DNA from: an uncultured cyanobacterium
Lineage (GTDB): Bacteria > Cyanobacteriota > Cyanobacteriia > Leptolyngbyales > Leptolyngbyaceae
Assembly: GCA_963766075.1 (NCBI GenBank)
Contig: CAVYAN010000031.1
Span: 37,048-101,047 of the forward strand
DNA: 64,000 bases
Direction of reading: 5' to 3'
In this document: one piece after another, positions 1-64,000 of the stretch
How the letters are laid out: each line of letters begins with the position of its first letter
Numbering within the stretch: position 1 is the first letter of the stretch
Made by a program: the position numbers and the translations under genes
The notes under the pieces: model-generated
Told to the model about the DNA's origin: nothing
The model's input: the letters and a program-made list of their open reading frames with translations, nothing else
The model's database searches: none

Positions 1-30
1 GATTGGCACCTAGATGTTATGTGAATCAGT

Positions 31-162
31 CTATTGCCAAACGGCTATGACATCCGTACCGTCCAAGAACTCCTCGGCCACAAGGATGTCAAAACCACGA
101 TGATCCATACCCATGTGCTCAATCGGGGCGGTTTGGGGGTGCGCAGTCCCTTAGATGCCTAA
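31..162 (+). pseudogene. intI: Integron integrase C-terminal remnant (left copy)
   Basis: Translates to [43 protein letters not shown], the IntI box II and C-terminus. In-frame TGA at 22-24, no N-terminus, and the catalytic Tyr (MIYTH) is His. Confidence 0.9.
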
Positions 163-188
163 ATCCAGGCGCAGGCTCTGGGCGCAAC

Positions 189-289
189 TTGAATATGAGT
201 TCATCGAGTTCTCGAATATTGAATATGAGTTCTCGAAAATTGAATACGAGTTCTCGAATATTGAATACGGGTTCTCGAAACTTGATCTC
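189..289 (+). repeat. 21-bp tandem repeat array (TTGAATAYGRGTTCTCGAAWH), 3 full units plus partial units
   Basis: Full units at 219-239, 240-260 and 261-281; partial units at 189-218 and 282-289. Confidence 0.9.
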
Positions 290-354
290 AAGCCATCGGT
301 GGATGGCACCCCCGCAGAAATGCCTGTCCATCCCAAATTTACTCAAAATAGGAC

Positions 355-383
355 TTGCAAAGTGCGGCGCAATTCGGTATTCT
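355..383 (+). promoter_or_regulatory. Putative sigma70 promoter TTGCAA-N17-TATTCT
   Basis: -35 at 355-360, -10 at 378-383, 17-bp spacer; identical in the right copy. Confidence 0.6.
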
Positions 384-389
384 CTTGCG

Positions 390-616
390 TTAAGGTGAGT
401 GCGCTTAGGTTTAGTACTCGCCCAGACGCCCAAAGACCTCGGTCTTAAAACGCGATCGCCCAGTGCGTGGAACCACCAAGCGATCGCTAACCCCCAAGCT
501 GAGTCAGCAGCATGGCGGCTTGTTCTATTTTACAAGCCACCCTGTTTTGCAACGCATTCGGGGTGGCTGCGGTTTTTGGGTCTTCTTCCCCCACAAAAAA
601 CACAAGGAGACCCATC
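390..616 (+). ncRNA. Putative structured leader / cis-regulatory RNA (left copy)
   Basis: Hairpins at 394-422, 433-446, 452-487, alternative 514-541 vs 535-568, and SD-sequestering 577-614; stems are preserved in the right copy. Confidence 0.55.
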
Positions 617-934
617 ATGACCACTCAACCGCCGAGTGATAGAAACGATCGCCCGTCCACTCTCAACGATTCAGGCTCACGCGATCCAGAACAGCGCACG
701 GTCAATGGCGATCGCGGCTCACCCGAAGTCCGCGACTTCATTACCGACCTCACCACCCTCGGCAACGAATGGGTCAACATCACCCTCACCGGCTCCCGCC
801 CCGCCGTCCGGGCCATGGTCAACCTCCTGCACCAAGTCAACGTGATTGGGGCCAGTGAATGGAGCAAGGCCATTGCCATCAAATCTACCCCAGTAATCAT
901 CCGCGTTGCCTCTCGGGGCATGCGTACAGAATAA
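617..934 (+). CDS. Small hypothetical protein (105 aa), paralog of 61669-61896
   Basis: AAGGAG SD before ATG 617; core WVNITLTGSRPAVRAMVNLLHQVNVIGASEWS...IRVASRG is shared with the right copy. Confidence 0.75.
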   Translation: MTTQPPSDRNDRPSTLNDSGSRDPEQRTVNGDRGSPEVRDFITDLTTLGNEWVNITLTGSRPAVRAMVNLLHQVNVIGASEWSKAIAIKSTPVIIRVASRGMRTE

Positions 935-1103
935 TTCAGGGGAAGTCAGCCGCCCTGCGGTCGCGGTATTCAGGAGCCAGGGAGCGTTAAGCATTCTGGC
1001 TCCTGGCTCCTCCCCTGTCCTGCGTTACGCAACTAGGCATGGTCAAGTAATAGCATCAAGACACAGATCCCTAAAAGATATAGCTCCCTATATAGCCATC
1101 TAG

Positions 1104-1192
1104 CTCCCTGAGCGGAGCCGAAGGGAGCAGAGCCGAAGAGAGCGGAACCGAAGGGAGCGATCGGTAGTTCGTTGAGCGGAGTCAAAACGAAC
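1104..1192. repeat. Cluster of REP-like TGAGCGGAGYCGAA palindromic repeats
   Basis: CTCCCTGAGCGGAGCCGAAGGGAG plus degenerate copies; same motif near 2356, 16207 and 61374. Confidence 0.7.
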
Positions 1193-1298
1193 GGAAAACT
1201 GTGAACCTATTGTTTAAAAAGACCTCACCCCGCGAACCAGAGTCCCTTCCTCCAAAAGAGACGCAAGGGAGATCCTGGGCACGATAAGACTGTAACAA

Positions 1299-1380
1299 TG
1301 GGCGGGGAGAGACTCGAACTCTCATACCTTTCGGTGCCGCATTTTGAGTGCGGTGCGTCTACCAATTCCGCCATCCGCCC
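1299..1380 (-). tRNA. trnL: tRNA-Leu (CAA)
   Basis: Reverse complement folds as a class II cloverleaf: GGGCGGA acceptor, CCGCA-CTCAAAA-TGCGG anticodon arm, long variable arm, GTTCGAGTC T-loop. Confidence 0.95.
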
Positions 1381-2264
1381 TTGGATGGAAGCTGCGCTTC
1401 TTTTGCAGTTTCACTATTATAGCGGATTGAGCGACTTTGGAACAGCGATTGATAATCTTTGCTGCTGGCCCAGCGATCAATCTCCCGCGCCCGCAACACC
1501 GGCACAGGATGGGTCAGTTGAGCCGTCATTGCTTGCTTCAGCATTTCCCCCAGTTGATCGTTGCTAATATCGTCGTAGGCGCGGGCTTGGGCCAGAAAAG
1601 CATCCAGGTTAAGCTGACTGGACAATTTAGCCGAGCCGCCCGCCAATTTCATCAAAACAGAACTGACAACCCGTGGGTTTTGACTGGCCAGGAGCGCGGC
1701 GCGATCGCAGCTAAATTCCGCACAGCGCACCCATTCCAAAATCTGGCTTTGCATCGTTTGGGCAATCTGTGTCCCCACTCCTGGCATTTGCCCCGCCGCC
1801 AACATCAAAATGTTAGCCAGCGTCAGATACACCCCGTGCTCGCACTTCAAATGCCCCAACTCATGGCCAATCACGGCTTGCAGTTCCTCTAATGTCAGCA
1901 GATCAATCAAGGAGGTATGCACCACAATGAACGGCTGCTTTCCCCGCATGGCAAAGGTATAGGCATTGGGCACGGGATGCTGGCGAATGTAGAGACGGGG
2001 AATTTCCAGATCCAGGACTTGACACGCCTCCACCAGCAGGGCATAAATGTCAGGCAGTTGCTGCTCGCCCACCAGAACGCTAGAAGCAATATTTTCCAGG
2101 TAAAAAAACTGTTCCGCCAGTGGTCCCAGCAGATTGCGCACAACCAAATCTAACCCCGGCAACTGTTTCAGGTTAGCAGTTGCCCGCAGATCTAAGGGAT
2201 GCCGAAACTGGTCCGCCCGCAACCCAATCAGCGGCATTTTCAAAGGAGCATTTAAAAAAGACAT
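1359..2264 (-). CDS. M48 family zinc metalloprotease (HtpX/Ste24-like)
   Basis: PNAYTF, HELGH (HExxH), EFSCDR and THP motifs. Confidence 0.9.
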   Translation of the reverse strand: MSFLNAPLKMPLIGLRADQFRHPLDLRATANLKQLPGLDLVVRNLLGPLAEQFFYLENIASSVLVGEQQLPDIYALLVEACQVLDLEIPRLYIRQHPVPNAYTFAMRGKQPFIVVHTSLIDLLTLEELQAVIGHELGHLKCEHGVYLTLANILMLAAGQMPGVGTQIAQTMQSQILEWVRCAEFSCDRAALLASQNPRVVSSVLMKLAGGSAKLSSQLNLDAFLAQARAYDDISNDQLGEMLKQAMTAQLTHPVPVLRAREIDRWASSKDYQSLFQSRSIRYNSETAKEAQLPSKGGWRNW

Positions 2265-2355
2265 GGGGTTTTCGGTAAAGACAGGGTTTAGAAAAGACAG
2301 GGTTTAGAAAAGGCAGAAGTTGTTTGGGTGATTTCCATAAAAACCCACCGACCAA

Positions 2356-2424
2356 GATTGCTCCCTGAGCGGAGAATTCCTCCCTGAGTTAAGGATTGCT
2401 CCCTGAGCGGAGTCGAAGGGAGCA
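2356..2424. repeat. REP-like repeats
   Basis: 2394-2424 is the exact reverse complement of 61374-61404. Confidence 0.7.
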
Positions 2425-2721
2425 GTTCTCCGCCCAGCCAACGGGAATGTTATTTTGAAAATTGCCTCAAGAAACCAGAAACAAGCCAGACGCCAGAAAA
2501 CATAAGGCAAAAGCAGCAATTTCCCAGTTCGCCCTTCTATCCGTCAGTATATAGTCAATTGCCTTTTCATGAAGGCGCACCCCGCCATAACAGCCTGGAC
2601 AATCATGTCTGACACCCCCTGATCCATAGCCAAAACTTAACCTGTTCCCAATCTGTCAATTACCTGACCTTGAGCTAGGCGATCTACAGTGTTTAGGATT
2701 GTTTCAATCTCCTCACACACT

Positions 2722-3354
2722 ATGCTTCAGCTCTACGCCACGCGCTCCGTCCCCCAGACTGATCCTCGGCAGTTTCTTGAAGACCTCTATCGTGGGCATG
2801 CAACGGTTACCTTTCGGTCGGGTCAACTGATTCCGATGAATCCTCAGGAAGTTTGGGTGGTCGGGCGTGGCGTGGTGCAACTGAGTACGTTCTATCCCAA
2901 CGGCGACGAGGCTTTGTTGGGGTTGGCGGTGCCTTCGATGCCCTTTGGGCTGCCCTTGTCGCTGATTCAACCGTATCAGGCGATCGCCATGTCGGATGTG
3001 CTGCTGATGTGCCTCAGCATGGCCGAATTGGAGCAGTCCCCCGACTTAGCCCAAGCGGTAATGCACCAATTAGGACGACGACTGCGCCAGACCGAAGCCA
3101 TGCTGGCCATGGCCGGGTATCGCCGGGTGGAGGAACGGCTGCGGCAACTGCTGACCCTGTTGCAGGCAGAAATTGGGCACCCTGTCCCTGGAGGCACGCG
3201 GCTGGGAGTGCGCTTGACCCATCAACACTTGGCCAGTGCCATTGGCACGACGCGGGTCACCATTACCCGATTGCTGGGCCAGTTGCGCAAGGATCAGCAA
3301 CTTGTGCTGGATGACTCGCGGCATATGGTCATTCCCGCGGGAGTAACGCTTTAG
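2722..3354 (+). CDS. Crp/Fnr family transcriptional regulator
   Basis: cNMP-binding-like N-terminus; C-terminal LTHQHLASAIGTTRVTITRLL helix-turn-helix. Start uncertain (2689 or 2722). Confidence 0.88.
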   Translation: MLQLYATRSVPQTDPRQFLEDLYRGHATVTFRSGQLIPMNPQEVWVVGRGVVQLSTFYPNGDEALLGLAVPSMPFGLPLSLIQPYQAIAMSDVLLMCLSMAELEQSPDLAQAVMHQLGRRLRQTEAMLAMAGYRRVEERLRQLLTLLQAEIGHPVPGGTRLGVRLTHQHLASAIGTTRVTITRLLGQLRKDQQLVLDDSRHMVIPAGVTL

Positions 3355-3374
3355 AGCGCAAATCTCCAGAAGGA

Positions 3375-4796
3375 TTAAAACGTGGACGACGTTTCCAGGT
3401 GAGCCAGTTCTAAACTGGCGCGAGCCTGCGATGGGTGCGGCTCCATAATTACCGCATCCAAGGCCACAACGCCGTCCATGTCGCTATCGATCGCCCGCGC
3501 CGCCTCCCAAGACAGATCCAAGTTGCGATCGCTGACATAGGGGCCGCGATCGTTGATGCGCACAATTACCGACTTGCCATTGCGCGGATTTGTCACTTTT
3601 AGATAAGTGTCGAAGGGCAAGGAGGGGTGCGCTGCTGTGAACCCATGCTGATTGAAAAAGTCTCCGGTGGCCGTTTGTCGTCCGTGGAAATAGGGGCCAT
3701 ACCAGGATGCTCGCAACTGGAGGCGCTCCGCCCCTTCCCGCAGGTCATAAAGCAAGCTCTGGGCGTAGGCTAGCTCCAACGGTGTCTTGCCCAACGCCAG
3801 CCGCAGGCGATTAATCCACTGAATGGTGAATTGATCGGCATTGCAGGTCCAGTTCTGGGCTAAATCTGGGGGCAGGGCAAACAGGAGGCGATCGCCCGCC
3901 TGACCAGCGGGCCTACCCTTTATGCGGGTGGGTTTGATCTGTTCGGCATCAAAGTTAGGATCTTGGAGGGCTTGTTCGATTTGGCGGGCAAACCCGTTGG
4001 CCAATACCGTGTTGGGCATTTGGACAATCGGTGTGTTGCCGATGTGAACCTGCGTAAATTGATTGGGCGCTGGATTCGATGCCCCCTGAATCGGCCCTTT
4101 GGCATTGTCCAGATCTCCAGCGGCGAGGGCGCAGGTTTGGAGATCGGGGGCGATCGCCGTTTGCCAAGCACTGCCGGTGCGGTTCGGGCTGAGGCGGCTC
4201 GGGTCAATGCTGATGGAACGGATGGAACTGGCTTGTAGAGTGACCGGTGGATGTCCCCCTGTCCCCGGAGCGATCGTCGTCCCTGACCATACCGTAACCC
4301 CTGACCGCACCCAAGCCTGGGCCGAAGGGTGTGGCCATAACCGATTGAGAATGCTGGGCCACACAGCCTCCAGCCCGGACGGCAGCAAGAGGCCGGAGGG
4401 CCGGTAAGCCGCGATGGGCGCGACACCAGTGTCGCGAGGAGCCTGAGGAAAATATCGCAATCTCACCGACTGTCCGGAATTGGGGCGGGATGACACGAAA
4501 GAAATCTTAGAGCCTTCAGAACCCGCCCTTCTGGAAAGCGGCGCTCCGAAAATTTGCTCTCTAGAAGTAAAGCTCTCGAATCGGCCACTTTCGGGGCGAT
4601 CTGGAGGAACAGCTTTCCAGCCCGCTGCGTCTGTCCCCCTTGGGGGCGGTTCATTGTCACACTCCTGGAGCAAATCCGGTGCTCCGGTGCGACTACAGCG
4701 GGAACTGACCTGCGATTGCGATCCCGCAGGCGGATCCGCCACTAAAAGCCAGGAACTCGTTCCCAGAGCTAGCCCAATAAATTTAGAAAAGTGCAT
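3375..4796 (-). CDS. rlpA: RlpA-family septal lytic transglycosylase with long N-terminal extension
   Basis: ASWYGPYFHGRQTATG, TAAHPSLPF, VRINDRGPY and DLS motifs. Confidence 0.85.
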   Translation of the reverse strand: MHFSKFIGLALGTSSWLLVADPPAGSQSQVSSRCSRTGAPDLLQECDNEPPPRGTDAAGWKAVPPDRPESGRFESFTSREQIFGAPLSRRAGSEGSKISFVSSRPNSGQSVRLRYFPQAPRDTGVAPIAAYRPSGLLLPSGLEAVWPSILNRLWPHPSAQAWVRSGVTVWSGTTIAPGTGGHPPVTLQASSIRSISIDPSRLSPNRTGSAWQTAIAPDLQTCALAAGDLDNAKGPIQGASNPAPNQFTQVHIGNTPIVQMPNTVLANGFARQIEQALQDPNFDAEQIKPTRIKGRPAGQAGDRLLFALPPDLAQNWTCNADQFTIQWINRLRLALGKTPLELAYAQSLLYDLREGAERLQLRASWYGPYFHGRQTATGDFFNQHGFTAAHPSLPFDTYLKVTNPRNGKSVIVRINDRGPYVSDRNLDLSWEAARAIDSDMDGVVALDAVIMEPHPSQARASLELAHLETSSTF

Positions 4797-4970
4797 GGAC
4801 GCCAACGTTTTTTGTATGAAGCACTACAAGTGCCTATAAAAAAACAATCCTACACCTTATTTTTTGTAGTTCTCAATACAGAATGTTCATCCGGTTGGAG
4901 TGGCATAACCGGGTGGGTTTAGTCATGCATGTGCTTAGAGTTACAGCTAAAAGCCGGATCCCGTCCAGCG

Positions 4971-5660
4971 TTAGGATTCTGTGACCATGCCAAAGCGATA
5001 GCCGCGCCCATAAACGGTGTGGATTAGGGGGGCGTCGGCGGCTTCGATCTTGCGGCGCAGGAGGCGAATCTGCGCCGCTAAGGCATTGCTGGTGGGCTGC
5101 TCGTCGCTGTTGCCCCACAGGTGCTGATGGATTTGCTCGTGGGTGAGTAACTGGTCGGGGTGCTGCATCAGATAGGCCAGTAATTGGGTCTCTTTCTCTG
5201 AGAGTTCGATCACGCGCTGATCCCGGTAGGCCCGCTGATTGGCGGTGTCGAGGGTCAGGGCTTCGGCGGTCAGGATAGGGGGAGCGGCAGAGGGCGATGA
5301 CGGCGGACGGCGCAGCAAAGCCCGAACTCGGGCTAGCAGTTCGCGCAGCTCAAAGGGTTTGATTAGGTAGTCATCGGCTCCGGCATCTAAGCCTTCGACG
5401 CGATCGTCCAGGGTGTCTTTGGCCGTGAGAAAAAGGACGGGGGTACCGTTGCCCTGCGATCGCAACCGCTGACAAATTTCTAACCCAGAACACTGAGGCA
5501 ACATCCAGTCCAGGATCAGTAAATCGTAGGGGCGGGCCTGTGCCAGTTCACTCCCCTGTCCACCATCGTAGGCAATATCGACCTCGTAGCCTTCGCGTTT
5601 GAGAATCCGACTGAGGGGATCAACCATTTCAAACTCATCGTCTACTAAGAGGATCCGCAT
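4971..5660 (-). CDS. OmpR-family response regulator (RppA-like)
   Basis: MRILLVDDE receiver with DWMLP and GADDYLIKPF; winged helix with IHTVYGRGY. Confidence 0.9.
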   Translation of the reverse strand: MRILLVDDEFEMVDPLSRILKREGYEVDIAYDGGQGSELAQARPYDLLILDWMLPQCSGLEICQRLRSQGNGTPVLFLTAKDTLDDRVEGLDAGADDYLIKPFELRELLARVRALLRRPPSSPSAAPPILTAEALTLDTANQRAYRDQRVIELSEKETQLLAYLMQHPDQLLTHEQIHQHLWGNSDEQPTSNALAAQIRLLRRKIEAADAPLIHTVYGRGYRFGMVTES

Positions 5661-5664
5661 GGGC

Positions 5665-6024
5665 TTAATCCAGGCCCAGTTTTTCGCGCAGGATGGCTTC
5701 TGGGTCCCGGAAGCCCACAAGGACGGCTTGGCCCGCTTTGACAAAGACGGGCCGCTTCAGGAGCATGGCATCCTGAACGAAGGCGGCAATCCAATCGGCA
5801 TCGCCCCAGGTTTGCTTGACATCCCCCAGCGCCCGGTAGGACTGGCCAGACGTATTGCGGAGAGGCAATGCCCCTAGGGCGGCTACCCAGGCTTGCACCA
5901 TGGCAACGGTGGGGGGATGCTCCTTGGTGTTGATGAATTCGTAGGGGACAGCATGGCTGTCTAGCCATTGCATTGCTTTTTTGCAGGTGCCACAGGTGGG
6001 AATTCCGTAGACTTGAATCGCCAT
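5665..6024 (-). CDS. ArsC/Spx/MgsR family protein
   Basis: YGIPTCGTCKKA (CxxC), NTSGQSYR and LLKRP motifs. Confidence 0.88.
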   Translation of the reverse strand: MAIQVYGIPTCGTCKKAMQWLDSHAVPYEFINTKEHPPTVAMVQAWVAALGALPLRNTSGQSYRALGDVKQTWGDADWIAAFVQDAMLLKRPVFVKAGQAVLVGFRDPEAILREKLGLD

Positions 6025-6600
6025 AATCCGCAGGGTGCTCAGTGAAAGAGTGCTCAGTGAAGGAATGCTCAGTGAAGATAAGGAGTGCAGGAATCTTTCC
6101 GAGAAGAGATGCTTTAGGGGAAGAGATGCTTCAGGGGAAGAGTGCTGGCTAAAAAAGGGCAGCGAGCCAATCAGCAGGGCAGCGAGCGCAGGGGGGATCT
6201 TGGGGGCAGATGTGCCAAAACCGCAGCCAAATTGAAGACTGACACAATGGATCGTAGCCTCGCAGGTGCTGAGACCCTTGGTTTACTGTAATCGGGCGAT
6301 CGCACCGTCCTTAGCCAGCCGACAAACTGACCCTTTGACTGTGCCAGTTGCGATCGCAATCCCGATATTATATCCGTAGTTCAAGCATTCAATGTGCATG
6401 CATCAGGGGTTTCTACGCAAGCAGCTTAGGGTGGTTTACCGATAATCATGTTCCGCATCAGGGTGTCTACTTTTTTGGTTTACTTTGGTACTCCGGTTGG
6501 CCGATCAACAGGCGCATCGTCGGCACAGGGGAAGATTTTTCGGCGCTAAAGTGGTAGAAGTGAAGGTGGTAGAAGAAATGCCCCCTTTTAGATAGCTGCC

Positions 6601-9600
6601 ATGTTAGATGCTCCTACATCCATTGACCCCTTGGATATTGACCAACCGCGCCAACAGGTTGTGGATGCCTATCAGGCACTATCTTCCCTAGAGCAATGGA
6701 TTGTCCAGCTCTATTCGGTAATTTACGAGCCCATCAGTCGCGCTTCAATGGTGGCTTGTTTGAATCATGCAGGCATCCATGATCAAGCCGGTAAACCGTT
6801 TACCCAGCAGACGTTTAAGCCGGTGTGCGATCGCCTAGTCAAGCTGGACGTCGTGCTGCAAAGCGGGGGCCAAGGGGCACAATGCAACTCTCTGCTGGTA
6901 GAAATCGCCACCCGCGATGCGGTGCAGCTCAAACGGTTTGGGCCCTTGGTCACCGTTGTCCATGCCAAGCTGCCCGTGCCGCAGCGCTATCAGGGTGGGC
7001 CGCGCTATTTCACCAATGATTTTCAACTGATTCGGGAAATGCGGATTGGGATTTATCGCCATGATCCCAAATATGTTTTCCGGCAAATTGAAGAATATGG
7101 GCAATCCAATTATTTAAGTGACAAGCTTTCGATCTCGGAAGTTTTTCATTTGGTTTGCAATAATCCCTTTGATGCGGCTTGGGTGCGGACGTTGCCCCTG
7201 GAGTTGTACACCTTGGCTTTTTCGAGTATTCTGGACGACTCGATGCTGTACTTGGTGCCCGCGTCCTCCGTCTTGACGACGCTGGTGGAAGACTGTGCCA
7301 CTGCTGAAAAAGCCACGGATATGCAACAAATTTTGCTAGTGGAGCAATTAATGATGCGGGGCAAGTTGCCTGAGGCGCAGCAGGCTTTGCAGCGGGTTTC
7401 GGATCTCAGCCACACTCAGGTCGGGCCTTTGATGGGCGCGATCGCCTTTTTTCAGGGCCGGGATGAAGAGGCGATCGCCCAGTACACCAGTGCTCTGCAA
7501 GTGCTGAGAAAGTCATCGGGGAAACGCAAGGTCTATTTTCAGTCGATTGCGGGCCTGTTTTTTGTGTTGGCCTTGATTGGCCGCGGTGCTGGAAACGCCC
7601 CAGATGCGAAGCGGCTGACGGAAGCGGTGGAATATGCCAGCATCATGCGGCAGTCGCGGCATTGGCTGAGTTCGCTCTACAGTCTGCTGGAGTCTCTGGC
7701 CAAGTTCTACCAAGGCGATCTAACTCAGAAAAATTACATCGTGGGCGGGGCGATCCATGGCAGTCAGCAAAGCTTAGAGGTGCTGCTGCGGGCGCTGTGT
7801 TTCTACTGGGTGGATGCCGAGCATGCCAAAAAAGCCCTGCCCAAAATGCTGGAAGCCTACAGTCAGCAGGCGACGGTAGCGGGCTATGACTGGTTAGCGA
7901 TGGCGGCGGCGGCGCTGTTGGCGCGGCTCAAGCCCCGCAGTCCCCTGGGAGAGCAGGCCGCCACCTGGCACCAGCGGACGGGAATTCGCCCCCTTGTGGA
8001 CTTAGTGCAGCGGCAGGAGTCTTGGGAAGTGTGCTTGACGGCGCTGACCCGCATGAATAAGGATGTGTCGGCGATCGCTAAAACTCCGAATAGCCAGCGA
8101 TTGGCGTGGTTTTTGACCTTCTATTCCACCCACAATTATCTGATTGAACCCCGGGAACAAAAAATTAGTGCCCAGGGTACCTGGAGCAAGGGCCGCCCCA
8201 TTGCCCTGAAGCGGCTCAAAAAGCCGGGAGATTTTGATTACTTAACGCCCCAGGATTTGCGGGTGTGTGCTGAGTTAGAGCAGGAGCCGAACTATGGCTA
8301 TTACGGCAGTTCTAACGCCTACAGCTTTGGGGACAAGGCGATCGTGGCCCTGATTGGTCATCCCCTGGTGTTTTGGGAAAACGCCCCCACCACGCGCGTG
8401 GATATTGTGAAGGGCGAGCCGGAACTGCTGGTCAAAAAAAGTAAGGAGAATACCCTAACTCTCCAATTTGTGCCGGATTTGAAAGACAATCAAGCCATTC
8501 TGGTGGTGAAGGAAAGTCCCACCCGCTTGAAGGTGCTGGAAATTACCCTGGAACACCGCCGCATTGCCGAGATTCTGGGTAAGCAGAATCGCTTGGAGGT
8601 GCCCACGGTGGCGAAAGACCGCGTGCTGGCGGCGATTAATGCCATTTCCAGCATTGTGACGGTCCATTCCGACATCGGTGGCGGTGGAGCGAATGCCGAA
8701 GAGGTGCCTGCCGATTCAAAGCCCCATGTGCATTTGCTTCCCGCGGGCACGGGGCTGAAGGTGGCGGTCCTGGCCCGTCCCTTTGTCCAGGATGGTCCCT
8801 ACTATGCTCCGGGTGCAGGCGGAGAAACGGTGATTGCCGAAATTGGCGGCAAGCGGCTGCAAACCACGCGCAATCTCAAGGAGGAAAAACAGTTGGCCAA
8901 GGCGGCGATCGCGGCCTGTCCCACGCTGGCTGACTATGAATCCCCCGATGGAGAATGGCTGATAGAAGATCCGGAAGGCTGTCTGGAGTTATTAACGGAA
9001 CTGCAAGCCTTGGAGGACAGCATCGTTCTGGAATGGCCAGAAGGCGAAAAGATGCGGATTAGCCATCGGGCCGGTCTCCAAAATTTTAGTATGCGAATTC
9101 AACGCCAAAATGATTGGTTTGAAACCAGCGGCCAAATTCAACTGGATGACGATGTCGTCCTCGATATGCAACGCCTTATGGAGCTGATGGGAGAAACCTC
9201 CAGTCGGTTTGTGCCCTTGGGCGACGGGCAGTTTCTCGCGCTAACGGAGGAGTTTCGCAAACGGTTGGATGAGCTGCGGGCCTTCTCGGAAAAATCGGGT
9301 AAAGGTCGGCGCGTTAATCCCCTAGCGGCCTTGGCATTGGAAGATTGGATCGATGAAGTGGGCGAGTTGAAAGCAGATAAGCACTGGAAAGCCCATCTGC
9401 AACGCCTCAAAGAAGCCCAGACTTTAGAACCTCAGTTGCCCTCTACCTTGCAAGCCGAATTACGGGACTATCAAGTTGATGGGTTTAATTGGCTGGCTCG
9501 CTTGGCGCACTGGGGGGTGGGGGCTTGTCTGGCGGACGATATGGGCCTGGGCAAAACATTGCAGGCGTTGGCCTTGATTTTGACCCGTGCCCCCCAGGGG

Positions 9601-10836
9601 CCAACGTTGATTATTGCGCCGACTTCGGTGGGTATGAATTGGGTGAGTGAGGCTCAGCGCTTTGCACCGACGTTGAATCCGATCCAATTCAGCACGAGTA
9701 ATCGCCAACAGTTGTTAGATGGTTTGCGACCCTTTGACCTGTTGGTTTGTAGCTATGGACTGTTGCAGCAGGAAGAAGTGGCGGAGATGCTGGCCCAGGT
9801 GAGATGGCAAACCATTGTGCTAGATGAGGCGCAATCGATTAAAAACTTTGCAACGAAGCGATCGCAAGCTGCCATGAATCTGCAAGGGGACTTCAAAATC
9901 CTTACCACGGGCACCCCGATTGAGAATCATCTGGGAGAACTCTGGAATTTATTTCGCTTTATCAATCCCGGCTTGCTCAGTTCCCTGGAAAATTTCAACC
10001 AGAATTTTGCTACTCCCATTGAAAAGTATGGGGATACCGCTGCCCGGAATCAGTTGAAGAAGTTAATTCAACCTTTTATCCTGCGCCGTACCAAGAACCA
10101 AGTGCTGGCAGAATTGCCCTCACGCACCGAAATCCTGCTGCAAGTTGAACTCAGCTCTGAGGAAATGGCCTTTTACGAAGCCCTGCGACGGGAAGCGATG
10201 GCTAAACTGGCCGATTCCGATGTGGCAGGCGGAGCCAAGCATTTGCAGGTATTGGCCGAGATTATGCGCCTGCGGCGGGCCTGTTGCAATCCCAAACTGG
10301 TGAAGCCAGAACTAGCACTGCCCAGTGCCAAGCTGCATTTGTTTGGTGAAGTGTTGATGGAGTTGCTGGCCAACCGCCACAAGGCGCTCGTGTTTAGCCA
10401 GTTTGTTGATCATTTGCAGATTTTGCGGGAGTATTTGGATCAGCAGAAGATTGCCTATCAATACCTGGATGGCAGCACGCCAGCCCCCCAGCGGAAGAAG
10501 CGGGTAGAGGCGTTTCAGGCCGGGGAGGGCGATGTGTTTTTAATTAGCCTGAAGGCGGGCGGCACTGGATTGAATTTGACGGCGGCGGATTATGTGATTC
10601 ACATGGATCCCTGGTGGAATCCGGCGGTGGAGGATCAGGCCAGCGATCGCGCCCACCGCATGGGCCAGAAGCGCCCTGTAACGATCTATCGCCTAGTCGC
10701 TAAGAACACTATTGAGGAAAAGATCGTCGAGTTGCACCGCCATAAGCGCGACCTCGCCGACAGCTTGCTGGAAGGGGCAGAAATGAGTGGCAAGATTTCC
10801 ACCGATGACCTGTTGCGGTTAATTCAGGATGTGTAG
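6601..10836 (+). CDS. SNF2-family helicase/ATPase (1411 aa)
   Basis: LRDYQ, LADDMGLGKT, DEAQ, TGTPIEN, SLKAGGTGLNL and QASDRAHRMGQ motifs. Confidence 0.93.
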   Translation: MLDAPTSIDPLDIDQPRQQVVDAYQALSSLEQWIVQLYSVIYEPISRASMVACLNHAGIHDQAGKPFTQQTFKPVCDRLVKLDVVLQSGGQGAQCNSLLVEIATRDAVQLKRFGPLVTVVHAKLPVPQRYQGGPRYFTNDFQLIREMRIGIYRHDPKYVFRQIEEYGQSNYLSDKLSISEVFHLVCNNPFDAAWVRTLPLELYTLAFSSILDDSMLYLVPASSVLTTLVEDCATAEKATDMQQILLVEQLMMRGKLPEAQQALQRVSDLSHTQVGPLMGAIAFFQGRDEEAIAQYTSALQVLRKSSGKRKVYFQSIAGLFFVLALIGRGAGNAPDAKRLTEAVEYASIMRQSRHWLSSLYSLLESLAKFYQGDLTQKNYIVGGAIHGSQQSLEVLLRALCFYWVDAEHAKKALPKMLEAYSQQATVAGYDWLAMAAAALLARLKPRSPLGEQAATWHQRTGIRPLVDLVQRQESWEVCLTALTRMNKDVSAIAKTPNSQRLAWFLTFYSTHNYLIEPREQKISAQGTWSKGRPIALKRLKKPGDFDYLTPQDLRVCAELEQEPNYGYYGSSNAYSFGDKAIVALIGHPLVFWENAPTTRVDIVKGEPELLVKKSKENTLTLQFVPDLKDNQAILVVKESPTRLKVLEITLEHRRIAEILGKQNRLEVPTVAKDRVLAAINAISSIVTVHSDIGGGGANAEEVPADSKPHVHLLPAGTGLKVAVLARPFVQDGPYYAPGAGGETVIAEIGGKRLQTTRNLKEEKQLAKAAIAACPTLADYESPDGEWLIEDPEGCLELLTELQALEDSIVLEWPEGEKMRISHRAGLQNFSMRIQRQNDWFETSGQIQLDDDVVLDMQRLMELMGETSSRFVPLGDGQFLALTEEFRKRLDELRAFSEKSGKGRRVNPLAALALEDWIDEVGELKADKHWKAHLQRLKEAQTLEPQLPSTLQAELRDYQVDGFNWLARLAHWGVGACLADDMGLGKTLQALALILTRAPQGPTLIIAPTSVGMNWVSEAQRFAPTLNPIQFSTSNRQQLLDGLRPFDLLVCSYGLLQQEEVAEMLAQVRWQTIVLDEAQSIKNFATKRSQAAMNLQGDFKILTTGTPIENHLGELWNLFRFINPGLLSSLENFNQNFATPIEKYGDTAARNQLKKLIQPFILRRTKNQVLAELPSRTEILLQVELSSEEMAFYEALRREAMAKLADSDVAGGAKHLQVLAEIMRLRRACCNPKLVKPELALPSAKLHLFGEVLMELLANRHKALVFSQFVDHLQILREYLDQQKIAYQYLDGSTPAPQRKKRVEAFQAGEGDVFLISLKAGGTGLNLTAADYVIHMDPWWNPAVEDQASDRAHRMGQKRPVTIYRLVAKNTIEEKIVELHRHKRDLADSLLEGAEMSGKISTDDLLRLIQDV

Positions 10837-10883
10837 GGTTTGCCTCGTCCCAAGTTCTTGTCTCCGTTTCAGGGTTTGCCATC

Positions 10884-11906
10884 ATGTTAGACGCCTTGCC
10901 TCCGCCCTCTCGGCAGGACATTCCTGTAGCCTGGGAGCTTTTAGCCGGAGTCCGGTTTGTCCTCGCTCTCATTGTGGCCTGTGACCATTTAAGTGATTTC
11001 GTCCCCAGTACCGACGTTCTGCTAGTTGTTAAAGCATGCATTGGGGGTTTCCCCGCCGTGATGGGCTTTTTACTGCTTTCTGGCTTTGCCATGGCCCATT
11101 CCATTACCCGCAATCCCAAAGGCTTTTACCAGCGCCGCCTACTGCGGATTTATCCCCTCTATTTAGTAGCGATCGGGGTGTCATTGCTGCCGTTTTTATG
11201 GGCAGGATCGGTGATTCCGTCTCCCGTCACTAACCAAGTCTGGCTCCAGCCCACGGCATCCAATCTGTTAGGGAATGCCCTATTTTTGCAAACGTTTCTG
11301 GTTTTACAACTCACGTCTAACGGGATTACTTGGACGTTAGGGATCGAGGCATTTTGCTATGCCATCACGCCATTTTTGGTGAAATTATCCCATCGCACGC
11401 TGCTGTTGCTGCTGGGACTTTCTGCGCTGCTGTTTGCGGCACAGCCCCTAGTATCACTTCCTTACACCGCGATTTCAAGCATGCGACACGGTATCCCCCT
11501 ACTCTTTCTTGCTTGGGTTTGGCTCTTGGGGTTTATTTATTTTCTGCAAGCCAAGGCGCTCTTTGCGCCGCCCTTGGTCATTGGCTTGGGGTGCTTGCTG
11601 CTGAGTTTGAATAATCTGGTCTACGATCACCGGAAACTTTCGTTGCTGGTTTATGTGCTGACGGCCTTGGCGTTGATCTACGGAACTGCCGTCCCCTTGC
11701 CGCGGTGGTTAGCACGGCTGTGCCAGTATTTGGGCAATCTATCCTACCCACTCTACCTGTTTCATTTTCCAGCATTTTTATTGGCGTATCTGGGGCTGGG
11801 AACCCAAAATTCCGGGGTGCTGCTGGGGGCCGCCCTGATGGTTTCTGCGGGCTTTTATCACGCCGTGGATGTGCCCGTACAACGGTATTTCCGCAGCAGG
11901 CGCTAA
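10884..11906 (+). CDS. Acyltransferase-3 (OafA-like) membrane protein
   Basis: Multiple TM segments; FLLLSGF, RRLLRIYP, WTLGIE and SYPLYLFH motifs. Confidence 0.85.
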   Translation: MLDALPPPSRQDIPVAWELLAGVRFVLALIVACDHLSDFVPSTDVLLVVKACIGGFPAVMGFLLLSGFAMAHSITRNPKGFYQRRLLRIYPLYLVAIGVSLLPFLWAGSVIPSPVTNQVWLQPTASNLLGNALFLQTFLVLQLTSNGITWTLGIEAFCYAITPFLVKLSHRTLLLLLGLSALLFAAQPLVSLPYTAISSMRHGIPLLFLAWVWLLGFIYFLQAKALFAPPLVIGLGCLLLSLNNLVYDHRKLSLLVYVLTALALIYGTAVPLPRWLARLCQYLGNLSYPLYLFHFPAFLLAYLGLGTQNSGVLLGAALMVSAGFYHAVDVPVQRYFRSRR

Positions 11907-12069
11907 GCGGTTGTCCGGAGGCTTGATGAGGCATCCTGTCTGGAGGATTAGTGCGTAATACCGCCTAAGTTTAGACTATCATCACATCGGGGCGGGACTT
12001 TACAACCGCCGATCCCACCGACTCCGTTTTCCCGTCCCAAAAGCGTCATTATCTTTGCCTGAATTTCCT

Positions 12070-12441
12070 ATGGACTCTGCCACTGAATTTCTCACTCGAG
12101 ATGAATGCGCCGCTGTTGATCAGGCATTGCTGACGGCGCGGGAAAAATTTTCGGCGCGAGTGGCGATTTATGCGCTGCGATCGCTCAAACAAATCGCCCT
12201 TCAGGAAAATATCTCCGTCGATGGTCTGCAAACCTATCAAATCGTGGAATGGATCAATCAGGATGCCAGTTTGCAGCAAGGCCCGGACGATGAATTCAAG
12301 CGCTTCTTTGCCCAATTGGTCAACTCTTCCCGCATGCCGCTCAATCACGTTGCCCAGGAAGCCCAAGCTCGGGTTGAAGACCTGACTGTGGCCCAGGTGA
12401 TCGCGTGGTTTGAGCAGAAGTCAAAGCAGAAATTTTCTTAG
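12070..12441 (+). CDS. Hypothetical protein
   Basis: Clean ORF between co-oriented genes; no motif recognised. Confidence 0.65.
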   Translation: MDSATEFLTRDECAAVDQALLTAREKFSARVAIYALRSLKQIALQENISVDGLQTYQIVEWINQDASLQQGPDDEFKRFFAQLVNSSRMPLNHVAQEAQARVEDLTVAQVIAWFEQKSKQKFS

Positions 12442-12488
12442 CCAGAATTTTTTGACCCAGAATTTTTTGACCCAGGAGCATCTCCGTT

Positions 12489-14342
12489 GTGACTCAGCGT
12501 CGGATTTTGCCGCAGTGGCAGGCATTCCCATGGACACCCCAGTTCCATTCACACGTCAAGCCTCTAATTAAAATTGTGCTGATCGGCTGGTTTGGGTTAC
12601 TGCTGGCCGTCGTCCTGCTGTGGCGGGTTGGTAGCATTGGCCTTATCGATGAAACCGAACCGCTGTTTGTGGAAGCGGCCCGTCAGATGGCGATCACGGG
12701 GGATTGGGTGACACCTTTTTTCAATTTAGAGCCCCGGTTCGACAAGCCCCCGTTGATCTATTGGCTGATGGTGCTGGCCTTTAAGCTGTTTGGCGTCAGT
12801 GAATGGGCGGCGCGATCGCCCTCTATCCTGGCTGCGATCGTGATCACGGGTGGGGTGTTTTATACCGTCTATCAGACTCAGAAAGCCCAATCGCCTCGCT
12901 TTTCTCCACCCCTCGCCGCCACGGCCAACCCAAGTCCGTCCGTTGCCGAGGCGGCTCTCGGAGGGGCCTCTCGTCCCTGGTTTCCCATGGCCTTGCTCCC
13001 CGCCGGACTGGCCGCCACCCTCCTCCTGGTCAATCCCAACACCTTCTTTTGGGGACGCACCGGCTATTCAGATATGCTGCTCAATGCCTGCATTGGGGCC
13101 GCGATGTTGGCGTTTTTCCAGGGCTATCGGGCATTAGAACAGCGGCAACAAGGGCGGTGGTATTTGGCTTTCTACGGATGTGTCGCCTTAGCAGTGCTCA
13201 CCAAAGGGCCAATTGGTATCGTGCTGCCGGGATTGGGCATTGGCTTATTTGGGCTGTACTTGGGCAATGGCTGGGCATTGCTGCGGGAATTGCGCCTTTG
13301 GAAGGGATTGGCCTTGGTTTTGGGTATTGCCCTCCCCTGGTACATTGGTATGACCCTGATCCATGGGGAAGCCTTTATTAACTCGTTTTTCGGCTATCAC
13401 AATGCCGAACGGTTTACGCGGGCAGTGAATGCCCATGCTGGCCCCTGGTATTTTCATGCGGTGGTGATTTTGGTGGGGGGGTTGCCTTGGTCGGTGTATT
13501 TGCCAGCGGCGATCGCCCGCCTGAAACCACTGCACCGAGATTATTGGCGGACTCAGCCACAATCGCAGCAGTTGGGCCTATTCGCCCTTTGCTGGTTTGT
13601 CAGCATTTTGGGATTCTTTACCGTTGCCACAACCAAGTACTTTAGTTACACCTTACCGTTGATGCCAGCCGCAGCAATTCTAGTCGCACTGCTCTGGTCG
13701 GACTATGTGACTCAACCCGAACTGCGTCAAGGGCTAGGTTTTCGCCTCAGTGGCGGCGTCAGTGCTGTCCTCTTTGGCGCGCTAGCGGTGGCCTTGGCGT
13801 ATTGTCCTGCGTGGCTCAACCATGATCCCTGGATGCCCCATTTGGGCGATCGCCTACAGGCGTCGGGATTGCCCCTGCTGGGTGCAGCCCTTTGGGCGAT
13901 CATGTCCATCATCCTCGCCGTTTTGGTGTGGCGGCAGGATCGCCGATTTTGGATTGGGGCGATTAGCGGCTTTTTGGCCTTCTTGCTGCTGGTGATTCAT
14001 CCAGCCCTTAGCATTGCCGATGCCGAACGCCAACTCCCCCTGCGCCAACTGGCCCAAACAGCCCTACAGGTGGAACGTCCGGGGGAAGATCTGATCATGG
14101 TGGGCTTCAAAAAGCCCAGTTTGGTCTTTTACACCGGCCAACCGGTGATCTACCTTCGATCCCCTGAGGCGATCGCCTCCCGGCTTCAGACCTTGGCCGC
14201 AGCGGGCAAATCAACCGCCTTGCTGATTGCAGCCCGCAAGCCACTCCATCAAACCCATTTGTCCCCCAGTCGCTATCAAGAACTCGGACAATTTGGTGTC
14301 TACAAACTCCTGCGCGTCTCCACCCAGGAAACCGCGCTTTAG
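12489..14342 (+). CDS. ArnT/PMT-like membrane glycosyltransferase
   Basis: DETEPLF, RFDKPPLIYW and LTKGP motifs; many TM helices. Confidence 0.88.
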   Translation: MTQRRILPQWQAFPWTPQFHSHVKPLIKIVLIGWFGLLLAVVLLWRVGSIGLIDETEPLFVEAARQMAITGDWVTPFFNLEPRFDKPPLIYWLMVLAFKLFGVSEWAARSPSILAAIVITGGVFYTVYQTQKAQSPRFSPPLAATANPSPSVAEAALGGASRPWFPMALLPAGLAATLLLVNPNTFFWGRTGYSDMLLNACIGAAMLAFFQGYRALEQRQQGRWYLAFYGCVALAVLTKGPIGIVLPGLGIGLFGLYLGNGWALLRELRLWKGLALVLGIALPWYIGMTLIHGEAFINSFFGYHNAERFTRAVNAHAGPWYFHAVVILVGGLPWSVYLPAAIARLKPLHRDYWRTQPQSQQLGLFALCWFVSILGFFTVATTKYFSYTLPLMPAAAILVALLWSDYVTQPELRQGLGFRLSGGVSAVLFGALAVALAYCPAWLNHDPWMPHLGDRLQASGLPLLGAALWAIMSIILAVLVWRQDRRFWIGAISGFLAFLLLVIHPALSIADAERQLPLRQLAQTALQVERPGEDLIMVGFKKPSLVFYTGQPVIYLRSPEAIASRLQTLAAAGKSTALLIAARKPLHQTHLSPSRYQELGQFGVYKLLRVSTQETAL

Positions 14343-14421
14343 CGTTGGGATAGCGATTGCACGACACTAATCGCACGACACTAATCGCACGACAATGCTA
14401 GAGGATTTTGGCAGGACTGAC

Positions 14422-14889
14422 TCAGGTTGTGCAATCAGGTTGTGCCAGTTGTTGGATCCGAGTGGCAATAGGCGCGGGGACGGGCATCACCGAGAGCCGA
14501 TTGCCTTGGCGGACGACCAGGAGTTCCTCAGGGGTGAAGTGGGTTCGCAGGGTATCTAGGGTAATCAGGTGGGCAAAGGTGTCTAGGTATTCAATTTTGA
14601 CGGTGATCCAGCGGGGATTGTCCTGGGGCGATTTTTCATCGTAGTACTTGCTGGTGGCGTCGAATTGCAGGGGGTCGATGACGTGGGTTTCGATGACCTT
14701 GGCGAGGCCCACAATGCCGGGGGGACTGGTGTTGGAATGGTAATAGAAGCAAATATCGTCGGGCTGCATGGATTTGAGGAAATTGCGAGCCTGATAGTTG
14801 CGGACGCCGTCCCAAATGGTGGTGCGATCGCGTTGCAGGGCCTCAATACTGTAAACATCCGGTTCAGATTTAATTAGCCAGTAATTCAT
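14422..14889 (-). CDS. EVE domain protein
   Basis: YWLIKSEP, WDGVRNYQARN, YYHSN and RLSVMPV motifs. Confidence 0.9.
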   Translation of the reverse strand: MNYWLIKSEPDVYSIEALQRDRTTIWDGVRNYQARNFLKSMQPDDICFYYHSNTSPPGIVGLAKVIETHVIDPLQFDATSKYYDEKSPQDNPRWITVKIEYLDTFAHLITLDTLRTHFTPEELLVVRQGNRLSVMPVPAPIATRIQQLAQPDCTT

Positions 14890-14995
14890 AGAAACGGGTG
14901 AGAGGAAAAGGGTTCTACAGAAAGCGATTGCCAAGCAGAATGATGGCCGAGAGCTCAGAATATTGGCCGAGAGCACCGAGCGCTAACGGTAGAAC

Positions 14996-16018
14996 TCAGT
15001 AGCGAATTCTCGGATCAATGTAGGCGTTGATGATGTCGATCGCAATACTGGTGACGGCGACGATTGCCGCAAAGAAGACAATAATGCCCTGTACTGTAGG
15101 GTAATCCCGTTGGGCGATCGCCCGATACAATCGATTTGCCAAACCGGGCCAGGAAAAGGTGACCTCGGTGAGAATCGCGCCGCCCAGCAGGGCCGCAAAG
15201 GTGAGTCCCAGGATAGTAATCACCGGGATCATGGCGTTTTTCAACGCATGGGACACTAGAATGCGCGACTCGGAAATTCCCCGCGCCCGCGCCGCCTCCA
15301 CATATTCGGACTTCAGAGTTTGCTTAAGATTAACGCGGACAATCCGTTCAAAAATACCGCTAATCAAAATTCCCAAGGTGAGGCAGGGTAGGGCCAAGTA
15401 GTAGAGGGCGGTGAACAGGGTAGCCAGATTGCCGTGGAGCAGACTGTCTAGGGTGTAGAGGCCCGTGGGGCCGTCGGGCGGGGTCAGGGTGACAGGAAAC
15501 CGGGTGCCCAGGGGAAACCAGCCCAGTTGCACCGCAAAAATAAGCTGCAACACCATACCAAACCAGAAGAGCGGCACGGAATAGGTGAGGATGCCAAAAA
15601 TTCGGCCCCCGGCATCGAGCGGACTGTTGGGCCTAGAGGCGGACAGGGTGCCAACGGCAATGCCGACGATCAGGGCGATCGCCATGCTGAACACGGCTAA
15701 TTCCACCGTAGCGGGAAAGAATTTGACAATGATGTCCCACACCAACTTTTTATCGGTCAAAGATTCTCCCAGGTTCCCGGAGGCCAGTTTGCCCATGTAG
15801 CCGAGGTACTGGAAAAACAGGGGTTGGTCTAGTCCCAGTTGCGATCGCAGCGCCTCTTTGGCGGCCTGGGGGGCACGCGGCCCCAGCAGCACGTCCACGG
15901 GATCCCCCGGCGTAGCCCGCAGGAGCAGGAACACTAGGCTGGTAATTAGCCACAGCATCAGCGGGGCCAAGAGAATCCGCGCCAAGATGTAGTAGCGCAA
16001 CGAGCGAGAGCGGGACAT
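14996..16018 (-). CDS. Peptide/nickel ABC transporter permease (DppB-like)
   Basis: PGDPV, EAARARG (EAA loop), HALKNA and RDYPTVQG motifs. Confidence 0.9.
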   Translation of the reverse strand: MSRSRSLRYYILARILLAPLMLWLITSLVFLLLRATPGDPVDVLLGPRAPQAAKEALRSQLGLDQPLFFQYLGYMGKLASGNLGESLTDKKLVWDIIVKFFPATVELAVFSMAIALIVGIAVGTLSASRPNSPLDAGGRIFGILTYSVPLFWFGMVLQLIFAVQLGWFPLGTRFPVTLTPPDGPTGLYTLDSLLHGNLATLFTALYYLALPCLTLGILISGIFERIVRVNLKQTLKSEYVEAARARGISESRILVSHALKNAMIPVITILGLTFAALLGGAILTEVTFSWPGLANRLYRAIAQRDYPTVQGIIVFFAAIVAVTSIAIDIINAYIDPRIRY

Positions 16019-16206
16019 GGGCGACAAAACCACGAAAAGGGATCAATCGCATCATTTTACCGCTGTGGATCCGGGCTGCAACGATGCGGGGAAGATTTTC
16101 CGTGGGGCAGTTTCTCCCGCCGGGACTCTCGCCGGGGCGGGCAGCGTGGAAAAGGCAACGGCCAGGAGACAAGAGCCTTGCGGGCTAATAGACTCCCGCA
16201 ACCGGG

Positions 16207-16312
16207 CTTCGACTTCGCTCAGCCCTCATCGATCAGCCTGTGGATTGAGCGGAGCCGAAATCCGCATTCAGCCCTCATCGATCAGCCTGTGGATTGAGCG
16301 GAGCCGAAATCC
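16207..16312. repeat. REP-like element with a 43-bp direct duplication
   Basis: CTTCGACTTCGCTCAG followed by two copies of AGCCCTCATCGATCAGCCTGTGGATTGAGCGGAGCCGAAATCC (16221-16263, 16270-16312). Confidence 0.75.
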
Positions 16313-16851
16313 ACCGCTGATCGTAGGGGAACTTTATTCTCTGGCAAGTCCCCAATCGATAACCCTATTGCCCTCTGCCGCCCAATCAAAGGCGCAATAT
16401 CCCCACGCATGGTTTGCTGACCTCAGTGCATTAATACTTTCTTAAGTATTGAATGCCTAGAGAAGAATCACCAAATCCAGCCTCTTCAGATCTTATTTTT
16501 AAGGTGTTATTCACGAGATCCGTTAAAACAGGATTTTGTAAATTACGACACTAAATTCCTTGCTCCCTGGCCAAAAGCGATCGCTAGCAATGAACTCTTA
16601 ATGAACCCAGATTGCCAATCCGCCAGGATCCACACATAATGATAAGAGGAGTATATAAATGAGATGTTACAAGAATAACTGTTAAGAATTAGTGTGAAAG
16701 TTAAATTCCCGATCAAATTCTTGAAATCGGTGTTAGATATCCTCATTCATTTTTGATGGTTCGTAAAATCATTTTGTAAAACCTCGATTCTGCGATCGCT
16801 GCGGTTGATCTTCCGGCTCTATCCCCCATTTCAAATCCCTCAATTAAAATT

Positions 16852-17064
16852 ATGCTTACGGCCCTTGATTCTCCTAAAACCCTACTTAAAGACACTGTTT
16901 TAACGGTGTGTTGCCCCAACTGCGGCAGCCCCGCTGAACGCCACCACGTCCATACTCAGAACGTTACCCGGACCCAATGTGCTCGCTGTGATTACCTGAT
17001 GATTACCTGCGCCCAAACCCATCGCGTCATTGAAGCTTACGCGCCGGGACTTTACATCAGATAG
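16852..17064 (+). CDS. Small zinc-ribbon protein
   Basis: CPNCG...CARCDYL...VIEAYAPG; two CxxC pairs. Confidence 0.75.
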   Translation: MLTALDSPKTLLKDTVLTVCCPNCGSPAERHHVHTQNVTRTQCARCDYLMITCAQTHRVIEAYAPGLYIR

Positions 17065-17315
17065 CTGATGGCCTGACAAAGCCTGATCCATAAAACTCCA
17101 AATGGCTAGAAACGTGAGGTTATCGCGCACCCTCAGAAGCCCCTCCCCTAGCCGCTCCCCGTAGTGGAGAGGGGCGCCTAGACAGTCCCCTTACCTTGTA
17201 GGGAGGGGGACTTTGGGGTAAGTCTGAGACCATCTTGGGCAACTACCCAGGGAACAATCGGCGATTCGATTGTGGACAAGACTTTTCCGGTGTTCTTACC
17301 AGCCCCGTTAGCCGA

Positions 17316-20300
17316 TTACGGACAGACTGCCACAGGGGATTGAACCCCGGTAAACTGCAAAAATCCTGCTGGAGCAACAAAGGTATTGCTTGCAAATACG
17401 CCAAATAGATTTGCCCCTGTTAAGGATAGGGTATTTGCCGGAACGTTCACCGCGTTGACAAATAAGATGTTGTTGACCGTGTTCCCGCTCACATTCAAAC
17501 ACATGAATTGGGAACTGCCAGGACTGGCGGTGGTTTGTGCCCCAAAGCTGGTAGCAGTGTTGCCGGTAAGAGTATTCTGCTGAATATTGGCTGAGAGCTG
17601 GGGTGTTCCTAAGCCAACTAGGCTAGCGGTACTCAAATCAATACCGCGCACTCTATTGCCAGTAATGGTGTTGCTGCGGATCGCCAGATTCGCCTGACTG
17701 CCCCCGCGGACCCCAACCTGAACACCATTTTGACCATTGCCGATAATGGTGTTGCTGCGGATCGTTCCGGTGAGCCGGGCCGTAACTGGATTTAGGATCG
17801 GAACCGCAAGCTGACCCAGACGAATATCAATGCCTTCGTCGCCATTGCCGCGAATCGCATTGTTTTCAATCAGCACGTTGTTGACGATCGCATCCTGTTC
17901 CAAGCCGATCGCGATCCCATCGCCGCGCACCGGAGCAGCACCGCCGTTGTTTTCCAGGATATTGCCGGTAATCGTAATGGTGGAGGTAGACGGAGTTGTT
18001 GTTTCCCCGGTTCTGCCAGCCAGTCCCAGCAAGATGCCGTCATTGAAGTTATTGCGCACCTGGTTGTTGGCCAGGGTCAGGTCCAGTTGCCCGGAGAAAT
18101 TCGCCAAGGCAATTCCCTGACCGCTATCCGAGGCGGGTGGGGTGGGCGAGAGGGCACCCGCGATCCGCTCAATTGTGTTGCCCGTCACGTTAACCGTGCC
18201 ATTGACATTGAGTAGCAGCAGTCCCTGTCCGGTGGGAAAGATGAGGACGGCAGGTCCAGTAGCAGTGGGGTTAGCGATCGCCACGTTGCGGGTGACCACA
18301 TCGCTGATCTGGTTGTTGGCGATCGTCGGGGTGCCCGACGTTCCCGTAATCACCATGCCCTGATTCACCGTGTTCTGGATTGCGTTGTTAGACACCGTGG
18401 TGGTGCCAGAGGCGGCAGCAACTGTCACCCCCTGTCCCCGGACGTTGCTAACCGTATTGCGGCTCACATCCAGCGTGTTGTTGGCTCCAGCCACCACAAT
18501 CCCTTGGCCAGTCGGCACGGCGAGATTGCCCAGAGCCGGAACGGTGACCGTGAAATCATTACCAACCGTGTTGGAAACTGTATTGTTGGTCACGGCAGCA
18601 GGTCCAGTGGCGTTCAGGAGCACGATGCCCTGGGTTCCAGTCCCCGAAACGGTGTTGCGTTGGATGTTCGCCGGGCCGGTAACCGACGACACGACAATGC
18701 CTTGACCGCTAGGCAAGGGAATGATGCTGCCAGGATTGGGAATCGTGGCTGAACCAAGGGTGATGTCGCCCGTAATCGGATTGGCGATGGTCGTGGTGCC
18801 CGCGATCGTGTTTGTGACTGTGTTATCTGCGATCGTGGTTGTGCCCACATTTTGCAGGAAAACGCCCTGATTGCGGGCGGACGTAATTTGATTGCGCAAC
18901 AGCGTCGCATCGCCTACCCCGTTGCCAAGAATGCCGTTGCCTGCAGTATTAGCGACGAAGTTATCCCGGACCTGGACCCGGCTAACGTTATTGAAGGTGA
19001 CGCCTGCTCCAGTTGCACTGGTGATCGAGAAGCCCGACAGCACCGTGTTGTTGCCCATCGTGACCGTGCCCGTGACGGACGGAAAAACCCCGCTGCCAGA
19101 GAGCGGCAGTTGATAGGATGGAAAGAATTGCCCGGAGATCGTCGCCGGCACGAGTTGAACAGGACCCGTCGAAAGCACCTGGACGCGATCGCGAATGGTG
19201 AACGCCGGAATGCCTGAATTGGTCCCAGCTTGAACATAGACAATGTCGTTGCCGTCCGATCGCGTTGCATTCAGAGCGGGTTGTACCAATCCAAAGGGAG
19301 TCTCGATCGTCCCATTGCCGCCGTTAGCCCCCAGCGTGACGTGCTGGAAAAAATAGGGCTGACCGGTGGCTGGGTTGGTGAGGATCGTGTCGATGAATGG
19401 GCTACTGGTCAGTTCAACCTCGCGCTGGCGGTCGATCGCGATCGCGTTAATCCGGTACGGCATCTCACCCAGACGCGCCTGCACCGATTTGGGATTAGCC
19501 CCTTTGGAATAGCTGTTCGGAAAGGCGAGGGCGATCGTCCCGAATACATTCGTGCCAAAAATGCCATCGTGCTGAACGGTCAATCCCAAAGTGAGACCAT
19601 CCAATGGACGGGCTTCCAGTCTGCCCCGCACACCCACCGAGCTATCATCAGCAGACAGGTAATACAGTCCCCCATAGCCACGCAGGTCGCCGCCATTTCC
19701 AAGCGGCAATACCCTACCACCCGCTTCCAGATCAAAGCCCGCCATGGCGACTTCAAAATCCCGGATGACCTGTCGCTGTCGGAGTCCCGATGCCCGTAGA
19801 AAGTGGTCTTCAAAGCGAAAGCTGTTGAGCTGAGTGCCTGTATCGAAGATCCGTTCACTCCCGATCTGGCGCGCATCACCAACCGGGATGTAGGCATTCA
19901 GCCGCGCATCCCAACCGTCTCCCAGCGTCTCGAACCCAAGTCCCAATTGGGAAAAGAGATTATTGCCCGTATCGCGAGTGTCGTAGCCGAGATAAGCACC
20001 ATGGATGCGGTTTGCGCCCGGATTGTAGACGCGATAGCCGAGCAGCAGATTGCCGCCCAAGTTCGCGTCGTTGTCCAGCAGGAGTCGCCCAACGAGGTAA
20101 AACAGGTCTTGCCCGGGCGTTTGCTGCAGCGGAATAAATCCCTCAAAACTGCCGAAGCCGTCGTATCCGCCCCCGGATGAGCTGTAGCTAACACTCGCCC
20201 TGGCAGGAATCGGTAGGTTAGTGGTGATGGAGACGGCTGGTTCATCTGCCTGAGCCAGATCTGCCGCTTGGGTGCGAACTGAAGCGTTCGCTGAAGCGGT

Positions 20301-20393
20301 CTGCGCGATCGCCCGCTCACTCACGAACCCAACCAGCGCGATCGCCGATAATCCCCCCATCCATTGCTGCCACACCCGTAATTTCACAGCCAA
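17316..20393 (-). CDS. Secreted right-handed beta-helix protein with N-terminal beta-barrel-like domain
   Basis: Signal peptide (AIA-Q), amphipathic strands (GANRIHGAYLGYD, QLGLGFE, RLNAYIP), then many N-x-I-x-N...GI repeats. Confidence 0.75.
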   Translation of the reverse strand: MAVKLRVWQQWMGGLSAIALVGFVSERAIAQTASANASVRTQAADLAQADEPAVSITTNLPIPARASVSYSSSGGGYDGFGSFEGFIPLQQTPGQDLFYLVGRLLLDNDANLGGNLLLGYRVYNPGANRIHGAYLGYDTRDTGNNLFSQLGLGFETLGDGWDARLNAYIPVGDARQIGSERIFDTGTQLNSFRFEDHFLRASGLRQRQVIRDFEVAMAGFDLEAGGRVLPLGNGGDLRGYGGLYYLSADDSSVGVRGRLEARPLDGLTLGLTVQHDGIFGTNVFGTIALAFPNSYSKGANPKSVQARLGEMPYRINAIAIDRQREVELTSSPFIDTILTNPATGQPYFFQHVTLGANGGNGTIETPFGLVQPALNATRSDGNDIVYVQAGTNSGIPAFTIRDRVQVLSTGPVQLVPATISGQFFPSYQLPLSGSGVFPSVTGTVTMGNNTVLSGFSITSATGAGVTFNNVSRVQVRDNFVANTAGNGILGNGVGDATLLRNQITSARNQGVFLQNVGTTTIADNTVTNTIAGTTTIANPITGDITLGSATIPNPGSIIPLPSGQGIVVSSVTGPANIQRNTVSGTGTQGIVLLNATGPAAVTNNTVSNTVGNDFTVTVPALGNLAVPTGQGIVVAGANNTLDVSRNTVSNVRGQGVTVAAASGTTTVSNNAIQNTVNQGMVITGTSGTPTIANNQISDVVTRNVAIANPTATGPAVLIFPTGQGLLLLNVNGTVNVTGNTIERIAGALSPTPPASDSGQGIALANFSGQLDLTLANNQVRNNFNDGILLGLAGRTGETTTPSTSTITITGNILENNGGAAPVRGDGIAIGLEQDAIVNNVLIENNAIRGNGDEGIDIRLGQLAVPILNPVTARLTGTIRSNTIIGNGQNGVQVGVRGGSQANLAIRSNTITGNRVRGIDLSTASLVGLGTPQLSANIQQNTLTGNTATSFGAQTTASPGSSQFMCLNVSGNTVNNILFVNAVNVPANTLSLTGANLFGVFASNTFVAPAGFLQFTGVQSPVAVCP

Positions 20394-20640
20394 ATCTTTC
20401 CGTAGAAGTACAGAGATTGCGTAGTCATATCAAAATGCGATCGCTCTGTCAATTCAATGAATCAGTTATTGACGCCGCGAAACCCACGGAAGTCACATGC
20501 GATGACCTCAGCCCGATTTAGGATAAACGGAATGCCGTGTTATTAGAAGATTTGTTAATATTCGGGACCGGGGGTTGTGGCACAACAACCCCATTAAGAC
20601 CTCTTTTCTGCTGCCTCGGCATGTGGAGTCATGATGCACC

Positions 20641-21687
20641 CTACATTTTTGATGCGCGCAATTGTCCACAGGCCGCATCAGCCGACATGCCTCGCGTTTG
20701 GCGAACGCTGACGGCAATGTGCTGGGCCTGCAACGCCTCCACAAACGCTTGCACCCGGCGCGGATTGGGCCGTTTGTAATCGACTTCGCTAATCGGGTTG
20801 TAGGGGATCAGATTGACATGGCTTTGAAAGCCTCGCAGATGTTGCGCGAGTTCCAGCGCGTGATGCGGGCAGTCATTTAGCTCCGCCAGTAAAATATATT
20901 CAAACGTGACCCGGCGTCCGGTCAGCCGCACATACTCCCGGCACTCATCGAGTAAATCCTCCAGGGGATAGGGATGGGCGCTGGGAATTAGCTGCTCTCG
21001 CACGGCTTGATTGGAGGCGTGGAGGCTGACGGCTAGGGTGGCCTTGAGTTGATGGTTGGCTAGACGGGCAATATGGCCCGGAATGCCGACGGTGGAAATG
21101 GTGATGAAGCGGTTGCCAATGCCCACGTCTTGATTCAAGCAGCGCACAGCGGCCAAAACGTTATCGGTGTTTAGCAAGGGTTCGCCCATGCCCATAAATA
21201 CGACGTTGGTGACGCGGCGCTGAAAGTCTTCTTGAACGGTCAGCACTTGATCGACAATTTCGTGGGTTTCTAAATTCCGAATAAAGCCGCCTTTGCCCGT
21301 GGCACAGAAGTCGCAGGCCATGGGGCAACCCACCTGGGAGGACACACAAACCGTTAGCCGCTCGCTTGTTGGGATGCCCACGGCTTCGATAATGTTGCCA
21401 TCCGCTAGCCTTAGCAGAAACTTAACGGTTTTGTCTGGGGCTTGCGATCGCAGGTGCACCTGCGATCGCCCGATTTCTGTGCCATCGAATTGCTCCCGCC
21501 ACGTCTTGGGAAACACCGTGATGTCTTGGAGCGATCGCGCACTCTTCTCATAGATCCATTGATACAATTGCCCCCCCCGATAGGCGGGCTGTCCTTGCTG
21601 CTGCACCCACTCGGTTAGCTCTGCTTTGGTGGCACCCAGCAACGGCTTGGCGGGAAGTGGAGCAGGAGCGCTGATCGTCAGGGACAT
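20641..21687 (-). CDS. rlmN: 23S rRNA A2503 methyltransferase RlmN
   Basis: [29 protein letters not shown] and AACGQL motifs. Confidence 0.95.
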
Positions 21688-21843
21688 GGTGAATTGAAAA
21701 AAGACTACTTGAGCATCATAGTCCTTCCATTCCCCTTTGTGGTTAGCCCAGCGGTTGGCCCAATGGTTCGCCCAGTGGTTAGTTCAATAGTTAAACCACT
21801 CAGGCTGGGGTCAGCCTACCTGGGGAAACGCCTGATCTGCCAC

Positions 21844-22767
21844 TCACAATACCGCTGCCCGCATCCGTGCAATGGGAATGCACACCAGCTTACCCAGCCC
21901 GGACACATAGGCGCGTTGGTTAAAGACGTCGTACTGGTTATGCTCAATCACATCCAGAATTTTGCGGTAGGTCATCAGCGCTGTCCATACGGGGAAACGG
22001 GCATCGGGGCTGAGTTGGCCAATGCCTGATTCTGCTGCCGCAAAGAACTTGCGGGCCCGTTGGATTTGAAATTTCATCAGTTCTCGCCAACGCTCGTCCA
22101 ACACGCCGTTAAATAGGTCTGCTTCCGTATAGTTGAACAGCGCCAAGTCTTCCAGCGGCAGATAGATCCGGCCTCGGCGAGCATCTTCGCCCACATCACG
22201 CAAGATGTTGGTGAGCTGATTGGCAATGCCCAGGGCGATCGCCTGCTCCGTAGGGTCAATGCCACCGTCATACCAGGGCGTCGTTTGATTCGTCGTATCC
22301 ACCCCCATCACCGGCGTGGTCATGAGGCCCACTGTGCCTGCAACCCGGTAGCAGTAAAGATTCAGTTCCTCGAAGGTGTTATAGCGCGATCGATGTAAAT
22401 CCATGCGCTGTCCGGAAATCATGTCGCGAAATGGCTGAATATCAATTGGATAGCGCTTCAACGCATCCACCAAGGCCAGATCGAAATGATCCGCCGCCTT
22501 GCCTGCAAATACGCCCTCAACTCGGCGTTCCCAGGCGTCTAAGGTTTCATTGGTCGTGGTCGCAGCCCGAGGCCCATCCACCAATTCATCCGTACGACGG
22601 CACCAGACGTAGATCGCCCAGATCGCCCGCCGCTTTTCCTCCGGCATCAACAACGTGCCGAGGTAAAACGTCTTTGAGTATTTCGCGGTAATCTGGCGAC
22701 ATACTTCATAGGCATCCTCTAGGGAGGCTGACGATTTTACGCAAGACTCTTCCGGCAACTTCAGCAT
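21844..22767 (-). CDS. crtB: Phytoene synthase
   Basis: YSKTFY, RRTDELVD, YCYRVAGTVG and NILRDVGED motifs; directly downstream of pds. Confidence 0.95.
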   Translation of the reverse strand: MLKLPEESCVKSSASLEDAYEVCRQITAKYSKTFYLGTLLMPEEKRRAIWAIYVWCRRTDELVDGPRAATTTNETLDAWERRVEGVFAGKAADHFDLALVDALKRYPIDIQPFRDMISGQRMDLHRSRYNTFEELNLYCYRVAGTVGLMTTPVMGVDTTNQTTPWYDGGIDPTEQAIALGIANQLTNILRDVGEDARRGRIYLPLEDLALFNYTEADLFNGVLDERWRELMKFQIQRARKFFAAAESGIGQLSPDARFPVWTALMTYRKILDVIEHNQYDVFNQRAYVSGLGKLVCIPIARMRAAVL

Positions 22768-22798
22768 GTCCTTGAGAACGCTTGGCGACATATTCCCT

Positions 22799-24253
<1,455 letters not shown>

Positions 24254-24271
24254 TTAAGACTTTTCAATTTA

Positions 24272-24296
24272 ATTATACGTTACAAGACGTTACATC
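24272..24296 (-). promoter_or_regulatory. pds promoter -10 (TATAAT) with HLR1-like direct repeat
   Basis: GTTACAAG-AC-GTTACATC at 24279-24296 adjacent to minus-strand TATAAT (24272-24277). Confidence 0.5.
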
Positions 24297-24306
24297 GCTC
24301 TTTCTC

Positions 24307-26285
24307 CTACAAACTCTGCGGAATTTCCGCTGTTTCATCGCCCGAGGGGGTGGTTTCGCCCAATGGGAGATCGGGCTGCCGATTCCGCTGCTGTAACTCT
24401 TGCAGCGTCGGAACTTTTACGGTGGCGGCTTTTTCCTGTAATTGGGCAGCTTTTTCCTGAAGTTCAGCCGCTTTCTGGCGGAATCGTTGCATCAAACCGT
24501 CTAATTTAGAGGGTTGAGAGGGAAGGGCAGGCTTTTCAATTGGGGCGGCCTCGACTTTTTCAGATGATGGGCTGGGCTGGAAGCGCTTTTGAAACCGGGA
24601 TAGGGCGGGCGTGGGATTAGAATTGCTGGGGACCTCAATCGGGTCAGGAGGTGTGATGGGTTCGGGCTGAACTGGCTTTTGCACCGGATCGGGCTTAACG
24701 AGATCGGGCTTAACAAGATCGGGCTTAACGGACTCGGATGGGGCCGTTCTCTGAAATCGATTGAAGAATTCGGGCTTTTTGAATTTGGCTTTTTGGGATG
24801 TGGGGGATTCGGGGGATTCTGAGGGCACGATCGCCTCTCCTGCCGCCTCTCCTGATGATTTAGAAGGAGGCCCTAGCTCTGTGGGCACCGATTTTGGCTT
24901 TGCAGCAGGTTGAATTTCCTTAACAGGCGCAGCCATGGGTTCTTTCGTGAGAGTTTGATTCTTAGAGGCTTCCTCCTCGGGGATTTCTTTCTCGGGCTGA
25001 TTGGGTGCGATCTTCTTCTCAACGTTCGGCTCCGGCGTGACGCTTTTCGGCTGTGCCTTAGGGCGCAGCAAACTGGGACGCTTGGCGGCCTTGGGTTTAG
25101 GGGCGATCGCTGCGGGTGACTCCACGGGACTGGGCGAAGGACTTGGGGCTGGGGCCACATCCTGGAAGATTTTCCCAGGCATCGCCTTTGGCGCAGGCTC
25201 GGGGGCCATGACGGGGGCTGGCATAATTCCAGGGACGCGGTCGAGGGCGGGTGGGACAACCGGGACTGATTTAGGTTCCGGGCTGGGGACGGCTACGGGT
25301 TCTGGGTCAGGAGCGGCTATGGGTTCTGGCGGAGGCGTATAGGTATAGGTTGGATCGGCGATCGCCCGAGCCTCCTCCAGGGATACCTCGCCCCGCACAA
25401 TCCGAGAGAGTCCGTCTTGGCCCTGCGGCTCCCAATTAATCAGTCGTGCCGTATTACTAAACACGTTATTGAGCGGATTGCCGTTTTCATCGATGTATTC
25501 CAACTTCACCCAATTTTTCCCCGGCTTGAAGCCCTTGAGATAGAGGGGCTCCCACTGGTCCAACACAAAGTCATCGCCATTGACCGTCACCCGAATCCGC
25601 CAGTCGGGAATATCATCTTTGGTGTCTTCCTGTGCCACCAGATGAAAGGCGCGTTGGTCAGATAAAAATCCAGCAGAATTGGCTCTGCCCCATAGGTTCC
25701 CTGGGGCCGACTGTAGGTGAGTAAAGGCGGCTCGAAATCAGGATGGTTTTCGTCGGTTTTGGTAAAGACGTGAAAGGTGACCTGGGCATAGGCCCCTTCG
25801 TTCTTAAAGCTTTCGTGCCAGGGGCGCGAGGCAAAGGCCCGCAAGGTATGGGTACCTGGAGACAGGTCCGGGAGTATCAGGGGCTGTTTCACGTCATAGA
25901 CGGCCTGATAATTCTGGTTGTCCAATAGGACATGGAGATGCGGGCCTAGGCCGAATTTCTCGTTTTTAAAGATCGGTAAATCCTTAACTTGGAACTGCAC
26001 AGCTACTGTATTGTCTTGCAGAACCTCGTTAGACTTTGGGCCTAGGATTTTAATCTGAGGCTGGTTGTCCTCAAATTCAGCCTGCAAGTCTTGAATCAGT
26101 TGAGGGGCAGCCACTTCGGTAATTTTGCCCGCAAGCTTGGCGGGATTCCGGGGCGCGGCGATCGCCACCGCAGGGCCACTGCGATCGCCCCAGCCGTCAG
26201 GCCCCAATCCACTAATCAACACCACCATGAGTAAGACCTTCACCATGGCCTTCACCATGGGCCGCCACTGCATCATTCCCCGCAC
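24307..26285 (-). CDS. Exported hypothetical protein with Pro-rich C-terminal tail (frameshifted near 25645)
   Basis: ORFs 25587-26285 and 24307-25638 join as ...YLTNAP(F/L)HLVAQED... if one base is added. Confidence 0.7.
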
Positions 26286-26947
26286 AGAGCTTCCTCCCTA
26301 TCAATCAACTTGAGGACTTGCAACCTAGGGAACTATAGCCGAATCCCCAGGCGAATCTCCGCGATCCCAGATTATTTTCTGGAATGATCCCCGCCGCCCT
26401 TAAAGCGATTTGTTACCCCGGGGGTAGAATTATTACCCTTTGTATCGAAAGATTTCCGAAAAGATAAAGAGATGCGGCGATCGTGGCATCAAAAATCATC
26501 GCAATTCATGATCGACTTTTTCTCTGCAACCCTTGATTGTGGCGAAGAATCAAGCTCACCATAGGTTTTGTCTATCGTTTCGTTTTGTAAGCACAATGGC
26601 TCAAACCCTTGACTTTTGCATTTGCGCTCAAATCCTGAAACCTTGATGGGTGCTGGATCTGCGCTTTTTGAATTATTGTTAACAGCCTTCCAGCCCATGC
26701 CAGCCCAAGCCCTATAATGACTCGTTGAGAACCCCTACCGGGCTGAATGCACTGCTCCACCAGCGTTTCTGTTCTTGGAGGTGTGCTTGATCCAGTGCTA
26801 GAGTCATGCGCTCAAACGCTGAAAGCCATAGCTGTACGGCGATTCGGGAATTATTCATCCTGTTTGCATCCGTCGGGCAGTGAAAAGCTAGGTCAAAGCT
26901 GGTAGTGGGGGATTCCTCGTTCCTTGTCTAGAGAGAGGAGAGTCTCA

Positions 26948-29188
26948 ATGACAACTACCCCAAAGGCGAAGGTCGTTGTCGATAAAGATCCGGTTCCTAC
27001 TTCTTTTGAGAAGTGGGCTCAGCCGGGTCACTTCGACCGCACCCTCGCTAAAGGTCCCAAAACCACCACCTGGATTTGGAACCTGCACGCGAACGCCCAT
27101 GATTTCGATAGCCATACAAGCGACTTAGAAGACGTATCTCGGAAAATATTCAGCGCACACTTCGGCCATCTTGCCGTTGTGTTCGTCTGGTTGAGCGGCA
27201 TGTATTTCCATGGCGCAAAATTTTCAAATTATGAAGCCTGGTTGGCGAACCCGACTGCCATTAAGCCTAGTGCGCAGGTCGTTTGGCCAATTGTGGGTCA
27301 AGAAATTTTGAATGCAGATGTTGGCGGTGGCTTCCACGGGATCCAGATTACTTCTGGCTTCTTTTACCTGTGGCGTGCCGCTGGCTTCACCAATGGTTTT
27401 CAGCTTTACTGCACCGCAATTGGCGCCCTCGTCATGGCGGCATTGATGCTGTTTGCTGGCTGGTTTCACTACCACAAGGCAGCGCCAAAGTTGGAGTGGT
27501 TCCAGAATGTTGAATCGATGATGAATCACCACCTGTCCGTGCTGCTGGGATGCGGCTCGCTGGGTTGGGCGGGTCACCAGATTCACGTATCGCTGCCCAT
27601 CAATGAGCTCCTCGACAAAGGAGTTGCGGCCAAGGATATTCCGCTGCCTCACGAGTTCATCCTGAACTCGAACTTGATGGCAGATATTTACCCCAGCTTT
27701 GCTAAGGGCTTGACTCCTTTCTTTACGCTGAACTGGGCTGAGTATTCAGACTTCCTCACCTTTAAGGGTGGGCTAAATCCAGTCACAGGCGGGCTATGGT
27801 TGACCGATACGGTCCACCACCACTTGGCGATCGCCGTCCTGTTCATCATTGCGGGCCACATGTACCGCACGAACTGGGGCATCGGTCACAGCATGAAGGA
27901 AATTCTGGAAGCGCACAAGGGACCCTTTACGGGTGAAGGTCATAAGGGACTCTACGAAGTTCTGACGACTTCCTGGCACGCACAATTGGCTATCAACCTG
28001 GCAATGGTTGGCTCCTTGAGCATCATCGTTGCCCAGCACATGTACGCCATGCCTCCCTACCCCTACATGGCCACGGACTACGCCACGCAGATTTCGCTGT
28101 TCACCCACCACATGTGGCTCGGCGGCTTCTTCATCGTTGGCGGTGCGGCTCACGGGGCGATCTTTATGGTTCGGGACTACGATCCCGTCGTGAACCAGAA
28201 CAATCTGCTGGATCGCATGCTCCGTCATCGCGATGCCATCATTTCTCACCTCAACTGGGTCTGTATTTTCCTGGGCTTCCATAGCTTTGGTCTGTACATT
28301 CACAACGACACGATGCAAGCGCTGGGTCGTCCCCAAGACATGTTCTCGGATGATGCCATTCAGTTGCAGCCCATCTTTGCCCAGTGGGTGCAGCACCTGC
28401 ACACCTTGGCTCCTGGGACGACTGCGCCCAATGCTTTGGGTGCCGCCAGTGTTGCTTTCGGTGGCGACACCGTAGCGGTAGCTGGAAAGGTTGCCATGAT
28501 GCCCATTGAATTGGGTACGGCGGACTTCCTAGTTCACCACATCCACGCCTTCACGATCCACGTCACCGTGTTGATCCTGTTGAAGGGCGTTCTGTTTGCT
28601 CGTAGTTCTCGCCTGATTCCCGACAAGGCGAATCTGGGCTTCCGCTTCCCCTGCGACGGTCCGGGTCGTGGTGGTACCTGCCAGGTTTCTGGTTGGGACC
28701 ATGTCTTCCTGGGTCTGTTCTGGATGTACAACTCCCTCTCCATCGTGATTTTCCACTTCAGTTGGAAGATGCAATCCGATGTTTGGGGCACGGTCAACCC
28801 CGACGGCTCTGTGGCTCACATTACGGGCGGCAACTTCGCCCAGAGCGCTATCACCATTAATGGTTGGTTGCGTGACTTCCTGTGGGCGCAGGCGACTCAA
28901 GTGATCACCTCCTATGGTTCTGCGCTGTCGGCTTACGGCTTGCTGTTCCTGGGCGCACACTTCGTCTGGGCATTCAGCCTGATGTTCTTGTTCAGTGGTC
29001 GCGGCTACTGGCAGGAATTGATTGAATCCATTGTTTGGGCACACAACAAGCTGAAAGTAGCTCCTGCCATTCAACCTCGTGCTCTGAGTATTATTCAGGG
29101 TCGGGCTGTAGGTGTAGCGCACTATCTCTTGGGAGGAATTGTCACTACGTGGGCATTCTTCCTGGCTCGCACACTGTCACTGGGATAA
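26948..29188 (+). CDS. psaA: Photosystem I P700 apoprotein A1
   Basis: [10 protein letters not shown] and [12 protein letters not shown] motifs; GAGGAG RBS. Confidence 0.99.
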
Positions 29189-29206
29189 GCGAGGAACATA
29201 AACACT

Positions 29207-31436
29207 ATGGCAACTAAATTTCCTAAATTTAGCCAAGACCTCGCTCAAGATCCAACCACCCGGCGGATCTGGTACGGGATTGCAACGGCTCACGACTTTG
29301 AAAGCCACGACGGCATGACCGAGGAAAATCTTTACCAAAAGATTTTTGCCTCTCACTTTGGTCACATCGCCATCATCTTTCTGTGGGCATCGGGCAGCCT
29401 GTTCCACGTAGCTTGGCAAGGCAACTTTGAAAAGTGGATCACCGATCCGCTACACATCAAACCCATCGCCCACGCGATTTGGGATCCTCAATTTGGCAAG
29501 GATGCTGTTGATGCGTTTACCCAAGGTGGCGCATCCTACCCCGTAGACATTGCGTACTCTGGTGTTTATCACTGGTGGTACACGATTGGGATGCGGTCGA
29601 ATGCAGAACTATACGCAAGGCTCGATCTTTTTGCTCCTATTCGCGGCAGTCATGCTGTTTGCGGGTTGGTTGCACCTTCAGCCCAAGTTTCGTCCCTCTC
29701 TCGCCTGGTTTAAGAATGCTGAATCCCGCCTGAACCACCACCTGGCTGGTTTGTTTGGGGTTAGCTCCTTGGCTTGGACGGGACACTTGGTGCACGTCGC
29801 CATTCCCGAGTCTCGCGGTCAGCATGTGGGTTGGGATAACTTCCTGTCCACCCTGCCTCACCCTGCTGGGCTGGCTCCGTTCTTTACAGGCAACTGGGCC
29901 GTTTATGCGGAAAACCCAGATACGGCAGAGCACCTGTTTGGCACGGCAACCGGCTCTGGAACAGCGATTCTGACTTTCTTGGGTGGTTTCCATCCTCAGA
30001 CTGAGTCTTTGTGGCTGACGGACATGGCGCATCACCATTTGGCGATCGCAGTCCTGTTCATCGTTGCGGGTCACATGTATAAGACCAATTTTGGAATTGG
30101 TCACAGCATGAAAGAGATTATGGATGCCCATAATCCGCCCAAGGGCACGCCCTTTGGTGGCATGATCGGTGACGGCCACAAGGGGATGTACGACACCTAC
30201 AACAACTCCTTGCACTTCCAACTGGGTTGGCACTTGGCTTGTCTCGGTGTGGTGACCTCGGTGGTGGCGCAGCACATGTACGCCATGCCTCCCTATGCGT
30301 TCATCGCGAAGGACTTCACCACAACGGCTGCTCTGTATACCCATCACCAGTACATTGCTGGGTTCTTGATGGTCGGCGCGTTTGCCCACGGCGCTATCTT
30401 CTTAGTGCGGGATTACGATCCGGATCAAAACAAGAACAATGTGTTGGCTCGGATGCTTGAGCATAAGGAAGCCCTGATCTCTCACCTGAGCTGGGTCTCC
30501 TTGTTCCTGGGTTTCCACACCCTGGGTCTGTACGTTCACAATGATGTGGTCGTTGCCTTCGGTACCCCCGAAAAGCAAATCTTGGTTGAGCCCGTTTTTG
30601 CCCAGTGGGTACAGGCGGCTTCCGGCAAGATGATCTACGGCTTCAACTCCTTGTTGTCGAACCCCGATAGCATTGCGTACACCGCTTACCCCAACTACGG
30701 CAACGTTTGGTTGCCCGGTTGGTTGGATGCGATGAACAGTGGCAAGAACTCGTTGTTCCTGACCATTGGCCCTGGCGACTTCTTGGTGCACCATGCGATC
30801 GCTCTAGGTCTGCACACCACCACCTTGATCTTGGTCAAGGGTGCGTTGGATGCCCGCGGTTCCAAGCTAATGCCCGACAAGAAGGACTTCGGTTATGCTT
30901 TCCCTTGCGACGGCCCCGGTCGTGGCGGTACCTGCGACATCTCGGCTTGGGATGCGTTCTACCTGTCCATGTTCTGGATGCTGAACACCATTGGTTGGGT
31001 TACCTTCTACTGGCACTGGAAGCATCTGGCAATCTGGTCTGGAAACGTGGCCCAGTTCAATGAAAGCTCGACCTACTTGATGGGTTGGCTGCGTGACTAC
31101 CTGTGGCAGTACTCCGGTCCATTAATCAACGGGTACAACCCCTATGGCATGAATAACTTGGCCGTCTGGGCATGGATGTTCCTCTTTGGACACCTGATCT
31201 GGGCTACCGGTTTCATGTTCCTGATTTCTTGGAGAGGGTACTGGCAAGAACTGATCGAAACCCTGGTTTGGGCACACGAGCGGACACCTTTGGCGAACCT
31301 AGTTCGCTGGAAGGACAAGCCCGTGGCTCTGTCCATCGTGCAAGCACGTGTGGTTGGTCTGGCTCACTTCACTGCGGGCTACATCATTACCTACGCGGCC
31401 TTCTTGATTGGGTCTACGGCAGGCAAGTTCGGTTAA
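29207..31436 (+). CDS. psaB: Photosystem I P700 apoprotein A2 (apparent +1 frameshift near 29615)
   Basis: [20 protein letters not shown] start; [13 protein letters not shown] in the second ORF; one extra base in TAC-G-CAA-GGC. Confidence 0.97.
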
Positions 31437-31459
31437 TTTGAGCGTTGTCTCGCTCTCTA

Positions 31460-31495
31460 GCAAAAAGCCCTCACCGGATGGTGGGGGCTTTTTGC
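31460..31495 (+). terminator. psaAB intrinsic terminator, partly duplicated at 31545-31580
   Basis: GCAAAAAGCCCTCACC-GGAT-GGTGGGGGCTTTTTGC. Confidence 0.85.
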
Positions 31496-31742
31496 GTGGG
31501 TTGATCGGGTCACCCGGTATTCGTGCATGCGGGCCATGAATAGGCTCACCGGATGGTGGGGGCTTTTTGCGTGGGTTGATGGCCGATGGTGAAACTCGTC
31601 AAAATTGAGTCCTTAACTTAGTCCTTATTAAAACTTAGTCCGTTGGGGGAATTCTATGAAGCCTCTACAAACAATCTCCGTACATCTTTGTATTTTACGT
31701 ATAAAAGGCTATGAATTATGAATCAAGCTCGTATTTTTACTT

Positions 31743-33167
31743 ATGCCCTTCAGCCTAGAATCATCTCTACAGCAGTCGTCCTTACTCACACCAGGAAAAT
31801 CCAGCCCATCAATTGTGAATCCTTGGGAGCGTTTACTAAGTAACCGTTTAAACGGGAGCCATAGCTCTTTGGCTACAGCTAGCCCCTACTTAGGACGGAA
31901 TTCTCTTGCGGGACAGGGCACGGTTGCCTTGATGGGAAATGCCCGCACGGGCGGAGTTGGCCCAAAATCCATCGTCTCGCAGGGTGATAACAGCCATCGC
32001 ATCATTCTAGATTGGAATGCCACGATGCTAGAGGCGATCGCCGCCAACAAGACCGCTCCCCCTCTAGCAGCTCGCAATATGGCGATTGTCCAAACTGCCG
32101 TGTACGATGCTGTCAACGCCATCGTAAAAATGGGCAAAAGCCTAATGACTACGGTCAAGGCCCCCATTTGGGCCTCCGCCGAATCCGCCGCCGCCATGGC
32201 CGCCTACAAAACCCTGGTTAACCTTTTTCCCCAGCAGAAAGCGATCTTTGATCAAGCCTTGGTAGCCTCTGACGCCAAGGTCGAGAATGGTATCTCGGAA
32301 GCCATGGGATGGCAAGTCGGGTCCCAAGTTGCCGCGCGTATTCTCACCCTACGCGCAAACGATGGTGCTAATACGCAAGTCACGTATACTGCCCAGAGCG
32401 GATTGGGCTACTGGAAGTCTACGGCCCCTGGCGCACCGGCTCCCGTATTACCCCAATGGCCCAACGTTACCCCCTTTGCCCTCCAAACGGGATCACAATT
32501 TCGCCCGACAACCCCACCAACCTACACCAGTGCTCAATTTATCTCAGACCTGGCAGCAGTCCGCAGCCTTGGTTCCAGAGACAGCACGGTCCGTACTGCC
32601 GACCAAACCCAAATTGCGCTCTTCTGGGCCGATGGCGGCGGCACCTTTACCCCTCCAGGACACTGGAATGCCATTGCAGCTCAGGTGGCGCAGGCTAAAG
32701 GGACCAACCTATTTCAAGATGCCCAGTTGTTTGCCACCCTAAACATGGCGCTGGCCGACGCAGGAATCGCCGCTTGGGATAGTAAATACGCTTACAATCA
32801 GTGGCGACCAATTAATGCCATCCGCGATACAACCCCAGGATTGGGCTGGACCTCTGACCCATCCTGGACCCCGTTAATTACTACCCCTAACTTCCCAGAT
32901 TGTATTTCTGGACATAGTACCTTCAGCGCTGCTGCAGGTACGGTTTTAGGGACTTTTTTCGGCGACAATACCCGTTTTACGGCAATGGCCCACAGCACAT
33001 CCGCTGTACCGACGGTGATTCGGTCCTACAGTAGCTTTTCCCAGGCCGTGGCCGAGGCTGGGGCCAGTCGAATTTACGGTGGCATTCATTGGGAGTCCTC
33101 TAACCAGGATGGTCAAAGGACGGGGCGAACCATTGGTCAGTATGTGATTCAAAAATTCTGGTCATAA
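31743..33167 (+). CDS. Vanadium-dependent haloperoxidase / PAP2-superfamily protein
   Basis: KYAYNQWRP, PNFPDCISGHS and SRIYGGIHW motifs; PPLAARNMA. Confidence 0.82.
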   Translation: MPFSLESSLQQSSLLTPGKSSPSIVNPWERLLSNRLNGSHSSLATASPYLGRNSLAGQGTVALMGNARTGGVGPKSIVSQGDNSHRIILDWNATMLEAIAANKTAPPLAARNMAIVQTAVYDAVNAIVKMGKSLMTTVKAPIWASAESAAAMAAYKTLVNLFPQQKAIFDQALVASDAKVENGISEAMGWQVGSQVAARILTLRANDGANTQVTYTAQSGLGYWKSTAPGAPAPVLPQWPNVTPFALQTGSQFRPTTPPTYTSAQFISDLAAVRSLGSRDSTVRTADQTQIALFWADGGGTFTPPGHWNAIAAQVAQAKGTNLFQDAQLFATLNMALADAGIAAWDSKYAYNQWRPINAIRDTTPGLGWTSDPSWTPLITTPNFPDCISGHSTFSAAAGTVLGTFFGDNTRFTAMAHSTSAVPTVIRSYSSFSQAVAEAGASRIYGGIHWESSNQDGQRTGRTIGQYVIQKFWS

Positions 33168-33179
33168 CCCAGAGAGCAT

Positions 33180-33233
33180 CTTCAAAAGCAAATCCCCTCT
33201 TACTTCGCGCTAAGAGGGGATTTGCTTTTGAAG
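33180..33233. terminator. Probable bidirectional terminator (23-bp perfect inverted repeat)
   Basis: CTTCAAAAGCAAATCCCCTCTTA / TAAGAGGGGATTTGCTTTTGAAG between convergent genes. Confidence 0.8.
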
Positions 33234-33288
33234 GAGTATGAACAATGGGAACCAACGATGGGGCGCTTTAGTCGCACCGCGCCAAGAC

Positions 33289-33564
33289 TCAACCGCCCGC
33301 GATCGCCGGAATAATACTGACTTCATCCCCATCACTGAGGGCAGTCTTAATCCCATCCAAAAAGCGAATATCTTCACTATTTACGTAAAAATTCACAAAT
33401 CGGCGTAAATCGCCTTGATCATCACAAAGCCGAGCCTTGATACCGGGACAGCTAGATTCTAGTGATTCTAGCAATTCGCCAATGGTGGCACCGCTGCACT
33501 CCACCGTAGCTTGATTATTGGTCAACTTTTGCAGCGGAGTTGGGATTAAAACTTTAACAGCCAT
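33289..33564 (-). CDS. MoaD/ThiS (CysO-like) sulfur carrier protein
   Basis: Ubiquitin-like; [15 protein letters not shown] and C-terminal IPAIAGG. Confidence 0.9.
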
Positions 33565-33752
33565 AACTCTAAAGACGTGCGGGATAGAGGGTATTGAAAC
33601 AAATCAGAAAACCGAGCCAGGAAGACTCTATAAGCCAGAACAGATGAGGTAGCACCGTCAACATACCGTAAATAACAGGCGAATCTGCTCGATCCTACCC
33701 CTGCCTCATCCTTATTTAACCCAAATTAAACCAAAACTTGATTTAACCCAAA

Positions 33753-35072
33753 TTAAACCAAAACTTGCTGCCATTCCAGCCGCTCCAGCGTGCGAGACCG
33801 TTCCAAGGCGCGCTCAAAGCTATCCAGCTTCGGTTCAATGGTCAGAGCCTCACCAATATAGCCTTGGACGGCTTCCTGAGTCTTCAGCCCATTGCCCGTA
33901 ATGTAGACCACCGTGGTCTCTTCGGGATCAATCTTGCCTTCAGCCACCAGCTTTTGCAGAACGGCTATCGTTGTGCCGCCTGCCGTTTCCGTGAAAATAC
34001 CTTCAGTTTCCGCCAAAAGCTTGATACCCGCAATAATTTCGGCATCAGTGACGGATTCAATGTTGCCGTTGGTTTTGTGTGCAATATCGATCGCATAAAC
34101 GCCATCTGCCGGATTGCCAATCGCGATCGACTTAGCGATGGTGTTCGGTTTCACAGGCGAAATAAAGTCACGTCCTTCCTTGTAGGCTTGGGCGATGGGA
34201 GAACAACCCTCTGCTTGAGCACCGCTGAATCGGACCGGCTTATCTGCCACAAGGCCGACATCCACGAATTCGCGGAAACCCTTGTAAATCTTGGTGAACA
34301 GTGAACCCGAAGCCAATGGAGCCACGATATGGTCGGGCAGTTGCCAGCCCAGTTGCTCAGCCACCTCGTAGCCCAAGGTTTTAGACCCTTCCGAATAATA
34401 GGGACGCAGATTGATATTGACAAAGCCCCAACCGTGGGTGTTCGCCACTTCGGAACAGAGGCGATTCACTTGGTCGTAGTTTCCCTTCACCGCCATTACC
34501 GTGGGATTGTAAATCAGGGTACCCAGCACTTTGCCCGCTTCCAGGTCGGAAGGAATGAAGACACAGCAGTCTAGGCCAGCATGGGCGGCGATCGCCGCAG
34601 TCGAGTTGGCCAAGTTTCCTGTGCTCGCACAGGAAACCGTATCAAAGCCCAATTCCTTAGCACGGGTCAACGCCACCGACACCACCCGATCCTTGAAGCT
34701 AAGAGTCGGCATGTTGACCGCATCATTCTTGATATAAAGCTTCTTCAAACCCAAACGGCGTGCCAGCCGATTGGCCTGCACCAGCGGTGTCATGCCCGTA
34801 CCCACATCAATCGGGTTTTCACTAGCAACGGGTAGAAATGCCCGATAGCGCCAAATGGAATTCGGCCCTGCTTGAATGCTTTCTCGAGTCACCTGCCGCC
34901 GCAACGCGTCATAGTCATAGGCGACTTCCAAGGGACCAAAGCACAGTTCGCAAACATGCATTGCCTTCAGCTCGTACTCCTCTCCGCACTCTTTGCACTT
35001 CAGGGCGCGAAAAGTGGCGGCATTGGATTTGGACTGATGGGTAACGTGAGGCTTGTGAGTCGCTAATGTCAT
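33753..35072 (-). CDS. thrC: Threonine synthase-like PLP enzyme
   Basis: N-terminal CxxC...CxxC; PTLSFKDR, ASTGN, SEGSKT and TGNGLK motifs. Confidence 0.85.
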   Translation of the reverse strand: MTLATHKPHVTHQSKSNAATFRALKCKECGEEYELKAMHVCELCFGPLEVAYDYDALRRQVTRESIQAGPNSIWRYRAFLPVASENPIDVGTGMTPLVQANRLARRLGLKKLYIKNDAVNMPTLSFKDRVVSVALTRAKELGFDTVSCASTGNLANSTAAIAAHAGLDCCVFIPSDLEAGKVLGTLIYNPTVMAVKGNYDQVNRLCSEVANTHGWGFVNINLRPYYSEGSKTLGYEVAEQLGWQLPDHIVAPLASGSLFTKIYKGFREFVDVGLVADKPVRFSGAQAEGCSPIAQAYKEGRDFISPVKPNTIAKSIAIGNPADGVYAIDIAHKTNGNIESVTDAEIIAGIKLLAETEGIFTETAGGTTIAVLQKLVAEGKIDPEETTVVYITGNGLKTQEAVQGYIGEALTIEPKLDSFERALERSRTLERLEWQQVLV

Positions 35073-35151
35073 GGTGGGAGTCTCTTGGTAAAAGCGAACA
35101 GGATAATCGCAAACGGGCGAACTTTGGGAATTGCTTCTTTAATGTTCGCTG

Positions 35152-35207
35152 ATGCTATCACGGGTGAAAATGCACGTCAAACATACCCGACTAAAATAGT
35201 CGGCTTT
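35152..35207 (-). promoter_or_regulatory. Promoter TTGACG-N17-TAGCAT with Rrf2/IscR-type operator
   Basis: Minus-strand -35 at 35175-35180, -10 at 35152-35157; palindrome ATACCCGACTAAAATAGTCGGCTTT at 35183-35207. Confidence 0.6.
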
Positions 35208-35576
35208 TCTTCCACCCCTATTTCTGCAACGCTTCCAGCCGGATTTAGCACAGCCGCCGCCCGTCTAGCCGACTCAGTTCACTCCAGAATGTACTTTAGA
35301 TAAGAAATTCTGTACCCTCGCTAATCCAAGTAACGGCAGGCATCTCAGAAAAAATGTCGCACGATATACCGAGCTTTTTGTCAAACCATCTTTAGATCTT
35401 GTAACATTAGTCGATAAGTAGAGGCGTTAGCGATTCTTAAGGCGGCATCTCCGGGAACCCCCCACCGTGCTCGGTCACCCAGGTGATTTCCTCGGTAGAT
35501 TTACAGATTTCCCTCAGATGTTCCGTCTCTACAATGTCCGGTTAATGTTGTCAACTCTCTCATTTGGAGTCAATTT

Positions 35577-35786
35577 ATGGAAACCCCCATGGAACTAAGC
35601 TTGGAGCAGCGGTTTAGCGTTCGCTCCTTTGAAAACCAAGTCCAGAAGATGAGCCAAGCCCAGGCCCAAGACTTTTTGGTCCAGCTTTACGAGCAAATGA
35701 TGATGCGGGAAAACATGTACAAGCACTTTCTGAAACATCAGTGGGGTTTGGAATCGGGGCCGGCATTGCCCTACCCTGCGCCCTAG
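35577..35786 (+). CDS. nblA: Phycobilisome degradation protein NblA
   Basis: LSLEQRFSVRSF...MSQAQAQDFL...QMMMRENMYKHFLKHQWG. Confidence 0.92.
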   Translation: METPMELSLEQRFSVRSFENQVQKMSQAQAQDFLVQLYEQMMMRENMYKHFLKHQWGLESGPALPYPAP

Positions 35787-36136
35787 GCATAGACCTTTAG
35801 GACATTACTGAAGAAGGCTGTGGACGGGTTAGCCTCGGATCTCTTGTTGCATTCCGGCCTAGGAATGCGTCTGGGGGTGGTGGGCAATCTCTCCTAAGCT
35901 GTGTTTCTTCCCAACCATTATGGAACTCTCATTGCATTGATTTTTTGCCTATTGATTTTTGCCCATAGTGTTATTGGCTTAAAGCTCTCTATTGGCTCGT
36001 GAATATTTTTCACTTTATATGGATTTCATGCGTGCTAGATCAAGGACATCGTGCTTTCAGGATGGTTGTTCTAGCAGTATATGGGTGGTTTTTAGAATGC
36101 TCTCTTCAGTTCGCCCTCTCTCTGTTAGGAGTGATT

Positions 36137-36934
36137 TCAGGGATCGATGGGACAACTGGGATAGGGAAGTTGGGTGCCACAATTGCGACAGAAATGCGCG
36201 TCCGCCGCATGGGATGCCAGCCCGCATTTTGTACAGGTCGTTTGCACTTGATCCGCCGCCTGGGCCACCCGTTTGACTAAATCCCCCACTTGCCAAGGGA
36301 TGAGTGTGATGCCCGTCAAAATCATCAGCACGGTCAAAAATCGACCCAGTTGTGAATCCGGCGTGACGTCGCCAAATCCTACCGTTGTCATTGTCGCTAC
36401 CGCAAAATAGACAGCATCTAAAAATGTCCCAAAGTCCTGTGGATCACTCGAATGTTCAACCTGATAAATTAATCCTGCAAATACAAAGACAATGATAAAT
36501 AGTGTCAGCAGAATGCGACTAAAAATTACACTGTCTTCACTCGTAACGTAGCCAAATACGGTGCGACCTTCAACGAATCGCACTAGGCGTAAGATCCGAA
36601 ATCCACGAAATACACGCAAAAAACTGACATCAAACACCCCGATTAAAAACGGGAGAATCGCAATTAAGTCAATAATCGAATACAGGCTAAAGAAATAACG
36701 GAGCTTATTTTCCGCCACCCAAAATCGCAATACATACTCGATCGCAAACACCGCCAAAATTCCCGTATCTAAGACATCCAGAATATGGCGTACTCTGTCT
36801 GGCATGGTGTAGGTTTGGGCGACAAAGATTCCTGACGACAGGAGAACCAATGCCGTCACGCCAAGGTTGATCGTTTTTCCCAAAGGGGTTTCGATATCTT
36901 CTAGATAGAAACTAATCGTCCGTGGCAGTGACAT
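36137..36934 (-). CDS. Voltage-gated potassium channel family protein
   Basis: S4 RVFRGFRILRLVR, pore TMTTVGFGD, C-terminal zinc ribbon. Confidence 0.9.
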   Translation of the reverse strand: MSLPRTISFYLEDIETPLGKTINLGVTALVLLSSGIFVAQTYTMPDRVRHILDVLDTGILAVFAIEYVLRFWVAENKLRYFFSLYSIIDLIAILPFLIGVFDVSFLRVFRGFRILRLVRFVEGRTVFGYVTSEDSVIFSRILLTLFIIVFVFAGLIYQVEHSSDPQDFGTFLDAVYFAVATMTTVGFGDVTPDSQLGRFLTVLMILTGITLIPWQVGDLVKRVAQAADQVQTTCTKCGLASHAADAHFCRNCGTQLPYPSCPIDP

Positions 36935-37197
36935 TGTAGATTTTAGAACTGGGAGCCTAGGTCAAAACAAAAGAACCGATTCGGCCTTTCGCTGAATTAT
37001 CCCCTGTGACTGGGCGATCGCCAACTGTTTTTCCGCCCTGCTCTCGGTGCTACCACGTCGCTAGGGTGCTGTCGTTTTTGGGCTGTGGCCATCAAGAATT
37101 TCCCTAAGGACAAGTCCCTAGAGGGAGCTGCCCTCAAATCCTGTTGCCTCTTGTAGAATGGGACGTGTGTAAACCCTGAATCAGGGAGGAGTGGGCA

Positions 37198-38037
37198 GTG
37201 GATGATTTACGGGCTGCCTTGGAGCTGGCAACGGATGAAGAGCTACAGGATTTGACAGAGATTTTGTTCCGGCGCAAGTTTAACCCCTTAGACTACCTGG
37301 CGACCCCGGACCCCCTAGAGGTGCAAAGCCAAGAGCGCCGAGATTGGATTGATGCCATTGAAGATCGGTTTCGCTTTCTTGCTGCCGATGGGATGACCGT
37401 TCTCAGCGGCAAGAGCGATCGCCTCAGCTACCGCCAAATCCTGATTCAGGTCTGCCGTCATCTGAAATTGCCCTACCTCGGTACCATGTCTACTCTAGAC
37501 TTAGAAGCCGAAATTTTTCTGCATCTCCTCAGCCGTGCCTGGACCCAACTGCCCAGCGCCGAACAGGGTGCCCTGAAAATTCGCCTCCACAAATCCCTGA
37601 CAAATTCCCAACTCCTGCCCAAGCTGCCCCTTGCCCTGCAACAGGATCCCCTCAAATTACTCGTTAAAGGGGGCGGGGCGATCGCCCTCAACTCTCTGCT
37701 GCGTCCCCTACTGCTCCAGCACATTGCCCGCCAGTTTGCGCTGCACTTTGCCACCTACCAAGTCGCTCAGCAGGCCGTGATTGCCGGGGGCGCGATCGCC
37801 ACTGGCAAATTCCAGCAGTACTTCACGCTACAGATGGCCAAGCGCGGGATGGCCGTCAGCACCGCTCGCTATGCTGCTGCCCGGAGCATCTTTGCTGTTT
37901 TGGGGCCAGCGATGTGGGCCTTGTTTTTTGCCGATTTGGGTTGGCGCTCTATTGCCACCAACTATGGCCGCATTATCCCGATCATCTATGCGCTGGCACA
38001 AATTCGGCTGACGCGTGCGGTTGAGTGCCCTGCGTAG
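37198..38037 (+). CDS. YaaW/UPF0174-like protein
   Basis: LELATDEEL...FRFLAADG...SYRQIL...TNYGRIIP. Confidence 0.75.
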   Translation: MDDLRAALELATDEELQDLTEILFRRKFNPLDYLATPDPLEVQSQERRDWIDAIEDRFRFLAADGMTVLSGKSDRLSYRQILIQVCRHLKLPYLGTMSTLDLEAEIFLHLLSRAWTQLPSAEQGALKIRLHKSLTNSQLLPKLPLALQQDPLKLLVKGGGAIALNSLLRPLLLQHIARQFALHFATYQVAQQAVIAGGAIATGKFQQYFTLQMAKRGMAVSTARYAAARSIFAVLGPAMWALFFADLGWRSIATNYGRIIPIIYALAQIRLTRAVECPA

Positions 38038-38173
38038 GGGGTGGTGAAGGGAAATTACAAAGTTAAAAGTGCTCTGGTGGTGTGGCATAGAGCGCATCAA
38101 GCGTATAGAGTGCTATTAAACTGGGTGGCGTTTCTTTGGGAGCGTTGCGCTGCATTGGGTGTAGGCTATTGGC

Positions 38174-39583
38174 ATGAAACTACGGGTTCTGCCTGCCTAC
38201 GTCTACTCTCGCCATCCGGAGCCTTCCCTGCAAGGGGTGTGGAACATACTGCAATGTGCGATTTTGCTGTTGCCCTTTAGTTCCCTGCTGGGGAGTTTGG
38301 GCGTGTTAGGAGCGGCGATCGCCCTGTGGACTCAGAATTTTCCCCGGATCGTCCGCCGCCCGGTCAACCAGGCGTTGGCTGTATTGAGCCTGCTCTTTCT
38401 AGTCAGCAGTTGGGTTGCCTTTCAACCGGGAGCAGCGGCGATCGGTCTATTCAATTTTTTGCCGTTCTTTTTTGTTTTTGCTGGACTCAGCGAACTTCTG
38501 CAAACCCCGGCCCAGCTGCGTCGCCTCGCCCAAATTATCGTGTGGGGGTCACTCCCCATTGTTTTACTGGGCATGGGTCAACATTTTTGGGGCTGGTCGG
38601 GTCATGTGCAATGGCTGTGGATCCTCGCCGACTGGCATCTTGCCCCCTCAGGGAATCCTCCCGGACGCATGGCATCACTCTTTTATTACGCCAACGTCCT
38701 AGCCAGCTACCTCGTCATCACCTTCATTCTGAATCTTGGGCTTTGGATTGAGGCGATAGGGCCTAATCCTGGGCGACGGCCCGGGCGTTCAGCCACTCAC
38801 CCCGTCGTGCATAGTCCAGTTGCCCATAGTCCCGTCGCCAACGTTGCTTCCAAAGCTGCGCGCGCCAAAATCCAAAATCCTAGTCCTTACGTCTGGCTGT
38901 TGACGATCGCCTTGGTGGGTAACGCGAGCGCCTTGATCCTGACTAACTCTCGCAACGCTTGGATTGTCGCCTGTCTGGCGGGGGTTGCTTTTGCGGTATA
39001 CCAAGGCTGGCGGTGGATTTTGGTGGCGATGGGGGCGATCTCGACAACGATTTTGGGGGCGGCCTTTGCACCTGCTCCAATTCACGCCCCTCTCCGACGG
39101 ATTGTTCCCGCTTTTTTCTGGGCCAGACTCAATGATCAAATGTATCCAAATCGTCCTGTGGGTGATTTGCGATCGACCCAATGGCACTTTGCCTGGGAGC
39201 TCGCGCAGCAGCGCCCCTGGACTGGTTGGGGCCTGCGTAACTTTAGCCCTCTGTACACGGCTAAAATGCAGTTTTTCATCGGGCACCCCCACAACTTCTT
39301 TCTGATGCTGGCCGCCGAAACTGGGTTTCCGGCTACCCTGTTGCTGTATGCGATCGCGGGCTGGATCACGGCCCAATTCTGCCTTTGCCTGAACCATACC
39401 CCCGCTCCTCCGCTCCCCCTTTTCACCGTGCTGACTGCTTTCCTCGCCATTACCCTCTTCAGCTTCCTCGACATCACGTTTTTCGATGTCCGCCTGAATC
39501 TCCTCGGCTGGATACTCTTGGCTAGCCTCAGCGGCATCGTTGTTCAGGCTAGGCGTCCAGCAAGCCGGGAAATTGAAGGTTAG
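38174..39583 (+). CDS. O-antigen ligase (Wzy_C) family membrane protein
   Basis: LTNSRNAW, RPWTGWG and HPHN motifs; multiple TM segments. Confidence 0.82.
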   Translation: MKLRVLPAYVYSRHPEPSLQGVWNILQCAILLLPFSSLLGSLGVLGAAIALWTQNFPRIVRRPVNQALAVLSLLFLVSSWVAFQPGAAAIGLFNFLPFFFVFAGLSELLQTPAQLRRLAQIIVWGSLPIVLLGMGQHFWGWSGHVQWLWILADWHLAPSGNPPGRMASLFYYANVLASYLVITFILNLGLWIEAIGPNPGRRPGRSATHPVVHSPVAHSPVANVASKAARAKIQNPSPYVWLLTIALVGNASALILTNSRNAWIVACLAGVAFAVYQGWRWILVAMGAISTTILGAAFAPAPIHAPLRRIVPAFFWARLNDQMYPNRPVGDLRSTQWHFAWELAQQRPWTGWGLRNFSPLYTAKMQFFIGHPHNFFLMLAAETGFPATLLLYAIAGWITAQFCLCLNHTPAPPLPLFTVLTAFLAITLFSFLDITFFDVRLNLLGWILLASLSGIVVQARRPASREIEG

Positions 39584-39641
39584 GGTTACAATTGGTAAAG
39601 ATTAATGGGCATAGGATCACCTCGACTCTAAAGGATTTTGC

Positions 39642-40483
39642 GTGACTCAGGACCGCGCTACTCCGGATAGCGGAGCCAATCAAACGCCGGATCAAACGGC
39701 CTATCAGCATCGGGTGGCGGGGAGCTATTATGCCGTGCTGGGGATCCAGCCCACTGCTTCAGCGCAGCAAGTTCGACAGGCTTACCGCGATTTGAGCAAG
39801 CTATACCATCCCGACACGACAACTCTGGAGTCTGCCGAGGCGATTCTCAAGTTTCAGCAGCTTAACGAAGCCTACGCCGCCCTGAGTAATCCCGAACGGC
39901 GGCGGGTCTATGACCAAAAGATTGGCTATTCCCGTGTCGCTGTGGTGCGCCCCCTGCCCAGCCTGAAGCAGACACCCCGCGCCCCGGCCCCATCCTCGGC
40001 ATATCTGGATCCCATCGATCGCCCCTCTCTCCCGGTGAACTGTTTGCAATTTTCATCCTGGGACTCACAGTCGTTGGCTGCTTGGTGCTGGCGATCGCCA
40101 TTGGCATTACGCAAGGTCCAGGCGTCCTCGATCCCATCACCGCCATCATCCCGCAGAGTATCGTCCCGCAAAATCCTGCCTCACAAAATCCTGTCCCACA
40201 AAATCCTGCCTCACAAAATTCCATTCCACAGACCATAATTCCTCCGAATATCCCCCTGCCCCGCAGTTCCCCGCCCCTCACCATTCCCAAAGCTCCCTAC
40301 TCACGCCCCCTTATCGCGCCCCCCTCCCTATCGTCTTCTCCTCCAGAAATCCTGATCCCGCCCCCCTCTGTACCGCCCACTTCCAGCCCCACGCCCCCAA
40401 AAGCCTTAAACTCAATACAGGCAGAACCTAGCCGGATCCTGGACTCGGAGCCGGATCAGCCTCGTCCCCAACAAGCCTCGTAA
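39642..40483 (+). CDS. DnaJ-domain membrane protein with Pro-rich tail (frameshifted near 40023)
   Basis: J-domain HPD; adding one C to the run at 40022-40025 gives DRPLSPGELFAIFILG and joins ORF 40082-40483. Confidence 0.75.
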
Positions 40484-40629
40484 GCACAGGGCCGTGTGGC
40501 AGAGCATTTTGCGCCACTTTGCTAGAGCATTGTTAATTCAGCCCCCGGCCTGTCTCTTCATCCAGACTTGACATCGCCTCACCCTAGTCCTTTATTACTT
40601 GATGTTATCTAGACCCAATGATCAAGCCC

Positions 40630-40902
40630 ATGGCACTTCCTCCCGCAGATACGCCCCTGTACAACCATCCGCTTCCCGAGATTGAGCAATGGATTATCCA
40701 GCAGGGTGGTACTCAAGATCAGGACAATCTGGAATGTTGGTTAATCCACCGTCCGGGCTGGAAAGCGGAATTGTGTCTGGATGTGGAACAACTTACGGTG
40801 CGTTATTTTGAATTTGGGGAGGGCGATCGCGCCGTTCAACGCGCCTTCAAATACTCCCTCAGCCGCCAAGACATTGAAGATGCTGTCTTTTCTGGTCCTT
40901 AG
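40630..40902 (+). CDS. DUF3143-like protein
   Basis: TPLYNHPLPEIEQW...FKYSLSRQDIEDAVFSGP. Confidence 0.75.
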   Translation: MALPPADTPLYNHPLPEIEQWIIQQGGTQDQDNLECWLIHRPGWKAELCLDVEQLTVRYFEFGEGDRAVQRAFKYSLSRQDIEDAVFSGP

Positions 40903-40919
40903 CCCACGGCGCTGCCACT

Positions 40920-41512
40920 ATGCCCCAAGCCAAACAGCGATTTGCCAATTTTGCAGAGTATCTGGCCTACGACGATGGGACAGACAATCGCTATGAATTA
41001 ATTGCTGGAGCATTAGTGACCTTGCCGCCGAAATCTGGACCGAATGACTTTATTGCTCAAGAACTATTTTGGCTATTCGCAAATCTGGGCCTGGTGCCTC
41101 GGTCGCTCATTCGGCCTCATACCTGTGAAATTCAGGTGCCGGTGCTGCACCCTGGGGATGCGGCCAATCGGTATCCAGACGTCGTGATTCTCGATCCAGT
41201 TCACCTGGGCCTAATCCAACGGCGGCTCACCATCACCATTGACATGCCCCCCCACAATTGGTGATTGAGGTAGTCAGTCCCGGCAAAGCCAATCGTGAAC
41301 GCGATTGGGTTAGAAAACGGGCTCAATATGCGGCACGAGGCATTTCTGAATATTGGTTGATTGATCCGGAGGCGCAGACGGTCACAGTTTTGGTATTGGC
41401 ATCAGGGGTATATGTTGAAGCTGGTGTATTTTGGGGTCAGGTTCAGGTTGCATCGCCGACGTTTGGCTTGTTAGAACTGACCGCCGCGCAGATTCTGATG
41501 GCGGGCGCATAG
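40920..41512 (+). CDS. Uma2-family endonuclease (frameshifted at C-run 41247-41253)
   Basis: RYELIAG, RYPDV, then (PQLV)IEVVSP...KRAQYAARGISEYWLIDP. Confidence 0.85.
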
Positions 41513-41573
41513 GCTTGTCGGGTGTGGCCGTTGACCTTGCAGCGGCAGGTCGTGATGGGTTGTCGCGATGGAC

Positions 41574-42323
41574 TTAAAGTTTGCCGAAGCGGCGCTCCCG
41601 CTGCTGGTAATTGATCAATGCCTGGTGGAAGCGTGCCCGATCAAAGTCTGGCCACAATGTTTCAGTGACATAAATTTCTGCATAGGCCATTTGCCACAGC
41701 AGGAAATTACTAATCCGCATTTCGCCACTGGTGCGGATCAGCAAATCGGGATCACAGATCCCTGCTGTGTATAAATGGCGCTCGATCGCAGCTTCGTCAA
41801 TATCCTCTGGCTTCAAGATGCCCTGCTGCACCTGCGTGGCGATCGCCCGACAGGCCTGGACAATTTCCTGCCGTCCCCCGTAGTTCGTCGCAATCGTAAA
41901 GCGGATGCCCTTGTTGCTCCGAGTCGTTTCTACGGCCCGATCAATCTCCTCCTGCAAGGTCGTCGGCAAGGCGGTCAAATTCCCCGCAAACTGAATGCGG
42001 ACATCCTCCTGCATCATTTCCTTCAGTTCGCGCCGCAGCACCCGCTCAAACAGAGTCATCAAAAACTCCACCTCATCGGATGGTCGCCCCCAGTTTTCCG
42101 TCGAAAAGGCATAGGCCGTCAAGGCCGCAACGCCCCAATCCCGACAGCAGCGGAGCAAATCCTTTAGCACATCCACGCCTTTGCGGTGGCCCATAATTCG
42201 GGGCATGCCACGCTGCTTAGCCCAGCGCCCATTTCCATCCATAATGACGGCAACATGCTGAGGCAGGCGATCGCGCACCAGATCCGGTGGCAACTCTTGT
42301 AAGACACTGGGCTTAACGGTCAT
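41574..42323 (-). CDS. uppS: Undecaprenyl diphosphate synthase / isoprenyl transferase
   Basis: [20 protein letters not shown] and [15 protein letters not shown] motifs. Confidence 0.95.
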
Positions 42324-42541
42324 GGGGTCTCCGGGGACGCAAAAGGTTGACAGATCAAAAAGAGTGCGGAACAGATGTAGGAACTTTTAGGGTTAGATTT
42401 TTAGGGTTAGATTTTGGATGGCGCTACGCCTTTGGATAGGGCTATGCACTGCCTTGCTAAAGGATTTTGATTCGAGTGCGGGCAAGCGGACGGTGCTAAG
42501 CACGGCTAGGATCGGAAGAATTGCGGGCCGCTGCAGGATGG

Positions 42542-43474
42542 CTATTTATTTTTAGGCAACTGATTACGGAGCTTCACCCCAAAACGCTGCACTTTAGATA
42601 CAAGCCGCTGAGCCAAAGATCGGAAATTAGGGGTAACCGGTTCGCGATCGGGCGATTGGGCAAGGCGTACCTCCAGAAGCTCCTTTAGTTTACTGCTGGT
42701 CAGTGGCCGATTGAGTATGCCCTTTTCTGCTAAGGAAATTGACCCTGTTTCCTCCGAAACCACGACACAGATACAGTTTTCTACTCGTTCCGTAATACCC
42801 ATAGCGGCGCGGTGGCGGGTGCCCAATTGCCGAGAGGCGGTGCGATCAGACAGCGGCAGAATCACCCCCGCCGCCACGACTCGTGATCCCCGCACCAATA
42901 CCGCGCCATCGTGCAGGAGGGTCGAAGTTTGAAAAATAGTCTGCAGGAGTTCCTTAGAAATTTCTGCGTTTAACTTTACCCCAGGCACAGAAAAATCCCG
43001 TTCATCAATGGGGCTGCTGGTTTCCAAAATCAGCAGGGCACCCGTGCGATTTTGGGACAACTCCCGGACCGCATCAACAATCTCATCGACGACATTGCCT
43101 GATTTAAACGGGCTGCGACGTGAAGGTTGGAGCAACTGCAGAATTTCTCCCCGGCCTAGCTGTTCTAAAAACCGCCGAAATTCGGACTGAAGAATCACCG
43201 CCATGGACACGGCAGAGCCAATCAGCAGATTGTTCAGCACATAGGTGAGCAATTCCAGCCGCAGCCAACGACTGATCGACGTTGCGACAATCAGCACAAT
43301 AAAACCACGCACAATCCACAGGGTGCGTCGCTCACCAATGATGACGAGCATCATGTAGATCAGCAGCAGCACCAGGCCAATGTCGATGATTGATTTGAAA
43401 TTTGCAAGAATGGCGTGCAACACGGACTCTATCCAGTCAGGACTCGTCAGCCATTGCTTCCACCAATATGCCAT
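42542..43474 (-). CDS. cdaA: Diadenylate cyclase
   Basis: Three TM helices; LHDGA and GTRHRAA motifs; lysA-cdaA-uppS context. Confidence 0.93.
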   Translation of the reverse strand: MAYWWKQWLTSPDWIESVLHAILANFKSIIDIGLVLLLIYMMLVIIGERRTLWIVRGFIVLIVATSISRWLRLELLTYVLNNLLIGSAVSMAVILQSEFRRFLEQLGRGEILQLLQPSRRSPFKSGNVVDEIVDAVRELSQNRTGALLILETSSPIDERDFSVPGVKLNAEISKELLQTIFQTSTLLHDGAVLVRGSRVVAAGVILPLSDRTASRQLGTRHRAAMGITERVENCICVVVSEETGSISLAEKGILNRPLTSSKLKELLEVRLAQSPDREPVTPNFRSLAQRLVSKVQRFGVKLRNQLPKNK

Positions 43475-43493
43475 TTGATTCGGGGGGTGAACT

Positions 43494-44912
43494 CTAGTAT
43501 TTCAGCCGTTCGGGGAGGCGATCGTGGCGCAGCAAGTCTTGATAGGTTTCCCGTTCTAGGATGACCTCAGCGTTACCTGCATTCACAATCACTGCGGCGG
43601 GGCGCGCAATCCGGTTGTAATTCGAGGACATACTGTAGTTATATGCGCCCGTAGCCGGAACTACCAGAATATCACCTGGCTCAGTGATGGGCAGTTTGGC
43701 ATCTTTGATCAATATGTCGCCGGACTCGCAGTGTTTGCCCGCGATGGTAACGGTTTCAGTGAGAAGGGCAGACATTTTGTTGGCGATGACAGCCCGGTAG
43801 ACGGATTGGTAGGTAATTGGGCGGGGATTGTCGGACATTCCCCCATCCACGGTGACGTAGGTGCGGATGCCAGGAATCATCTTTTGGCCGCCCATGGTGT
43901 AGGCCGTAATGCAAGCGGTGCCAATCAGCGATCGCCCCGGTTCCGACAACAGCTTCGGCAACGGTAGATTATGGGTAGTACAGGCTTGGGCGATCGCCTC
44001 GGCCACCTCCTTCACCCAATCATGAATACTGGGCGGATCGTCCGATTCCGTGTAGCGAATCCCTAAGCCACCGCCAATATTCAATTCACTGATCGGTAGC
44101 CCATAGCCCGCCGCTTTTCCCAACCACTGCACCATCACATCTCCCAGATCATGGTGTGGCTCCAGTTCAAAAATCTGAGAGCCAATATGGGCATGCAGCC
44201 CCACACACGCCAGTCCGGGCTGCTTGACCACGAACTGAAACACCGCCTCCAACTGGTTCGGGTCAAACCCAAACTTGCTGTCAATGCTACCCGTGCGGAT
44301 GTATTCGTGGGTGTGACACTCAATTCCGGGGGTCACCCGTAGCAAAATCCGGATGGGCTGCGAGTTGGGCAATGCCGCCAACTGGCGCAGCTCGTGCCAA
44401 TTATCCACCACAATCGTACAACCCGCCTGGGCCGCTAGCTTCAGCTCCTCCAGAGACTTATTATTGCCGTGCAGATAGATTTTTTCTGGACGCACCCCCG
44501 CTTGTAGGGCCGTGTAAACTTCCCCCCCGGAAACCACATCAATCCCCAGGCCCTCGCTGGCCACAATGGCGCAGACCGCCAAGCAATTCCACGCCTTGGA
44601 CGCAAACAGCACCTGGGACTCCCCTGGGTAATACTGGTCAAAGGCATCTCGGTATTGCTGACACGCTGTCCGTAGTGTGACTTCATCTAATATATAGAGC
44701 GGCGATCCGAACTGATCGATGAGGTGTGATACCTCGCAGCCGCCCACCTCCAACCGATCTGCCTGATTCACCCGCGCCGTTAACGGCAAAAGCTGTTGAT
44801 TCGGCGATCGCACCGTATCGCCAGAGTCTCCATCCCCCGATCCAATATCTAAATAGTGGCGACCAGCGGATAGAGTCTTTGAATCTTGGCGATCAGTGGG
44901 GGTAGCTACCAT
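43494..44912 (-). CDS. lysA: Diaminopimelate decarboxylase
   Basis: ASKA, HIGSQ, EPGRS, HCESGD and GAY motifs. Confidence 0.95.
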   Translation of the reverse strand: MVATPTDRQDSKTLSAGRHYLDIGSGDGDSGDTVRSPNQQLLPLTARVNQADRLEVGGCEVSHLIDQFGSPLYILDEVTLRTACQQYRDAFDQYYPGESQVLFASKAWNCLAVCAIVASEGLGIDVVSGGEVYTALQAGVRPEKIYLHGNNKSLEELKLAAQAGCTIVVDNWHELRQLAALPNSQPIRILLRVTPGIECHTHEYIRTGSIDSKFGFDPNQLEAVFQFVVKQPGLACVGLHAHIGSQIFELEPHHDLGDVMVQWLGKAAGYGLPISELNIGGGLGIRYTESDDPPSIHDWVKEVAEAIAQACTTHNLPLPKLLSEPGRSLIGTACITAYTMGGQKMIPGIRTYVTVDGGMSDNPRPITYQSVYRAVIANKMSALLTETVTIAGKHCESGDILIKDAKLPITEPGDILVVPATGAYNYSMSSNYNRIARPAAVIVNAGNAEVILERETYQDLLRHDRLPERLKY

Positions 44913-45030
44913 GCTTTCATCCTGTAAAGTCAATTAACGAAAAAACTGCGGAACGGTCGGGTCGCGTTACAAATGCTTATCTATTTTACAATTGAGGGCC
45001 ATCCCTCCTCACGGAAATCACCAACTTTTT

Positions 45031-45600
45031 GTGTTCTCTATAGAATTGATCCCACTTTCGGCTGACTTGCTCCCTGCCGCTGTGGCCCTCGATCAACGGT
45101 GCTTCGGCGGCCTCTGGACCCTGGAGGGCTATCGGCGGGAGCTAGAAAGTCCCAATAGTGAAATGTTTGTCATCAAACCCAGTCCGTCAGAGGCTGCCGA
45201 TTCAGAATCTAGGCCGCCTGCTCTGCTGGGGCTCGGTTGTTACTGGGCCATTCTGGAAGAAGCACACATTACCATTTTGGCGATCGCTCCCGAATACCAG
45301 CGTCAAGGACTGGGACAAACCCTGCTCCTCGCTCTACTCGCTTCGGCCCATCAGCGCGGATTGGAACGCGCCACGCTCGAAGTCAGTGAATCCAACCCAG
45401 CCGCCCTGGCCCTCTATCAAAAATATGGGTTCACAGAAGTGGGCCGCCGCCGCCGTTACTATGCTGCTACCGGCGAAGATGCCTTGATTCTATGGCAGGG
45501 CAAGCTGCACTACCCCGGATTTTCCCAAAAATTGGACCAGTGGCGGAGTGACGTGGGCGATCGCTTGAGACAATTCGGTTGGCACTTAACGGGAATTTAA
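45031..45600 (+). CDS. rimI: Ribosomal-protein alanine N-acetyltransferase
   Basis: EAHITILA, QRQGLG, LEVSESN and RRRYY...EDA motifs; start uncertain. Confidence 0.85.
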   Translation: MFSIELIPLSADLLPAAVALDQRCFGGLWTLEGYRRELESPNSEMFVIKPSPSEAADSESRPPALLGLGCYWAILEEAHITILAIAPEYQRQGLGQTLLLALLASAHQRGLERATLEVSESNPAALALYQKYGFTEVGRRRRYYAATGEDALILWQGKLHYPGFSQKLDQWRSDVGDRLRQFGWHLTGI

Positions 45601-45811
45601 CGCGGATTTAACAGCATGAGACCGCCGTGATGCTGTTTTCAGCGCTGAAGTTGAGGATCGCTCCTCTCCCCAGATCGACACTTTCCCAGTTCTGAACCGA
45701 TCCCCGCGTTCGGAAATCACGAATCCCCATCTGCTCACCATTAACAACCAAGCGATTTTGCTGTGTTAAGATTAAGCCTACCTAGGCACGCAGCAGGTGA
45801 TAAAAACCGCC

Positions 45812-48291
45812 ATGTTTGAACGCTTCACAGAAAAAGCTATTAAGGTGATCATGTTAGCCCAGGAGGAAGCTCGCCGCCTGGGACATAACTTCGTTGGTAC
45901 AGAACAGATCCTCCTGGGTCTGATTGGAGAAGGGACCGGCGTCGCCGCCAAAGTGCTGAAATCCATGGGCGTTAATCTCAAGGACGCTCGGATTGAAGTC
46001 GAAAAAATCATCGGGCGCGGCTCCGGATTCGTTGCGGTTGAAATTCCATTCACACCCAGGCTAAGCGCGTTCTAGAGCTATCTCTGGAAGAAGCTCGCCA
46101 ACTGGGGCACAACTACATCGGTACAGAGCATCTGCTCCTTGGTTTGATTAGGGAAGGCGAGGGCGTTGCGGCTCGGGTTCTGGAGAACCTCGGTGTTGAT
46201 CTTTCCAAAGTCCGGACTCAAGTGATCCGGATGCTGGGCGAAACGGCAGAAGTCACTTCCGGGGGTGGACAAGGGCGCACCAAAACCCCCACCCTGGATG
46301 AATTTGGCTCGAACTTGACCCAAATGGCTCATGATGGCAAGTTGGATCCGGTCGTGGGTCGCCAGAAAGAAATTGAACGGGTGATCCAAATTTTGGGTCG
46401 CCGCACAAAAAACAATCCGGTCCTGATTGGTGAACCGGGTGTGGGTAAAACGGCCATTGCTGAAGGGCTGGCTCAGCGCATCGCTAACGACGATGTGCCC
46501 GACATTTTGGAAGATAAGCGCGTCGTCACCCTAGACATTGGTCTCTTGGTGGCTGGCACGAAGTATCGCGGGGAATTTGAGGAGCGCCTCAAAAAAATCA
46601 TGGATGAAATCCGCACGGCGGGCAATGTCATCCTGGTGATTGATGAAGTCCATACCCTAATTGGGGCCGGTGCCGCCGAAGGGGCAATTGATGCAGCCAA
46701 TATCCTCAAGCCTGCTCTGGCCCGGGGAGAACTGCAATGCATTGGGGCCACCACCTTGGATGAATACCGCAAGCACATTGAACGCGATGCGGCTTTGGAG
46801 CGGCGCTTCCAGCCTGTGATGGTGGGTGAACCCAGCGTCGATGAAACCATTGAAATCCTGCGTGGACTGCGCGAGCGCTATGAGCAGCACCATAAGTTGA
46901 AGATTTCTGACGAAGCCGTGGAAGCTGCCGCTAAGCTGGCAGACCGCTATATCTCTGATCGGTTTCTGCCGGATAAGGCAATTGACCTGATTGACGAGGC
47001 GGGTTCTCGGGTGCGGCTGTTGAATTCCCAACTGCCGCCGGCTGCCAAAGAGCTGGATAAGGAGCTGCGTCAAGTCCTCAAGGACAAAGATGATGCTGTC
47101 CGTTCCCAGAACTTTGATAAAGCGGGTGAGTTGCGCGATCGCGAAATGGAGATCAAGGCCGAAATCCGAGCGATCGCTCAAAATAAGAAAACCGAAACCG
47201 CTGATGGAGAGGCCATTTCTCCAGTCGTGACGGAAGAGGACATTGCTCAAATTGTGGCGTCTTGGACCGGCGTTCCCGTTAATAAACTAACGGAATCTGA
47301 ATCCGAGAAACTGCTCCACATGGAGGATACGCTGCATACCCGTCTAATTGGCCAAGACGAGGCTGTAAAAGCGGTTTCCCGAGCGATTCGTCGGGCTCGA
47401 GTTGGCTTGAAGAATCCCAATCGCCCTATCGCTAGCTTTATCTTCTCTGGGCCCACTGGCGTTGGTAAAACAGAGCTCACTAAGGCATTGGCCGCTTATT
47501 TCTTTGGTTCGGAAGATTCCATGATTCGGCTGGATATGTCGGAGTACATGGAACGCCACACCGTGTCTAAGCTCATCGGTTCTCCTCCCGGCTATGTTGG
47601 CTACAACGAAGGAGGGCAGTTAACGGAGGCGGTTCGCCGTCGCCCTTATACGGTTGTCCTATTTGATGAAATCGAAAAGGCCCACCCCGATGTGTTCAAC
47701 ATGCTGCTGCAAATCTTGGAGGATGGTCGCCTGACCGATGCCAAGGGCCGCACCGTAGACTTCAAGAACACGCTGCTGATCATGACCTCGAACATTGGTT
47801 CCAAGGTGATTGAGAAGGGTGGTGGCGGTCTTGGCTTTGAGTTTGCCTCGGGCGGTGATGCGGCCGAGTCCCAGTACAACCGCATTCGCTCGTTGGTGAA
47901 TGAAGAGTTGAAGCAGTACTTCCGGCCTGAATTCTTGAACCGACTGGATGAAATCATCGTCTTCCGGCAGCTCACCAAGGATGAGGTCAAGGAAATCGCT
48001 GATATTCTACTCAATGAGGTCTTTGGTCGCCTCAAAGAGCAGGGTATTACCTTGGGGGTCACTGAGCGGTTTAAGGATCGCCTGGTTGAAGAGGGCTATA
48101 ACCCCAGCTACGGTGCTCGACCGTTGCGCCGTGCCATTATGCGCCTATTGGAAGATTCACTGGCGGAGGAAATCCTCTCTGGTCGGGTTAAAGATGGCGA
48201 TGTTGCCACGGTAGATGTGGATGCCGATGGTAAGGTCAATGTGCTCAATGGGCCAGTGCGGGAGTTGTTGCCCCAGGGGTCTGAGTCCTAG
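45812..48291 (+). CDS. clpC: Clp protease ATPase ClpC (apparent -1 frameshift near 46060)
   Basis: [11 protein letters not shown] start; GEPGVGKT and GPTGVGKT; one extra G restores [11 protein letters not shown]. Confidence 0.95.
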
Positions 48292-48326
48292 CTGAACCCT
48301 AGCTGAACCTAACGGCTAAATGCATG

Positions 48327-48361
48327 AACGGTAGAGGGATTGAATCCTTCTACCGTTTTTT
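48327..48361 (+). terminator. clpC intrinsic terminator
   Basis: AACGGTAGAGGGATT-G-AATCCTTCTACCGTT followed by a T run. Confidence 0.75.
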
Positions 48362-48509
48362 AGTGGTTTCTTGAAGTTTTCGTGATGTCTTGAAGCAATT
48401 TGACTGCTTGAGGTGATGTTATATCAATCCTGTATGTTCATCCTGGGCAAGGTGCAATCAGTCCTTGCTATAGTTTTGAGAGTCCTTTACTTGACTTTCA
48501 GCGAGTTCT

Positions 48510-49889
48510 ATGGTCCACGCCTCGTCCAGCCCTCCTGGCACCCATGCACATCCCAGCTTGGGCGGAAAGAACGATGTCTTTATCTCCTACTCCCGGAAAG
48601 ATAAAGCATTTGTAGAGCAACTGGTGGCGAAGTTTCGGAATGCAGGCCGGGATCCCTGGGTGGACTGGGATGATATTCGCAAAGGGGAAGACTGGTGGAA
48701 ATCAATTCAACGGGGCATTGAAGAGGCGGATAGCTTTGTCTTTGTGATCAGTCCAGATTCTGTTTCATCGGCGGTGTGTCGGGATGAGATTGACTACGCA
48801 GCCCAACTCAATAAGCGATTTCTGCCGCTGCTGTGGCGGGAGGGATTTGAGATGGCGCATGTGCACCGTTCGATCTCGCAGCACAACTGGATATTTGCTC
48901 GTGAAACCGATGACAGTCACCGGACGTTTCAAGAATTATTGGATGCTCTGGATACGGATTTGGATTATGTGCGCACCCATACGCGATTATTGGTGCGATC
49001 GCTCGAATGGCAAAACCGAGGCCAAGATGGCAGTTATCTACTACGAGGGCTTGATTTAGAGGATGCGGAGCATTGGTACATCCAGAGTATCCACAAGGCA
49101 CCCCGCCCTACGGACGGTCAAGCTGCCTATATCAATGCCAGCTTAGATGCACGAACTGCGGCCTTAAAGGCCCGCCAAAAGGCGAAATGGATTGTGGTTT
49201 TGACGACAGTGATTGCAAACCTGGCCTTTGTCGTCGGAGGGCTATCGATCCTCTACTGGCATATGAGCGCGATTGCCCAGCGGCAAGTCGAGAAAACTAT
49301 GCAGGCCACTCTGGATGGCGCGCTGGCTGGGATTAATGGAGATGAATTTGCACAACTGGCTAAAGTCACGTTGCCGCCGGGGCAGGATGAACCGATCAAT
49401 AATCCCTTGTATGACAAGCATCAAGCCTGGATGCAAACGGTGCACCAGATTGCCCCAGCGGCGCTCCCCACCACTTACATTCAAGAAGCGAAGGGTAAGA
49501 TTGTTGCAATTGGTGATATTTGCAGAATCATTGCCCAAAAATCGGACCATCCGTATCGCATGATTATTCCTGGCAATGAAGTCATTCCGGCCAGATTGAC
49601 GGGGTTTGAAAAGGTTAGCGTGAATTTATCCCCTTTCAAGGACAAATTCGGTAAAAGTTGGGTTTCGATCTACGGTCCAATTCGCAATTCGTCTGGTGCG
49701 GTTGTAGGGCAGTTAGGTTTGGCCTATGACTCTACCTATTGGACCGATTTAGAAGATCAGATTGGTCGCGTGATGACCATTGCCTGTGTGATCGCGTTCA
49801 TTTGGCTGGTCATTTCGAGTTGGTTGATTCTGCAAGCAACTCGACCTTCGCAAGAGCTTTTGGTCGGGGGCGATCGCCGGAAGCCATGA
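48510..49889 (+). CDS. TIR-domain protein with two TM helices flanking an extracytoplasmic domain
   Basis: DVFISYSRKD, WVDWDDI and SPDSVSSAVCRDE; hydrophobic segments near aa 227-250 and 424-443. Confidence 0.8.
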   Translation: MVHASSSPPGTHAHPSLGGKNDVFISYSRKDKAFVEQLVAKFRNAGRDPWVDWDDIRKGEDWWKSIQRGIEEADSFVFVISPDSVSSAVCRDEIDYAAQLNKRFLPLLWREGFEMAHVHRSISQHNWIFARETDDSHRTFQELLDALDTDLDYVRTHTRLLVRSLEWQNRGQDGSYLLRGLDLEDAEHWYIQSIHKAPRPTDGQAAYINASLDARTAALKARQKAKWIVVLTTVIANLAFVVGGLSILYWHMSAIAQRQVEKTMQATLDGALAGINGDEFAQLAKVTLPPGQDEPINNPLYDKHQAWMQTVHQIAPAALPTTYIQEAKGKIVAIGDICRIIAQKSDHPYRMIIPGNEVIPARLTGFEKVSVNLSPFKDKFGKSWVSIYGPIRNSSGAVVGQLGLAYDSTYWTDLEDQIGRVMTIACVIAFIWLVISSWLILQATRPSQELLVGGDRRKP

Positions 49890-50226
49890 GAGGGTTATGC
49901 AGCCATTCAGGGCATTCTAGCCCTCCTTGGGACTCCTGCCGTTAGTCCCCACCATCACGTCGAAGCCTCTGCGTTTCAGGGGGCGCGGCTGTAGAACAGT
50001 TGCACAAAAGTATCGCTGACGGTGTGATGGTGGGTGTTGGCAGCGTAGAGGATGAGTTTTTCGCGCCAGTCGGTGGCTTGGTCGTTGCCTCTGGTAGGGA
50101 GTGATCGCCCTGCTGATCCCCTGGCATCCATCGCGCAGCCGTGACCATCCTGGTCTACCATAGTCTTCTTGTAGCGATCGCTGCCGATTGCTGTCTATCC
50201 TCACGCCTCCCTACATTAATTTTTCT

Positions 50227-50973
50227 ATGAAAGCTCCCAGTGCCTCGCCCACGACCCCTTTCGTTCTGAAAACTGCCGGGATTGTCCTGATCCTGCTCTA
50301 CCTACTGGACTTTCTCCTGCTACTACTTTCGGCGAAATTTCAGGACAGCCAGTGGGTGATCGCCTTCACGACACAGCTTGTCGATCGGGGCTTCTTGCCG
50401 CTTCTGGGCTTAGGCAGTCTATTTGCTGGGTTTTGGATGGAAAGCCCCAGCAGCACCGGGGTGGATACGAGTCGCGGCCTGAAGCTAGTGTCATTAGTGC
50501 TGGCGAGCATTCTCGGTCTGGGGTTTCTGCTGCTCATTCCAGTTCATGTCAGCGCATCTCGGACCGCTGTTGATGATCAACTAAAACGCGTTGAACAGGA
50601 AGCAACCCAAGCGGAGGCGCAGCTTAACGCCCAAGCGGCACAGCAGTTGGACAGCCAGATCGCTCAGATTGAGCAAGCCCTGAAAAGTGGCCAATTAGGC
50701 GATCAGCAGGCCCAGGGCCAGAAGAAGCTTGATGAACTGAAAAAACTCAAGGCTGACCCAAAGGCATTAGAAGCCAGTGTTGCCCCCCAAAAGGAGCAGG
50801 TGCTGAAGCAGGTGAAGGATCAACGCGAGAAAGTTGAGTCCCAACTGCGGGAAACCTCCCTACGGTCAGGCTTGCGGGCAGGGTTGGGCGGGCTACTGCT
50901 GGCGATCGCCCATGCGGCGATCGGCTGGACCGGACTGCGCGCCCTGTCGGCCACAACGGATCGCCCCATTTAA
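50227..50973 (+). CDS. HpsJ-family membrane protein
   Basis: TQLVDRGFLPLLG; three TM, coiled coil, one TM. Confidence 0.7.
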   Translation: MKAPSASPTTPFVLKTAGIVLILLYLLDFLLLLLSAKFQDSQWVIAFTTQLVDRGFLPLLGLGSLFAGFWMESPSSTGVDTSRGLKLVSLVLASILGLGFLLLIPVHVSASRTAVDDQLKRVEQEATQAEAQLNAQAAQQLDSQIAQIEQALKSGQLGDQQAQGQKKLDELKKLKADPKALEASVAPQKEQVLKQVKDQREKVESQLRETSLRSGLRAGLGGLLLAIAHAAIGWTGLRALSATTDRPI

Positions 50974-51364
50974 TGGATCTTATTTAACTGGCGGTTAGAC
51001 CCAAGACTGACTCACCCTGAAGGCAGCCCCATGGGGAGCGGTTAACCGACTCACAGCCGCCTTCACCCGGCTCCTTTGCAACTTCCTGTTAAGCTTGCTA
51101 CCAATCCCCGCTAGGATGATAGGGAGAAGTAGGGATTGCTCCACGCCATCAATGTCTGGGGATCCAAATATTTCTGGATTCTGGCCAGATCCTGACCGAG
51201 CGGCCTGCACCCAATTGTGGCGGAGGAGAGCCGCAAGGGTCTTCTCTGGAGAAGCTTAATTTCTCAATTCTCGGAGAATTGCCATACACGAACGACTTAT
51301 GGATGATCTCGCCTAGTTTTTGAGCATTATTTGTGAACCCGTTTGATGGAGAGGTGAGCTACCC

Positions 51365-52087
51365 GTGCAACGCTTTAAGCAAGATCTCAAAAATGACCTG
51401 ATCGCAGGGCTACTCGTCATCATTCCGTTAGCCACAACTATTTGGCTAACCATCACCATTGCCAATTGGGTCATAAACTTTCTCACCCGCGTCCCCAAGC
51501 AGCTCAATCCCTTTGATGGGCTCAACCCAATTCTGGTCTATATCCTCAACTTAGTTGTGGGTTTGACCGTGCCCCTCTTATCCATTTTGCTGATTGGACT
51601 GATGGCCCGTAATATCGTTGGGCGCTGGCTCTTGGACTTTGGCGAGCGCATTTTACAGGCCATTCCCTTGGCAGGAGCCGTCTACAAAACCCTTAAGCAA
51701 CTGCTGGAAACCTTGCTCAAGGACTCCAGTGGTAAGTTTCGGCGGGTAGTGTTGGTGGAATATCCCCGCCAGGGCGTCTGGTCCCTTGGGTTTGTCACCG
51801 GAGCCATCAGCAGCGAATTTCAATCCCATTTTGCCGGTCCAATGCTGGGCGTTTTCATCCCGACAACCCCCAATCCAACGACGGGATGGTATGCCGTCGT
51901 GCCCGAAAATGCCGTCATCAATCTGACAATGCCCATTGAAGATGCCTTTAAAGTGGTTGTTTCCGGTGGGATTGTAAACCCGGACACGATCGCAGCCAAC
52001 GCCCTGCCCAGCAGCACTGCCACCCGACTGGATCGTTCCGTTGAGCCTGCTCTGCACTCCCTGAAGTTGGAAGAGGGACCACAATAG
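51365..52087 (+). CDS. DUF502 membrane protein
   Basis: VLVEYPRQG and FIPTTPNPTTG motifs. Confidence 0.88.
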   Translation: MQRFKQDLKNDLIAGLLVIIPLATTIWLTITIANWVINFLTRVPKQLNPFDGLNPILVYILNLVVGLTVPLLSILLIGLMARNIVGRWLLDFGERILQAIPLAGAVYKTLKQLLETLLKDSSGKFRRVVLVEYPRQGVWSLGFVTGAISSEFQSHFAGPMLGVFIPTTPNPTTGWYAVVPENAVINLTMPIEDAFKVVVSGGIVNPDTIAANALPSSTATRLDRSVEPALHSLKLEEGPQ

Positions 52088-52283
52088 ATATAGGGAGAAT
52101 AAAGGCCACGATAGCAGCGCTACAGTAAGCTTCTGTGGGCGATCGCGCCTCATCCTAGCGATCCAGATTCCTCCCCTTCCTGGGGCATGCCAAAAGGCAG
52201 ACCAAAACTTGTTAAGATGTCTATCCTGATCGGAACGGGGGATAGTCCCTGTTTCGTGCCATTTCTCACTCCCCATCACCACC

Positions 52284-52913
52284 ATGCAGCCCCGTCGTAT
52301 TGCCCGCGAACTCGCCCTGCTGAGCATTAGCCAGTTACCGGGAAACGAGGAAAAACTTGACAATCAAGCCCTGCACGCGATCGTCGCTGCCGCCGTTCAC
52401 ACCCTCACCAGCGAAGCCCAAGACTCCCTCGAAGCCGCCGCCGCTGAGCTGCAACAAAGCAGTGCTCGCCTCCTGAATAGTCAAATTCGTACTACAGATG
52501 TGGAAGCTGCCCGCATGATGGTCCATGAAGCTGTGGACTTGGCCCAAACCGCCATCAATCGGCTAGGACTGGCGGTGGAAATTCCGGAATATGTGCAGCG
52601 GGCCAACCAGAACGACGTGATGGACTACACCCTAGAAATTATTCGGACCCTACGCCGCCATCGGGATGAAATCGATGCCGTCCTTACGGATGCCTTGGTA
52701 GACTGGCAGCTCTCTCGCCTCGCTCGCGTCGATCGCGATATCCTGCGCATTGCCGTCACCGAAATGATGTTCATTCGCACATTCGACAGCGTTGCGATTA
52801 ACGAGGCGGTGGAACTGGCAAAACGCTACAGCGGCGAAGATGGCTATCGGTTCATCAACGGCGTGCTGCGGCGGGTAGTTGATAAAATGCGGACAAAGAA
52901 GCCCGCGAATTAG
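52284..52913 (+). CDS. nusB: Transcription antitermination factor NusB
   Basis: RRIARELAL, DRDILR, INEAVELAKRY and FINGVL motifs. Confidence 0.93.
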   Translation: MQPRRIARELALLSISQLPGNEEKLDNQALHAIVAAAVHTLTSEAQDSLEAAAAELQQSSARLLNSQIRTTDVEAARMMVHEAVDLAQTAINRLGLAVEIPEYVQRANQNDVMDYTLEIIRTLRRHRDEIDAVLTDALVDWQLSRLARVDRDILRIAVTEMMFIRTFDSVAINEAVELAKRYSGEDGYRFINGVLRRVVDKMRTKKPAN

Positions 52914-52995
52914 CTCCTTCTGCGAATTCCATCTCCGCGAATTCCATTGGGGTGAGCGTTAAGCAGTTTTAGTCCTTCGTGTTTAGGTAAAGGCC

Positions 52996-54645
52996 ATGGC
53001 GTTTGATTGGTTTCGTCGTCAGTTTAATGACCCGGCTCAGGCCGTCCAAGACCAGGAACCCGAAGCCCAGGAATCCGAGGCCCAGGAATCCGAGGTTCAA
53101 CCGTCCGATGCCCGTTCAGTCGATGCGCCCCCTGACCCCGAACCCGAAATTTCTGCCGACTATCTCACCTGGGCACAGGTCGCCTATCAAAACATTAAGA
53201 AGCGGCAACAATCTACCGAAGAGACGGCAGTTGCGCCGACGGTGACCCTTACAGCCGATGTTCCAGAAGTAAATGTCCCAGAAATTGATGTTCCAGAAGC
53301 CAGTGCTCCAGAAGCCAGTGCTCCAGAGGCCAGCGCAGAGGCGGCTAGTGCTCCAGAATCCGATGCCTCTCCCGTTAGCCCCTCTATGGAAACGCCATCT
53401 GCCGAAGTGGCTCCGGTGGCTGCTGACGCGATCGCCCCTCCTCATCCGGACGCCATTGTAGAACCTCTGCCAACGCCGCCGCTGCCCTTTTGGGCTCAGC
53501 CCGATGATGCCGATCGCCGCTTGGAACGCCTGCGGGAAACCGCCATCGTGGAGCCGGAAAATCCTGCTTCCGCCCCAGTCTCCCCCAAAATTGCAACCGC
53601 TCCTTTGCCTACGGATCCCCTGGAACCTTTGGAAGTCGGCCTGGATGAAGGATTTCTCTGGTCGGCAGAAATCTTGGCTTCCCAGGGGCGGCGTCCCGAT
53701 CAGATTTCAATGGAAGAAATTACCTGGCTCAACCGCCTGCGCCAGGGGCTCGACAAAACCCGCCGGGGCTTAATCAACCAACTGCGCGCGATCGTCGGTC
53801 AGGGACCGCTGAACGCGGACGCCGTGCTGGAGATCGAAGCCGCCTTGCTACAGGCCGATGTCGGCGTGGCCGCCACCGACGCCATTATTTCGGCCCTGCA
53901 AGAGAAACTACTCACTGAAGTGCTGCCCCCCGATGCCGCGCTTCAGTACCTCAAGCAGATCATTCGCGACCTGCTGGATACCCCTCTGGGCGGTAAAAAA
54001 AATCTGACCTTTGCCCCCCAAGACGATGTGCTCAATATTTGGCTCATTACCGGCGTCAATGGAGCTGGTAAAACCACCACCATTGGCAAGCTGGCCCACA
54101 TCGCCCAAAAGTCTGGCTATCGGTGCCTCATTGCTGCCGCTGATACCTTTAGAGCCGCAGCGGTGGAGCAGGTCAAGGTCTGGGGAGAACGCAGTGGTGT
54201 GGAGGTGATTGCCAATCCCGGACAAAATACCGATCCTGCCGCTGTCGTGTTTGATGCGATCGCTGCCGCCCAGGCCCGGGGGGCCAATCTGCTCCTGATC
54301 GATACCGCCGGACGGTTACAGAACAAAAAGAACTTGATGGACGAGCTGAGCAAAGTCCGCCGCATCATCGACAAAAAAGCCAGCACCGCTGTCATCGAAT
54401 CCCTTCTGGTCCTTGATTCCACCCTGGGCCAAAATGGCCTCCGCCAAGCCGAAGTCTTTTCTGCCGCTGCCCAGCTTAGCGGGGTCGTTTTGACCAAGCT
54501 CGATGGCACTGCCAAAGGGGGCATTGCTCTAGCCGTGGTCCAGCAACTGGGGTTACCCATTCGCTTTATCGGAGCCGGGGAAGGCATTGAGGATCTGCGG
54601 CCCTTTTCTAGCTACGAGTTTGTCGAAGCGCTGTTGAATGGCTAG
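52996..54645 (+). CDS. ftsY: SRP receptor FtsY
   Basis: GVNGAGKTTT, DTFRAAA, DTAGR and TKLDGTAKGG; acidic N-terminus. Confidence 0.96.
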   Translation: MAFDWFRRQFNDPAQAVQDQEPEAQESEAQESEVQPSDARSVDAPPDPEPEISADYLTWAQVAYQNIKKRQQSTEETAVAPTVTLTADVPEVNVPEIDVPEASAPEASAPEASAEAASAPESDASPVSPSMETPSAEVAPVAADAIAPPHPDAIVEPLPTPPLPFWAQPDDADRRLERLRETAIVEPENPASAPVSPKIATAPLPTDPLEPLEVGLDEGFLWSAEILASQGRRPDQISMEEITWLNRLRQGLDKTRRGLINQLRAIVGQGPLNADAVLEIEAALLQADVGVAATDAIISALQEKLLTEVLPPDAALQYLKQIIRDLLDTPLGGKKNLTFAPQDDVLNIWLITGVNGAGKTTTIGKLAHIAQKSGYRCLIAAADTFRAAAVEQVKVWGERSGVEVIANPGQNTDPAAVVFDAIAAAQARGANLLLIDTAGRLQNKKNLMDELSKVRRIIDKKASTAVIESLLVLDSTLGQNGLRQAEVFSAAAQLSGVVLTKLDGTAKGGIALAVVQQLGLPIRFIGAGEGIEDLRPFSSYEFVEALLNG

Positions 54646-55239
54646 GAGATAACGTCAGAGTCAGGGGGAAGAGGTCAAAGAATAAAGGGTCGGGGGAGGA
54701 AGGTTGAGATTCCTTGGGTTTGGATTCCTTGGGTTTGGATTCCTGGTAGGAGATCCGTTCAAAATCCAAACTTATTCGCCCAATTTCGCCTGCATCTGCT
54801 AACCTACTGACAACTTGTACAGTGGGGGGAGGAGAACACCGGGAAAACACCGATCGCCCCTCAGGATCGGAAACTTTTCAGCATTTGTGATTGAAATTAG
54901 CTATCCTTGTCTAACTTTAACTAAGCCATAACCCTTGGCGTCGTCGATCAGAGTCAAGGGTATTTCATTTGTCACCGCAGCTACCGCATTCACCGTTGGC
55001 CCCCCTGACCCCTTGACCCTTTCTGGCCTCTAAACAGGCAGATTCAGATGGGGCCAATGTCGCAGAAATGTGGGGACTATTCGGATATTTCGGATATCCA
55101 GATGTGAATGATGAAGCCAACCAGGCTGCCCCAGCGCCTTACCACCTTGATGCGCTCTACCACCCTAATGTGCTCTGTTGACGTGATCCGTCTCTTCTCG
55201 CATTTCATGACCTGTTTTTAATTTACCTGTTTGATCTCG

Positions 55240-56694
55240 ATGACTGCCGTACCGCTTCCTAGACAGCCCTCCCAACCTCCCGAGCGACCTAACCCGGCGT
55301 CGCCCGAGACAACGCCCGTGTTTGCGTTGAAGGAACTTGTCGCCCGGTTGAGTCGAGAGCAGCACAAGATCCAAGACTTGCTGAGTTCCCTGGGATTTGC
55401 ACTGCGCAGCTTTAATAACCTGAATCAATTTCTGGAGCTGATCCCGCTGATGGCCAGTCGCGTCACCGACTGCGACGGCGGGGCCTTGCTGCTGTTTAAG
55501 CCCAATGGTCAGGTACGTCTGGAACGGCTCCATTGCCAAGATAATCGCTGGTCCCCAGAGATTCGGCGGGGGTTTGAATCGGCCACCCGGCAGGTCATGG
55601 CCACCTTGCCCGTGCCGCGGCGGGGAACCTCAATCGCCATGACGCCCAGCGCGATCGCCTCTCTGGATCGCCAAGTCAACCATTACCTCGGCAATGATCT
55701 GCAAATTTTTGGTACCGCCATCCTGGTCCGCAGTACGGAACGCGGCCGACTTTATGTCTTCAGTCGCGATCCCCAATATGCCTGGACCGAAACCCGCCAG
55801 AAACTAGTGCGCCTGGTGGCCGATCAAACCGGGGTGGCGATTGAAAATGACGAACTCACCGTGGAACTGCGGAAAAAAGAACGGCTTGATCGAGAGCTCG
55901 AAATTGGCGCAGAAATCCAGGTGCGTCTCCTGCCGCGCCAGTGCCCCACCATCCAGGGGGCCGAACTGGCCGCTCGCTGCCTCACCGCCAATCGTGTTGG
56001 GGGCGACTATTACGACTTTATCCCGGCCAGCTATGACCAGATTCGTTCCAAGAAAGAGGGCAGTAGTGCCACGGGCCGCTGGAGTCTGGCGATCGGTGAT
56101 GTCATGGGCAAAGGCGTCCCGGCGGGCCTAATCATGACCATGACCCGTGGCATGTTGCGGGCAGAGGTGCTGAACGGCCACACCCCAGCCCGCATCCTCC
56201 AACACCTGAATCGTGTCATGTACGCCGATTTGGAAAATTCCAATCGGTTTGTCACGCTGTTCTACTCGGAATACGACCCCATAACCCGCCTGCTGTCTTA
56301 CAGTAACGCGGCCCATAACCCGCCGTTCCTGTGGCAGGCCGCCAGTCAGACCCTGCGACAACTGGATACCCCCGGCATGCTGATTGGCTTGGATGCGGAT
56401 ACCCAGTATCAAGACGCGCAAGTCCAGCTTGATGGAGGGGATATTTTGATGTACTACACGGACGGCTTCACCGATGCCGCCAATCAAAATGGCGAACGGT
56501 TTGATGAGGACAATTTGATTAAAGCCTTTCAATGGGCCTGCCAGCACTGCCCCGATCCCCAGGCCATCCTGGATTATTTGTTTGAACAGGTGCAGGCATT
56601 TATCGGCGCGACTAGCCGCAACACCGATGATATGACGCTGATTGTGATGAAAATTCAAGCCTCAGAGGCAGAACTGGCCAAGGCCGAGGGCTGA
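55240..56694 (+). CDS. GAF plus PP2C/SpoIIE phosphatase (RsbU-like)
   Basis: VGGDYYD, GDVMGKG, YTDG and DDMT motifs. Confidence 0.92.
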   Translation: MTAVPLPRQPSQPPERPNPASPETTPVFALKELVARLSREQHKIQDLLSSLGFALRSFNNLNQFLELIPLMASRVTDCDGGALLLFKPNGQVRLERLHCQDNRWSPEIRRGFESATRQVMATLPVPRRGTSIAMTPSAIASLDRQVNHYLGNDLQIFGTAILVRSTERGRLYVFSRDPQYAWTETRQKLVRLVADQTGVAIENDELTVELRKKERLDRELEIGAEIQVRLLPRQCPTIQGAELAARCLTANRVGGDYYDFIPASYDQIRSKKEGSSATGRWSLAIGDVMGKGVPAGLIMTMTRGMLRAEVLNGHTPARILQHLNRVMYADLENSNRFVTLFYSEYDPITRLLSYSNAAHNPPFLWQAASQTLRQLDTPGMLIGLDADTQYQDAQVQLDGGDILMYYTDGFTDAANQNGERFDEDNLIKAFQWACQHCPDPQAILDYLFEQVQAFIGATSRNTDDMTLIVMKIQASEAELAKAEG

Positions 56695-56820
56695 GGGTTG
56701 CGTAGACAGGCTGCTTCTATGGCATTCTAAACAAGGTGAAGCATGGTTCTCTAGGGGTTCTCTAGGAACTGCACCCCGTTGATTACCCCCCGTTAATGGT
56801 TCAATAAGAGGCTGAAAATC

Positions 56821-57081
56821 ATGGATATTGGGATCCTGCACGATGCGGCGGGTTACGTCGCGAGTCACATTTCGAGTCACATTTATAGTACTGATGTGGC
56901 CCAACTGTTTCACGGACATCTGCCTCCCGACCTCGCGCAAATTAATCACATGTTGGAAGATAATTTATTCTCCAATATTCAGAAGGCATTTAATACCTTT
57001 GTTAAAACCGGACAGGTGTGGGCTTTCATTTTAGGATTGGCGCTAGGTTACATATTTCGTAGCTTTACGAGCTTTGGTTGA
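56821..57081 (+). CDS. Small membrane protein
   Basis: C-terminal FVKTGQVWAFILGLALGYIF TM segment. Confidence 0.65.
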   Translation: MDIGILHDAAGYVASHISSHIYSTDVAQLFHGHLPPDLAQINHMLEDNLFSNIQKAFNTFVKTGQVWAFILGLALGYIFRSFTSFG

Positions 57082-57263
57082 TCCGGCTTGGGTCAATCTG
57101 GCGGGAGTCAGTCCGGGAGTTTGCCTCCACGGGGCTCCCCAGGAGAAAATCTGGATACACCGGGAAACAACCGACTGAAGTATACTCCTTAGGATAATTG
57201 GCCTGCCTGGAAAAAAGGCAAATCCTAGGGCTGATCGCGGTTGTTTCTCAGTGGTGAACGGAC

Positions 57264-58703
57264 TTGAACAGTAATTCTTCCCTATCTTCTTCTCCAGCGG
57301 CGGGCACGTGGAGCCAGCGATTTGAGTCGGCGTTGCATCCTGCGATCGCCCGCTTTAACGCCAGCATTGGCTTCGATATTCGGCTGATTGAGTACGACAT
57401 TACTGGCTCCCAGGCCCACGCCCGCATGTTAGCCCACACGGGCATTATTTCTGCTGCCGAAGGCGAACAGTTGGTCAACGGATTGGAGCAAGTACGCCAA
57501 GAATACCGCCAGGGCAGCTTCACACCGGGCATTGATGCCGAAGATGTGCACTTTGCCGTGGAACATCGGTTGACGGAAATTGTTGGTGATGCGGGTAAAA
57601 AGCTGCACACGGCGCGATCGCGCAATGACCAAGTGGGCACGGACACCCGCCTTTACCTCCGGGATCAGATTCAGCAAATCCGCGATCGCCTGCGCGAGTT
57701 TCAGGCCGTTTTAGTGGACCTCGCCGATCAGCACGTCGAAACCCTGATTCCCGGTTACACCCATCTGCAACGGGCACAGCCCCTGAGCCTCGCCCATCAT
57801 CTGTTGGCCTACTTTGAAATGAGTCAGCGCGACTGGCAGCGTTTGGGTGAGATTTATGCCCGCGTCAACGTCTCGCCGCTGGGGTCCGGGGCGCTGGCGG
57901 GTACCACCTTTCCGATTGATCGGCATTACACGGCGGCTTTACTGAACTTTGAGGGCGTGTATGCCAATAGTTTGGATGGGGTCAGCGATCGCGACTTTGC
58001 GATCGAATTTCTCTGCGCTGCTAGCTTGATCATGGTGCATCTCAGCCGCCTCTCCGAAGAAGTGATCCTCTGGTCATCCCATGAATTTGGCTTTGTTACC
58101 CTCACCGATAGCTGTGCCACGGGCTCCAGCATCATGCCGCAAAAGAAAAATCCCGATGTGCCGGAACTGGTGCGCGGTAAAACTGGCCGGGTCTTTGGGC
58201 ATTTGCAAAGTCTGCTGGTGTTGATGAAGGGGCTGCCCTTGGCCTACAACAAAGACCTGCAAGATGACAAAGAAGCCTTGTTTGATAGCGTGATCACGGT
58301 GCAGTCTTGCCTGGAGGCCATGACGATTTTGATGCGGGAGGGCATTGTCTTCCAGACCCAGCGCCTCAATGCCGCCGTGAATGAGGATTTCTCCAACGCG
58401 ACCGATGTGGCGGATTACCTCGCGGCTAAGGGCGTGCCCTTCCGAGAAGCCTATAACTTGGTGGGCAAAGTGGTCAAAACCTCTCTGGCTCAGGGCAAAT
58501 TACTCAAGGAGTTGACCCTGGAGGAATGGCAAACTCTGCATCCCGCCTTTGAGGCGGATATTTATGGGGCGATCGCCCCGGCCCAGGTGGTGGCTGCCCG
58601 CAATAGCTATGGCGGGACTGGTTTTGATCAGGTCCGCAAAGCCCTGCACCAGGCCAAAGCCCGCATGCAGCCCAGTGAACAGGCCGCGCCTGGGCAAGCT
58701 TAA
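57264..58703 (+). CDS. argH: Argininosuccinate lyase
   Basis: RSRNDQ, PGYTHLQ and [12 protein letters not shown] motifs. Confidence 0.97.
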
Positions 58704-58772
58704 TTGGCGGCGCAGTCCATAGAGACACCGCAAGAGGCACTGCAAGAGGCATCGCAGTAGAATAGAAACTCC

Positions 58773-59240
58773 ATGACACCGCCCCCCTTGCCTATGGCAG
58801 ACCTGCACCCGACGCTTCCCCCGCCCCCCTTGCATCAGCCCTTGCATCAGCATCCGCTGCACCATGGCGACTTGTTCTCCAGTCCGGGCTGCCATTTTAG
58901 CTATCGGGTGATTGGGCCGTGCTGTCGGTTGTTTGACCGGGAGCAACTGCCTTGGCCCTGTTGCCGATTGCAGTGGCGCGGCAAGGAGCCCAGTTGGCGG
59001 CGAATTGGCAAACGCTTTGTGCCCGATGTGGGCACAAAGCGGCATCCGTCCTATAGTGTGGAAATCGTTGGCCAAGGCCCAGCGGATAGTTCCCACAGGC
59101 GGCAGAGCGATCGCCCGCCGTCCCTAGAGCCGATTATTATTACCCTATATCCGGTGGACTTGCCGGCAGTTGTGCGGGACTGGTGGCACACTGACAAACC
59201 GCTGACACAATCTCTGGCGGGGCCGACGAAAGAAGCGTAG
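58773..59240 (+). CDS. Hypothetical protein (Cys/Trp-rich core)
   Basis: GPCCRLFDREQLPWPCCRLQWRGKEPSWRR; no function recognised. Confidence 0.65.
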   Translation: MTPPPLPMADLHPTLPPPPLHQPLHQHPLHHGDLFSSPGCHFSYRVIGPCCRLFDREQLPWPCCRLQWRGKEPSWRRIGKRFVPDVGTKRHPSYSVEIVGQGPADSSHRRQSDRPPSLEPIIITLYPVDLPAVVRDWWHTDKPLTQSLAGPTKEA

Positions 59241-59676
59241 ACGGATAGACGGAGCTGCCCCATTGGGGGTGGAGGATTAATGAACAACCGTGACTGGCCA
59301 CCGTGCCATAGCCCAAGCACGATCGCACCACGGCCACATCATCCAAAGTCAGGGATGTAGGTACGGTTTCTGGCAAGACCTCAGCCCGACTTGCCCGACT
59401 TGTAGTTGCATCAATGGGCAAGCCTGTCCGCGGATCAAAAACAGCAGCGGCATAGCCCAGGGCTTCCAATTGCTGCACAATTTGTCTGCCCATCTGCAAG
59501 AAGTTTTGCCGGAGTTGCTGTTTTTGGGCTTCGGCGATCGCATTGCGCTCTAGCAACGCACACCCGCAGGGCTGCAACGCCACTAACACCGATAAAACGG
59601 GACAATTCCAGTGGGGTAGAAGACGCTGCCCATGCCGCGCAATATAGGGACTGGGAGGATGAACCGAAATGTACAT
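59140..59676 (-). CDS. MMADHC/CblD-like protein
   Basis: FDPRTGLP, LDDVAVV and GCSLILHPQWGSSVYPSTL motifs. Confidence 0.65.
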   Translation of the reverse strand: MYISVHPPSPYIARHGQRLLPHWNCPVLSVLVALQPCGCALLERNAIAEAQKQQLRQNFLQMGRQIVQQLEALGYAAAVFDPRTGLPIDATTSRASRAEVLPETVPTSLTLDDVAVVRSCLGYGTVASHGCSLILHPQWGSSVYPSTLLSSAPPEIVSAVCQCATSPAQLPASPPDIG

Positions 59677-60107
59677 TCTGGAAATCACAGGCGAGAAATC
59701 ACCGAACAATGGCGGGCGGAATCAATCCGGATAGCTTCGAGGGCTCAGCTTTCCCATGGCCGATTAAAACTTCCACGCAAACCCCCAGAAACCCGCTATA
59801 ACTCTATTAAACACCTTGGGATCTAGGGGGTAAAAAAGTTATTCTGAAATTACAGAGAATCGAGCTTAAGGTTTCCATTTAATTTCTGAGAAAAGCTCGC
59901 CCGTATCCAATCGCCGTACCCGTTTGGTATCCGAGGTTTAACCCTCAGGTTCCCGTAGGTGGCCCCAGTTTCAAACCCGATGCAGAGGTTTCCCCTTCAG
60001 ACCTCTCTCCTTCATATCCTTTCTTGGTTTCCCGCTCACTCACTTTCCCCTCATCCACCTTCCTCTTACCCTCCGTCCTCAAAAATCTCCCTCAAAGACA
60101 ATGTCCT

Positions 60108-61114
60108 ATGGAATCCCTGATTTTCTTGCATGACGCGATCGCCCACGAAGATCCTCAGCCTGACCTACGGTTTGAATCCTGGAATCTGACCGCCCTGGTG
60201 GGTTCACTGCGCGGGGGGCTATCTTGGGCGGTATTCCTGACGCTGTTAAATCTTGTGGTCTTTAATTCAGCCACCTTTGCCCAGGCCGAGCTGCGAGTTG
60301 GCGATCGGGGGATACCGTCGCTAACCTGCAACGGGAACTGCGGATCAAGGCGGATGGCATCTTTGGTCCCCAAACCCAAGATTACGTCATCGCCTATCAA
60401 CGCTTGAGTGGGTTACCCGCCACGGGGATAGCGGATGGGGCCACCCTGGCAGCGCTGGGATTGGGGGCTGAACGGGCTGGGGGCGATCGCCCTGAGAGTG
60501 CTCCCGCAGGCCCGATTGCGGCTCGACCCAGTGCGGCTGCGGCTGATGCGCCAGCAGCCAGTGCCCCAGTAGACAGTGCGCCAGTAGACAGTGCGCCTAT
60601 ACCTAGTGCCCCGGCAGCCAGTACGCCAGTGGCCCCCGATGCCACCCCGCTATCGGCCCGTAGCGCTACGGTCATGGCCCAGACGGGATTGAATGTGCGG
60701 GATATGCCCGCTGGAACCGTGGTCAGTTGGCTGTCCTATAACCAGACTGTGCAATTGACCGGCGATCGCCAGCCTGCGGGACGGCACCACTGGGTGAAAC
60801 TGGCGCAGGGGGGCTGGGTGTCTGAAGAGTACCTGAAGCTGGGCGATGCTGCCCCTGGGGGCCATCTGCCTGAGAAAAACCCGCCCCAGAATTCGAGTGT
60901 TTCCCCTGTCCCCGGGGCCAGTGCAGGCACAGGGCGAGTTAGTGCGCAGACGGGATTGATTGTGCGGAGTGCGCCCGGGGGTAGCGTGATTGGGTCGTTG
61001 TTGAATGGCCAACGGGTGCAGGTGAAGGGCAATCGCCAATTGGCCAATGGGCGCTATTGGGTGCAATTGGCGGAGGGCGGTTGGGTGGCGGCTGACTATG
61101 TGGCTCTGAATTAG
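60108..61114 (+). CDS. Peptidoglycan-binding plus tandem SH3b domain protein (frameshift at G-run 60307-60311)
   Basis: One extra G gives GDRGDTVANLQ...ADGIFGPQT...YQRLSGL (PG_binding_1); two L(N/I)VR...WV.L..GGWV...Y SH3b repeats. Confidence 0.8.
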
Positions 61115-61307
61115 GGACTTCCAAGAAATAAATAGTGCCGATGCAGAGTTTGACCCACCCCTAGCCCCTCCGAGGAGGGGAATTGGTCCGAAAATCCCCT
61201 CCTCGGAGGGGTGCCCGTAGGGCGGGGTGGGTCAGACTTTGCCATTTCAGACCACCCAGTGCGATCGCTGAGTCGTTACGTGGGATGTTTATTTTCTTGG
61301 AAGTCCC
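61114..61307. mobile_element. MITE-like element with terminal inverted repeats and TTA flanks
   Basis: GGGACTTCCAAGAAA...TTTCTTGGAAGTCCC, TTA on both sides, internal CCCCTCCGAGGAGGGG palindromes. Confidence 0.7.
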
Positions 61308-61373
61308 TTAGAGAATTTTTCAGATCTAGCTCTGGGTGGCTTCTAGGGGTGTGGCGATGAGGGTTTGACAATT

Positions 61374-61426
61374 TGCTCCCTTCGACTCCGCTCAGGGAGC
61401 AATCTTCCGCTAGCTGAGCGGAGTCG
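61374..61426. repeat. REP-like repeats
   Basis: TGCTCCCTTCGACTCCGCTCAGGGAGCA and CTGAGCGGAGTCG. Confidence 0.7.
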
Positions 61427-61668
61427 TAGTTCACTTCCCGCAGGGTAGCTAGCGGATCTATTAGCCAGTGGGTATATTATTTCTTGGAAATCGCCTAATA
61501 CGCCTGCTGGTGAGTAGAACCGGTAGGCCCATCACCCCTGCGGCCACGGTGGCTCCCATCCAGACAACGGTTGGGATCCGGCGTGGCCCTGTCTGCTGGG
61601 GTCACAGTCGATATAGACTCTAGCAGACAGGATCCTTGGGATGAAAGGGCTGGTGCGGGTTGCTGCAT

Positions 61669-61896
61669 TCACCGATGGTCGGACGCCGATCCGCGTATGC
61701 CCCGTGAGGCGACGCGAATCACAATTGGGGAGTTGCGCAGGGGGACAATGGGACTCCATTCGCTGGCGGCGATGACGTTGAGGCGATGGAGCAGGTGGAT
61801 CATGGCTTCGACGGCGGGGGCTTGGCCGCTGAGGGTGATGTTGATCCAGTCGGAACTGTGGGCCGCTGGGTCGCGGCTCGGCGGGGTCATATTCAT
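61669..61896 (-). CDS. Small hypothetical protein (75 aa), paralog of 617-934
   Basis: AAGGAG SD; DWINITLSGQAPAVEAMIHLLHRLNVIAASEWS...IRVASRG. Confidence 0.75.
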   Translation of the reverse strand: MNMTPPSRDPAAHSSDWINITLSGQAPAVEAMIHLLHRLNVIAASEWSPIVPLRNSPIVIRVASRGIRGSASDHR

Positions 61897-62121
61897 GGTT
61901 GGGTCTCCTTATGTTTTTTGTGGGGAAGAAGACCCAAAAACCGCAGCCACCCCGAATGCGTTGCAAAACAGGGTGGCTTGTAAAATGAAACAAGCCGCCA
62001 TGCTGGACAGTCAGCGTGGGGGTTAGCGATCGCTTGGTGTTACAGCACTGGGCGATCGCGTTTTAAGACCGAGGTCTTTGGGCGTCTGGGTGAGTGCTAA
62101 ACCTAAGCGCACTCACCTTAA
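61897..62121 (-). ncRNA. Putative structured leader RNA (right copy)
   Basis: Near-identical to 390-616; differences fall in loops or linkers or swap G-C/A-U for G-U pairs. Confidence 0.55.
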
Positions 62122-62220
62122 CGCAAGAGAATACCGAATTGCGCCGCACTTTGCAAGTCCTATTTTGAGTAAATTTGGGGTGGACAGGCATTCCTGCGAG
62201 GTGCCATCCACCGATGGCTC

Positions 62221-62374
62221 GAGATCAAGTTTTGGGAACCCGTATTCAATTTTCGAGAACTCGTATTCAATTTTCGAGAACTCGTATTCAAGTTTGGTCA
62301 ACCCGAAATTAAGTTTTGGGAACCTGAGATCAAGTTTTGGGAACCTGAATCAAATTTTGGCAACTCAAAATCAA
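62221..62374 (-). repeat. 21-bp tandem repeat array, 7 units
   Basis: Units start at 62229, 62250, 62271, 62292, 62313, 62334 (20 nt) and 62354. Confidence 0.9.
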
Positions 62375-62400
62375 GTTGTATCTAGAGCCTACGCCTGGAT

Positions 62401-62544
62401 TTAGGCATCCAAGGGACTGCGCACACCCAAACTGCCCCGATTGAGGACGTGGGTGTAAATCATGGTGGTTTTGACATCCTTGTGACCGAGGAGTTCTTGA
62501 ACGGTGCGGATGTCGTAGGGATATCCATACCGTCCAATATTCAT
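62401..62544 (-). pseudogene. intI: Integron integrase C-terminal remnant (right copy), 47-aa mini-ORF
   Basis: [47 protein letters not shown]; catalytic Tyr retained, N-terminal domains absent. Confidence 0.9.
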
Positions 62545-62647
62545 GTATTAAGTACTACTCGAATTGATTCAGTAATAAGTCTAAAGATTTACGGAAGAAA
62601 TTGGCTCACAGTTTTGTCCGCAGGATAAAATTTAAGTTAGATTAGAG

Positions 62648-62794
62648 TTTCGGCATAACACCCCGTATAGAGGTAGATATGCCGAAATAATTCTGCATAA
62701 TGTTCTGCAGGGGGCAGTTATGCCGAAAATTTCTATATAACTCCCTAGCTGGAGGTAGATATGCAGAAAGATTCTTTATAAAGAATAGTTAGAC
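62648..62794 (+). other. Putative attI-like recombination region
   Basis: 41-bp-periodic TTCKGCATA/TATGCMGAA inverted pairs ending in GTTAGAC (GTTRRRY) at 62788-62794, on the 5' side of the intI remnant. Confidence 0.6.
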
Positions 62795-62896
62795 CGCTAG
62801 GCTTTTTATTAGTGTAGTCATATCAAGTTAACTATCGGTATTCAGGATTATTTCACCAAAAATTTTCTCTATGTTTTGATTCTGTGAGTATCAAGA

Positions 62897-64000
62897 ATGA
62901 AAAAATGTTTTCTGACGTTACTTCAATTTCTCAGTCAAACAAAAGTTGGATGCTTCAAGCTGTTTCATCGTTCTCAACGAATTATTATCACCGCATTTCT
63001 TACCACTGCGCTAGTATTTTTTTCCCAGCAGGTTCAAGCATTTAATATTTTCAATGAAGTTCATAATTGTCTCAACGGTGGCTGTGACCCTACTAAACCG
63101 GAAGTTATTCAAAGCGTTACTAATCGGGTAGAGGAAGTTAGTAAGATAATCGAGAGTGCGAATTGGGAAAAAGTCGCTGAGTACTATAACAATCCTAGTT
63201 CTGCTTACCGTGCTCTTTGGGGGGAACTTTCCAACGTTGCAGATAGAGCGCTTAACGGTGTTATTAGTCGCAATTTTGGTCATATAACTAATAAGAGGGA
63301 ATTGCGACGTGCTCTTGAAAGCCAAGGCATTGTCATCTATGGACTTGAGATAAGTCATGATGAATACTACACGGCGACAACTTATGCTGCTGCGTCTGTA
63401 GCTTCAGAAAATCCTGCTCCGCTCATTTCCTACTTCAACGACTTAGCATATCGTAGCTATAGTGAAATGTTACTAAACTTAAAGAAAGCGATTGAACGCC
63501 TTCAGGGGCAGTATGCGGCAGAACTGCAACAATTAGAAAAAACTCTCAGCGTCGAATATATTGCCACTGCTTTGGCAAGCTATGTTAGTACTGGAAAAGT
63601 CCCTGACATATCCGTCGATATAGATTTATCTACTGCCAATATCCGTTTTGGTATTTTAACTTACAGTCGTGGAGAAAGAACTCCTGCTGGGACGATTGTA
63701 ACACCAAACACACATCAGCCTTACATAATTGTTACACCACCTGGATTAAGTGTAAAAATTGCACAAACTATAGAAGCTTACACTATTCCACAAGGTCAGA
63801 TAGTATCTTTTCAAGATACTAACGATCTGGTAGCAATTTCAAAGAGTGGAACAGGAAGTGGTACAACGGAAGTTCACATTCTTTCAGGAGCTAGCAACTT
63901 TCAGCAGTTTATTCTACACACCGGAACCGCACTGCATGAAACTGGAAATACCTTCAATTTTGGAATGGCTGATTGGGACAGGGATGGTCAATCAGATCGG
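62897..64000 (+). CDS. Secreted protein with FG-GAP/VCBS-like repeat; putative first gene cassette (runs off the window)
   Basis: Open frame from ATG 62897 to the end; signal peptide ...QQVQA-F; DLVAISKSGTGSGTTEVHILSGAS...DWDRDGQSD; AT-rich, no HIP1 seen. Confidence 0.75.
   Translation, partial: MKKCFLTLLQFLSQTKVGCFKLFHRSQRIIITAFLTTALVFFSQQVQAFNIFNEVHNCLNGGCDPTKPEVIQSVTNRVEEVSKIIESANWEKVAEYYNNPSSAYRALWGELSNVADRALNGVISRNFGHITNKRELRRALESQGIVIYGLEISHDEYYTATTYAAASVASENPAPLISYFNDLAYRSYSEMLLNLKKAIERLQGQYAAELQQLEKTLSVEYIATALASYVSTGKVPDISVDIDLSTANIRFGILTYSRGERTPAGTIVTPNTHQPYIIVTPPGLSVKIAQTIEAYTIPQGQIVSFQDTNDLVAISKSGTGSGTTEVHILSGASNFQQFILHTGTALHETGNTFNFGMADWDRDGQSDR

Follow-up and report, generated by a model that had tools for sequence, protein, structure and literature searches.

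Studies of integrons have dealt mainly with intI, attI, Pc and the cassettes, which all belong to the 5' side. Among cyanobacterial small RNAs, Yfr2-5 and NsiR1 are multi-copy families. Chromosomal integrons with a lost or degraded integrase (Cury et al. 2016, PMC4889954) are known as In0, CALIN and intI pseudogenes, and the passages of that article considered here describe no conserved gene 3' of intI. The 64,000-nt stretch of DNA analysed here (the window) is read, with somewhat better than even confidence in the explanation as a whole, as two decayed integron platforms, each with one multi-copy unit on the 3' side of intI. Similarly to degraded chromosomal integrons, the genome has an intact intI with divergent small ORFs on its 5' side and several platforms with truncated intI. 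Unlike in those integrons, the remnants keep the last 38-43 codons of the gene together with a conserved 3' neighbour, and three of them have one clean deletion from the ATG to nt 848.

The leader of the unit resembles those of riboswitches and attenuators in its order of a conserved hairpin domain, a hairpin ending in a U-run and a further hairpin that pairs with the Shine-Dalgarno sequence, all with compensatory changes; however, it has no match in Rfam, is present in up to 19 copies or more per genome, and always precedes a single family of small proteins, an uncommon pattern for metabolite riboswitches. As in Yfr2-5 and NsiR1, structured RNA genes are repeated and highly similar within a genome, but here the leader forms the 5' end of an mRNA that codes for a conserved protein. 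The full-text literature searched, with passages of PMC2426708 and PMC4889954 among it, describes neither a gene neighbouring intI on its 3' side nor the RNA or protein family, and the neighbourhood of the unit and intI appears to be undescribed.

In the pairwise alignment, both window copies have the same order of parts: an intI tail, a 21-bp repeat array, a promoter-like site, a structured leader and a small ORF. Copy A occupies positions 34-934 of the forward strand and copy B positions 62544-61669 of the reverse strand; both are on one contig, 61 kb apart. Their conserved non-coding stretch is ~94% identical over 324 nt (BLAST), and the leaders match with an E-value of ~1e-139, so the likeness of the two copies is far beyond chance. 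The small ORFs, of 105 aa in copy A and 75 aa in copy B, have only the C-terminal core in common (63% nt identity). The intI tail is broken at nt 839 in copy A and at nt 849 in copy B, with unlike sequences past the break. The initial annotation had described this five-part module as occurring twice with its order kept, with a near-identical non-coding middle beside diverged ORFs and an integrase cut at a nearly equal codon and differing beyond it, and the alignment bears out each of these observations. Between the array and the promoter-like site, copy A has a spacer (291-354, forward strand) that forms an invariant block in the alignment of both copies and that was found only in those genomic copies whose homology extends that far left.

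The unit is dispersed in this genome, as had been claimed, with 18 leader copies found by BLAST and by model R1 and 20 loci of the small ORF found with the protein profile, spread over 17 contigs. Because the genome is a 126-contig assembly with 84.9% completeness, these copy numbers are lower bounds; some copies could also stem from co-assembled strains. The sequencing runs listed for this DNA are all DNA runs, each with a share of 0.15 or less, and no RNA run is among them. The repeating unit is not the five-part module proposed before, since the intI part is present in 6 of ~20 copies and the array in ~7. The left ends of homology among the copies form a graded series, and the core unit is the segment from the promoter to just past the stop codon. 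In G039, a genome with units of its own, BLAST right ends lie at most ~80 nt past the stop, and the left ends vary by ~25 nt and the right ends by ~80 nt. The leaders of 15 copies in the present genome have 81-97% identity, compared with only 60-68% between ORF cores of types A and B. The leader of copy A is nearest to those of type-B copies and its ORF belongs to subfamily A1; judged from the sequence, copy A is a mosaic of a B-like leader and an A1 ORF.

The genome contains an intact intI (C41:95203-96141) with a 321-aa open frame, which scores 464.6 bits against TIGR02249 (cut-off 265) and confirms the integron-type assignment made for its paralogous tails in the window. With the same profile only tails, and no full-length IntI, were found in the window copies, covering positions 271-314 in copy A (68.7 bits, E 1.6e-18) and 277-314 in copy B (65.3 bits), both to be read against the cut-off of 265; the tails also match PF00589. 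Six copies of the unit lie 3' of intI in this genome, one at the intact gene on C41 and five at remnants. The copy A remnant (34-162, forward strand) consists of the last 43 codons and the stop, and has 97.7% nt identity to nt 839-966 of the intact gene. Its catalytic tyrosine has been replaced by histidine (MIHTH versus MIYTH in the intact gene), a replacement common to this copy (C31a) and the one on C8. Additionally, an N-terminal intI fragment (positions 8-49, with one TGA) is located just before the window at C31:36876-37001, and the copy A tail thus belongs to a heavily decayed intI pseudogene, of which it is the 3' end and whose remainder lies upstream of the window.

Copy B has a 47-aa ORF (62401-62544, reverse strand) in which a new start of nine codons is fused to the 38 codons at the end of intI. 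The part that comes from intI (62401-62517) retains the catalytic tyrosine and differs from the remnant C17a by six synonymous and one non-synonymous substitutions, and from C41 by ten and one. The adjoining region (62518-62798, reverse strand) is homologous to the 5' flank of the intact gene, with the intI promoter and the presumed attI side; it aligns with C41 reference positions 767-1046 at 82.6% identity over 281 nt and includes 41-bp repeats (62670-62781, period 41 by TRF). The deletion from the intI ATG to nt 848 has an identical junction in copy B (C31b), C17 (C17a) and C65, and the sequence on its 5' side resembles the upstream region of the intact intI (82-95%) in all of them. Copy B, C17a and C65 are read as descendants of one precise deletion that kept the attI side, and copy A and C8 as descendants of a second truncated lineage, in which the catalytic tyrosine was lost. 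The nearly equal cut codon is not the end of an element but is ascribed to common descent from two truncation lineages; in copy B an internal deletion has joined the tail to the attI and promoter side of the integron. The tail as the end of a mobile element was also considered and rejected, since the sequence past the copy B tail is the integron's own 5' region.

On the presumed attI side, C41, C17, C31b and C65 have a conserved block of ~275 bp 5' of intI, with a common boundary between ...AATAG and TT; past about reference position 770 the platforms differ, except that C41 and C17 are alike. The first cassette-side ORF of copy B (62897-64000, forward strand; >368 aa) runs off the contig end and is divergent from the intI remnant; its first 158 aa have no Pfam family at E ≤ 1e-5. 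Divergent small ORFs, which include DUF6883 and a neighbour, are also found 5' of the intact intI on C41. A crude scan for attC (RYYYAAC...GTTRRRY plus a hairpin) gave 0 candidates in five cassette-side regions totalling 17.4 kb, and also 0 in shuffled sequence, and a direct-repeat search of the C65 cassette side gave no attC-like repeat family; the label "attI side" is thus based on position and on where the homology ends.

The intI stop and the unit promoter are separated by the 21-bp array, which has ~4-5 units in copy A (183-290, forward strand; consensus ~TTGAATAYGAGTTCTCGAAWA) and ~7-8 units in copy B (62218-62377, reverse strand). In copy A, TRF reports positions 205-279 with period 21, 3.6 copies and 90% matches, and the repeat search gives families D1 and D2 over 183-285. 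In copy B, TRF reports 62220-62377 with 7.6 copies and 78% matches, the distal units being more diverged, and the repeat search finds six overlapping copies with a spacing of 21 at 62218-62364. BLAST located the array in ~7 of the ~20 unit copies of this genome, and neither BLAST nor the units of other genomes gave any instance outside the module copies of this genome. The array is read as a lineage-specific spacer, and may consist of protein-binding iterons or of phased, bent DNA.

A putative sigma-70-type promoter, TTGCAA-17 nt-TATTCT, was read from the sequence at 355-383 of copy A (forward strand), and the same site is present in copy B at 62128-62156 (reverse strand; TTGCAA 62156-62151, TATTCT 62133-62128), identical in the alignment. 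The copy A site matches 8/12 positions and is not listed by the promoter scan because its score is below the threshold. It coincides with the start of unit homology in subfamily A2 (BLAST), and in G039 the homology among nine aligned copies begins at the -35 hexamer of a clear TTGACG-17-TACAAT; both are in keeping with the putative promoter at 355-383. In copy B the putative transcription start lies immediately downstream of the -10 hexamer (62133-62128).

The structured leader, backed by folding, covariation and model R1, extends over 390-616 in copy A (forward strand) and, with 94-95% identity to it, over 61891-62127 in copy B (reverse strand). Model R1 scores 135.2 bits on copy A (C31:37516-37669, window 469-622) and 135.3 bits on copy B (C31:98938-99091, window 61891-62044). 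The copy A leader has a minimum free energy of -95.1 kcal/mol (z = -5.58, 200 shuffles) and includes a C-rich hairpin domain at ~485-518, a terminator-like hairpin (533-568) followed by a U-run (573-577), and a further hairpin spanning 578-613 in which GGGUCUUCUUCC pairs with the Shine-Dalgarno region AAGGAGACCC. The conserved hairpin domain, with its C-rich strand and invariant unpaired nucleotides, precedes the expression platform. Across 23 sequences, 31 pairs in four helices have 81.9% of cells paired, compared with 38-52% when the pairing is slid, and 16 of the 31 pairs are changed on both sides; the 48 cells changed on both sides compare with 18.9 in shuffles and were equalled in 0 of 500. 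Helix 3, the terminator-like one, has 10 pairs with 88.1% of cells paired and five pairs changed on both sides, and is followed by the U-run, which is the arrangement of an intrinsic terminator or attenuator, so that termination is predicted at this point. The ribosome-binding-site and terminator hairpins recur in at least 14 genomes, and the covariation upholds the earlier view of a small gene with a structured leader. Rfam gave no match to the leader at the gathering score in the window, at E ≤ 10 in window 1-1100, or in four loci of other genomes at E ≤ 1, and its models of Yfr2-5 and NsiR1 had no match in any of these sequences.

The copy A small ORF (617-934, forward strand; 105 aa, subfamily A1), taken from the ORF list and from the family alignments A3 and A4, has a variable N-terminus and a conserved C-terminal core of ~55 aa. 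The copy B ORF (61669-61896, reverse strand; 75 aa) belongs to subfamily B, and its product is predicted by AlphaFold2 as strand-helix-strand with a mean pLDDT of 83. An extension of the ORF from the ATG at window 512 was rejected, since the frame differs in copy B and C41, and the ATG is missing in other genomes, in which those bases are the 3' strand of a covarying stem. Two long repeat proteins among the 22 profile matches (P0021 and P0027) were judged to be spurious low-complexity repeat matches and were left out of A4; the frameshifted P0008 was left out of A3. The small ORF has 0 families in Pfam at E ≤ 1, no family in NCBIfam (best E 0.053, one member) or PHROGs (best 0.041) and none in PADLOC, and the protein has no match in the PDB at E ≤ 0.001 (Foldseek). 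A wide VIA-align search gave a best Z of 4.3 to generic alpha/beta chains, which is uninformative, and an Atlas search gave only unnamed cyanobacterial clusters (0.80-0.82). The 105-aa protein has no match in plasmids (tblastn), and no relative was confirmed with profile A3 in the genome-contig and metagenome-contig collections. No conserved partner gene was found beside the units, and a complex prediction of IntI with the small protein, run without controls, scored 0.00 and speaks neither for nor against a contact.

The family is widespread: of the genomes of the class, 141 of 401 have a match to the protein profile, and 44 of 151 have one to the leader model, many of them with at least 19 copies. 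A family member is present at 14 of 90 intI loci of other genomes (12 strong, 2 at E ~1e-3), 76-550 nt 3' of the intI stop, seven on the same strand and seven convergent. None is present in the 5' flanks of the 90 loci (best match E 0.067), in agreement with the earlier placement of the small gene 3' of intI and off the cassette side. The linkage of unit and intI on the 3' side across cyanobacterial families is real. The view of the unit as integron-linked holds in part: the linkage recurs at those 14 loci, but for 28 of 29 family loci sampled elsewhere there is no intI closer than 1.5 kb. Among close intI relatives, homology ends at the stop codon and the orientation of the unit flips. In a quick IntI tree, used only for the scatter of linked loci and the mixing of orientations, the linked loci are scattered and orientations are mixed inside close clades.

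Here it is proposed that the unit consists of a sigma-70-like promoter, a leader of ~230-270 nt and a gene for a protein of 66-105 aa with a predicted strand-helix-strand fold. The leader would act in cis to keep the gene off by default, through premature termination and a blocked translation start. A signal that remodels the upstream domain would turn the gene on; candidates for it are small ligands, RNAs and proteins, among them perhaps the product of the gene itself. Recombination would keep copies of the same genome alike, and integron platforms may have been duplicated and moved together with the adjacent unit via homologous recombination between dispersed units. This hitch-hiking of platform and unit is the most likely origin of the linkage, as suggested by the mosaicism and the fuzzy ends of the units. 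On its own, however, hitch-hiking gives no reason for the restriction of the unit to the 3' side of intI, and the end of homology at the stop codon and the flipped orientation fit repeated independent juxtaposition at least equally well.

Instead of hitch-hiking, the leader and small gene could be a functional third component of cyanobacterial integron platforms that regulates IntI expression or recombination through the small protein or through a transcript that leaves or enters intI, with the retained intI tails as functional mini-ORFs modulating the intact IntI in trans; this is considered distinctly unlikely. It would account for the restriction of all 14 linkages to within ~550 nt of the stop and never 5', and for the share of linked loci in family-carrying genomes (13 of 47 intI loci, the 47 being a hand count). 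Both intI copies examined in G034 have a closely similar neighbour, as do two of the three examined in G273, the third (L048) having only 155 nt of 3' flank. The copy B tail has a start codon, the catalytic tyrosine and a synonymous bias (6:1 against C17a, 10:1 against C41), and the copy A tail has remained 97.7% identical to the intact gene in an otherwise decayed pseudogene; yet the bias comes from 7-11 substitutions, and gene conversion from intact alleles could yield the same. Most copies are away from intI (14 of 20 here, 28 of 29 sampled elsewhere), orientation is variable and 75 of 90 intI loci have no member. Furthermore, some clades have intI without the family (17/39 versus 0/39 genomes in f5, 13/23 versus 0/23 in f4, 14/39 versus 1/39 in f18), and many genomes have the family without intI (35/39 versus 15/39 in f9). 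It is doubtful that integron biology in cyanobacteria involves an overlooked partner 3' of intI, in the form of a riboregulated gene for a small protein. Such a partner could control IntI expression or recombination, or provide portable homology by which whole platforms move from site to site and between genomes. In this reading the tail ORFs of 47 aa, which are conserved and retain the catalytic-tyrosine segment, might act in trans on the one intact IntI.

That the unit is a small non-autonomous mobile or mobilised element, with a transposase, or IntI acting at secondary sites, as the agent of movement and the 3' flank of intI as one preferred target, is unlikely. Its many copies, 81-97% alike within the genome and ~70% between genera, would be expected of such an element, as would the many copies at contig ends or between unrelated housekeeping genes, and the presence of both orientations beside close intI relatives whose homology ends at the stop codon. 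The ends of the unit, however, are unsharp, with graded left ends here and a spread of tens of nucleotides in G039, where homology from the -35 hexamer looks like homology limited by selection. Terminal inverted repeats and target duplications were not seen by eye in those alignments, the unit has no transposase, PHROGs and PADLOC gave no family match and the crude attC scan was blank. A toxin-antitoxin-like addiction module that stabilises the integron region, with the small protein as toxin or the array as a type III-like RNA antitoxin, is highly improbable. The succession of tandem array, terminator-like hairpin and small gene is like the order of short repeats, terminator-like hairpin and protein gene in ToxIN, the predicted masking of the ribosome-binding site is like that of many toxin mRNAs, and the unit is multi-copy and located beside mobile DNA. 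Unlike in ToxIN, the repeats precede the promoter-like site and are missing from most copies (carried by ~7 of ~20 here, absent from the units of other genomes), and the 66-105 aa protein has no ToxN-like match; it also has no PADLOC, Pfam or NCBIfam match, no hydrophobic segment like that of type I toxins in the sequences read by eye, and no conserved partner gene. The location of both window copies on one contig, 61 kb apart, would suit a single old duplication beside intI without wider meaning, but this lone pair, raised in the initial annotation as the outcome that would speak against its proposal, has next to no probability given the 18 leader copies and 20 ORF loci on 17 contigs, the presence of the family in 141 of 401 genomes and the recurrence of the intI linkage elsewhere.

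A 3'-side neighbour recurring in several cyanobacterial families is, as far as the literature was searched, a new neighbour of integrons. The leader and small-protein family are in none of the family libraries searched, yet about one third of the sampled cyanobacterial genomes have them, and this widespread, high-copy and unannotated leader is thus a well-defined candidate for a new class of cis-regulatory RNA with many natural variants. One intact intI together with at least five truncated platforms may be a natural case of one integrase serving several attI sites. Either role of the neighbour is testable in cultured, genetically tractable cyanobacteria, and if the neighbour influences IntI or helps platforms to move, it would be an added component of a much-studied system of gene capture.

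The two modules of the window, copy A (positions 34-934, + strand) and copy B (62544-61669, - strand), have the same parts in the same order, as the initial annotation had described and as pairwise alignment confirmed (window 1-1100 (+) versus 62620-61500 (-)). These include an intI tail, in which an integron-type integrase is reduced to its final 38-43 codons (TIGR02249 positions 271-314 and 277-314; PF00589), a tandem array of 21-bp units (3.6 in copy A and 7.6 in copy B, as counted by TRF), a conserved non-coding stretch with ~94% identity over 324 nt, and a small ORF encoding 105 aa in copy A and 75 aa in copy B, the two ORFs having only the C-terminal core in common (63% nucleotide identity). 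The copy A ORF is followed after 365 nt, on the opposite strand, by a tRNA-Leu (anticodon CAA; window 1299-1380 (-)), beyond which are an M48 peptidase gene and a Crp-family regulator.

The two copies are not a lone pair, the case that had been set against a dispersed unit. The assembly (126 contigs, 84.9% complete), the window corresponding to its C31:37048-101047, contains 18 copies of the leader by BLAST, and again 18 with a covariance model built later, as well as 20 small-ORF loci by protein profile. Unrelated housekeeping genes flank these 20 copies, including those for SurE, UPRTase, PMSR, glutamine synthetase and RuBisCO activase. The intI part is present in 6 copies and the 21-bp array in ~7, this array being detected by BLAST solely inside modules of this genome. 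Against the intact locus on contig C41, used as the reference, the left ends of homology are graded (1885, 1895, 2019, 2042, 2071, 2172, 2191, 2199, 2236, 2279 and 2295), and the right ends are found 10-110 nt past the stop codon. Leader identity within the genome is 81-97%, that between type A and type B ORF cores just 60-68%, and copy A joins a B-like leader to an ORF of subfamily A1. The pattern fits concerted evolution by recombination, which would homogenise the copies of the unit, or recent spread. The copy on contig C2 (C2:11900-12350; L021 2718-3035) has the 21-bp array and lacks the intI tail; a DUF6883 ORF lies ~900 nt upstream of it. An ORF of this kind is also the one nearest to intI in C41 and C17a (on contig C17), and the C2 copy may be a platform that has lost all of intI.

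The IntI encoded at the C41 locus is full-length (321 aa; 464.6 bits, the cut-off being 265). Its gene again has the array, the leader and the small ORF, in this order, on the 3' side, and divergent small ORFs, one of them for a DUF6883 protein, on the 5' side. In copy B, C17a and the copy on contig C65, the tail is preceded on its 5' side by a homologue of the 275 bp that adjoin the start of the intact intI (82-95% identity, depending on the copy), and the three have an identical deletion junction, with the A of the ATG through intI nt 848 removed. Past a boundary common to the platforms (near reference position 770), their sequences diverge, with the exception of C41 and C17, which have 1046 bp in common at 95%; this would be the pattern expected from an attI insertion point. 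A crude scan and a direct-repeat search demonstrated no attC sites on the presumed cassette sides. The presumed attI/promoter region directly 5' of intI contains 41-bp imperfect direct repeats with the recurring motif TCTGCATATCTACC (window 62670-62781; C41:96190-96445), conserved in four platforms, and a palindromic stretch with AGTACT immediately precedes the intI start and may resemble cyanobacterial LexA boxes.

The tail of copy A is the terminus of a heavily decayed intI pseudogene, of which one fragment (positions 8-49, with a TGA) is located 50-170 bp before the window and is followed by a second piece, read from the sequence. A Gln-to-Pro change at the break, read from the alignment, is common to copy A and the truncated copy on contig C8, and both have lost the catalytic Tyr. 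There are thus two truncation lineages, the deletion copies and copy A with C8, and these, rather than an element end, explain the cut at the 'same codon' noted in the initial annotation. The C8 tail (L038 7174-9320; C8:65173-67319) has an IS66-family transposase gene and a DDE_3 transposase fragment ~500 bp upstream, and therefore insertion sequences may have caused this truncation. The ORFs nearest to the copy A remnant encode a GNAT acetyltransferase and a CHAT-domain fragment; the cassette side of this integron, upstream of the window, also has two paralogous ORFs of 256-277 aa (L040 5630-7435; C31:32629-34434), which we would guess to be transposase-like.

The copy A tail is 97.7% identical to the intact intI although the rest of the pseudogene is barely recognisable, and the tails of the deletion copies differ mostly at synonymous sites (6 to 1 for copy B versus C17a; 10 to 1 for C41 versus copy B). 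These are small numbers, and gene conversion could be the source of the bias. The intI deletion also created a 47-aa ORF, MNIGRYGYP plus the last 38 IntI residues (window 62401-62544 (-); C17:164560-164700; C65:49050-49194), whose ATG is missing from the intact locus; its pN/pS is 0.05 between copy B and C17a, and substitutions between copies are mostly synonymous.

The leader (window 385-625) has a predicted fold of -95.1 kcal/mol (z = -5.58). It contains a terminator-like hairpin (533-568) with a U-run at 573-577, and an RBS hairpin in which 578-589 is paired with the Shine-Dalgarno region (604-613); both elements are also found upstream of family members in other genera. Covariation was tested over four helices (31 pairs) in 23 sequences representing at least 14 genomes, in a MAFFT alignment whose structure was taken from one of its sequences, which biases the test somewhat toward that structure. 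Paired cells were 81.9%, versus 38-52% with the partners slid, 16 pairs had changed on both sides, and the 48 doubly changed cells compare with 18.9 in shuffles, 0 of 500 of which reached 48. No Rfam family matched the leader. By terminating transcription and masking the RBS, the leader would hold the gene off until its upstream domain receives a signal. An in-frame ATG at window 512 was considered as the ORF start and rejected, coding there not being conserved. Among the family loci of other genomes (L073-L090), a second group of members has a different leader, with repeats of ACAGTCCAATTGGACTGT-like palindromes instead of the modelled one.

The small protein had no family match in Pfam, NCBIfam, PHROGs or PADLOC. 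Its AlphaFold2 model is strand-helix-strand (mean pLDDT 83), and structure searches were unspecific (Foldseek, none at E ≤ 0.001; best Z 4.3). Near relatives are scarce, with 8/9 candidates in a large protein collection and 22 representative clusters using a narrow profile. The A4 profile, built from 20 sequences, matches 141 of the 401 genomes of the class, often with at least 14 scored per genome, and the leader covariance model R1 matches 44 of 151 genomes, many with at least 19 scored candidates. One complete cyanobacterial genome (G039) has 11 copies of a ~650 bp unit, mostly 80-97% alike (~67% for L170); in nine aligned copies, homology starts at TTGACG-17-TACAAT, a clear predicted promoter, and BLAST ends lie at most ~80 nt past the stop.

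Integrases above the curated cut-off occur in 128 of the 401 genomes. Linkage was assessed in 90 of the ~240 intI matches, 30 loci with 1.5 kb flanks and the next 60 full-length matches by rank with 3 kb flanks, flanks of at least 600 nt being present at 86 loci on the 3' side and 71 on the 5' side; 47 of the 90 are in family-bearing genomes by hand count. Over whole loci, A4 gave 12 matches, each on the 3' side at 76-535 nt from the intI stop (5 in the orientation of intI, 7 convergent), an iterated profile 13, and R1 12, with one new locus (L153) in which the ORF behind the leader is a divergent family member. Searching 800-nt flanks, 14 of the 90 loci matched at E ≤ 0.0014, all on the 3' side, the fifteenth being at 0.014 and the best 5' match at 0.067. 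Beyond this genome, too, the association is real, and it is with the 3' side of intI. A fixed partnership is a different matter. Of 29 family loci sampled from other genomes, a single one has an intI fragment nearby (within 1.5 kb); in several clades intI occurs but the family does not, and in others the family occurs but intI does not. Linked loci are scattered on a quick IntI tree, one tight clade holds both orientations, and between close intI loci homology ends at the stop codon. The sparse intI near family loci, the discordant clades, the mixed orientations and this end of homology argue against such a partnership. Integron platforms would move together with the adjoining unit. Repeats are also found 3' of intI elsewhere, including ~4 tandem copies of a ~75 bp unit after the intI stop in L158 (G035:C47), from a genome that lacks the small-ORF neighbour, and short repeats such as heptamer runs (L142, L103); repeat arrays just 3' of intI, differing in sequence, may be common in cyanobacteria.

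The full-text literature and the integron-survey passages covered describe no conserved 3' neighbour of intI and no such RNA or protein family. With the anatomy, copy numbers, deletion history, covarying leader, family breadth and 3'-side linkage established, the known parts are decayed chromosomal integrons and a riboregulated small gene, and what is of interest is an undescribed, widespread leader/protein family that is recurrently found beside intI.

Follow-up and report, generated by a model that had tools for sequence, protein, structure and literature searches.

The locus and its surroundings

The window, the whole stretch of 64,000 nucleotides from an uncultured cyanobacterium of the Leptolyngbyaceae, holds two copies of a module made of a putative promoter, a leader of about 230 nt and a small open reading frame (ORF). 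In the left copy, on the plus strand, the ORF (617..934) encodes a protein of 105 amino acids with a predicted soluble beta-alpha-beta core and without a known family. The second copy lies on the minus strand towards the other end, with its promoter and leader at 61897-62156 and an ORF of 75 amino acids at 61669..61896. The first-pass annotation had described this pair and both copies proved real, but the genome holds 18 leader copies by BLAST, not two. The ORF is intact in 14 of the 18 and broken in 4. Most copies have unrelated housekeeping genes on either side, from a scan of 96 of the 137 ORFs next to them.

The 3′ end of an integron-type tyrosine recombinase gene (Phage_integrase, E 1.9e-6) precedes both copies in the window, at 34-162 on the plus strand and about 62518-62401 on the minus strand. 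Such an end stands before 6 of the 18 genome copies, and the gene is full-length (321 aa) only at G000:C41 (L173:4204-5166). An attC-like inverted repeat at 62648-62727 (GGCATAAC ... GTTATGCC) adjoins a low-GC ORF at the window end, near the integrase fragment; repeat and fragment together are possibly decayed integrons. Tandem 21-bp repeats (205-285 and 62220-62379), their number varying from locus to locus, lie between integrase fragment and module promoter. A DUF6883 gene is found near three copies, and the tRNA-Leu(CAA) gene at 1299-1380 on the minus strand, 365 bp downstream of the left copy, is the only tRNA gene near any of the 18. The window also carries REP-like palindromic dispersed repeats (1103-1145, 2394-2424 and 61374-61404) and a pair of direct repeats (27797-30544), each the size of a gene, that have diverged and are separated by about 2.2 kb.

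Structure of the leader

The sequence at 355-383 on the plus strand resembles a sigma70-type promoter (-35 TTGCAA at 355-360, a 17-nt spacer, -10 TATTCT at 378-383) that would start a leader of about 228 nt, with the start predicted at 389-390. The pattern TTG-N3-N16..18-TAnnnT occurs 5′ of the leader’s P2 hairpin in 26 of 32 genomes, against 1.9 under the null, while the consensus promoter scan did not list the site.

The segment 390-620 folds at -87.2 kcal/mol (z = -5.0), and none of 200 shuffled sequences was equally stable. All of the elements that follow are on the plus strand. The 5′ hairpin, P1 (394-422, with 394-402 paired to 414-422), is Watson-Crick throughout in the right copy (about 62121-61897, minus strand) and has two G-U pairs in the left one, just as the first-pass annotation had it. 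Positions 428-444 form the 5′ strand of a long-range helix, P0, whose partner in read-through RNA (565-581) comprises the terminator base, the U-run and the start of the anti-Shine-Dalgarno (anti-SD) strand. Then come the P2 hairpin (452-487, hypervariable loop 466-473), a C-rich linker (488-495) whose partner in the antiterminated fold is the 3′ arm of the terminator (560-567), and the P3 hairpin (494-515, hypervariable loop 502-507). The arms of P2 are HIP1 sequences here and different sequences in homologs.

Two hairpins, an antiterminator at 514-541 (-13.1 kcal/mol) and a terminator-like hairpin at 535-568, overlap at 535-541, in agreement with the earlier claim that they share a strand. 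The second (-19.8 kcal/mol for 533-570) is followed, directly after GCGG, by the U-run that had been noted (573-577), so that the whole element spans 535-577. In this copy 4 nt separate the U-run from the stem, and 535-568 was not called by the terminator scan. Finally, the anti-SD strand (577-587) pairs with the SD (604-614) in a hairpin at 577-614 of -13.8 kcal/mol, with covariation in helices 5-6 of the covariance model, and the SD is thus hidden as had been proposed. The hairpins in the first-pass list are real; what it lacked were the pairings 428-444/565-581 and 491-495/560-563 and the unit on the opposite strand described below.

Distribution and covariation

A profile of the ORF found matches in 12 of 61 related genomes, G041 having 39 of them and G049 having 10, and the regions 5′ of the fetched matches carry the same leader; 43 upstream regions were aligned, and 2 were dropped where the leader was wholly or partly missing. 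A covariance model built from 58 leaders of four genomes, scoring at most 16 candidates per genome, matched the leader in 43 of 151 cyanobacterial genomes of the class. Among 70 distant leaders an ORF was called in 64, and 57 of these were retained as the same protein family after 7 unrelated, broken or spurious ORFs had been excluded. A pattern scan of genomes gave 105 stretches, nearly all from filamentous cyanobacteria. A family ORF lies downstream in 60 of the 80 with fetched flanks, and several others are cut by contig ends. As the scan pattern included ANNNTA, its matches were excluded as evidence for the antisense -10 box.

In an alignment of 29 distant leaders, one per genome, 29 of the 34 pairs of the model vary on both sides, and the covariation score was 0.473 against 0.175 for shuffled and at most 0.10 for slid controls, the alignment having been fitted to the covariance model. 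The covariation that the first-pass annotation had asked for is therefore present among the homologs. These results support a conserved structured leader with alternative terminator and antiterminator hairpins and a hidden SD.

The leader also appears to be new, as proposed. At the gathering score Rfam matched only the tRNA-Leu in the whole window, and at E up to 1 it matched nothing but a tRNA at 12 loci, with no match to RF01695 (C4 antisense RNA). We found no published description of the leader or the ORF family, and subscription papers and supplements may hold one. The family is not described in the accessible text of PMC2864571, PMC2887945, PMC12873609 or PMC4734099. The third of these reports a CMfinder screen of 202 genomes over the flanks of 931 KEGG ortholog groups, and its supplement or database may include part of the family. 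Motif searches of the accessible part of the Nostoc PCC 7120 sRNA table gave no matching entry, and a search for related loci gave no confirmed relative.

Four leaders stand before ORFs unrelated to the family (L104:1752-2387, L112:1137-1481, L118:1684-2322 and L164:652-990), one of them HTH-like, which indicates that the RNA switch is portable. One leader match (E 9e-10, L188:574-691) comes from a metagenome-assembled genome labelled Caldilineaceae and reflects contamination or transfer. Two pattern matches in IMG/VR were weak and on the opposite strand, and were taken as chance.

An antisense RNA predicted on the opposite strand

Three features of the leader, namely a -10 pattern, a strand bias in folding and a run of A before P2, point to a transcript from the minus strand. 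The predicted cis-antisense RNA of about 75 nt (445..520, minus strand) would begin with AGCC near 520, form two hairpins and end with the P2 hairpin and UUUU, the complement of A447-450. It folds at -40.4 kcal/mol. P1 lies outside it. In the second copy its counterpart would be at about 61993-62066 on the plus strand.

The putative -10 box is TAAAAT (527..532, read from 532 to 527 on the minus strand), in the loop of the antiterminator and with no -35 consensus. Its spacing places the antisense +1 at the A opposite T520. A TGn extension is present in 17 of 33 homologs and absent from this copy. For this and the other strand analyses we used 33 leaders, one per genome. In 29 of the 33, a minus-strand TAnnnT occurs at a distance of 5-9 nt from one fixed anchor, against 3.5 +/- 1.7 (maximum 9) in shuffled sequences and 5 in the plus-strand control. 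This count is biased upward by the model used to find the homologs, which carries the consensus ATTTTA, and related genomes are non-independent. The hexamer occurs as TAAAAT, TAAACT, TACCAT, TATAAT, TATGAT and TAGAAT, and the model’s bias leaves this combination of a varying middle and constant ends unexplained.

The span 445-520 is more stable as antisense than as sense RNA in all 33 genomes (z against its own shuffles -4.6 and -2.4, respectively). Taken separately, P2 folds better as antisense in 33 of 33 and P3 in 31 of 33, while the terminator folds better as sense in 29 of 33. Mismatches in the stems agree: read on the sense strand, P2 and P3 together have 46 C.A against 3 G.U, and the terminator stem has 36 G.U against 3 C.A. 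The suggestion that wobble pairs reveal selection for structure on the sense strand thus holds for the terminator and is reversed for the two central hairpins. P1 (19 against 14 of 33) and the SD region show no strand bias, nor do YUNR motifs (9 against 9 and 4 against 4 of 18).

A run of at least three A lies 5′ of P2 in 29 of the 33 genomes, which suggests that minus-strand transcripts would terminate intrinsically at P2; this copy has a 14-pair stem there, followed by UUUU. The promoter scan listed no minus-strand promoter, which counts against the antisense promoter. Among sequence reads, two RNA runs from two studies contain a piece of a homologous leader over 442-492, carrying no strand or end information, and the others are contigs of relatives; none shows a sense or antisense transcript, its strand or its ends. 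On balance it is very probable that the antisense RNA exists and has a regulatory role.

How the switch may work

The helices that would make up the switch were compared with permuted pairings. For the antiterminator the cognate value (-9.9 against -8.5 +/- 0.34) lay beyond all 300 permutations. For the linker (491-495) with the terminator 3′ arm it was -10.1 against -9.4 +/- 0.24 (equalled in 4 of 5000), several arms having been parsed too short. The clearest case was P0, with a cognate duplex of -20.9 kcal/mol against -14.0 +/- 0.7 (0 of 5000; 32 of 33 genomes). At least five T follow the terminator stem within 8 nt in 29 of 33 genomes.

The predicted antisense RNA covers the 5′ strands of the antiterminator and linker helices and, in many homologs, part of P0. 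As expected of an attenuator, the computed balance between terminator and antiterminator depends on this span. The gap between the ON and OFF folds in this copy is 0.7 kcal/mol and becomes 10.1 when 445-520 is blocked; across genomes the mean rises from 3.7 to 8.9, with the change seen in 29 of 33. At equilibrium the terminator arm is still paired downstream when the antisense RNA is left out (0.78 against 0.91), the antiterminator exceeds 0.5 in 2 of 33 genomes, and the ON fold comes within 3 kcal of OFF in only 15 of 33. As equilibrium favours the terminator, the ON state must be kinetic or near-degenerate.

For a nascent RNA with its 3′ end anywhere from 582 to 610, P0 is the minimum-free-energy fold; in longer RNA the SD hairpin is preferred by 3.5 kcal/mol. 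Since P0 runs past the U-run, most of it can form only after read-through. It frees the SD only in part (0.31 unpaired here; a mean of 0.17 against 0.14 over 24 leaders), and in folding the SD stayed paired when only the antiterminator was imposed.

These results suggest the following sequence of events. In a nascent leader left to itself, the hairpin 514-541 would hide the terminator 5′ arm and the linker 491-495 could take the 3′ arm, while P0 would take the terminator base and the U-run and compete with the anti-SD strand. The -10 promoter within the leader would give the short antisense RNA, from about 520 to about 445 and with two stable hairpins, whose loops would make kissing contacts with those of P3 and P2 in the nascent transcript. 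Its 5′ end, AGCC, which has the same letters as the terminator 5′ arm, would take the antiterminator strand. The terminator would then form, and the SD would remain paired in any read-through RNA. As the antisense RNA covers two strands required for antitermination, its binding should bring about termination, with the SD still locked. An attenuator controlled by an antisense RNA and preceding a small gene is the reading we lean towards, with modest confidence. The copies, the helices and their covariation, the strand asymmetry, the -10 pattern, the divergence of the loops and the purifying selection on the ORF are computed results; the two transcripts with their ends, the kissing contacts and the termination are inferred. 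The earlier suggestions of an attenuator and of a type I toxin-like leader both fit it; the antisense trigger had not been proposed.

Hypervariable loops

Close paralogs within this genome differ from one another at 42-49% of P2 and P3 loop positions, whereas the figures are 12-19% for four-fold sites of the ORF and 4-9% for the rest of the leader. Every loop pair is unique, in all 18 copies here and in all 33 that could be parsed (of 34) in G041. In silico, complementary hairpin loops would set the specificity, as in antisense attenuators, and non-cognate loop duplexes came within 1 kcal/mol of the cognate in 2 and 7 of 306 cases. Identical P2 loops accompany unrelated P3 loops (by eye), and pairing between the P2 and P3 loops in cis was rejected.

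A frozen scaffold with fast-changing loops is the pattern expected of recognition sites selected for non-interference, and the reverse of that expected of an aptamer. The loops may therefore be a specificity code, such that each copy would obey only its own antisense RNA and new copies would be selected for new loops.

The small protein

The core of the ORF is under strong purifying selection (pN/pS 0.00-0.03). The protein family had no match in Pfam, PHROGs, NCBIfam or PDB sequences, and the ESM Atlas returned only unnamed cyanobacterial clusters (0.80-0.82); a suspected likeness to DUF3970 did not hold up. The AlphaFold model has a strand-helix-strand core predicted with confidence (mean pLDDT 84). 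No structure in the fold searches matched it clearly (best E 0.16 in PDB and 0.073 in BFVD; Z 4.2, MinE 4.1 in a wide search), and this absence shows neither a new fold nor a function. No member of the family has a predicted transmembrane helix: the maximum 19-residue hydropathy is 0.8 and 1.06, and none of 57 family members exceeds 1.6. Modelling supports a homodimer formed through the first strand (score 0.51, best control 0.02). Of 30 solved pairs 20 attain the mark for a dimer, as does 1 of 23 single chains, and the runs agree in at least 78% of contacts with pLDDT of at least 67.

Our first guess, a little short of an even bet, is a growth inhibitor through which the module becomes addictive; a regulator of mobile elements is a somewhat less probable second. 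The former agrees with the layered repression and the unique loops, the latter with the plasmid contexts of relatives. Nostocales plasmids carry leaderless relatives of the ORF, one of them facing an annotated HTH gene and others near integrases or a replication gene. At L028-L031 leaderless family ORFs occupy, by eye, the place of a cro gene, with an XRE-like gene diverging from them. In two further places on Nostocales plasmids (L167:7131-7175 and L296:1187-1273) a family ORF or its surroundings carry a single P2-like hairpin, with loops TTGGCG or CGCCAA, and lack the rest of the leader; we take these hairpins to resemble C4-type target hairpins.

More speculatively, and we think this rather improbable as a whole, the modules could be selfish chromosomal addiction modules found throughout the class, in which a new family of soluble toxins is silenced by antisense-driven attenuation and selection for divergence in two RNA loops has produced, in single genomes, from 18 to more than 30 natural attenuators orthogonal to one another.

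Alternative explanations

We slightly prefer termination as the main action of the antisense RNA. The strongest competing view, which we think distinctly less probable, keeps the same RNA and moves its effect after transcription: by pairing with the full leader it would block P0, leave the SD hidden and mark the mRNA for RNase III, and 535-568 would be a weak terminator or a structural element only. Every antisense signature (the -10 box, the wobble bias, the loops) fits this, and P0, the strongest covarying helix of the switch, extends beyond the U-run and overlaps the anti-SD strand. The layout of aapA/IsoA also matches, being multicopy with two kissing loops and cognate specificity, as far as PMC5416894 describes it. 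However, the antisense RNA would stop about 85 nt before the SD, whereas IsoA1 is described there as masking the ribosome-binding site; the GC stem and U-run are retained in 29 of 33 genomes; and the computed release of the SD by P0 is small.

It is unlikely that the modules are the decayed heads of mobile elements (satellite-, plasmid- or integron-borne), with the antisense RNA providing immunity or incompatibility and the chromosomal copies as leftovers. The plasmid-borne relatives with integrase genes, a rep gene or a divergent HTH gene close by, the leaders 5′ of unrelated ORFs, one HTH-like, and the integron-integrase ends before 6 of 18 copies would all fit such an origin. Against it, the ORF cores are under strong purifying selection with 14 of 18 intact, and most copies stand alone among housekeeping genes. 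Searches gave no phage match for one family protein, no PHROG family and no plasmid match by blastn for three leaders.

A ligand riboswitch, one of the options of the first-pass annotation, or an autoregulatory leader bound by protein, either acting without an antisense RNA and with ATTTTA as an RNA loop motif, is less likely still. A terminator/antiterminator pair and a hidden SD are typical expression platforms, and the ORF product, predicted to dimerise, could bind RNA. The loops, though, are hypervariable where a riboswitch would have conserved unpaired ligand nucleotides, Rfam gave no aptamer match even at E up to 1, the variation of the hexamer follows TAnnnT on the opposite strand, and the wobbles of P2 and P3 favour that strand; we rejected membership of a riboswitch class. 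A dispersed DNA repeat or MITE whose HIP1 palindromes merely resemble RNA structure could account for 18-39 copies per genome and for a P2 made of HIP1 octamers, but is very improbable given that P2 pairing is kept with non-HIP1 sequences in other genomes, that the wobble bias is strand-specific, that promoter and ORF are conserved and that the alignments show no terminal inverted repeats (by eye).

The leader is real, structured and widespread, and it is most likely under the control of a cis-antisense RNA of loop-coded specificity.

Comparison with known systems

Most of the antisense attenuators known so far control plasmid copy number. PMC3753616, in the text available, calls the dearth of natural examples a roadblock for RNA circuits and reports an engineered 7 x 7 orthogonal set. 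If our model is true, one cyanobacterial genome holds 18 natural loop variants and another more than 30. It would also add to cyanobacteria a large, possibly toxic family of small proteins under antisense control, where PMC12390103 (2025), in its accessible part, calls its own candidate the first cyanobacterial type I system, and it would show cleanly how selection diversifies RNA recognition loops beside a frozen protein.

The closest mechanistic parallel is pT181 RNAI/repC, in which, according to the accessible text of PMC3753616, a short cis-antisense RNA acts through kissing hairpin loops, its binding forces a terminator to form, and specificity comes from the loop and upper stem. The module described here differs in being chromosomal and cyanobacterial, with up to dozens of copies and distinct loops per genome. 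The pIP501 RNAIII/RNAII pair is an antisense transcription attenuator of the pT181 type. In both, a plasmid Rep is controlled, while here the downstream ORF of 75-105 aa belongs to no Rep or other family and its copies lie among chromosomal genes; we found no sequence or Rfam similarity to either.

In organisation the module is closer to Helicobacter aapA/IsoA, which PMC5416894, in the part available, describes as multicopy and chromosomal; there, an antisense RNA of much the same length faces the 5′ UTR and makes two loop-loop contacts with it, specificity is cognate, and the SD is sequestered. Here, by contrast, the predicted antisense RNA stops short of the SD, with a terminator and antiterminator between. 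The protein is also different: 62-105 aa, soluble and beta-alpha-beta, against a 30-aa membrane peptide for aapA. Low hydropathy and the beta-alpha-beta model set it apart from type I membrane peptides, although soluble exceptions, SymE and RalR, are listed in the accessible text of PMC12390103.

Two cyanobacterial systems are related in part. Synechocystis pSYSA asRNA1/ssr7036/CyRepA1 also has a stem-loop antisense RNA at a small-protein gene, but from what PMC9978351 gives, asRNA1 is about 150 nt long, has its start 304 nt away from that of the sense RNA, pairs with the coding portion and belongs to a single plasmid locus 5′ of a Rep gene. Microcystis msoT1/msoA1 is likewise a proposed type I pair; compared by description only, in the accessible part of PMC12390103, MsoT1 has two predicted transmembrane helices where the family here has none. 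The P1/P7 C4 antisense RNA and the c4-a1b1 target motif, the latter without an Rfam accession, appear in the accessible lists of PMC2864571.

As to C4 itself, in P1/P7 it gives loop-coded antisense immunity over small mobile-element genes and is processed from the sense operon. The RNA predicted here would have its own promoter on the opposite strand, and the leader does not match RF01695, while its P2 loops, we assume, resemble target loops of the c4-a1b1 type. The module thus works like pT181 and is organised like aapA/IsoA, and it belongs to neither, having no Rep gene and no membrane peptide. Loop-barcoded antisense control is a design known from plasmids and toxin-antitoxin pairs, here proposed for a family for which it had apparently gone undescribed.
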